Part shown: positions 1 through 11,147 of the stretch, piece after piece | How positions within the stretch are numbered: the stretch's first letter is position 1 | Layout of the letters: each line of letters begins with the position of its first letter | Source: a virus | Taxonomy: Duplodnaviria; Heunggongvirae; Uroviricota; Caudoviricetes | Direction: 5' to 3' (one strand) | Virus record (IMG/VR): IMGVR_UViG_2541047774_000004 | DNA length: 11,147 nucleotides | The notes under the pieces: generated by a model | Seen by the model: only the letters and a program-made list of their open reading frames with translations | Databases searched by the model: none | What the model was told of the DNA's origin: nothing | Translations under genes and position numbers: made by a program

Positions 1-996
1 GCACAGGAGAAATCCCTGCTGGCGCATAAAGATGAGACGCTGGAGTACAAACGCCAGCTGGCTGCACTTGGCGACAAGGTTACGTATCAGGAGCGCCTGA
101 ACGCGCTGGCGCAGCAGGCGGATAAGTTCGCACAGCAACAACGGGCAAAACGGGCAGCCATTGAGGCGAAAAACCGGGGGCTTACTGACCGGCAGGCAGC
201 GCGGGAAGCCACAGAACAGCGCCTGAAGGAACAGTATGGCGATAATTCGCTGGCGCTGAATAACGTCATGTCAGAGCAGAAAAAGACCTGGGCGGCTGAA
301 GACCAGCTTCGCGGGAGCTGGATGGCAGGCCTCAGGTCCGGCTGGAGTGAGTGGGAAGAGAGCGCCACGGACAGTATGTCGCAGGTTAAAAGTGCAGCCA
401 CGCAGACCTTTGATGGTATTGCGCAGAATATGGCGGCGATGCTGACCGGCAGTGAGCAGAACTGGCGCAGCTTCACCCGTTCCGTGCTGTCCATGATGAC
501 AGAAATTCTGCTTAAGCAGGCAATGGTGGGGATTGTCGGGAGTATCGGTAGCGCCATTGGCGGGGCTGTTGGTGGCGGCGCATCCGCGTCAGGCGGTACA
601 GCCATTCAGGCCGCTGCGGCGAAATTCCATTTTGCAACCGGAGGATTTACGGGAACCGGCGGCAAATATGAGCCAGCGGGGATTGTTCACCGTGGTGAAT
701 TTGTCTTCACGAAGGAGGCAACCAGCCGGATTGGTGTCGGCAACCTGTACCGCCTGATGCGGGGCTATGCGGAAGGTGGTTATGTGGGCGGTGCCGGAAG
801 TCCGGCGCAGATGCGGCGGGCTGAAGGCATTAATTTTAATCAGAACAATCACGTGGTGATTCAGAACGACGGTACGAATGGTCTGCCAGGTCCACAGATG
901 ATGAAGGCAGTGTATGACATGGCCCGCAAGGGTGCCCGTGATGAAATTCAGACACAGATGCGTGATGGTGGCCTGTTCTCCGGAGGTGGACGATGA
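1..996 (+). CDS. H: Tail tape measure protein, C-terminal portion (5'-partial; ORF open from base 1 in frame 1)
   Basis: Frame 1 is open from position 1 to TGA at 994-996; the ORF-track Met at 268 is internal. Gly-rich C-terminus (GSIGSAIGGAVGGGASASGGT...GLFSGGGR) and position immediately upstream of M with ATGA overlap match lambda gpH. Identity is by recalled similarity and synteny. Confidence 0.88.
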   Translation, partial: AQEKSLLAHKDETLEYKRQLAALGDKVTYQERLNALAQQADKFAQQQRAKRAAIEAKNRGLTDRQAAREATEQRLKEQYGDNSLALNNVMSEQKKTWAAEDQLRGSWMAGLRSGWSEWEESATDSMSQVKSAATQTFDGIAQNMAAMLTGSEQNWRSFTRSVLSMMTEILLKQAMVGIVGSIGSAIGGAVGGGASASGGTAIQAAAAKFHFATGGFTGTGGKYEPAGIVHRGEFVFTKEATSRIGVGNLYRLMRGYAEGGYVGGAGSPAQMRRAEGINFNQNNHVVIQNDGTNGLPGPQMMKAVYDMARKGARDEIQTQMRDGGLFSGGGR

Positions 997-1322
997 AAAC
1001 CTTCCGCTGGAAAGTGAAACCCGGTATGGATGTGGCTTCGGCCCCTTCCGTCAGGAAAGTGCGCTTTGGTGATGGCTATTCCCAGCGAGCGCCTGCCGGG
1101 CTGAATGCCGACCTGAAAACGTACAGCGTGACGCTTTCTGTTCCCCGTTGGGAGGCCACGGCGCTGGAGTCGTTTCTGGCTGAGCACGGGGGCTGGAAAG
1201 CCTTTCTGTGGACGCCGCCTTATGAGTGGCGGCAGATAAAGGTGACCTGCGCAAAATGGTCGTCGCGGGTCAGTATGCTGCGTGTTGAGTTCAGCGCAGA
1301 GTTTGAACAGGTGGTGAACTGA
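993..1322 (+). CDS. M: Minor tail protein M (tail tip assembly), 109 aa
   Basis: 109-aa ORF MKTFRWKVKPGMDVASAP..., same length as lambda gpM; ATG at 993 overlaps H stop (ATGA); stop overlaps L start (TGATG), indicating translational coupling. Confidence 0.93.
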   Translation: MKTFRWKVKPGMDVASAPSVRKVRFGDGYSQRAPAGLNADLKTYSVTLSVPRWEATALESFLAEHGGWKAFLWTPPYEWRQIKVTCAKWSSRVSMLRVEFSAEFEQVVN

Positions 1323-2020
1323 TGCAGGATATCCGGCAGGAAACACTGAATGAATGCACCCGTGCGGAGCAGTCGGCCAGCGTGGTGCTCTGGGAAATCG
1401 ACCTGACAGAGGTCGGTGGAGAACGTTATTTTTTCTGTAATGAGCTGAACGAAAAAGGTGAGCCGGTCACCTGGCAGGGGCGACAGTATCAGCCGTATCC
1501 CATTCAGGGGAGCGGTTTTGAACTGAATGGCAAAGGCACCAGTACGCGCCCCACGCTGACGGTTTCTAACCTGTACGGTATGGTCACCGGGATGGCGGAA
1601 GATCTGCAGAGTCTGGTCGGCGGAACGGTGGTCAGGCGTAAGGTTTACGCCCGTTTTCTGGATGCGGTGAACTTCGTCAACGGAAACAGTTACGCCGATC
1701 CGGAGCAGGAGGTGATCAGCCGCTGGCGCATTGAGCAGTGCAGCGAACTGAGCGCGGTGAGTGCCTCCTTTGTACTGTCCACGCCGACGGAAACGGATGG
1801 CGCTGTTTTTCCGGGACGTATCATGCTGGCCAACACCTGCACCTGGACCTATCGCGGTGACGAGTGCGGTTATAGCGGTCCGGCTGTCGCGGATGAATAT
1901 GACCAGCCGACGTCCGATATCACGAAGGATAAATGCAGCAAATGCCTGAGTGGCTGTAAGTTCCGCAATAACGTCGGCAACTTTGGCGGCTTCCTTTCCA
2001 TTAACAAACTTTCGCAGTAA
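1322..2020 (+). CDS. L: Minor tail protein L (tail tip complex), 232 aa
   Basis: 232-aa ORF MQDIRQETLNECTRAEQSASVVLWEIDLTEVGGERYFFCNEL..., same length and N-terminus as lambda gpL; C-terminal cysteine cluster CTWTYRGDECGYSG...DKCSKCLSGC. Confidence 0.93.
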   Translation: MQDIRQETLNECTRAEQSASVVLWEIDLTEVGGERYFFCNELNEKGEPVTWQGRQYQPYPIQGSGFELNGKGTSTRPTLTVSNLYGMVTGMAEDLQSLVGGTVVRRKVYARFLDAVNFVNGNSYADPEQEVISRWRIEQCSELSAVSASFVLSTPTETDGAVFPGRIMLANTCTWTYRGDECGYSGPAVADEYDQPTSDITKDKCSKCLSGCKFRNNVGNFGGFLSINKLSQ

Positions 2021-2024
2021 TCCC

Positions 2025-2768
2025 ATGACAGAGACAGAATCAGCGATTCTGGCGCACGCCCGGCGATGTGCGCCAGCGGAGTCGTGCGGCTTCGTGGTGA
2101 GAACGCCGGAGGGGGAAAGATATTTTCCCTGCGTGAATATTTCCGGTGAGCCGGAGGATTATTTCCGGATGGCTCCGGAGGACTGGCTGCAGGCAGAAAT
2201 GCAGGGTGAGATTGTGGCGCTGGTCCACAGCCACCCCGGTGGTCTGCCCTGGCTGAGTGAGGCTGACCGGCGGCTGCAGGTGCAGAGTGATTTGCCGTGG
2301 TTGCTGGTCTGCCGGGGGGCGATTCATAAGTTCCGCTGTGTGCCGCATCTCACCGGGCGGCGCTTTGAGCACGGGGTGACGGACTGTTACACGCTGTTCC
2401 GGGATGCTTATCATCTGGCGGGGATTGAGATGCCGGATTTTCATCGCGGGGATGACTGGTGGCGTCACGGTCAGAATCTCTATCTGGATAATCTGGAGGC
2501 CACAGGGCTGTATCAGGTGCCGTTGTCATCAGCACAACCGGGCGATGTGCTGCTGTGCTGTTTTGGTTCATCGGTGCCGAATCATGCCGCCATTTACTGT
2601 GGTGACGGCGAGCTGCTGCACCATATTCCTGAACAACTGAGCAAACGAGAGAGGTATACCGACAAATGGCAGCGACGCACACACTCCCTCTGGCGTCACC
2701 GGGCATGGCGCGCATCTGCCTTTACGGGGATTTACAACGATTTGGCCGCCGCATCGACCTTCGTGTGA
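2025..2768 (+). CDS. K: Tail tip assembly protein K (JAMM/MPN-like plus NlpC/P60-like domains), 247 aa from ATG 2025; alternative start ATG 2169 gives 199 aa
   Basis: ORF in frame 3; first ATG after the L stop is at 2025 (MTETESAILAHARRC...). Contains HSHPGGLPWLSEAD (H-x-H-x7-S-x2-D JAMM-type motif) and later GVTDCYTLF ... NHAAIY (Cys/His as in NlpC/P60 peptidases). The 1950 start in the ORF track overlaps L by 71 nt and is unlikely. ATG 2169 has the better Shine-Dalgarno (GGAGG at 2153-2157). Confidence 0.82.
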   Translation: MTETESAILAHARRCAPAESCGFVVRTPEGERYFPCVNISGEPEDYFRMAPEDWLQAEMQGEIVALVHSHPGGLPWLSEADRRLQVQSDLPWLLVCRGAIHKFRCVPHLTGRRFEHGVTDCYTLFRDAYHLAGIEMPDFHRGDDWWRHGQNLYLDNLEATGLYQVPLSSAQPGDVLLCCFGSSVPNHAAIYCGDGELLHHIPEQLSKRERYTDKWQRRTHSLWRHRAWRASAFTGIYNDLAAASTFV

Positions 2769-3337
2769 AAACGGGGGCTGAAGCCATTCGGGCGCTGGCC
2801 ACACAGCTCCCGGCGTTTCGTCAGAAACTGAGCGACGGCTGGTATCAGGTACGGATTTCCGGGCGGGACGTCAGCACGTCCGGATTGACGGCGCAGTTAC
2901 ATGAGGTTCTGCCTGACGGCGCTGTGATTCATATTGTTCCCAGAGTCGCCGGGGCCAAGTCAGGGGGCGTATTCCAGATTGTTCTGGGGGCTGCCGCCAT
3001 TGCCGGATCATTCTTTACTGCCGGAGCCACCCTTGCAGCATGGGGGGCAGCCATTGGGGCCGGTGGTATGACCGGTATCCTGTTTTCTCTCGGTGCCAGT
3101 ATGGTACTTGGTGGTGTGGCGCAGATGCTGGCACCGAAAGCCAGAACTCCCCGTACACAGACAACGGATAACGGTAAGCAGAACACCTATTTCTCCTCAC
3201 TGGATAACATGGTTGCCCAGGGCAATGTTCTGCCTGTTCTGTACGGTGAAATGCGCGTGGGGTCGCGGGTGGCTTCTCAGGAGATCAGCACGGCAGACGA
3301 GGGGGACGGTGGTCAGGTTGTGGTGATTGGTCGTTGA
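2666..3337 (+). CDS. I: Tail tip assembly protein I, 223 aa
   Basis: 223-aa ORF MAATHTLPLASPGMARICLYGDLQRFGRRIDL..., same length as lambda gpI; starts inside the 3' end of K in another frame (103-nt overlap) as in lambda; Gly/Ala-rich hydrophobic C-terminal half; purine-rich GAGAGAGG upstream. Confidence 0.9.
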   Translation: MAATHTLPLASPGMARICLYGDLQRFGRRIDLRVKTGAEAIRALATQLPAFRQKLSDGWYQVRISGRDVSTSGLTAQLHEVLPDGAVIHIVPRVAGAKSGGVFQIVLGAAAIAGSFFTAGATLAAWGAAIGAGGMTGILFSLGASMVLGGVAQMLAPKARTPRTQTTDNGKQNTYFSSLDNMVAQGNVLPVLYGEMRVGSRVASQEISTADEGDGGQVVVIGR

Positions 3338-3355
3338 TGAAAAACGTTTTATGTG

Positions 3356-3382
3356 AAACCGCCTCAGGGCGGTTTTGTCGTT
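3356..3382 (+). terminator. Stem-loop with T-rich tail in the I-J intergenic gap (possible weak terminator/attenuator or RNA processing site)
   Basis: AAACCGCC (3356-3363), loop TCAG, GGCGGTTT (3368-3375): perfect 8-bp inverted repeat followed by TGTCGTTTC. Confidence 0.35.
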
Positions 3383-3397
3383 TCTGGAGCGTGAGGA

Positions 3398-6300
3398 ATG
3401 GGTAAAGGCAGCAGTAAGGGGCATACCCCGCGCGAAGCGAAGGACAACCTGAAATCATCCCAGATGCTGAGCGTGATAGACGCCATCAGTGAAGGGCCGA
3501 TTGAAGGTCCGGTGGACGGATTAAAAAGTGTGCTGCTGAACAGTACGCCAGTGCTGGACAGTGAGGGGAATACCAATATCTCCGGTGTCACGGTGGTTTT
3601 CCGGGCAGGTGAGCAGGAGCAGACACCGCCGGAGGGATTTGAATCCTCCGGCTCCGAGACGGTGCTGGGTACGGAAGTGAAGTACGACACGCCGATTACC
3701 CGGACCATCACGTCTGCAAACATCGACCGTCTGCGCTTTACCTTCGGTGTGCAGGCACTGGTGGAAACCACCTCAAAGGGGGACCGGAATCCGTCGGAAG
3801 TCCGCCTGCTGGTTCAGATACAGCGTAACGGTGGCTGGGTGACGGAAAAAGACATCACCATTAAAGGCAAAACCACCTCGCAGTATCTGGCATCGGTGGT
3901 GGTGGGTAACCTGCCGCCGCGCCCGTTCAATATCCGGATGCGCAGGATGACGCCGGACAGCACCACAGACCAGCTGCAGAACAAAACGCTCTGGTCGTCA
4001 TACACCGAAATCATCGATGTGAAACAGTGCTACCCGAACACGGCACTGGTCGGCGTACAGGTGGATTCGGAGCAGTTCGGCAGCCAGCAGGTGAGCCGTA
4101 ATTATCATCTGCGCGGGCGTATTCTGCAGGTGCCGTCGAACTATAACCCGCAGACGCGGCAATACAGCGGTATCTGGGACGGAACGTTTAAGCCAGCATA
4201 CAGCAATAACATGGCCTGGTGTCTGTGGGATATGCTGACCCATCCACGCTACGGCATGGGGAAACGTCTTGGTGCGGCGGATGTGGACAAATGGGCGCTG
4301 TATGTCATCGGCCAGTACTGCGACCAGTCAGTGCCGGACGGCTTTGGCAGCACGGAGCCGCGCATCACCTGTAATGCCTGGCTGACCACACAGCGAAAGG
4401 CGTGGGATGTGCTCAGTGATTTCTGCTCGGCGATGCGCTGTATGCCGGTATGGAACGGGCAGACGCTGACGTTCGTGCAGGACCGACCGTCGGATAAGGT
4501 GTGGACCTATAACCGCAGTAATGTGGTGATGCCGGATGATGGCGCGCCGTTCCGCTACAGCTTCAGCGCCCTGAAAGACCGCCATAATGCCGTTGAGGTG
4601 AACTGGATTGACCCGAACAACGGCTGGGAGACGGCGACAGAGCTTGTGGAGGATACGCAGGCCATTGCCCGTTACGGTCGTAACGTCACGAAGATGGATG
4701 CCTTTGGCTGTACCAGCCGGGGGCAGGCACACCGCGCCGGGCTGTGGCTGATTAAAACGGAACTGCTGGAGACGCAGACCGTGGATTTCAGCGTGGGCGC
4801 AGAAGGGCTTCGCCATGTGCCGGGCGATGTTATTGAAATCTGCGATGATGACTATGCGGGGATCAGCATCGGCGGGCGCGTGCTGGCTGTGAACAGCCAG
4901 ACCCGGACGCTGACGCTCGACCGTGAAATCACGCTGCCATCCTCCGGTACCACGCTGATAAGCCTGGTTGACGGAAGTGGCAATCCGGTCAGCGTGGAGG
5001 TCCAGTCCGTCACCGACGGCGTGAAGGTAAAAGTGAGCCGTGTTCCTGACGGCGTTGCCGGATACAGCGTATGGGGGCTGAAGCTGCCGACGCTGCGCCA
5101 GCGCCTGTTCCGCTGCGTGAGTATCCGTGAGAACGATGACGGCACGTATGCCATCACCGCCGTGCAGCATGTACCAGAAAAAGAGGCCATCGTGGATAAC
5201 GGGGCGCACTTTGACGGCGACCAGAGCGGCACGGTGAATGGTGTCACGCCGCCAGCAGTGCAGCACCTGACTGCCGAAGTCACCGCAGACAGCGGGGAAT
5301 ATCAGGTGCTGGCGCGCTGGGACACGCCGAAGGTGGTGAAGGGGGTGAGCTTTATGCTTCGCCTGACCGTGGCAGCGGATGACGGCAGTGAGCGGCTGGT
5401 CAGCACGGCCCGGACGGCGGAAACCACATACCGCTTCACGCAACTGGCGCTGGGGAACTACAGGCTGACAGTCCGGGCAGTAAATGCCCGGGGGCAGCAG
5501 GGAGACCCGGCGTCGGTATCGTTCCGGATTGCCGCCCCGGCAGCGCCGTCGCGGATTGAGCTGACACCGGGCTATTTTCAGATAACCGCCACGCCGCATC
5601 TTGCGGTTTATGACCCGACGGTACAGTTTGAGTTCTGGTTCTCGGAAAAACGGATTGCTGATATCAGGCAGGTTGAAACCACAGCCCGCTATCTTGGCAC
5701 GGCGCTGTACTGGATAGCTGCCAGTATCAATATCAAACCGGGCCATGATTATTACTTTTATATCCGCAGTGTGAACACCGTTGGCAAATCGGCATTCGTG
5801 GAGGCCGTCGGTCGGGCGAGCGATGATGCGGAAGGTTACCTGGATTTTTTCAAAGGCCAGATAACCGAATCCCATCTCGGTAAAGAGCTGCTGGAAAAAG
5901 TTGATTTGACGGAGGATAACGCCAGCAGACTGGATGAGTTTTCGAAAGAGTGGAAGGACGCTAACGATAAATGGAATGCCATGTGGGGCGTCAAAATTGA
6001 GCAGACCAAAGACGGCAAACATTATGTCGCGGGTATTGGCCTCAGCATGGAGGACACGGAGGAAGGCAAGCTGAGCCAGTTTCTGGTTGCCGCTAACCGT
6101 ATCGCGTTTATTGACCCGGCAAACGGGAATGAAACGCCGATGTTTGTGGCGCAGGGCAACCAGATATTCATGAACGACGTGTTCCTGAAACGCCTGACGG
6201 CCCCCACCATTACCAGCGGTGGCAGTCCTCCGGTATTTTCCCTGACATCAGACGGAAAGCTGACCGCTAAAAATGCGGATATCAGTGGTAGTGTGAATGC

Positions 6301-6811
6301 GAACTCAGGAACGCTCAACAATGTCACGATTAACCAGAACTGTACGATTAAGGGCATGCTGGAGGCGACTCAGGTCAGAGGTGACTTCGTTAAAGCTGTA
6401 TCCAAATCATTTCCGAAACAGGCTGGTACGTGGGGTAACACGGAAACACCAAACGGGACGGTTACAGTCACCATCAGCGATGATCATAACTTTGACCGTC
6501 AAATCATTATTCCGCCCATTATCTTTAACGGAATAGCGTATAGCGATCCGGGAAGTGGTAATAACCCGGGAGGTACAAGATACACGGGTTATGGTTTTGA
6601 AGTTCGCAAAAACGGTGTATTAATCGCATCCAGAGAAACTAAAGGGGCCATTCCCGGTAGCTACAGTGCGGTTATTGATATGCCGAGTGGCAGGGGAAGC
6701 GTCACTCTGGAGTTTAAGGTTTTCCATAAAGGCAATCAGTGGGCAGGTAATATCACCGACTGTACGGTGATTGTGACCAAAAAAGCCGCTTCCGGCATCA
6801 GTATTCGTTGA
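3398..6811 (+). CDS. J: Central tail fibre / host specificity protein J, 1137 aa
   Basis: 1137-aa [57 protein letters not shown]..., recalled as near-identical to lambda gpJ (1132 aa) over most of its length; GAGG immediately upstream of the ATG; follows I after a 60-nt gap. Confidence 0.95.
6320..6808 (+). other. Divergent, lower-GC C-terminal (receptor-binding) segment of J
   Basis: Base composition drops sharply (one 60-nt line at 6481-6540 counts 22 G+C, versus 39 G+C for 5401-5460). The protein departs from the recalled lambda gpJ C-terminus after about ...[15 protein letters not shown], while keeping the ...VIVTKKA.SGIS.. ending pattern. Confidence 0.5.
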
Positions 6812-6832
6812 AATTGTTATAACCCATATAAG

Positions 6833-6856
6833 GGCACCAGAAATGGTGCCTTTTTT
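6833..6856 (+). terminator. Rho-independent terminator-like hairpin between J and lom
   Basis: GGCACCA (6833-6839), loop GAAA, TGGTGCC (6844-6850) followed by TTTTTT (6851-6856); 22 nt after the J stop. Confidence 0.6.
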
Positions 6857-6880
6857 ATTGCAGAAAAGCGAGAGGTAATT

Positions 6881-7480
6881 ATGCGTAAATTATGTGCTGT
6901 TATTCTGTCTGCAGTAGTCTGGCTGGTCGCCGCTGGTACGCCAGCGAGTGCAGCAGAGCATCAGTCCACACTAAGCGGCGGGTATCTTCAGTCCCATACT
7001 GATATGCCCGGCAACGATGACCTGAAGGGCATTAACGTGAAATACCGTTATGAGTTTACGGACACGCTGGGGATGGTGACGTCATTCAGCTATGCAGAAG
7101 ACAAGAATCGCCAGCTGACTCATTACAGCGATACCCGCTGGCATGAAGATTCCGTGCGTAACCGCTGGTTCAGCGTGATGGCGGGGCCGTCTGTGCGCGT
7201 GAATGAATGGTTCAGCGCGTATGCGATGGCGGGTGTGGCTTACAGCCGTATTTCGACTTTCTCCGGGGATTATCTCCGCGTAACTGACAACAAGGGGAAA
7301 ACGCACGACGTGCTGACCGGAAGTGATGACGGTCGCCGCAGCAACACGTCTCTGGCGTGGGGGGCTGGCGTGCAGTTTAACCCGACCGAATCCGTGGCCA
7401 TTGATATTGCTTATGAAGGCTCCGGCAGTGGCGACTGGCGCACTGACGGTTTCATCGTGGGTGTCGGTTATAAATTCTGA
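6881..7480 (+). CDS. lom: Lom outer membrane protein (Ail/Lom/PagC-family beta-barrel), 199 aa; lysogenic-conversion moron
   Basis: 199-aa ORF with N-terminal signal peptide MRKLCAVILSAVVWLVAAGTPASA followed by AEHQ (A-x-A cleavage site), alternating aromatic/hydrophobic beta-strand pattern and C-terminal ...GVGYKF; GAGAGG 6 nt upstream of ATG; same position as lambda lom between J and stf. Confidence 0.9.
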   Translation: MRKLCAVILSAVVWLVAAGTPASAAEHQSTLSGGYLQSHTDMPGNDDLKGINVKYRYEFTDTLGMVTSFSYAEDKNRQLTHYSDTRWHEDSVRNRWFSVMAGPSVRVNEWFSAYAMAGVAYSRISTFSGDYLRVTDNKGKTHDVLTGSDDGRRSNTSLAWGAGVQFNPTESVAIDIAYEGSGSGDWRTDGFIVGVGYKF

Positions 7481-7506
7481 TTAGCCAGGTAACACAGTGT
7501 TATGAC

Positions 7507-7533
7507 AGCCCGCCGGTTCAGGCGGGCTTTTTT
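7507..7533 (+). terminator. Rho-independent terminator downstream of lom
   Basis: AGCCCGCC (7507-7514), loop GGTTCA, GGCGGGCT (7521-7528) followed by a T-run through 7533; 27 nt after the lom stop. Confidence 0.65.
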
Positions 7534-7544
7534 GTGGGGTGAAT

Positions 7545-10500
7545 ATGGCAGTAAAGATTTCAGGTGTACTGAAAGACGGTGCAGGTAAACCGGTACAGAA
7601 CTGCACAATCCAGCTGAAAGCAAAACGTAACAGCACCACGGTGGTGGTGAACACGGTGGCATCTGAAAATCCGGATGAAGCCGGGCGTTACAGCATGGAC
7701 GTTGAGTACGGTCAGTACCGCGTTATTCTGTTGGTGGAAGGATTCCCGCCGTCACATGCCGGGACCATCACCGTGTATGAAGATTCTCAACCCGGTACGC
7801 TGAATGATTTTCTCGGTGCCATGACGGAGGATGATGCCCGTCCGGAGGCACTGCGCCGTTTTGAACTGATGGTGGAAGAGGTGGCGCGTAACGCGTCCGC
7901 AGTGGCACAGAACACGGCAGCCGCAAAGAAGTCAGCCAGCGATGCCGGCACATCTGCCCGTGAGGCGGCAACCCATGCAACCGATGCTGCAGGCTCAGCA
8001 CGTGCCGCCAGCACGTCAGCCGGACAGGCTGCATCATCTGCTCAGTCAGCATCTTCCAGCGCAGGAACGGCATCAACAAAGGCCACTGAAGCATTAAAAA
8101 GTGCTGCCGCTGCAGAGTCCTCAAAAAGCGCGGCAGCCACCAGTGCCGGTGCGGCGAAAACGTCAGAAACGAATGCCGCAGCATCACAACTATCAGCAGC
8201 CACTTCTGCATCCACCGCGACCACGAAGGCGTCAGAAGCTGCCACCTCAGCCCGGGATGCGGCGGCCTCAAAAGAGGCAGCGAAATCATCAGAAACGAAC
8301 GCATCATCAAGTGCCAGTAGTGCAGCTTCCTCGGCAACGGCGGCAGGAAATTCCGCGAAGGCCGCAAAAACGTCTGAGACGAATGCGGATAACAGCGCAC
8401 AGGCGGCAGCAGACTCACAAACTGCATCGGCAAACTCCGCGACAGCAGCCAAAAAATCAGAAACCAACGCGAAAAATAGCGAGGCAGCAGCAAAGAGCAG
8501 CGAAACAAACGCTAAAGCCAGCGAAACTAATGCTAAATCCAGTGAAACAAACGCGGCGAAATCTGCGGCGGACGCACTTAATTATTGCAACCAGGCGCAA
8601 GTAATTGTTGGCGATAATATCGGTCTTGGCTCAGCCCCGCGTGATTGTCCTGATATTTCCGGCAACCCATCAGGGTATATCGGATTTATGCGCATTATGA
8701 GTAATGCAAAAGGCTTTCCATCGATTGCATCCGGTGAAAGCAGTCTTACGGGGTTTATTAGTCAGGTAGATGGAACACCAGCGTATACAGGTGTATTTCA
8801 GGGATGGGCTACGCGCTCGCTTTATACTTATCGCTGGAATCCGACAACAGGCCCGCAATGGACACGCCACGCTCGCAAAAATGAAGTGGACCGTCTTGAC
8901 CAATGGAATAGCGAAACATGGTTATATAACCATGATAAATCCATGCGCCTGGGTTTAACCGGATCAACATGGGGGTGTTACAGCGACACACAAAAAAAAT
9001 GGATACCGCTTGATGTTTCTCATGGTGGCACTGGCGCAAATAGCCTTGATGACGCCAAAACTAATTTGCAAATCCCTGAGGGTGGATTAACAAAAGCGAT
9101 GACCCTTAATGCCCCTGGTGGTGCAGTGGATGGCAAATACTACCCTGTCATAATAGACACATCTGCAATGAATGGGAGCGGTGCCATGTTATGTCCTGTT
9201 GAAATAAAAACAGCAGGAGGTCCGGCATCAAATCCGCTTAATAGTAACTCATTTTTTGGGTTCATTCGATGTGGTGGCTGGAGTGACGTTCGCGATGTGG
9301 CTTACGGGTCATTTGTTTGCTATGAAAAAAATGAACTCGGGATACTTTGCATTAAAGCGTCGCAAAGAGATTATGCGCAGCATGTAGCTTTCTACATCCA
9401 TAAAAGCGCTTTTCCTGTCGTTGTGCAAACTGGCTACAAGGCGAAAGTTAAGGTTCCAACAGAAGACTACGTAATTGGTGACAACGGGGTTAGATATAAG
9501 TTTGGTGTATCAACGTCAACGGAGGATAACGACAAGAACTTTGTTAAAAATGTTCTTGACTTCACTGGCGGTGAACATGGCTTCTACAGCAACCTTCCGT
9601 TCAGACAAGGGGTGTCAGAAAGGATTGCATTAACAAATGGCCTGAGTTTTGACAAAAATTTTACCGTCACTATTCCTATATTTGTAAACAATGGTCAGAT
9701 TAAAGCAACACAATCTTTCACCGCGTACGGTACAGACGCTTCAAACAGAACATTTGTTTCTCAAAGATTACAATCCGAAGGAGGTCCGGTTGTCGATCAA
9801 ACTGAACTAAGGGCCGCTAACGCTTCTGGTGAAATTATTGTCAGGGACATAAATAATTCAGGGAACAGTAAGTTCTTTAATTTTAACCTTGATGGTACCT
9901 TCAGTTCTTACCAGGGATTGGTTGTTCACACAGGGCAAAACTGGAGCACTCAACATACAGATAATGTAAATAAGTTTAAGCCAATAGCAGGGAGCGCAGG
10001 CGGTCCTGACGGAACAATGGTTGTTGGCGGATTCCATGCTCAATTTAGCGGTAATTACGTCACACAATTCGCCGGTCGCAACTCCAAATTTTGGGCAAGA
10101 AGCTTTGAGGCTGGGGTTGATAAGGGATGGAAACGACTATTAACAGTAGACGATCTCAATTCATCTACCGATCTTGCTGTCAGGTCATTAACCACATCTA
10201 ACCCGGTAAAATCTGGCGGAGGGCGAATTGATGTCCTTGGAAGCACGTCAGACTATAGCAAAATGGATTGCTTTGTACGTGGGTTTGATAGCACCGGTAA
10301 TTCTCTCGCGTGGGCGTTGGGTTCATCAGTCGGCGTAAGTAAGATGCTGTCGCTAAAAAATTTCTTTAGCGGAGCTGAGATACTGTTAAATGGTAATGAC
10401 GGCGCGGTTCAACTCAAAACAGGTGCTGTTAACGGGGCTAAAGCGCAGGCGCTCACTATCAACAAGGATGAGGTTAATTCAACTGTTGATTTAACTCTTA

Positions 10501-11147
10501 CAAAACAAACAGGGACTGGCAATCGTTTTGTTTTACAGAACTTAGGTAATACAGAACTATCATTTGCCGCAAAAGTATGGGGATCAAGTGATCGACAAAA
10601 CGTTTTTGAGGTTGGAACGTCTGCTGCGTATCTGTTTTATGCGCAAAAAACGTCAGCAGGCCAGTTGTTTGATGTAAATGGCGCTATTAATTGCACAACG
10701 CTGAATCAGTCATCAGACCGCGACCTTAAAGACGATATTCTCGTTATCAGCGACGCGACGAAAGCAATCCGTAAAATGAACGGATACACCTACACGCTCA
10801 GGGAAAACGGGATGCCTTATGCTGGCGTTATTGCACAGGAAGTAATGGAGGCGATACCAGAAGCTGTGGGATCGTTTACTCATTACGGTGAAGAGTTGCA
10901 GGGACCAACGGTTGACGGCAATGAATTACGTGAAGAAACACGTTATCTGAATGTTGACTACGCCGCCGTGACGGGGTTACTTGTTCAGGTCGCCCGTGAA
11001 ACAGATGGTCGCGTTACCGCGCTGGAAGAGGAAAACATAACGCTACGTAAAAATCTGGCAACAGCAGGCACCCGGATCAGCACTCTGGAAAATCAGGTAA
11101 GCGAACTGGTTGCACTTGTCGGGCAGTTAACAGGAAGCGAACATTGA
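7545..11147 (+). CDS. stf: Side tail fibre protein (Stf-like): lambda-Stf-like N-terminus, Ala/Ser-rich repetitive shaft, divergent distal region, C-terminal intramolecular chaperone domain; about 1200 aa
   Basis: Continuous ORF to TGA at 11145-11147. N-terminus MAVKISGVLKDGAGKPVQNCTIQLKAKRNSTTVVVNTV...GQYRVILLVEGFPPSHAGTITVYEDSQPGTLNDFL matches the recalled lambda Stf N-terminus, followed by SETNA-containing Ala/Ser-rich repeats. The ORF track starts at GTG 7539 (MNM...); ATG 7545 (MAVKISG) is preferred by analogy to lambda Stf. Confidence 0.9.
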   Translation: MAVKISGVLKDGAGKPVQNCTIQLKAKRNSTTVVVNTVASENPDEAGRYSMDVEYGQYRVILLVEGFPPSHAGTITVYEDSQPGTLNDFLGAMTEDDARPEALRRFELMVEEVARNASAVAQNTAAAKKSASDAGTSAREAATHATDAAGSARAASTSAGQAASSAQSASSSAGTASTKATEALKSAAAAESSKSAAATSAGAAKTSETNAAASQLSAATSASTATTKASEAATSARDAAASKEAAKSSETNASSSASSAASSATAAGNSAKAAKTSETNADNSAQAAADSQTASANSATAAKKSETNAKNSEAAAKSSETNAKASETNAKSSETNAAKSAADALNYCNQAQVIVGDNIGLGSAPRDCPDISGNPSGYIGFMRIMSNAKGFPSIASGESSLTGFISQVDGTPAYTGVFQGWATRSLYTYRWNPTTGPQWTRHARKNEVDRLDQWNSETWLYNHDKSMRLGLTGSTWGCYSDTQKKWIPLDVSHGGTGANSLDDAKTNLQIPEGGLTKAMTLNAPGGAVDGKYYPVIIDTSAMNGSGAMLCPVEIKTAGGPASNPLNSNSFFGFIRCGGWSDVRDVAYGSFVCYEKNELGILCIKASQRDYAQHVAFYIHKSAFPVVVQTGYKAKVKVPTEDYVIGDNGVRYKFGVSTSTEDNDKNFVKNVLDFTGGEHGFYSNLPFRQGVSERIALTNGLSFDKNFTVTIPIFVNNGQIKATQSFTAYGTDASNRTFVSQRLQSEGGPVVDQTELRAANASGEIIVRDINNSGNSKFFNFNLDGTFSSYQGLVVHTGQNWSTQHTDNVNKFKPIAGSAGGPDGTMVVGGFHAQFSGNYVTQFAGRNSKFWARSFEAGVDKGWKRLLTVDDLNSSTDLAVRSLTTSNPVKSGGGRIDVLGSTSDYSKMDCFVRGFDSTGNSLAWALGSSVGVSKMLSLKNFFSGAEILLNGNDGAVQLKTGAVNGAKAQALTINKDEVNSTVDLTLTKQTGTGNRFVLQNLGNTELSFAAKVWGSSDRQNVFEVGTSAAYLFYAQKTSAGQLFDVNGAINCTTLNQSSDRDLKDDILVISDATKAIRKMNGYTYTLRENGMPYAGVIAQEVMEAIPEAVGSFTHYGEELQGPTVDGNELREETRYLNVDYAAVTGLLVQVARETDGRVTALEEENITLRKNLATAGTRISTLENQVSELVALVGQLTGSEH
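8150..8565 (+). repeat. In-frame degenerate peptide repeats (K-[ST]-SETNA...) in the Stf shaft, ending in three tandem 21-nt units
   Basis: Protein motifs AKTSETNAAASQ, AKSSETNASSSA, AKTSETNADNSA, KKSETNAKNSE, then tandem SETNAKA-SETNAKS-SETNAAK encoded at about 8497-8565 (agcgaaacaaacgctaaagcc / agcgaaactaatgctaaatcc / agtgaaacaaacgcggcgaaa). Confidence 0.6.
10713..11144 (+). other. C-terminal intramolecular chaperone / autoproteolytic domain of Stf (peptidase S74-like, as in endosialidase and T5 L-shaped fibre)
   Basis: Motif NQSSDRDLKDDILVISDATKAIRKMNGYTYTL with Ser (codon 10713-10715) and Lys (codon 10728-10730) spaced S-x4-K, followed by a heptad-like C-terminal helix ...TALEEENITLRKNLATAGTRISTLENQVSELVALVGQL at the protein end. 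Confidence 0.6.

Follow-up and report, generated by a model that had tools for sequence, protein, structure and literature searches.

The C-terminal ~170 residues of J in lambda-family phages form an exchangeable host-range cassette, and the phage 434 allele of this cassette has been used for decades in lambda h434 hybrids. When lambda J is replaced by the J of 434, the receptor is reported to change from LamB to OmpC, which 434 itself also uses (PMC3509688, PMC11101478). Structural work on lambda indicates that the trimeric receptor-binding domain (RBD) places four distal loops into the porin trimer, and that the spreading of the RBD passes up the straight fiber and opens the tail (PMC11101478). 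Maddamsetti et al. (2018, PMC6646904) described residues 960 to 1132 as a "specificity region" that recombines independently of the rest of J, and Brodel et al. (2024, PMC11338833) fused natural OmpC-binding J ends to lambda gpJ at residue 964. A boundary at about residue 964 is also reported for the J protein of Gifsy-1 from Salmonella (PMC12312913). An exchangeable J end of the 434 type is, then, already known in the literature (PMC6646904, PMC11338833). Here, we compare with these systems the J gene of a lambda-like tail region and the sequences that flank its receptor-binding end.

A lambda-like tail gene region with an intact J gene

The window analyzed here is the whole 11,147-nucleotide stretch of DNA taken from a Caudoviricetes virus (IMG/VR record IMGVR_UViG_2541047774_000004). 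On its plus strand it contains the 3′ end of H, followed by M, L, K, I, J, lom, and a complete stf. The order of these open reading frames (ORFs) agrees with the annotations of lambda, 434, and mEp460, and the series H-M-L-K-I-J-lom-stf is that of a lambda-like tail region. Positions 1 to 6367 are colinear with lambda 12108 to 18474 at 95.0% identity (blastn). Across the whole window, the closest matches (98.5% identity over 100% of the length) are to prophages in the chromosomes of bovine E. coli, with strains CE0026f and N61 among them, and the nearest isolated phage is mEp460 (96.0% over 1319 to 11147). An Rfam scan of the window returned no matches, and no short or antisense ORFs of note besides J and lom were detected across 6250 to 6900.

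Gene J, which encodes the tip attachment protein or central tail fiber, occupies 3398 to 6811 on the plus strand; according to the ORF list and its translation, it is an intact reading frame of 1137 aa. Pfam domains were detected along its length in the order FNIII-A_GpJ (aa 86 to 207), Phage-tail_3 (330 to 496), Ig_J (610 to 714), Ig_J_second (716 to 818), Phage_Tail_Tip (846 to 972), and Ig_GpJ_C (1001 to 1136). All of these scored well over their cutoffs, and the series follows the lambda order and ends in Ig_GpJ_C, as in J proteins of the lambda family.

The backbone of the protein (3398 to 6330, plus strand), comprising the hub, the FNIII and Ig domains, the helical shaft, and the straight fiber, is lambda-like, with a nucleotide mismatch to lambda of 4.9%. 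The first-pass annotation had called roughly the first 970 residues lambda-identical; conservation of the backbone is clear, but it amounts to ~95% nucleotide and ~97% amino acid identity before the breakpoint rather than to identity. Relative to 434, the backbone has a dN/dS ratio of 0.04 to 0.07. Over its full length, J is 97.7% identical in nucleotide sequence to the J of Perceval and 95.4% identical to that of 434, and the corresponding amino acid identities are 1119/1137 and 1112/1137. The J of the laboratory hybrid lambda h434 imm21 (PMC9119081) is 95.3% identical to window J over the full length; OM418627 is one example of the classical lambda h434 host-range hybrids.

One segment of the backbone is of interest in its own right. 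Residues 902 to 933 of J (window 6101 to 6196) align without differences to the corresponding lambda J peptide and retain Q922 and F924. The equivalent lambda peptide is reported to activate the prophage-encoded abortive-infection nuclease HepS, for which Q922 and F924 are the key residues (PMC13043305). A phage carrying window J would be predicted to trigger HepS.

Breakpoint in the comparison with lambda gpJ

We aligned J with lambda gpJ and scored identity along its length. Between 37 and 40 residues were identical in each 40-aa bin through aa 960, after which the count fell to 29/40 at aa 961 to 1000 and then to 19/40, 9/40, 12/40, and 9/23 toward the C terminus. Nucleotide identity in 100-nt bins followed the same course, with values of 0.89 to 0.99 up to position 6297, 0.68 at 6298 to 6397, and 0.43 to 0.60 beyond. 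A maximum chi-square scan placed the breakpoint at nt 6331 (aa ~978; chi-square = 882), where the mismatch frequency rises from 4.9% to 50.9%. Given this position and this contrast, the earlier proposal that J diverges from 6320 onward, over its last ~160 aa, was accurate. The C-terminal end lacks the high identity of the backbone in this alignment, with bins falling to 9/40.

The last long run of identity with lambda before the divergence, and the final one of at least 20 nt, is a 38-nt stretch at 6251 to 6288 on the plus strand (aa 952 to 964). It coincides with residue 964 of lambda gpJ, the "insertion point" for gpJ chimeras (PMC11338833), and with residue 960, at which the published specificity region begins (PMC6646904). 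This run is the probable crossover substrate at the module boundary.

A 434-type receptor-binding domain at the end of J

The sequence downstream of the breakpoint (6331 to 6808, plus strand; aa ~978 to 1137) holds a 434-type specificity region, or RBD, whose Ig_GpJ_C core spans aa 1001 to 1136 (nt 6398 to 6805). Ig_GpJ_C is Pfam family PF12421, [quoted passage not shown] and its match to this core has an E value of 9.1e-26 and a score of 91 bits against a cutoff of 26.2. The last 177 aa of J align to those of lambda (blastp, E = 3e-43), and the J end matches the solved lambda RBD structures 8XCJ and 8XCK along the entire length (8xcj, E = 5e-49). Because the protein alignment, the Pfam score, and the PDB sequence match agree, we take the divergent J end to be a homolog of the lambda RBD and not an unrelated domain; its fold family is settled by the Pfam and PDB matches.

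Window and lambda J both carry Ig_GpJ_C at the tip of the same fiber, and the framework motifs DDHxFDRQI, (V/I)DMPxGRG, and KKxAxGIS are common to the two. After aa 1000, 49 of the 143 aligned columns are identical, or about one third, and the alignment contains five indels. High identity to gpJ ~978 to 1132, by which lambda's own LamB-type module would be recognized, was not observed (50.9% nucleotide mismatch past 6331). The indels relative to lambda are +2, +6, +1, +2, and −6 aa, at or near lambda residues 1011/1012, ~1051, 1078, ~1100, and 1108, respectively. A survey of 1207 natural J homologs identified specificity and indel hot spots at residues 1012, 1048-1049, 1077-1078, and 1107 (Maddamsetti et al. 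2018, PMC6646904), and the window indels at 1011/1012, ~1051, 1078, and 1108 lie at or beside these hot spots.

The same end of J is closely similar to that of 434. Over aa 976 to 1137, 155 of 162 residues are identical, the two sequences are of equal length, and there are no indels between them, the relationship expected of the h434 module; nucleotide identity to 434 in the C-terminal module is 0.87 to 1.00 per 100-nt bin. The substitutions, with the window residue given first, are S1004A, Q1008K, A1009V, N1019D, S1049D, R1099G, and W1115R. At 1008, 1019, 1049, and 1115, mEp460 differs from the window as well, and these four together with 1009 fall within about 5 residues of the published hot spots. 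A single-sequence AlphaFold2 model of aa 935 to 1137 (pLDDT 45.5, pTM 0.38) was too poor for assigning these residues to loops. No amino acid differences from Perceval or Stx2c were found over aa 976 to 1137, and the RBD is 100% identical to that of Perceval at the nucleotide level from 6398 onward. Judged by these alignments, the C-terminal ~160 codons of J are the phage 434 ("h434") allele of the specificity module.

The RBD has a dS of 0.28 relative to 434, and its dN/dS ratio within the 434 family is 0.08 to 0.19, indicating purifying selection. Such values bear on the idea that J comes from a decaying prophage and that its unusual C terminus is no longer functional. This idea draws on the fact that the closest whole-window matches, at 98.5%, are chromosomal prophages of bovine E. 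coli. We consider it very improbable, however, given that none of the J, lom, and stf ORFs is truncated or interrupted and each encodes its full set of domains, that purifying selection is strong, and that the same alleles occur in the isolated plaque-forming phages 434, mEp460, Perceval, and the PhiR series (PMC9928086).

Recombination and the extent of the 434-type block

The divergent block does not end with J. No DNA match to lambda was detected from 6368 to 7352 except for a 57-bp island, and similarity resumes at 87% from 7353 to 8386; the block extends past the J stop codon, across the terminator, and into lom, most of which it covers, as far as nt ~7352. The 69-nt spacer between J and lom is identical to that of 434 and differs from that of lambda. 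A terminator-like hairpin after J (6830 to 6853, plus strand), found by a terminator scan, belongs to the 434-type block, and a terminator is annotated there in 434 and mEp460. The lom gene (6881 to 7480, plus strand) encodes an Ail/Lom outer-membrane protein of 199 aa (PF06316, E = 1e-122), which belongs to the 434 type when aligned with the Lom proteins of lambda, 434, and Perceval. Since spacer, terminator, and lom are all of the 434 type, the unit that is unlike lambda consists of the RBD, the terminator, and most of lom.

A finer feature was seen within lom. The window Lom protein departs from the Lom proteins of both 434 and Perceval in the signal peptide and the first mature segment, which suggests a further small mosaic patch.

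Comparison with other phages separated the history of the RBD from that of the rest of J. Relative to the window, the J of Stx2c_JNE110649 has a dS of 0.99 and a dN of 0.16 over the first 600 codons (aa 1 to 600), whereas dS is 0.027 over aa 976 to 1137. Identity in this phage switches at ~5192, from 57 to 83% upstream (dS about 1.0) to 93 to 100% downstream, which defines a third J junction. The J of cdtI has an internal cassette at window-equivalent positions 5792 to 6157 that is 84 nt longer and 37 to 67% identical, and its RBD is 99 to 100% identical to that of the window. The divergent 5792-to-6157 segment is also present in ev099, Ayreon, phi458, and others, and constitutes a second exchangeable cassette in J. 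Lambda shows the opposite pattern to Stx2c, with a backbone close to that of the window and a divergent RBD. Across the Stx2c dS contrast, cdtI, and lambda, the history of aa ~960 to 1132 is decoupled from that of the rest of J, as is characteristic of the specificity region.

On the basis of the Stx2c switch at ~5192, the cdtI cassette, and the reverse pattern in lambda, J is a mosaic in which no fewer than three junction zones can be distinguished, and its RBD module moves between backbones. We ascribe the RBD swap, whatever its direction and timing, to recombination because the same RBD (dS 0.027) is carried on a backbone with a dS of about 1.0 and because the J of cdtI is itself mosaic.

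Could the C-terminal divergence from lambda instead have arisen in place, through accelerated point mutation and diversifying selection and with no exchange of a cassette? The specificity region of J is a known hot spot of adaptive substitution, both in the laboratory and in nature (PMC6646904). Nevertheless, the mismatch frequency jumps from 4.9% to 50.9% at a single point, the noncoding spacer and lom are divergent as well, a near-identical RBD (dS 0.027) sits on a backbone with a dS of about 1.0, and cdtI pairs the window RBD with a different internal cassette. In light of these observations, divergence in place is hardly credible, and exchange of the RBD by recombination is the reading that we retain.

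Base composition of J

A fall in G+C content near 6300 had been put forward as a sign of the exchange. The counts on which the first-pass annotation relied are exact (22/60 at 6481 to 6540 and 39/60 at 5401 to 5460), but no significant breakpoint was found near 6300: the best break within 5600 to 6808 was at 6268, with a chi-square value of 3.0 that was reached by 382/500 shuffles. The single significant GC step in J lies at nt 5573, where GC falls from 0.600 to 0.495, and was matched by 0/500 codon shuffles. Located 750 nt upstream of the divergence point, this step falls in conserved backbone sequence and recurs in lambda at J nt 2176. Because the change-point test finds the step at 5573 and lambda shares it, the contrast between 39/60 and 22/60 is mostly a reflection of this shared step.

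The step at ~5573 (J nt ~2176) is common to lambda and 434 and is found approximately where the Ig/FNIII domains give way to the fiber. It is unrelated to the RBD exchange and may mark an ancient domain join.

The window RBD has a GC content of 0.473 and a GC3 of 0.481, compared with 0.510 and 0.599 in the preceding 242 codons (aa 734 to 975) and 0.548 and 0.618 in lambda's own RBD. The difference in composition between the window RBD and the upstream segment is modest (GC3 of 0.48 versus 0.60). In the codon-shuffle change-point test of J, no composition break coincided with the sequence break in the manner of a foreign insert. Low GC was rejected as support for the swap, the sole significant step, at 5573, being present in lambda as well.

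Independent reassortment of the side tail fiber

The stf gene (7539 to 11147, plus strand) encodes a side tail fiber of 1202 aa with a lambda-like N-terminal anchor and an mEp460-type distal part. In blastp comparisons, Stf is 99.1% identical to the Stf of mEp460 over 1202 aa, whereas the match to lambda orf-401 (86%) is confined to the first 284 aa. The matches to 434 (66% over 247 aa) and Perceval (61% over 231 aa) are N-terminal. Pfam detected phage_tail_N at aa 3 to 136 and Peptidase_S74, an intramolecular chaperone, at aa 1059 to 1110. Searched against solved structures, the distal region gave only a marginal match, to the tip of a T4-like long tail fiber (E = 2e-4).

Several local features of this gene and its borders were also recorded. 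Between lom and stf, a strong terminator-like hairpin at 7507 to 7528 has a stem of 8 pairs, of which 7 are G-C, and a T-run after it, at a place where a terminator is annotated in 434 and mEp460. A 21-bp tandem repeat in stf (8498 to 8554; 2.7 copies, 83% matches) lies just past the end of lambda similarity at ~8386. The stop codon of stf is the final triplet of the window. In the mEp460 annotation, stf is followed by a DinI-like gene that lies on the opposite strand, and no assembly gene resembling tfa separates the two.

The J end and the side fiber had been suggested to have been exchanged independently of one another, and the relatives support this suggestion. 434 and Perceval share the RBD and lom with the window but have different Stf distal parts, whereas mEp460 shares both the RBD and Stf; we conclude from this distribution that the J end and Stf have reassorted independently. 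The Stx2c phages share the RBD with the window but not the N-terminal two thirds of J.

Prevalence of the 434-type J end in E. coli

To describe how widespread the RBD cassette is, we counted matches to 6380 to 6811 at a threshold of at least 80% coverage. The cassette was detected in 2082 of 5426 complete E. coli genomes, at 2858 places, and its matches fall into identity bands that include 731 records at ≥99% and 989 at 90 to 95%. Lambda's own cassette was found in 97 of the 5426 genomes, with laboratory lysogens and BL21(DE3) among the matches listed. The conserved fiber segment at 5900 to 6290 is present at 7213 places, and relative to these, ~40% of lambda-like E. coli J genes carry a 434-type end and about 1.5% carry that of lambda. 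Of the J variants carried by E. coli prophages, the window-type end is the most frequent.

In the phage collection, 74 records contain the cassette, including 434, mEp460, cdtI, phage 2851, Stx1a and Stx2c phages, and the PhiR series. The RBD allele of the window is also found in Stx2c- and Stx1a-converting phages, cdtI, IdasGreatGrand, and PhiR49_1.

These counts change the sense in which the J end can be called swapped. The term, as used in the first-pass annotation, holds relative to lambda but not as the description of an oddity, the allele being about 20 times commoner than lambda's; with 2082 genomes on one side and 97 on the other, it depends on the choice of lambda as the reference. 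The LamB allele of lambda is the rare variant, present in about 2% of complete E. coli genomes versus 38%. For annotation purposes, OmpC should take the place of LamB as the tropism assigned to this phage or prophage, and its side fiber should be recorded as mEp460-type.

Predicted receptor and mechanism of attachment

A divergent RBD on a conserved backbone had been taken to predict a receptor other than LamB. Our analysis supports this prediction and specifies it, in that the module is of the 434 type and differs from 434 at 7/162 aa. By homology with 434 and with the lambda h434 hybrids, all of which use OmpC, the receptor of window J would most likely be OmpC and not LamB. No receptor reports for Perceval, the PhiR series, mEp460, or cdtI were found in the literature searched, and the paper on Perceval gives none (PMC9928086). 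Perceval forms infectious, plaque-forming virions, with plaques on the indicator strain MAC1403 (PMC9928086).

In the mechanism that we propose, the Ig-like RBD forms the distal tip of the central tail fiber, a trimer, and those of its loops that bear indels relative to lambda would dock on a trimeric outer-membrane porin. Binding to the porin would then lead to rearrangement of the fiber and opening of the tail, as described for lambda. The module joined the backbone by homologous recombination in the conserved fiber sequence just upstream, probably around aa 952 to 964, and the J terminator and lom move together with it as one unit. The mEp460-type distal part of the side fiber was reassorted separately. 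We hold it to be highly probable that the window encodes an intact J with a 434-type RBD acquired by recombination, for which we infer docking on OmpC and triggering through the fiber.

The fine specificity for OmpC could differ from that of 434, since seven substitutions separate the two RBDs and five of them lie beside hot spots. Natural J ends are known to differ in their choice of OmpC allele: 1A2 delivers to the OmpC of EDL933 but not to the OmpC of K-12 (PMC11338833). The window subtype (Q1008, A1009, N1019, S1049, W1115) is distinct from both the 434 and the mEp460 subtypes at 1008, 1019, 1049, and 1115, and position 1009 is a further difference from 434; E. coli prophages carry it by the hundreds, as do Perceval, cdtI, and Stx1/Stx2c phages. 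A reading in which this subtype has shifted its specificity, toward a restricted set of OmpC alleles or toward another porin, used beside OmpC or in its place, and gives a host range unlike that of 434, is in our estimation unlikely. Its basis is the seven RBD differences from 434, of which four positions differ also in mEp460 and five are near hot spots. The banding of cassette identities (731 records at ≥99% against 989 at 90 to 95%) would fit such a shift, as would the origin of the first 100% match and other matches at ≥99% in O157:H7 or other human clinical isolates. Experimental precedents also exist: A8 and 1A2 accept different OmpC alleles (PMC11338833), and a few point mutations in J add the use of OmpC or OmpF in phage 21 and lambda (PMC11336670, PMC6646904). 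In contrast, the dN/dS ratio of the RBD in the 434 family is low (0.08 to 0.19), Perceval, with an identical RBD, plaques on the laboratory strain MAC1403 (PMC9928086), and 434 is itself a laboratory K-12 phage. We regard it as similarly doubtful that RBD subtypes in general are tuned to different OmpC alleles or that one of them adds a second porin. If this were true, E. coli lineages would be divided among prophages by a series of naturally occurring alleles of a single J module. Attachment to OmpC in the manner of 434 remains our preferred reading.

Comparison with described J proteins

Gifsy-1 of Salmonella, a different host genus, has a J with a similar pattern. As in the window, its N-terminal ~964 aa are conserved with lambda and are followed by a divergent receptor domain. 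Its C terminus is far more divergent than that of the window, with 18% identity to lambda reported (PMC12312913), and the likeness is drawn from the published description. Gifsy-1 J binds OmpC irreversibly (PMC12312913).

A8 (PDB 9WCA) and 1A2 (PMC11338833) as fused to lambda gpJ resemble the window in joining a different Ig_GpJ_C domain to a lambda-like backbone that ends at about aa 964, and OmpC has been shown by experiment to be the receptor of both (PMC11338833). The J junction now serves to retarget lambda-derived delivery particles to OmpC. The window RBD was nevertheless found to be neither of these two ends: A8 (9wca) is a distinct type with many substitutions, and the printed 3′ end of 1A2 differs. 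A search of the supplementary sequences of that study for 15- to 21-nt strings of the window RBD gave no match (PMC11338833).

Perceval, a prophage of E. coli LF82 (OV696612), has the same RBD as the window and a different Stf distal part. The J of 434 (OL657226, CPT_434_21) is, like that of the window, 1137 aa long. Its Lom differs from that of the window in the N-terminal part, and its Stf, of 437 aa versus 1202 aa in the window, has an unrelated distal part. 434 and the window are colinear through the RBD, the spacer, the terminator, and lom to nt 7966, and the boundary of the 434 J module relative to lambda is that of the window.

Follow-up and report, generated by a model that had tools for sequence, protein, structure and literature searches.

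Putative intrinsic terminators flank lom, an accessory outer-membrane protein gene between J and stf in a lambda-like prophage of Escherichia coli

Genes of the lom type are routinely listed as virulence or adhesion factors of prophages. The morons described for the HK97/HK022 group, for example HK97 gene 15 and lambda bor, are extra genes for non-structural envelope proteins that lie amid conserved late genes with a terminator behind them, and lom has been counted among the standard examples (PMC3594210). The defining feature of a moron is a promoter of its own, and a deviant base composition is usual. In phage lambda, lom (NP_040601) stands between J and stf, and its product is a host outer-membrane protein according to the passage of PMC1151598 that cites Reeve & Shaw 1979. 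The lom genes of lambda and phi24B have been stated to be expressed in the lysogen and to be uncoupled from phage regulation (PMC1151598, PMC4651098, PMC7067206). In an array study of lambda, lom was undetected, and little was said to be known of the lom promoter (PMC2147009). The same slot right after J is used by other cargo aimed at the envelope in N15, HK022 and phi80-type phages. In N15, J is followed by genes 22 and 23, by cor, by an annotated rho-independent terminator and then by the fibre gene, and in HK022 it is cor that follows J. Unlike Lom, Cor is a small exclusion protein unrelated to the Ail/Lom barrel, and the N15 annotation shows no terminator in the interval that separates J from its first cargo gene. 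In HK97, J is directly followed by stf and there is no lom; however, the N-terminal type of its stf differs, and the 207-nt gap has no canonical terminator. Given this different stf type, HK97 was only partly useful to us as a clean empty site.

In this study, we analysed a stretch of 11,147 nucleotides (hereafter the window) from the tail end of a lambda-like prophage; it is 100% identical to DNA of E. coli strain N61. Strain N61 is a bovine mastitis isolate, and its prophage is located at the argU/DLP12-ompT locus. Genes of the lom type accompany tail genes in the prophages of most E. coli genomes, and the window region was matched in 4859 of 5426 complete E. coli genomes. According to the annotation of the N61 prophage, quuD lies upstream of essD, rrrD and rzpD; then come the genes from terminase to stf, J and lom among them, and the whole series is on a single strand. 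This layout is like that of a Q-antiterminated lambdoid late operon, in which the Q-family gene, here quuD, precedes the genes for lysis, head and tail in the same orientation, with putative internal intrinsic terminators to override. The J protein, annotated gpJ in strain N61, has Pfam matches to Phage-tail_3, Ig_J, FNIII-A_GpJ, Phage_Tail_Tip and Ig_GpJ_C, and the gene ends with a TGA stop codon at 6809-6811. The stf product carries the Pfam domain phage_tail_N at its N-terminus and an S74 chaperone domain at its C-terminus. Between these two genes lies lom, an accessory gene for an outer-membrane protein of the Ail/Lom type. The features of the locus are listed in Table 1.

Table 1. Features of the J-lom-stf region, with positions counted from the first nucleotide of the window
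Feature	Position	Strand	Basis or remark
J (tail tip / host-specificity protein, 1137 aa)	3398..6811	+	ORF; upstream neighbour of the lom cassette
Exchangeable C-terminal (receptor-binding) module of J	6343..6770	+	Homology breaks, GC
Block travelling with lom (last ~13 codons of J, T1 and lom leader)	6771..6880	+	
T1, putative intrinsic terminator after J	6830..6856	+	Stem 6830-6839/6844-6853, T-run 6851-6856
lom ribosome-binding site GAGAGG	6871..6876	+	4 nt before ATG; read from sequence
lom (Ail/Lom outer-membrane beta-barrel protein, 199 aa)	6881..7480	+	Pfam, PHROG
13-nt palindrome TAACAC-A-GTGTTA, small hairpin in the lom 3' UTR	7490..7502	+	Folds as a 6-bp stem
T2, putative intrinsic terminator after lom	7507..7533	+	Stem 7507-7514/7521-7528, T6 7528-7533
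stf (side tail fibre)	7545..11147	+	Pfam; annotated in N61; stop codon is the end of the window

A preliminary description of this DNA had taken Lom for an outer-membrane protein of the Ail family with a clear signal peptide, and both assignments held. The protein matched the Pfam profile PF06316 (Ail_Lom) over its full length, residues 1-199 falling on profile positions 1-199 (E = 1.1e-122, 407.5 bits, cut-off 23); it also matched OMP_b-brl of Pfam and belongs to PHROG 108, 'Lom outer membrane protein' (E = 3e-105). Its amino-acid identity to lambda Lom is 45%. The signal peptide is predicted at residues 1-24 (6881-6952), where the N-terminus reads MRKLCAVILSAVVWLVAAGTPASA/AE, the slash marking the end of the peptide; judged by eye, it has the standard features, namely MRK, a hydrophobic core and then ASA/AE. 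The reading frame opens with the ATG at 6881 and closes with the stop codon at 7478-7480. The ribosome-binding site GAGAGG, which is found in lambda too, showed no variation in alignment A1, and the leader at 6857-6880 is nearly invariant among the 20 distinct variants. In the small palindrome downstream of lom, 96.5% of cells were paired across variants with wobble changes only, and the element was absent or altered in two loci (L014 and L041).

The base composition of lom (GC 0.55, GC3 0.61) was close to that of J (GC 0.56, GC3 0.67) and of the window (GC 0.54), and it was stf that was the outlier (GC 0.48). A composition of lom deviating from its flanking genes was not found, and nothing in it pointed to a foreign origin. 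The 3' end of J had been described as AT-rich. The GC content of its last 500 nt is indeed lower than that of J overall, only mildly so (0.47 vs 0.56), and the value for the J-lom spacer is 0.36.

The locus is like that of lambda in gene order, in protein family and in having a hairpin with a T-run 25 nt before the lom ATG. The T2 of lambda, which precedes stf, is nearly identical to that of the window, and the 3' end of lom, T2 and the N-terminus of stf share 87% DNA identity. In contrast, DNA homology to lambda is lacking in the C-terminal module of J, in T1 and across the 5' three-quarters of lom. The J-lom spacer of lambda holds an unrelated hairpin, CGTCCG-GGAA-CGGGCG, followed by TTTTATTAT. 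With -9.7 kcal/mol, this T1 is the weaker of the two, and past it stands TATTAT, which the window allele is without. Lysogenic expression of lom is documented for lambda, but not for the window allele. Closer relatives are the phages Ayreon (MF807953) and mEp460 (NC_019716), with 94-95% DNA identity over 6500-7800. In both records, J, lom, stf and two terminators are annotated at homologous positions, the terminators of mEp460 as rho-independent. The differences from Ayreon, mEp460 and prophage Perceval are only allelic in lom (87-88% protein identity to Perceval and Ayreon), and the distal part of stf differs. The arrangement is thus neither unusual nor new: both terminators were already annotated in Ayreon and mEp460. 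The architecture of lom by itself adds nothing new to the textbook arrangement.

The region is a mosaic. Homology to lambda and to several lom loci is lost at ~6343-6367 and regained at ~6771-6794, and the left homology boundary at 6771-6794 was found in five loci (L069, L084, L086, L090 and L113). Further joints lie inside lom at ~7353-7394 (against lambda), at ~7470/7522 (L069) and at ~7594. These joints place the last ~13 codons of J in a single block with T1 and lom, and T2 and the N-terminus of stf are usually the next block. Locus L017 had been considered as a natural mosaic joint just before T1, and it was rejected: its prophage is degraded, and the DNA upstream encodes an IS3-family transposase.

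Both hairpins were found at the positions first proposed for them, the coordinates agreeing within one base of counting convention. We looked for a G+C-rich stem of at least 5 bp with a loop of 3-8 nt, directly followed by at least 5 T and located past a stop codon, and T1 and T2 both have this structure of a Rho-independent terminator. The stem of T1 has 10 bp, 5 of them G:C, with the core GGGCACC/GGTGCC, a GAAA loop of 4 nt and T6; there are 24 nt between its T-run and the lom ATG. The stem of T2 has 8 bp, 7 of them G:C, with a loop of 6 nt and T6, and 11 nt remain to the stf ATG. RNA folding, which had been proposed as a check, gave -15.6 kcal/mol for T1 (z = -4.5, matched by 0 of 200 shuffles) and -18.2 kcal/mol for T2 (z = -3.1, matched by 1 of 200 shuffles).

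In the terminator scan, T2 ranked first and T1 second among the terminator-like sites of the window, and the same ranks were obtained across the 20-kb late operon of the prophage, from terminase to lom. Taken together, the terminator-like sites of the window were no more numerous than expected by chance (16 vs 11.7 +/- 3.6 in shuffles). The two hairpins both lie in the 133 nt of intergenic DNA beside lom, which is ~1.2% of the window, and the probability that two given sites both fall there by chance is roughly 1e-4. Stability by itself does not single out T1 and T2, since GC-rich hairpins in coding DNA reach -22 kcal/mol; what is distinctive is the combination of hairpin, T-run and intergenic position. 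A search of 6300-8000 against Rfam at a permissive threshold did not find a known RNA family, and two sub-threshold chance matches were returned, one to a human lncRNA model and the other to Trp_leader over T2.

To place the hairpins among relatives, 117 loci encoding Lom relatives were fetched, of which 104 had a near-full-length lom and were analysed. An upstream hairpin with a T-run no more than 90 nt before lom was present in 104 of the 104 loci, and a downstream hairpin with a T-run after lom in all 100 loci that had enough downstream sequence. In 102 of the 104, 24-25 nt separated the upstream T-run from the ATG. In the alignment of 20 distinct variants, both-sided changes were seen at 3 stem pairs of T1 (12 cells): G:C to A:U via a G.U intermediate, C:G to U:A, and A:U to U:A. 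For covariation, T1 scored 0.182 vs 0.086 in shuffles, 0 of 500 shuffles reached 0.182, and pairing collapsed in controls in which the partner was slid. T2 was conserved without covariation, with 96.6% of cells paired and only one-sided wobble changes. The L069-type loci have a different lom 3' UTR and yet carry a hairpin of -20.5 kcal/mol with T7, 13 nt before stf. Because of the conservation, the covariation of T1 and the occurrence of non-homologous hairpins at the same positions, T1 and T2 are, as read from sequence, intrinsic terminators kept by selection, and they would be expected to terminate transcription.

It had been argued that any promoter of lom must overlap T1 or sit in the 3' end of J, and this spatial argument is correct. 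A promoter there was predicted by neither of our scans. The consensus scan of 6650-6880, which is blind to activator-dependent promoters and to those of alternative sigma factors, did not find a sigma-70 promoter, and the best local score of the weight-matrix scan was 5.95, with a poor -10 box and rank 31 of ~55,580 positions. The three non-homologous types of upstream DNA share no conserved -10-like element. In lambda, a good -10-like TATTAT stands directly past the T-run of T1; the window allele has TATTGC there, without the final T. The conserved TATAAC before T1 is without the critical final T and without a -35 box. Several single candidates were also rejected. The extended -10 TGTTATAAC (6815-6823) is restricted to the window and the Ayreon type and has no final T, and the sigma-32-like GTTGAAA ... 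CCCATAT has a spacer ~5 nt too short. The -35-like TTGATA at 6675 was read as coding, because lambda has TTGACA similarly far from the J stop codon. Inspection by eye upstream of lom revealed no sigma-E motif and no PhoP-box spacing. Known small RNAs do not account for the region either: the Pas sRNAs map near Q, RusA and the lysis genes, away from lom; 24B_1 of Phi24B maps to another region, of 428 nt, that follows lom in a podovirus genome; and the lambda RNAs PreS, LPR2 and 6S RNA are placed elsewhere in the genome in a preprint that leaves lom and stf unmentioned.

The prophage Perceval of E. coli LF82 (OV696612) is identical to the window in 500 of 500 nt upstream of the lom ATG and in the 64-nt lom-stf spacer including T2, and its Lom protein is 87% identical. 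We therefore used Perceval as a proxy for the window allele, with the same regulatory DNA in a different host strain. RNA-seq data of LF82 (PMC9928086) were analysed strand by strand in 10 samples from five conditions, namely stationary-phase LB, B1 and B6 (taken as DMEM), and MB1 and MB6 (macrophages, MB6 being 6 h after infection); the LB libraries were shallow. The read density of lom was 0-13 reads/kb, with raw counts of 8, 8, 6, 6, 7, 3, 0, 1, 0 and 4. Across the 10 samples, the densities of J and portal were 0.6-20 and 0-8 reads/kb, respectively, and those of cI and bor were 88-3381 and 14-4956 reads/kb, respectively, bor being strongly condition-dependent. In LB, DMEM and macrophages, the lom reads were indistinguishable from those of the silent J, portal and capsid genes. 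In LB only, lom (5-12 reads/kb) was a few-fold above J (0.6-3 reads/kb), a difference based on 3-7 reads. The list of prophage-expressed LF82 genes given by the authors does not include lom (PMC9928086). These results indicate that the regulatory DNA of the window drives no detectable lysogenic transcription in the sampled LF82 conditions, and autonomous expression from the repressed prophage appears unsupported for the window allele. The lysogen expression considered for lom in the preliminary description was not seen with this proxy; in the few conditions covered, the picture comes near to expression by late read-through only. The lambda and phi24B Lom proteins reported as lysogen-expressed are 45% and ~31% identical to that of the window, respectively, both genes have different upstream DNA, and phi24B is a podovirus context.

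Measured against the described morons, lom has the inserted position between J and the fibre gene and the terminator directly downstream, but neither a recognisable promoter (scan of 6650-6880) nor a base composition unlike that of the flanking genes was detected. The view of lom as a terminator-bracketed moron can be kept as far as it concerns an accessory gene in a variable slot with a putative terminator on each side; the part that concerned autonomous expression in the lysogen is unsupported. We regard lom as working like a terminator-insulated passenger gene in a Q-controlled operon, and the window allele may or may not be a true autonomous moron.

In view of the missing promoter and the LF82 data, we believe that lom is probably made mainly by Q-antiterminated late read-through, or under a condition outside those sampled. 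The gene would then be a non-structural passenger in the variable J-stf slot of a late operon like that of lambda. As long as the prophage is repressed, T1 would halt unmodified RNA polymerase leaving J before it enters lom, and T2 would halt polymerase leaving lom 11 nt short of the stf start. During lytic growth, following the lambda paradigm, polymerase modified by the Q-type antiterminator (QuuD) would ignore T1 and T2, so that J, lom and stf would be co-transcribed, presumably late; transcription of stf from the late promoter would require read-through of both T1 and T2. A different expectation follows if lom is a moron in the classical sense. The gene would then have a promoter of its own, either overlapping T1 or within the final ~40 nt of J, that is weak or requires an activator or a particular condition. 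Such a promoter might answer to signals from the envelope, from host contact or from temperature, its transcripts would start in or after the hairpin and end at T2, and the lysogen would gain adhesion or serum-resistance traits. The reports on lambda and phi24B, and the good -10 box of lambda directly behind the T-run, argue for this, but that box is not conserved in the window allele, the conserved TATAAC upstream of T1 lacks its key final T and a -35 box, and a sigma-70 consensus was not found in the scanned upstream region. The 110-nt block at 6771-6880 that always accompanies lom, the almost invariant leader past T1 and the clean 3' end that T2 would supply are consistent with a classical moron as well; nevertheless, lom with identical upstream DNA stayed at background in the five LF82 conditions. 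Within the same data, the read density of lom in LB was slightly above that of J, and the condition-dependent bor of Perceval suggests that conditional expression of such genes is real. On the whole, we consider a classical moron rather unlikely for the window allele.

The hairpins themselves may also be read in other ways. They might act mainly as stabilisers of RNA 3' ends or as processing barriers in the Q-antiterminated late polycistronic mRNA, where they would keep 3'-exonucleases from degrading the J and lom segments and would determine the relative protein yields. Under Q antitermination the hairpins could not terminate and would still remain in the RNA, and a strong intergenic hairpin with a poor T-run after the major capsid gene (L118, 8560-8577) suggests that stabiliser-type hairpins exist in the operon. 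However, a perfect T6 follows directly past both stems, which a stabiliser would not need, the T-run is conserved in all loci, and it is kept even by the independent non-homologous hairpins of lambda and the L069-type loci; we think it very unlikely that stabilisation is the main role. That T1 and T2 are functionless chance hairpins has a practically negligible probability. The number of terminator-like matches, which does not exceed that of shuffles, and the equally stable hairpins in coding DNA would fit such an origin, but T1 and T2 hold the top two ranks and both lie within the small lom-flanking part of the window, hairpins are present in every locus examined on either side of lom, T1 shows compensatory substitutions, and elsewhere non-homologous hairpins stand in their place. 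This reading is effectively refuted by the data on conservation and covariation.

A promoter was not detected for this common allele, and the same regulatory region is silent in the LF82 lysogen, so that caution is needed in the annotation of lom: without expression data, the lambda precedent does not justify listing every lom as a virulence moron expressed in lysogens. A stronger version of the late read-through explanation can be put forward as a speculation that we think unlikely to be right in full, namely that lom in the window allele is a Q-gated late gene instead of a lysogenic-conversion gene, that selection maintains T1 and T2 to keep Lom and the side fibre from being made in the lysogen, and that Lom acts on the outer membrane of the dying cell in lytic growth. 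If this were true, Lom could, for example, limit the re-adsorption of progeny or alter the behaviour of the envelope at lysis. An envelope-acting parallel in the same slot is Cor of N15 and HK022, which is annotated as a superinfection-exclusion protein.

In the published strand-specific RNA-seq of E. coli LF82 (PMC9928086), stf of the prophage Perceval and the next two genes gave 45-128 reads/kb in the macrophage samples, while lom, directly 5' of stf, gave only 0-7 reads/kb in the same samples. Because stf was raised while lom stayed low, the transcription of stf in macrophages does not arrive through lom. The Perceval stf transcripts must either start at or after T2, the intrinsic terminator of the lom-stf spacer, or derive from elsewhere. 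A search for an stf promoter gave no candidate common to the window and Perceval. The top sigma-70 weight-matrix match on the entire + strand of the window (score 9.53) lies within stf itself and is absent from Perceval, whose sequence there has diverged; this match may be due to chance.

Coordinates of features in the window and in related prophages
Feature	Position	Strand	Sequence	Location
Palindrome, 13 nt	window 7490-7502		TAACAC-A-GTGTTA	lom 3' UTR, just 5' of T2
Sigma-70-like match	window 7702-7729	+	TTGAGT, 16-nt spacer, TATTCT	stf N-terminal domain, ~160 nt past stf start
Peptidase_S74 intramolecular-chaperone domain	window 10713-10868			C-terminal end of stf
lom / stf pair of Perceval	LF82_180/181			equivalent to window 6881-7480 vs 7545 onward
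Hairpin, N61 prophage	L118 8560-8577		ATGGCCC-TTAG-GGGCCAT	directly 3' of major capsid gene
iss (bor homologue), N61 prophage	L118 354-647	opposite		3' of lysis genes
Porin gene, N61 prophage	L122 1777-2874			between quuD and lysis genes

Judging from the alignments, the C-terminal receptor-binding part of J (6343-6770) is a module exchanged on its own, and the last ~13 codons of J, which are conserved, form a recombination joint. The homology shared with lambda and numerous lom loci ends at ~6343-6367 and picks up again at ~6771-6794. The Lom proteins of the window and lambda are only 45% identical, yet the DNA identity between the two is 87% over the last ~130 nt of lom (7353-7480), T2 and ~840 nt of stf, and therefore a mosaic joint lies within the lom coding sequence. 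The palindrome in the lom 3' UTR is kept in lambda and most loci and is deleted or altered in two of them (L014 and L041); it may act as a small hairpin in the RNA or as a site at which a protein binds. In a viral contig (L017), J is missing and an IS3-family transposase pair (1219-2432) abuts ~10 nt upstream of T1, the intrinsic terminator of the J-lom spacer. This prophage is degraded, yet T1, lom, T2 and stf are all retained.

In the prophage of E. coli N61, the hairpin behind the major capsid gene was the sole further strong intergenic hairpin in the late operon. Its T-run is poor (TTTCTCTCTG), and it possibly stabilises the mRNA rather than acting as a terminator. The 207-nt J-stf spacer of HK97 holds no canonical terminator; a 17-nt inverted repeat is found there, GGAAGGTGCGAATAAGT ... 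ACTTATTCGCACCTTCC, with its arms ~70 nt apart (L119 5050-5160). Past the stf stop in the N61 prophage, a scan of ~1.8 kb of the + strand found no terminator-like sites. In N61, the tail-fibre assembly gene 3' of stf is just a fragment (L118 24697-24822) and is followed by the pinR recombinase gene.

Lambda-type lom was also found on low-coverage contigs, several of ~48.4-48.5 kb, among the genome_contigs matches (L094-L104). The source assemblies are of unrelated organisms, among them Pseudomonas, Shewanella, Neobacillus, Kitasatospora, Bradyrhizobium and Desulfosporosinus, and the Lom proteins are all 45% identical to that of the window, the same figure as for lambda Lom. These loci look like contamination of the assemblies with lambda control DNA.

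Besides lom, the N61 prophage carries iss and a porin gene. The bor gene of Perceval was strongly condition-dependent, with 14-27 reads/kb in LB versus 2300-5000 reads/kb in DMEM and macrophages.

Follow-up and report, generated by a model that had tools for sequence, protein, structure and literature searches.

Lambda Stf (orf-401 plus orf-314; Ur-lambda) carries a T4 gp37-like tip that needs a separate chaperone, Tfa. Ur-lambda Stf helps to overcome the O16 O-antigen (PMC11990801), and engineered lambda-P2 Stf chimeras have been functional (bioRxiv 10.1101/2022.09.30.509847). The lateral tail fibre of T5, pb1 (Ltf), docks on the collar protein through its N-terminus, has a SETNA-type shaft and ends in an intramolecular chaperone, for which experiments demonstrated cleavage of the Thr1263-Ser1264 bond, with Ser1264 as the catalytic residue and Lys1269 activating it (PMC4690869). 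The primary receptor bound by T5-like lateral fibres is O-antigen, and it is dispensable (PMC8594841; also the annotation of the T5 record). A C-terminal chaperone of the same Pfam family is found in the endosialidases, with K1F endoNF representing the founding Peptidase_S74 member, and the expected mechanism of the endosialidase type is trimer folding followed by self-cleavage (PMC4690869). The fibre of the virulent Nonagvirus FritzHoffmann (Bas20, QXV79286.1) joins a PF08400 anchor and a shaft to three distal modules (A, B and C) and an S74 domain, an order that is also found in the fibre described here.

Our analysis of an 11,147-nucleotide stretch of viral DNA (IMGVR_UViG_2541047774_000004; hereafter the window) identified this fibre gene as the side tail fibre gene (stf) of an E. 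coli lambda-like prophage. The gene occupies 7545..11147 on the + strand, as do all features given below, and its open reading frame is intact, with an ATG at 7545, 1200 codons and a stop codon at 11145-11147. Pfam assignments of the upstream products gave a lambdoid tail operon in the order H-M-L-K-I-J-lom, with stf closing the operon behind J and lom, as for lambda-type Stf. A rho-independent terminator (7507..7538; stem at 7507-7528 with 7 GC pairs, then a T-run) follows lom directly upstream of stf, and the mEp460 record has a terminator annotated at the equivalent position. The gene was 100% identical to that encoding RefSeq WP_000268784.1 in E. coli N61, 7 of the chromosomes listed carried it at 100.0% identity, and the stf of phage mEp460 (AFM76057.1) showed 99.1% nucleotide identity and is the same gene according to its length and its place after J-lom. 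The rest of the window was 96.5-98.5% identical to the mEp460 and N61 records. No published experiment on this protein was found in the literature. The protein is listed in RefSeq as 'prophage tail fiber N-terminal domain and S74 family endopeptidase-containing protein', and since mEp460 carries the gene as well, the mosaic fibre is real but already catalogued rather than new.

The N-terminal part of the protein is lambda-like, in agreement with the earlier sequence-only reading of this DNA. Residues 1-343 were 77% identical to lambda Stf (orf-401), and blastn delimited a lambda-like DNA segment (7545..8386) that was 87% identical to nucleotides 1-842 of lambda stf. This segment is the only part of the gene common to most lambdoid phages, as most phage blastn matches covered query positions 1 to 839 or 842 at about 95%. 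The tail-attachment anchor (residues 1-134; 7545..7946) matched Pfam phage_tail_N (PF08400; E 1.3e-71), and the solved lambda Stf chain 9e7m matched residues 1-94 (E 4.6e-51). An Ala/Ser-rich shaft (residues 111-344; 7875..8576) was delimited by its composition (A36/S21/T11/K8 %), seven SETNA motifs at residues 207-333, a 21-nt tandem repeat (8498-8554) and the GC change point described below. The shaft was 57% identical in amino acids to the pb1 shaft, and its DNA at 8271-8516 was 81% identical to T5 ltf shaft DNA. The junction thus runs from lambda-like DNA (to ~8386) through T5 ltf-like DNA (8271-8516) to a conserved distal module that begins at ~8616, and the shaft is likely the recombination zone.

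Beyond residue ~343 the only similarity to lambda Stf was a weak, low-complexity alignment (23%, E 2e-4) located in the shaft and not in the tip, and homology of the distal part to the C-terminus of lambda Stf (orf-314) was not found. In comparison to lambda Stf, this fibre therefore has the PF08400 anchor, the Ala/Ser shaft and the locus after J/lom in common, and likely also its role in reversible primary adsorption, while its distal two-thirds are unrelated. The relatives of that distal part lie among other phages. Residues ~358-1056 were 83% identical in amino acids to the lateral tail fibre of FritzHoffmann, with 85.5% nucleotide identity over 2.2 kb, and the distal part was 69% identical in amino acids to the fibre of T5-like slur09, whose gene lies at the ltf position after the collar protein; the whole distal module was present in the slur09 fibre and in many from Tequintavirus or Epseptimavirus, at 37-69% amino acid identity. 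In 52 phage records the distal part was covered to 80% or more, and most of those listed were T5-like Demerecviridae or Queuovirinae. The protein also matched phrog_6578, a full-length tail fibre family (E 1.4e-300). A foreign distal module, as the sequence-only reading had proposed, is supported by this homology, which places the distal ~700 residues in the lateral (L-shaped) fibre family of T5-like Demerecviridae and Queuovirinae, and the term 'chimeric' holds relative to lambda. It does not hold as a one-off fusion, because the architecture of a PF08400 anchor with an S74 domain is common to Nonagvirus fibres. The distal module was found behind four types of N-terminal anchor (lambda, Nonagvirus, 'MIYTTGTIA' and T5 pb1). 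Although FritzHoffmann and this fibre both carry PF08400, the anchor and first ~240 residues of the former gave no BLASTP alignment to the latter.

The distal part divides into three modules. Module A (residues 345-520; 8577..9104) contains a predicted knob-like beta domain at residues 367-442 (8643-8870) and is closed by a GGTGA...AKTNLQ linker at residue 494. Module B (residues 521-765; 9105..9839) is the cassette with the lowest GC and the highest variability; it occurs as two allele classes that are ~70% identical, FritzHoffmann carrying the other one, and in P0112 and P0120 an unrelated replacement takes its place. Module B gave no match to Pfam or PDB and is a candidate specificity determinant. 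Module C (residues 766-1056; 9840..10712), a tip or stalk beside the chaperone, is the most conserved distal part and gave a weak match to the C-terminal region of T4 gp34 in a profile search. The AF2 monomer model of residues 345-1200 was poor (mean pLDDT 46), and the one piece modelled with confidence was the knob-like domain.

The 3' side of the locus provided a second junction. As the window ends at the stf stop codon, downstream DNA was examined in near-identical relatives, and it is in these relatives that the absence of tfa is shown. No intact tfa followed stf in mEp460, in N61 or in any of eight chromosomal places (8/8) with an identical protein. A search of the downstream DNA in mEp460, the N61 chromosome and 3/8 further chromosomal copies found only the 3' end of a lambda-type tfa, its final 41-45 codons (lambda Tfa residues ~147-191). 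It begins 36 nt past the stf stop codon, and the first 160 nt downstream were 97% identical between phage and chromosome. This remnant looks like a recombination scar. No tfa was found after ltf in slur09 or downstream of the fibre gene in FritzHoffmann. Lambda has a separate Tfa chaperone, whereas here an S74 domain stands in its place and tfa is cut down to the scar.

Base composition also changed along the gene. The 60-nt counts given earlier were exact on recount (38/60 G+C at 7921-7980; 19/60 at 9661-9720), and GC was 56.1% for codons 1-345 in comparison to 45.2% for the remaining codons. A single-change-point likelihood scan placed the best GC break at 8450 (codon 303), with GC of 57.4% before and 45.3% after it. 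Its log-likelihood ratio (LLR) was 20.0, whereas 200 permutations gave at most 8.3, and the drop is therefore far beyond chance. GC is therefore not uniform across the gene, but the abrupt fall previously placed at ~8570 is better described as graded, with values in 300-nt windows of 0.59, 0.53, 0.49 and 0.47, down to 0.39 at 9601-9900. The accompanying shift from Ala/Ser low complexity to a Gly/Asn/Thr-rich sequence was borne out, as residues 345-1056 had G11/S9/T8/N8 % in comparison to A36/S21 % in the shaft.

Alternatively, the compositional break may reflect amino acid content and the lower GC of fibre tips, with stf vertically inherited in lambdoid phages. Much of the high shaft GC does derive from amino acid content, as its GC2 of 0.76-0.84 is due to Ala and Ser codons that inflate the left side. 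GC3 falls near codon 143 (0.57 to 0.40), within the lambda-like part, albeit marginally (LLR 7.6, with permutations reaching 8.3), and in lambda the shaft (the same dip, GC3 0.48), the distal stf (GC 0.52) and tfa (0.49) also lie below the tail genes. However, distal GC3 (0.37-0.39; residues 521-800, GC 0.424 and GC3 0.375) is well below that of residues 1-150 (0.56-0.58) and of the neighbouring genes (0.60-0.73), and the distal DNA shared with a virulent Nonagvirus has no lambda counterpart, recurs behind four unrelated anchors and is bordered by the tfa scar at its 3' junction. Vertical inheritance thus appears largely refuted by the pattern of homology, and we consider it highly improbable.

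Distal-module GC (42-47%) fits the FritzHoffmann locus (43.2%) and slur09 ltf (41.5%) and lies below that of the lambdoid tail genes (56-60%, GC3 0.60-0.73). It is from GC that the direction of transfer into the lambdoid locus is deduced, and lambda's own GC-poor distal stf and tfa qualify this deduction. Transfer may instead have run in reverse, from an S74 fibre native to lambdoid or other enterobacterial prophages that was exported to T5-like phages and Queuovirinae, with Stf plus Tfa being the invader elsewhere. Prophages are a large reservoir, as part of the distal DNA was present in 818/5426 E. coli genomes; the PF08400 anchor of the Nonagvirus fibre means that both groups may have had the entire architecture for a long time; and the last ~45 residues co-vary with anchor type, those of the lambdoid allele being neither Nonagvirus- nor T5-like (23-33% identity; they also differ in FritzHoffmann). 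The tfa remnant, on the other hand, indicates that a Tfa-type fibre locus was present before the cassette arrived, and the GC of the module is that of virulent phages (39-43%) and not of the lambdoid tail region, so that export from prophages seems unlikely.

The C-terminal chaperone domain proposed by the sequence-only reading was recovered as an S74 domain at residues 1057-1200 (10713..11144), consisting of a Pfam Peptidase_S74 match (PF13884; residues 1057-1108, E 1e-12, 48.6 bits against a cut-off of 22) and a predicted C-terminal helix. Helices were modelled by AF2 at ~1058-1079, 1093-1111 and 1138-1195, of which only the last reached pLDDT 72-78 and is probably a coiled coil. BLASTP against T5 pb1 aligned the shaft and the chaperone junction only, and set S1056-S1057...K1062 in register with T1263-S1264...K1269 of pb1, predicting an autoproteolysis site at the Ser1056-Ser1057 bond with Lys1062 (SSDRDLK; 10710..10730). 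S1057 and K1062 were invariant in 26 homologues, and the same catalytic motif is found in S16 gp37 (PDB 6f45). Likeness to the endosialidases is limited to the ~52-residue S74 core, as this fibre lacks a sialidase or other enzymatic domain upstream. Together with the lack of an intact tfa after stf in relatives, a domain bearing the same Ser/Lys dyad as pb1 is consistent with the earlier proposal that the fibre probably chaperones itself without Tfa.

This gene might be a disused relic carried by defective prophages, in which processing by the S74 domain may or may not have been retained. Many chromosomal copies lie in degraded prophages, where the gene may not be expressed. The prophage was visibly degraded in 5/8 of the chromosomal contexts shown, where stf lies directly against a capsid gene or early genes and lom is incomplete or missing, and lambda can do without Stf under laboratory conditions (PMC11990801), as in lambda PaPa. 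Against this stand the intact 1200-codon frame with identical sequence across many genomes, the retention of the catalytic motif and ~330 invariant columns across diverged homologues, the same allele in the isolated phage mEp460 with its complete tail operon, and the intact H-to-stf operon of the window itself. There is accordingly very little chance that the gene is merely such a relic.

The reading that we favour, with a probability of about 0.78, is that the mEp460-type lambdoid Stf is a homotrimeric lambda/T5-like mosaic that is self-chaperoned, glycan-binding and cassette-derived. The lambda-type anchor (1-134) would dock the fibre to the tail tip, and the chaperone domain would trimerise first and then serve as a template for folding the distal region next to it. 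After this, the domain would remove itself through Ser1057/Lys1062 autoproteolysis of the Ser1056-Ser1057 bond, leaving a mature fibre of ~1056 residues with no need of Tfa. With this fibre the phage would first adsorb quickly and reversibly to its primary receptor, most likely a glycan of the cell surface (for example O-antigen or LPS), before irreversible binding via J. Glycan binding is an extrapolation from the family context, because the receptor-binding region (residues 345-1056) gave no match to Pfam or PDB sequences, and no similarity to the bullet-shaped, polymannose-binding domain of pb1 (970-1263) was detected by BLASTP, phmmer or profile. The allele itself may have arisen by cassette replacement of the distal part in a lambda-type stf-tfa locus, with crossovers in the repetitive shaft on the 5' side and inside tfa on the 3' side. 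The split between lambda-like and T5-like homology, the GC break and the tfa scar all point to the horizontally acquired recognition module on a conserved anchor that had been suggested from the sequence.

Conservation was highest in module C, an uncommon pattern for a tip that determines specificity. A possible but rather doubtful interpretation is that the host-range determinants lie in the lateral modules A and B (345-765) and not in the tip, giving a multi-site and possibly dual-receptor fibre. Module C plus the chaperone (766-1200), mostly 97-99% conserved behind the four anchors, would then be a portable 'folding foot' made up of the chaperone and its client stalk. Modules A and B would be swapped independently, in keeping with the knob-like domain of A and with the two alleles and unrelated replacement of B, and the SETNA shaft and GGTGA...NLQ linkers would serve as adaptors for cross-family recombination, linking temperate with virulent siphoviruses. 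Module C DNA is also present in E. coli proteins listed in RefSeq as 'pyocin knob domain-containing S74 family peptidase'.

The window is the distal tail operon of an E. coli lambdoid prophage, in which the C-terminus of the tape-measure protein (268-996) is followed by M (993-1322), L (1322-2020), K and I between L and J, J itself (3398-6811) and lom (6881-7480), with a hairpin terminator (7507-7528) between lom and stf. The stf gene (7545-11147, plus strand) starts with the ATG at 7545 and runs for 1200 codons to a stop at 11145-11147, the last nucleotides of the window. Opposite the Ala/Ser-rich shaft of the encoded fibre lies an antisense ORF of 246 codons (7768-8508, minus strand), whose position matches that of the annotated lambda 'orf206b' and which, rather than being a gene, most likely results as a by-product from the GCN/TCN-rich repeats.

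An earlier, sequence-only reading had described stf as a chimera of a lambda-like N-terminus and an acquired distal module, and our analysis supported this interpretation overall, with minor corrections to the junction. At the N-terminal end, Pfam phage_tail_N covered residues 1-134 (E 1.3e-71), the solved lambda Stf anchor (PDB 9e7m) matched residues 1-94, and lambda orf-401, the N-terminal part of Stf, aligned with residues 1-343 at 77% identity with no significant alignment beyond that point. At the DNA level, similarity to lambda was 87% over gene nt 1-842 (window 7545-8386), the same segment to which the sequence in common with most lambdoid phages in GenBank was limited (~95% identity).

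Further along the protein, a match to the lateral-tail-fibre family of virulent siphoviruses began at about residue 358 (IGLG, window 8616). The distal part showed 85.5% nucleotide and 83% amino acid identity to the lateral fibre of FritzHoffmann (Bas20), a Nonagvirus, 77% and 69%, respectively, to the ltf-locus fibre of slur09, a T5-like phage, and 36–46% amino acid identity to dozens of fibres from Tequintavirus, Epseptimavirus and Queuovirinae members with E. coli or Salmonella hosts; in all, 52 phage records covered at least 80% of it. With such relatives and nothing lambda-like past residue 343, the distal module is probably a foreign one grafted onto a lambda-type anchor. The placement of the junction at 8570 needs minor correction. 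Likeness to T5 pb1, the L-shaped tail fibre, was limited to the SETNA-type shaft (57% amino acid identity) and the chaperone junction, and similarity to the bullet-shaped receptor domain of pb1 was not detectable. The SETNA-repeat DNA (window 8271-8516) had 81% identity with the 5' portion of T5 ltf, and the same repeat type also occurs in the Klebsiella phage depolymerases 7vz3 and 7lzj. This low-complexity shaft, common to very different phage groups, may serve as a recombination substrate.

Domain and structure searches added little on the distal part. Residues 345-1056 had no Pfam match even at E = 1, with modules A (345-520), B (521-765) and C (766-1056) each queried, and the whole Stf protein had no match in NCBIfam. 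Sequence and profile searches of the PDB gave no match to residues 345-970, their hits being confined to the lambda Stf anchor, shaft-like repeats of Klebsiella phage depolymerases and T5 pb1, the S16 gp37 chaperone and, weakly, T4 gp34. An AF2 monomer model of residues 345-1200, built on a 26-sequence alignment, had a mean pLDDT of 46 and was confident only at ~365-445; a Foldseek search of the PDB with this model returned TM values of ~0.1, meaningless beyond a general tail-fibre flavour. A second model, of residues 358-520, was confident at 367-442 (pLDDT >90).

The two G+C counts on which the compositional argument had been founded, 38/60 (7921-7980) and 19/60 (9661-9720), were exactly reproduced. 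GC was 56.1% in stf codons 1-345 and 45.2% in the rest, and the best single change point in a likelihood scan was located at window 8450, codon 303 (57.4% to the left, 45.3% to the right), with a log-likelihood ratio of 20.0 in comparison to a maximum of 8.3 among 200 permutations, so the break is real. It is not, however, the abrupt drop originally described, as GC slides from 0.59 to 0.39 across ~1.5 kb. Amino acid content accounts for some of the high left-hand GC: the shaft (residues 111-344) is 36% Ala and 21% Ser, with GC2 of 0.76–0.84 and GC3 of only 0.38–0.48. For GC3 a separate break of marginal significance was located near codon 143, and a GC3 dip was likewise seen in lambda's own shaft. 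In the distal modules GC3 was 0.37–0.39, in comparison to 0.56–0.58 for stf codons 1-150 and 0.60–0.73 for the upstream tail genes, and total GC of these modules (42–47%) was near that of FritzHoffmann (43%) and slur09 (39–42%) and far from that of lambdoid tail genes.

The fibre was also said to end in an S74 intramolecular chaperone, and Pfam Peptidase_S74 indeed matched residues 1057-1108 (E 1e-12; 48.6 bits against a cut-off of 22), with the Ser/Lys motif in register with that of T5 pb1: S1056-S1057-D-R-D-L-K1062 aligned with T1263-S1264-D-A-R-L-K1269. In pb1 the Thr1263-Ser1264 bond is cut, with Ser1264 as the catalytic residue activated by Lys1269; the S1264A mutant remains uncleaved, and before its release the 133-residue chaperone covers the receptor site (PMC4690869). 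Ser1057 and Lys1062 were invariant among 26 aligned homologues, and the same motif is present in S16 gp37 (PDB 6f45). The mature fibre is predicted to consist of residues 1-1056, with residues 1057-1200 released as the chaperone.

None of the complete E. coli genomes matched the whole window, the best reaching 98.5% over all 11147 nt, and the downstream context was therefore taken from relatives. Several complete E. coli chromosomes carry an stf gene with 100% identity to the one in the window, and identity was 99.1% in the isolated phage mEp460, for which the titles and abstracts of the matches listed in a literature search held nothing on its fibre. The 160 nt after the stf stop were 97% identical between mEp460 and the chromosomal prophages and encoded only the last 41–45 residues of a lambda-type Tfa (~147-191; 80–83% identity), lacking both the start and the N-terminal part. 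This remnant begins 36 nt after the stf stop (15604-15780 and 9604-9765 in the relatives' loci L002 and L001), and a second tfa remnant was observed in the chromosome 2.8 kb further on. No tfa was found downstream of the FritzHoffmann and slur09 fibre genes. The most plausible origin of the remnant is a cassette replacement, of which it would be the 3' scar and in which the old stf tip was lost together with three-quarters of tfa. The next genes after stf in mEp460 were dinI and int, and in all eight chromosomal places encoding an identical Stf (L006-L013) the next gene was a pin-type resolvase/invertase (9875-10465, minus strand). The latter raised the alternative of a pin-mediated invertible fibre segment, which we rejected because no inverted repeats were found around the fibre 3' end, leaving no sign of an active invertible segment, and because both tfa remnants lie in direct orientation. 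In five of these eight places (L006, L008, L011, L012 and L013) the prophage was degraded, with capsid or early-region genes adjoining stf and lom truncated or missing; the 1200-codon stf was still intact.

The same distal module was found behind four N-terminal anchors, of the lambda Stf, Nonagvirus (also PF08400), 'MIYTTGTIA...' and T5 pb1 types. A block-wise identity profile divided it into A, B and C. Alleles of module A were divergent, module B had two alleles (~70% identical) and gave way to an unrelated segment in some proteins, P0112 among them, and module C was mostly 97–99% conserved across all compared fibres. Just one point stands out as mildly unusual: the conserved module is the tip-proximal one while variation is found in the modules upstream. 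Module C and the chaperone recur in E. coli proteins named in RefSeq as "pyocin knob domain-containing S74 family peptidase". Of 5426 complete E. coli genomes, 818 (~15%) carried some of the distal DNA and 105 (~2%) carried 80% or more of it. The last ~45 residues of the chaperone (~1155-1200, window 10995-11144) co-varied with anchor type, at 90–99% identity in lambdoid alleles, 53–60% in the 'MIYTTGTIA' type and 23–33% or gapped in the Nonagvirus/T5-like types, a pattern that puts the 3' crossover of many recombinants within the chaperone.

Modular exchange has its textbook example in tail-fibre genes, and fibres carrying S74 intramolecular chaperones are amply documented. The feature in stf is already known, as both phenomena are established, the phage allele was deposited with mEp460, and the name that RefSeq gives to the identical protein (WP_000268784.1) is built on precisely its tail-fibre N-terminal and S74 domains. 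For phage biology this is an ordinary result, of modest practical value. In this locus a lambda Stf anchor naturally bears a T5/9g-type receptor module without Tfa, a clean example of relevance to engineers of lambda-based particles with swapped fibres, and the map of A, B, C and chaperone with its crossover zones could guide fibre grafts.

In the best supported mechanism, a putatively homotrimeric side fibre would dock on the tail tip through the lambda-type anchor that probably received the module, and the C-terminal S74 domain would nucleate trimer folding before cleaving itself off, so that no Tfa would be needed. Reversible primary adsorption would then be the task of the mature distal part, most likely on a surface glycan by analogy with T5-like lateral fibres (PMC8594841) and with Ur-lambda Stf, for which an O-antigen role was recently reported (PMC11990801). 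Grafts of this kind do work on a lambda anchor, as engineered lambda-P2 Stf chimeras show (bioRxiv 10.1101/2022.09.30.509847).

A drop in composition was also observed within J, where residues 1-720 had GC of 0.600 and GC3 of 0.731 and residues 721-1137 (window 5550-6811) had 0.498 and 0.555, respectively. Because both values fall inside the gene, J appears to have, in its C-terminal receptor-binding third, a second exchanged module of the window.

Follow-up and report, generated by a model that had tools for sequence, protein, structure and literature searches.

A mosaic side tail fibre joins a lambda-type attachment end to a lateral-tail-fibre module and an S74 chaperone

The distal part of the side tail fibre (Stf) encoded in the stretch of DNA analysed here, a window of 11,147 nucleotides from the Caudoviricetes record IMGVR_UViG_2541047774_000004, is a string of four separately exchanged β-rich domains, D1–D4. 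Homology points to this module as the distal, host-recognising part of the fibre, acquired from the family of lateral tail fibres found in T5-like and Queuovirinae (Nonagvirus) siphoviruses. The explanation that we favour, with moderate confidence, is a mosaic trimeric Stf that combines the lateral-fibre module with a self-cleaving chaperone and binds a glycan, probably O-antigen, in a reversible and non-enzymatic manner.

Architecture of the side tail fibre

A single uninterrupted ORF spans 7539..11147, and its probable start, the ATG at 7545, yields a 1200-aa Stf. The gene order J–lom–stf, with a PF08400 attachment domain encoded beside J and lom, is that of a lambda-type Stf. The following features were assigned:

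7545..7946, plus strand: virion-attachment domain, PF08400 'prophage tail fibre N-terminal' (residues 1–134; Pfam E 1.3e-71)
7947..8570, plus strand: Ala/Ser/Thr-rich shaft (residues 135–342; composition A 36%, S 23%)
8613..9080, plus strand: D1, the best-conserved sub-domain (residues ~357–512; 66–73% identity over 57 homologues)
9093..9593, plus strand: D2, a β-rich knob-like domain, the most widely distributed by its homologues (residues ~517–683)
9678..10151, plus strand: D3, a β-meander domain (residues ~712–869; matches to module query 370–527)
10158..10712, plus strand: D4, the distal tip adjoining the chaperone, variable or replaced across the family by occupancy and entropy (residues ~872–1056)
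10713..11144, plus strand: S74 intramolecular chaperone (residues 1057–1200; PF13884 E 1e-12 over residues 1057–1108)

Pfam recognises nothing in Stf other than PF08400 and Peptidase_S74. The latter scores 48.6 bits (cut-off 22), and its first residue is precisely 1057; no Pfam match falls in residues 343–1056, and NCBIfam returned zero matches. Over residues 1–94, Stf hardly differs from chain 9e7m_Ta of the solved lambda tail fibre (E 4.6e-51). The large region that the initial annotation had placed between shaft and chaperone, at 8570–10712, is confirmed as residues 343–1056: its length of about 700 aa was correct (714 aa), with the start one base out of frame (in-frame, 8571–10712). Its low GC content also holds, at 44.3% versus 56.6% for window positions 1–7544. 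The N-terminus and shaft stand at 56.1%, and the 44% of the module resembles Queuovirinae (42–44%), unlike the 57% of the adjoining tail genes. The region is likewise devoid of low-complexity repeats, as had been noted: Tandem Repeats Finder arrays occur in the shaft alone (7968–7987 and a 21-bp array at 8498–8554), self-BLAST found no internal repeat in the module, and its amino-acid make-up (G 11%, S 9%) is unremarkable compared with that of the shaft.

Mosaic origin of the distal module

The shaft had been described as lambda-like, which is true as far as residue 284 (window 8386); it also carries 'SETNA' repeats common to the phage T5 fibre. The lambda stf match covers gene nt 1–842 (blastn, 87%), and identity to lambda Stf is 86% over residues 1–284. 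The SETNA(K) heptad-type repeats, shared with T5 pb1, lie at 8271–8516 (residues ~243–324); T5 ltf matches gene nt 727–972 (blastn, 81%), and by BLASTP the shaft is 57% identical to T5 pb1 residues 45–205. From these matches, the SETNA repeats likely served as a recombination linker joining the lambda-type and lateral-fibre parts. Lateral-fibre homology begins at residue ~358 (window 8618) and extends to ~1163 (gene nt 1074–3490). The end of lambda homology, the onset of lateral-fibre homology and the drop in GC together support the earlier proposal that the distal module was acquired, and its position between shaft and S74 intramolecular chaperone is equally supported. The whole protein matches PHROG 6578 'tail fiber protein' with E 0 (residues 471–1187), and the module alone with 3.3e-303. 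Homology is colinear through D1–D4 and the chaperone in slur09, FritzHoffmann, BB1, VAH1 and SLUR76, with ~43% identity to BB1, VAH1 and SLUR76.

Essentially the same protein is the Stf of phage mEp460 (JQ182728/NC_019716; 99.2% identity over the module), and the chromosomes of E. coli CE0026f and APEC O78, among others, carry identical copies. RefSeq annotates the E. coli protein as 'prophage tail fiber N-terminal domain and S74 family endopeptidase-containing protein', and the literature searched yielded no published receptor or structure for either the mEp460 Stf or the RefSeq protein. Next in similarity is the lateral tail fibre of the Nonagvirus FritzHoffmann (Bas20, QXV79286; 79% aa over residues 318–1173, 83% nt), followed by the L-shaped fibre of the Tequintavirus slur09 (CUR48954; 70% aa over residues 439–1181, 74% nt); nucleotide homology to both starts within D1, at window position 8618. 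FritzHoffmann has a diverged PF08400 domain (35%) at its virion-attachment end, while slur09, unlike the Stf described here, has a T5-type N-terminus and a duplicated D1 unit with additional joint copies. Both phages are virulent, in contrast to the present prophage, and both carry another allele of D2 (residues 541–720).

Four separately exchanged domains

D1 (AlphaFold2 pLDDT 82–90) ends with a fibre joint motif, W-x-P-L...GGTGA...A..NL, recognisable too in the fibre of phage SU10 (7z47_D) and in DT57C LtfA. Many representative matches to D2 (pLDDT 85–95) span module query 175–341 alone, and its neighbours in other fibres are Gp34_trimer, Phage_fiber_2 and Collar domains. Colinearity of Stf with the phage 9g fibre gp70 extends as far as residue 682, and gp70 has a Tfa-type tip. 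D3 (pLDDT 61–88) ends in a conserved ...FAGRNSKFWARSFEAGVDKGW motif, just beyond which many homologues switch to another distal end; in HildyBeyeler and similar homologues, the common part is limited to residues 357–868. As a pair, D2 and D3 occur in lateral fibres of rV5-like myoviruses at ~31% identity, and residues D581, E597, H831, R845 and R852 within them are invariant.

In the alignment of homologues, occupancy drops past residue ~870, and residues 870–1040 show low occupancy and high entropy. D4 is homologous over its last ~65 residues to part of the T4 gp34 shaft (profile, 4uxe_A, E 5e-6). The monomer model of D4 is poor (pLDDT 40–68), as expected of an intertwined trimer. D4 is replaced among distant relatives and keeps 96–100% identity across many E. 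coli prophage alleles; D2 is the block exchanged among near-identical prophage alleles, with residues 541–720 forming a distinct allele at 50–80% identity in sequences otherwise 96–100% identical.

S74 chaperone and maturation

The chaperone carries a predicted self-cleavage dyad, Ser1057 (10713–10715) and Lys1062 (10728–10730), in which SDRDLK aligns with S1264-DARL-K1269 of T5 pb1, whose S1264 and K1269 have described roles at the cleavage site (PMC4690869). The C-terminal coiled coil appears as model helix 798–854, corresponding to Stf residues 1140–1196. We propose that three Stf chains trimerise and that the chaperone templates folding of the neighbouring D4; autoproteolysis at Ser1057/Lys1062 would then leave a mature fibre of residues 1–1056. 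Because the chaperone would remove itself, the Tfa assembly protein should not be needed. Downstream of the gene in matching genomes, tfa persists as N-terminally truncated fragments alone (a pseudogene), and Stf has no lambda/T4 gp37-like C-terminal receptor domain requiring Tfa, lambda homology having ended at residue 284.

Fold and enzymatic potential

AlphaFold2 models depict the module as short, four-strand antiparallel β-meanders in separable domains, not as a single long solenoid; these are models of monomers, while the fibre is presumed trimeric, with pLDDT 80–90 overall for D1–D3 and D4 poorly modelled. The best structural matches are fibre knob domains of the R2 pyocin fibre, phage K gp144 and phi812 receptor-binding proteins, with tailspike depolymerases matching poorly. 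Likeness to the R2 pyocin fibre (6cl6/6cu2), the phage K gp144 C-terminal part (5m9f) and the T4 gp34 shaft (4uxe/5nxh) covers ~77–93 residues at 9–17% identity, which is a building-block resemblance rather than whole-module homology, and no solved structure was found to match any of D1–D4 well. Structure prediction with Foldseek, as the initial annotation had suggested, gives a non-β-helical fold, with uncharacterised fibres as relatives instead of a characterised protein-binding tip, half of the outcome which that annotation had named as refuting its idea.

The suggestion that the module is a β-helix, perhaps with polysaccharide-depolymerase activity, finds no backing in these models or in family searches. 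No enzyme or β-helix family was matched in Pfam, NCBIfam or PHROGs; a 57-sequence profile searched against the PDB detected no solved tailspike or endosialidase in residues 343–1056, and profile matches to 'depolymerase' sit in the coiled shaft (profile positions 12–135). The predicted models gave no strong superposition on a solved tailspike. Pfam found none of the End_* domains of the endosialidases (GH58), which form a six-bladed β-propeller, and Foldseek to the phi92 endosialidase (4hiz) returned a probability of 0.21 and a TM of 0.06. K1F and phi92 endosialidases and the K5 lyase share the C-terminal S74 chaperone with Stf, but their catalytic β-propeller or β-helix is absent here; T5 pb1 is a non-enzymatic mannan-binding fibre that also carries an S74 chaperone (PMC4690869), so an S74 chaperone does not in itself mark a protein as an enzyme. 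A trimeric parallel β-helix endosialidase, lyase or O-antigen hydrolase that cuts capsule or O-antigen to reach the surface would fit the occurrence of S74 chaperones in endosialidases and K5 lyase (PMC4690869), the acidic and basic invariant residues of D2–D3, and the phi92 endosialidase and β-propeller proteins that Foldseek lists at low probability. Given the lack of family and tailspike matches, the four separable antiparallel-meander domains predicted, and nearest homologues among the thin lateral fibres that T5-like phages carry, we consider such an enzyme highly improbable. As modelled, the module looks like an ordinary non-enzymatic fibre of small β-rich domains and not like a β-helix tailspike, in line with the T4 gp34 shaft homology at the D4 end and with D2 homologues in myovirus long-fibre proteins.

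Receptor recognition

By analogy with lateral fibres of T5-like phages, O-antigen is probably the reversible primary receptor. T5 pb1 binds O8/O9 mannan reversibly (PMC4690869); DT57C LtfA/LtfB recognise O22, O87 and O81, and in DT57C and DT571/2 O-antigen specificity is set by the region directly before the cleavage site (PMC4728585). The BASEL authors attribute O-antigen recognition in Markadamsvirinae to the lateral fibres and propose the same for Nonagvirus (PMC8594841). Many alleles at 35–60% identity and domain swapping inside a single host species are in keeping with a hypervariable receptor. The mature fibre would bind a variable surface polysaccharide reversibly, without cutting it, O-antigen being the most probable target; binding would concentrate and orient the virion, and gpJ would then reach its outer-membrane protein receptor.

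The analogy extends to overall layout. Stf and T5 pb1 both possess an N-terminal anchor, a SETNA coiled shaft, β-structured distal domains and an S74 domain with a Ser/Lys dyad. The pb1 'bullet' receptor-binding domain shows no detectable sequence similarity to D1–D4, nor does pb1 feature in the list of structural matches; the specificity of pb1 for mannan is therefore not transferable. DT57C and DT571/2 LtfA and LtfB are S74-terminated T5-like lateral fibres homologous to Stf in the GGTGA joint and chaperone alone, in a branched two-protein system as opposed to the single fibre gene here. Comparison with these characterised O-antigen binders, which had been recommended, thus aligns shaft repeats, joint and S74 region, and their binding domains are not homologous to the module. 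No mapped receptor was found for any member of the PHROG 6578-type module family. mEp460, FritzHoffmann and slur09 were grown on rough K-12-type hosts, which implies that the fibre is dispensable there and that such growth is uninformative on its ligand.

Among other non-enzymatic readings, binding of a conserved ligand other than O-antigen, either an outer-membrane protein or LPS core oligosaccharide, deserves the most weight, although we hold it to be rather unlikely. Ur-lambda Stf binds OmpC (PMC11338833) and Gifsy-1 Stf binds Gal II of the LPS core (PMC12312913); D1 and D3 are strongly conserved among E. coli and Salmonella phages, D4 is nearly invariant in many E. coli prophage alleles, and phages with close alleles grow on rough K-12. 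Yet related virulent phages need no fibre on K-12 and use other proteins as terminal receptors (PMC8594841), allele diversity and domain replacement are what fibres following variable glycans usually show, and the module bears no similarity to the OmpC-binding tip of the lambda/T4 gp37 type. D1–D3 could instead be structural spacer beads providing length and flexibility, with the receptor recognised by the short D4 tip alone. This would agree with the quite different tips that follow D1–D2 in 9g gp70 (Tfa-type) and HildyBeyeler, with D2 homologues that occupy, beside Gp34_trimer, proximal or shaft portions of long fibres in myoviruses, and with the DT57C LtfA specificity region, which immediately precedes the cleavage site (PMC4728585). 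We think it very unlikely, as near-identical prophage alleles exchange D2 and not D4, host-range mutations of a T5-like Salmonella phage fall in mid-Ltf (residues 468–556; PMC12541327), which by analogy would implicate the middle of the fibre, and dual receptor-binding domains have been predicted in some lateral fibres by the BASEL authors (PMC11990801).

The separate swapping of D2 and D4, and the entry of D2–D3 into myovirus fibres as a unit, are also compatible with a multi-site adhesin: a D2–D3 knob pair in mid-fibre and D4 would bind different glycans and be exchanged independently among lambdoid, T5-like, Queuovirinae and rV5-like phages. Such a fibre, which we regard as an unlikely arrangement, could be a linear counterpart to the 'T-shaped' dual-domain fibres predicted in the BASEL collection; in its extreme version, the invariant Asp/Glu/His/Arg cluster of D2–D3 may be a cryptic glycan-modifying site.

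Prevalence and implications

Of 5426 complete E. coli genomes, 100 contain the module over at least 80% of its length and 812 contain parts of it; a single cluster of near-identical proteins comprises 1361 member sequences. Stf is an ordinary mosaic fibre, and an unsurprising one, since fibres of this kind that carry S74 chaperones and track surface glycans are already well established. The module family is common and moves between temperate and virulent phages; its practical value is modest. If its ligand were mapped, the module would offer a natural cassette, self-folding and independent of Tfa, with which lambda-based delivery particles could be retargeted, the natural SETNA junction marking a site that tolerates such a fusion. 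Host-range prediction for therapeutic phages of the T5-like and Nonagvirus groups would likewise benefit from a mapped ligand.

Gene context and limits of the module

The window belongs to a lambda-like E. coli prophage, of which it is the tail-tip end, and carries the side tail fibre gene (stf) at its 3′ end.

Features of the window and of the side tail fibre (Stf)
Before gpJ in gene order: minor tail genes
3398-6811: gpJ
6830-6853: terminator-like hairpin with T-run, between J and lom
6881-7480: lom
7507-7534: terminator-like hairpin with T-run (AGCCCGCC...GGCGGGCT TTTTTG), immediately before the start codon of stf
7539-11147: stf, a single long ORF reaching the window end
Stf residues 1-134: attachment domain PF08400 (Pfam E 1.3e-71)
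Stf from residue 1057: Peptidase_S74 (Pfam E 1e-12)

The likely stf start, an ATG at 7545, yields a protein of 1200 aa. Its distal module had been placed at 8570-10712, which is off frame by one base; read in frame, 8571-10712 encodes residues 343-1056 (714 aa). Pfam recognised nothing in Stf beyond PF08400 and Peptidase_S74, and NCBIfam recognised no family. The module has a GC content of 44.3%, compared with 56.1% for the part of stf that encodes the N-terminus and shaft and 56.6% for the 7.5 kb before the gene. Tandem repeats are confined to the shaft; none occurs within the module, whose composition is ordinary. Since the family, GC, repeat and composition results agree, the initial description of a large low-GC region free of repeats holds.

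The hairpins upstream of stf and between J and lom raise the possibility that stf expression may depend on read-through or antitermination. Long alternative-frame ORFs of 246, 141 and 167 aa overlap the shaft-coding region on the minus and plus strands (7768-8604); most probably they are not genes but a consequence of the skewed and repetitive Ala/Ser/Thr composition of that region. Within the C-terminal third of J, GC falls from ~0.60-0.66 to 0.47-0.52 over the last ~1.2 kb (5600-6811), a hint that in gpJ, the central tail fibre, the receptor-binding end is a mosaic import too.

Origin and distribution of the module

Three blocks of DNA homology succeed each other along stf: lambda stf (87%) over gene nt 1-842, up to residue 284 (window 8386); T5 ltf (81%) over gene nt 727-972; and the Nonagvirus FritzHoffmann (Bas20; 83%) over gene nt 1074-3490 (window 8618-11034). 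On this nucleotide evidence, the gene is a lambda anchor and shaft fused to a lateral-fibre module with its own chaperone. Lambda-type character is limited to the first 284 residues of Stf, and PHROG 6578 ("tail fiber protein") matches residues 471-1187 (E 0). Among phage records, with identities re-checked by pairwise alignments, the side tail fibre of the lambdoid phage mEp460, which is nearly identical to Stf of the window, shares 99.2% identity with the module, the FritzHoffmann lateral tail fibre 83% and the L-shaped fibre of slur09 (Tequintavirus) 69%; in many T5-like phages of E. coli and Salmonella the fibres share 37-46% identity with it, colinear across 98% of its length.

The fusion point passes through Ala/Ser/Thr-rich "SETNA" repeats common to lambda Stf, T5 pb1 (the T5 lateral tail fibre) and the fibres of this family. 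At window 8271-8554 (Stf residues ~243-337), these "SETNA(K)" repeats share 81% nucleotide identity with T5 ltf, occur also in lambda stf and contain a 21-bp tandem array (8498-8554). They lie right where the lambda-like part of the gene gives way to the lateral-fibre-like part. Their appearance is that of a homologous-recombination linker moving fibres among lambdoid, T5-like and Queuovirinae phages. In GC the module is similar to Queuovirinae (42-44%) and closer to T5-like phages (38-39%) than to the prophage, which suggests import from virulent siphoviruses.

E. coli chromosomes contain identical copies of the module DNA. Part of it was present in 812 of 5426 complete E. coli genomes, at least 80% of it in 100, and a copy of at least 99% identity in 61. 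A near-identical protein cluster holds 1361 member sequences, and public databases already list the protein under generic annotation. The prophage of APEC O78 is degraded, with a truncated lom and with J and all the other tail genes missing, yet its 1200-codon stf ORF is intact. In matching genomes stf is followed, outside the window, by an N-terminally truncated tail-fibre-assembly (Tfa) pseudogene and then the pinR invertase (APEC O78, NC_020163, locus 10560-14751; CE0026f, locus 12626-13439), an arrangement consistent with a self-chaperoning tip having supplanted one that depended on Tfa.

Residues S1057-DRDL-K1062 of Stf align with S1264...K1269 of T5 pb1, the autoproteolytic dyad whose cleavage needs correct trimer folding (PMC4690869). 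The chaperone (residues 1057-1200) would act as folding template for the distal domain D4 and then self-excise, leaving a mature fibre of 1056 residues; such self-chaperoning would render Tfa unnecessary.

Domain organization

When 1.84 billion representatives were searched exhaustively, only 202 clusters matched at E ≤ 1e-3, and the pattern of partial matches set the limits of four domains.

Domains of the module
D1: residues ~357-512, most conserved (66-73% identity over 57 homologues)
D2: residues ~517-683, most widely distributed unit
D3: residues ~712-869, ending where many relatives change to another distal end
D4: residues ~872-1056, distal tip adjoining the chaperone

D1 ends in a W-x-P-L...GGTGA...NL joint, which is found in SU10 and DT57C fibres too. 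D2 occurs alone in many other fibres, adjoining Gp34_trimer, Phage_fiber_2 and Collar domains, and the D2-D3 pair in rV5-like myovirus lateral fibres (~31% identity). Many relatives, HildyBeyeler among them, have residues 357-868 in common with Stf and then a different distal end; across residues 541-720, identity falls to 50-80% among prophage alleles otherwise 96-100% identical. Because these segments vary or travel separately, each domain is an independent exchange unit.

In the slur09 fibre, the D1 end with its joint is present three times (residues ~300-600), and at this position fibres of the BB1 type have an insertion of ~250 residues. Duplication of the joint unit thus seems to be how the family tunes the length of its fibres. 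D3-D4 and the S74 chaperone also recur in unusual fusions. In P0238 they are joined to a gpJ-like N-terminus (FNIII-A_GpJ and Phage_Tail_Tip), where the tip could genuinely serve in a central fibre. Several predicted proteins among P0238, P0249, P0253, P0258 and P0277 join them to terminase ATPase or TAGT domains; these look like assembly or gene-calling chimeras.

Fold and enzymatic potential

Searched alone against all PDB sequences, the module matched no solved structure (best E 0.39). With a 57-sequence profile, the chaperone region matched DT57C LtfA, MYRF and S16 gp37, and the D4 end matched T4 gp34 (E 5e-6); across residues 343-1056, single-sequence and profile searches together found nothing except the GGTGA joint (SU10 fibre, DT57C LtfA) and this gp34-like end. 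PDB matches to "depolymerase" and SGNH-esterase entries were located in the coiled shaft and were discounted.

The initial annotation had proposed a beta-helical receptor-binding or polysaccharide-degrading domain. An AlphaFold2 monomer model of residues 343-1200 of this presumably trimeric protein, built with the 57-sequence alignment (mean pLDDT 68; D1-D2 80-90, D3 about 70, D4 40-68), is all-beta, with short antiparallel meanders and a long C-terminal helix; D2-D3 re-modelled alone reached pLDDT 80.6.

Structural matches to the model (score; deviation; residues)
R2 pyocin fibre 6cl6: 8.2; 3.9 Å; 93
R2 pyocin fibre 6cu2: 7.4; 2.6 Å; 77
Phage K gp144 C-terminal domains: 7.6; 2.7 Å; 77
phi812 baseplate receptor-binding proteins: 7.8; 3.5-9.1 Å; 88-123
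Mu, T4 gp34, Pa193 and T7 fibres: 5.0-6.6; 5.4-11.0 Å; 87-149
Tailspike depolymerases 24qi, 6eu4, 6tgf, 3riq: 5.2-7.8; 5-15 Å; 126-175
Tailspike depolymerases 6c72, 8oq0: 4.7-5.3; 2.9-3.9 Å; 99-107

Tailspike depolymerases do appear among these matches, and Foldseek returned the phi92 endosialidase at probability 0.21, but a 360-residue parallel beta-helix would match tailspikes far more strongly. We conclude that the module is a beaded fibre of knob-type domains and not a beta-helix spike, a reading limited by the monomeric models, by the poor modelling of D4 and by invariant charged residues in D2-D3. By membership, Stf falls among S74-chaperoned fibres and the PHROG 6578 lateral-fibre family, and outside the tailspike depolymerases and endosialidases. 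No relation of D4 to the "bullet" domain of T5 pb1 was detectable: hhalign of D4 and chaperone against pb1 residues 900-1396 aligned the cleavage site alone.

Receptor

For the receptor class the arguments are by analogy. Binding of T5 pb1 to O8/O9 mannan is reversible (PMC4690869), and LtfA and LtfB of DT57C recognise O22, O87 and O81 (PMC4728585). The BASEL authors assign O-antigen recognition to T5-like lateral fibres and propose it for Nonagvirus; lateral fibres of both groups are dispensable on rough K-12 (PMC8594841). The lateral fibre of the Nonagvirus 9g is needed on smooth hosts, according to a review. In a review model, lateral fibres act as reversible holders that orient the virion during the search of the central fibre for its porin (PMC10743462). 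Because OmpC is the ligand of Ur-lambda Stf (PMC11338833) and the LPS core that of Gifsy-1 Stf (PMC12312913), we regard O-antigen, argued from analogy, as a receptor for the module that is about evenly balanced between right and wrong.

Further guides were set aside. Host-range mutations are reported in phi37 Ltf (PMC12541327), at most a putative homologue of the module. Literature on mEp460 yielded prophage-typing mentions alone and no receptor work, and lysogen O-serogroups were discarded because identical copies include several O78 poultry strains, possibly by clonal inheritance. Phage 9g gp70 is no guide to D3-D4: the common part runs from the N-terminus to D2 and is followed by a Tfa-type tip.

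A multi-site adhesin, in which binding domains in mid-fibre (D2-D3) and at the tip (D4) are exchanged independently, would parallel the dual-domain fibres predicted in the BASEL collection (PMC11990801), and we consider it improbable. That the module is a fibre adhesin is, overall, the explanation we favour with some confidence. A mosaic side/lateral fibre with an S74 chaperone is a well-known kind of protein, and the allele diversity and domain swapping of this one fit a hypervariable glycan target.

Follow-up and report, generated by a model that had tools for sequence, protein, structure and literature searches.

The type member of the S74 family of intramolecular chaperones (MEROPS S74, Pfam PF13884) is the K1F endosialidase endoNF (3gw6), in which the serine-lysine dyad S911/K916 is assisted by R897 (PMC8326128) and exchange of the serine for alanine blocks cleavage (PMC4690869; PMC8326128). 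The same arrangement recurs in T5 pb1, where the Thr1263-Ser1264 bond is cut, Lys1269 activates the serine and the S1264A substitution blocks cleavage (PMC4690869), and in the ICA of myelin regulatory factor (MyRF), where either S587A or K592A abolishes cleavage and stalk residues are dispensable (PMC8326128; PMC3742443). The gp37 protein of Salmonella phage S16 is reported to be cleaved between two serines, DLNVS^SDRRIKK, with release of a 113-aa chaperone (PMC7917993). In S16, T5 and K1F the serine departs with the chaperone (PMC7917993; PMC4690869), and in endoNF and T5 pb1 an arginine 14 residues before the serine (R897 and R1250, respectively), supplied by the neighbouring chain, serves as a folding sensor (PMC4690869; PMC8326128). 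Here we compare these systems with the side tail fibre, Stf, of a lambdoid phage. That this protein belongs to the S74 family is already known and stands in public annotation, as do the family and its mechanism.

The stretch of DNA analysed, referred to here as the window, is 11,147 nucleotides long, and the features of stf described below lie on its + strand. It is a lambdoid tail module in which the genes, as identified by Pfam, follow the order H, M, L, K (JAB plus NlpC/P60), I, J, Lom and then stf. The tape-measure gene H is represented by its C-terminal 331 codons, in a frame that is open from base 1 and runs off the left edge; the listed open reading frame at 268-996 is only the part of this gene that follows an internal ATG. 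The stf gene occupies 7545..11147 according to its translation and the RefSeq and GenBank gene models, amounting to 1200 codons and a stop when read from the ATG. RefSeq starts the protein at this ATG (7545, 1200 aa), whereas the GenBank record of phage mEp460 uses a GTG two codons earlier, at 7539; residues are numbered here from the ATG used by RefSeq. Over its final 1248 nt the window shares 99.8% identity with mEp460 and 100% with prophages of several E. coli chromosomes. In RefSeq the identical protein goes by the name 'prophage tail fiber N-terminal domain and S74 family endopeptidase-containing protein', while GenBank calls the mEp460 product 'side tail fiber protein'.

Both names agree with what we find at the two ends of the protein. 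Residues 1-134 (7545..7946) form a lambda-Stf-type N-terminal anchor domain that matches Pfam PF08400 (phage_tail_N) over the full profile with E 1.3e-71, and the gene follows J and lom, so that both the anchor and the genome position are those of lambda Stf. Residues ~115-345 (window 7890-8580) are low in complexity and rich in Ala, Ser and Thr, with seven-residue SETNAK(S/A) repeats that correspond to a 21-nt tandem repeat of 2.7 copies at 8498-8554. The gap between lom and stf holds, at 7507-7533, a GC-rich hairpin followed by a T-run (cagcccgccggttcaggcgggctttttt), annotated in mEp460 as a rho-independent terminator; expression of stf would therefore presumably depend on late-gene antitermination. 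A search of NCBIfam with the whole Stf protein gave no match, and Pfam recognises no enzyme domain in it. Residues 351-1056, the distal part of the mature fibre, likewise matched nothing when searched against PDB sequences.

Near the 3' end of the gene, positions 10701-10740 read ctg aat cag tca tca gac cgc gac ctt aaa gac gat att plus one further base, in frame with the open reading frame 7539/7545-11147, and translate as LNQSSDRDLKDDI, that is L N Q S S D R D L K D D I. Ser1056 is encoded at 10710-10712, Ser1057 at 10713-10715, Asp1058 at 10716-10718 and Lys1062 at 10728-10730. The segment from Ser1057 to the C-terminus measures 144 aa and 15.8 kDa. The 1200-aa protein contains 13 copies of the S-x4-K pattern where its composition predicts 6.7, and most copies fall in the Ser/Lys-rich N-terminal repeats; the bare spacing is thus no better than chance and carries no weight alone. 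It is the context of the SDRDLK copy, a profile match and a set of invariant columns, that makes it non-random. Pfam PF13884 (Peptidase_S74) matches with 48.6 bits (cutoff 22) and E 1e-12, protein residues 1057-1108 aligning with positions 1-57 of the 58 in the profile, and among the S-x4-K copies only this one starts a match, with Ser1057 at profile position 1.

Conservation of the site was assessed at two depths. Among the close homologues that cover it, Ser, Asp and Lys are invariant in all, and the residue preceding the conserved serine varies (S, G, H, L, I, A, N or T). A profile of the domain run against 1.84 billion representative proteins retrieved 36,522 members at E <= 1e-3, and the best 150 of these representatives, proteins no more than 50% identical to one another, contributed 153 domain copies. 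In this sample the serine is kept in 152 of the 153 copies, the lysine in 151 and the aspartate in every one. Ser1057 is accordingly the predicted nucleophile of the dyad, equivalent to endoNF S911, T5 pb1 S1264 and MyRF S587, and Lys1062 the predicted general base, equivalent to endoNF K916, T5 pb1 K1269 and MyRF K592; the invariant neighbour Asp1058 had gone unmentioned in the earlier note on this DNA. The distance from the serine to the C-terminus has a median of 128 aa in the 153 copies (interquartile range 118-137), with 127 of them between 90 and 200 aa. An S74 domain that closes a phage fibre or spike is expected to run for ~110-155 aa from serine to end, and the 144 aa found here lie at the long end of the family range because the terminal helix is longer. 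Within the wider family we also noted a 5473-aa protein (P0140) with four S74 matches along its length, which would imply several internal self-cleavage sites.

Profile searches of the PDB connect the domain to solved and CHARACTERISED members: S16 gp37 (6f45_A, E 1e-12), the MyRF ICA (7dc3_A, E 3e-7), T5 pb1 (8hqz_d, E 3e-5) and the neck-appendage chaperone of GA-1 (3gud_A). A single-sequence search found only S16 gp37 and weak T4 gp34 matches, so the profile was needed for MyRF, T5 and GA-1. At the junction the alignment to S16 gp37 is exact to the residue, NQS-SDRDLKD here lying on NVS-SDRRIKK. The GA-1 crystal chain opens with 'SDERHK', its first residue aligned on Ser1057, and Lys1062 is aligned with the K of AD..K in the MyRF chain.

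S16 gp37 (6f45) is the best sequence match among solved structures, and the likeness extends to both sides of the cleavage point, from a common upstream strand (...GGAIYC in S16, ...NGAINC here) through nearly identical junctions (NVS^SDRRIKKDI and NQS^SDRDLKDDI). The two proteins differ in setting: gp37 belongs to a myovirus long fibre and Stf to a lambdoid side fibre; the S16 chaperone has 113 aa, whereas that of Stf has 144 and a longer coiled coil; and release in S16 exposes a docking face for the separate adhesin gp38, whereas in mEp460 stf is followed by no gp38-like or other same-strand gene. The remaining relatives are further removed. EndoNF is an enzyme of the tailspike type, its stalk a triple beta-helix and its tentacles very long, while Stf is a fibre without a recognisable enzyme domain. 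MyRF is a eukaryotic membrane-bound transcription factor whose ICA (7dc3; S587/K592) lies within the chain, ahead of a transmembrane region, whereas the domain of Stf is C-terminal.

The predicted fold points in the same direction. An AF2 monomer model of residues 1047-1200 (model residue i being protein residue 1046+i), built on a 32-sequence alignment of diverse domains from the representative search, reached pLDDT 93.3 and pTM 0.74 and matches only four solved chaperone folds, those of MyRF, T5 pb1, GA-1 and the K1F endosialidase. It replaced an earlier AF2 model whose alignment, at 14 sequences, was shallow; that model had pLDDT 64, and Foldseek returned noise only for it, for example ribosomal proteins. 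The S74 order of elements is seen in the model: a short alpha/beta part, a long beta-hairpin and a long C-terminal helix. The hairpin, or 'tentacle', is predicted at residues ~1108-1137 (10866..10955; AF2 strands E62-75 and E81-91), a topology described for T5 pb1 and endoNF (PMC4690869; PMC8326128). The helix is predicted to span 58 residues, ~1139-1196 (10959..11132; AF2 helix H93-150), with pLDDT above 95, and the domain profile also gives coiled-coil matches in the PDB. By analogy with the family the helix is predicted to form a trimeric coiled coil; as the models are monomeric, the long helix and the coiled-coil matches are consistent with a trimer and do not prove one.

These results show that the C-terminal 144 residues of Stf, 1057-1200 (10713..11144), are an S74 intramolecular chaperone domain with Ser1057 and Lys1062 in the catalytic columns. 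Taken with the known behaviour of the family, they lead us to propose that the scissile bond is Ser1056-Ser1057 (10710..10715) and that a 15.8-kDa fragment would be released. We put the probability of this reading, in which the chemistry, the dependence on trimerisation and the release are carried over from the family, at about 0.88. The C-terminal coiled coil and the beta-hairpins would bring three nascent Stf chains into register, and the aligned chaperone trimer would then serve as the template on which the distal fibre folds. After trimer formation Lys1062 would deprotonate the hydroxyl of Ser1057, and the peptide bond between Ser1056 and Ser1057 would be cut within the same chain. The 15.8-kDa chaperone trimer would then dissociate, exposing the receptor-binding tip. 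Judged from the aligned cleavage site, the predicted mature fibre chain comprises residues 1-1056 (7545..10712; ~110 kDa) and ends in ...VNGAINCTTLNQS (TLNQS).

The earlier note, made from the letters alone, had read LNQS-SDRDLK-DDI at 10701-10740 as an S-x4-K dyad about 145 residues and ~16 kDa from the C-terminus, and the in-frame translation and the computed 144 aa and 15.8 kDa agree with it. Its placing of the mature fibre end at codon 10710-10712 coincides with the S16 gp37 cleavage site in the alignment, and its view that the released chaperone is of typical size fits a family whose median is 128 aa. The note had looked to a Peptidase_S74 profile alignment to place the catalytic residues, and in that alignment they do fall on Ser1057 and Lys1062.

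It is formally conceivable, and in our estimate very unlikely, that the S74 domain assists folding as a genuine chaperone and yet escapes cleavage, remaining attached at the far end of the mature fibre. Versions of the domain that do not cleave probably exist, as three of the 153 copies have lost one member of the dyad (Cys for Ser, Gln or Asn for Lys; P0134, P0178 and P0182), and these substituted copies may, from their sequences, be non-cleaving. In Stf itself, however, Ser1057, Asp1058 and Lys1062 are intact, as they are throughout the close homologues. Our literature search on mEp460 Stf or prophage S74 fibres found no relevant experimental paper, and no published test of self-cleavage for the present Stf or a lambdoid Stf of similar type; S16 gp37, the closest solved relative, does cleave, and at the aligned site (PMC7917993). 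A further point in favour of a retained domain is the lack of an arginine at the sensor offset of endoNF and T5. We looked for one in Stf at -14 and found none: the position is Asp1043, and it is R or K in 6% of the representatives. Since MyRF cleaves without any stalk residue (PMC8326128), we treat the stalk arginine as auxiliary rather than as a feature that defines the family.

The missing sensor arginine and the nature of the region upstream of the proposed cleavage both count against the preferred reading. The segment directly before the site, ~10560-10712 (residues ~1006-1056; AKVWGSSDRQNVFEVGTSAAYLFYAQK...VNGAI), gives a weak match to an internal module of the T4 proximal long tail fibre protein gp34 (PDB 5nxf and 4uxe, E ~0.03) and also matches the end of S16 gp37, so that it resembles a T4 gp34 / S16 gp37 shaft module rather than a documented triple beta-helix. 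Its most conserved positions are G1013, G1039 and G1046. The best conserved basic residue upstream is Arg1017, at -40, which is R or K in 50% of the representatives and lies in the motif WG-x3-R-x2-VFE. A tentative suggestion, to which we would give rather less than even odds, is that the large gp37/gp34-like S74 subgroup senses folding without the stalk arginine of endoNF and T5, using instead Arg1017, Arg1059 or, like MyRF, no stalk residue.

A second possibility retains cleavage by the S74 domain and shifts the bond by one residue, for example to the far side of Ser1057, so that the serine would be kept on the fibre, or to the near side of Ser1056. Stf does have two adjacent serines, and phi29 offers a weak precedent (PMC4690869), but the variability of position 1056 among the close homologues, together with the lack of a lysine at +5 from it, means that this residue cannot be the conserved nucleophile. 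In S16, T5 and K1F, moreover, the chaperone carries the serine away with it, and the GA-1 chain begins at the aligned serine, and we regard a neighbouring bond as very improbable indeed. The idea that SDRDLK is a chance S-x4-K of no catalytic meaning, for which the surplus of such patterns in Stf might speak, has a likelihood close to nil and is refuted by the Pfam match, the PDB profile alignments, the column conservation and the fold matches, this being the sole copy that sits in a significant S74 match, on family-invariant columns and at the start of a chaperone-like predicted fold.

The preferred reading, an S74 chaperone released by cleavage between Ser1056 and Ser1057, has a counterpart in the genes around stf. 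Lambda relies on a separately encoded Tfa, whereas the present Stf carries its chaperone in the same polypeptide, and mEp460 has no tfa after stf: the next gene is DinI-like and on the opposite strand, followed by an Rci-type integrase (L002 5249-5795). The fusion of a chaperone to Stf explains why the phage needs no tfa gene. In a prophage of E. coli CE0026f (L001 5297-6110), a 126-nt tfa remnant that lacks the N-terminus lies past the stf stop and is followed by the pinR invertase. It looks as if an S74-type fibre end had replaced a Tfa-dependent, invertible one.

The 3' end of the gene also turns up in other company. In E. coli assemblies, unrelated phage proteins are fused in frame to the 3' part of the S74 domain (P0024, P0028, P0032, P0054, P0057, P0063, P0075, P0076 and P0078), the partners being N-terminal or C-terminal parts of the terminase gpA, gpJ, gpK, gpL and a ParB-like Rac protein. 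Some of the junctions coincide with the SDR..K site (~10710-10715) or fall no more than a few residues away, and three different partners join at one point, just before TALEEEN (~11013-11020). The two contexts that we inspected (L003 6001-6543 and L004 1911-2225) are decayed prophages, in which gpL in one case and a ParB-like gene neighbouring trkG in the other are joined to the stf tail; both have the appearance of internal deletions, and short microhomology is seen where the DNA is joined. A site-specific recombination site at the fusion junction was considered and set aside, as the junction DNA (ACCGCGCTGGAAGAGG) is unlike any familiar site and shows short microhomologies, from which a hot-spot and a coincidence are indistinguishable.

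The final 128 nt (11020-11147), which encode the coiled-coil tail, recur at >=95% identity (median 2 copies) in 805 of the 5426 complete E. coli genomes, and occur under differently named fibre genes, among them one annotated 'pyocin knob domain-containing S74 family peptidase'. Divergent S74 domains, ~32% identical over the aligned segment, end in the same ENQVSELVALVKQLTGSE tail. Comparison of these sequences suggests that the S74 domain boundaries are mosaic joints and that the tail is part of a shared mosaic 3' module. The two boundaries, one at the SDR...K junction and the other where the coiled-coil tail starts, may be preferred break-points of recombination or deletion, a proposal that we hold as tentatively as the folding-sensor suggestion made above, to which it forms the second reading.

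The new biology in these results is small, since much is already established about S74 domains, their Ser-Lys chemistry and their role, and the protein is already annotated as S74-containing. Their practical use is to place the mature C-terminus of the fibre, as a prediction, at Ser1056. That end matters for modelling of the receptor-binding tip, for the design of chimeric lambda/Stf particles and for virion proteomics, and engineered fibres built from this module must retain residues 1057-1200 in cis. If the domain boundaries are indeed preferred break-points, E. coli prophages could swap fibre tips.
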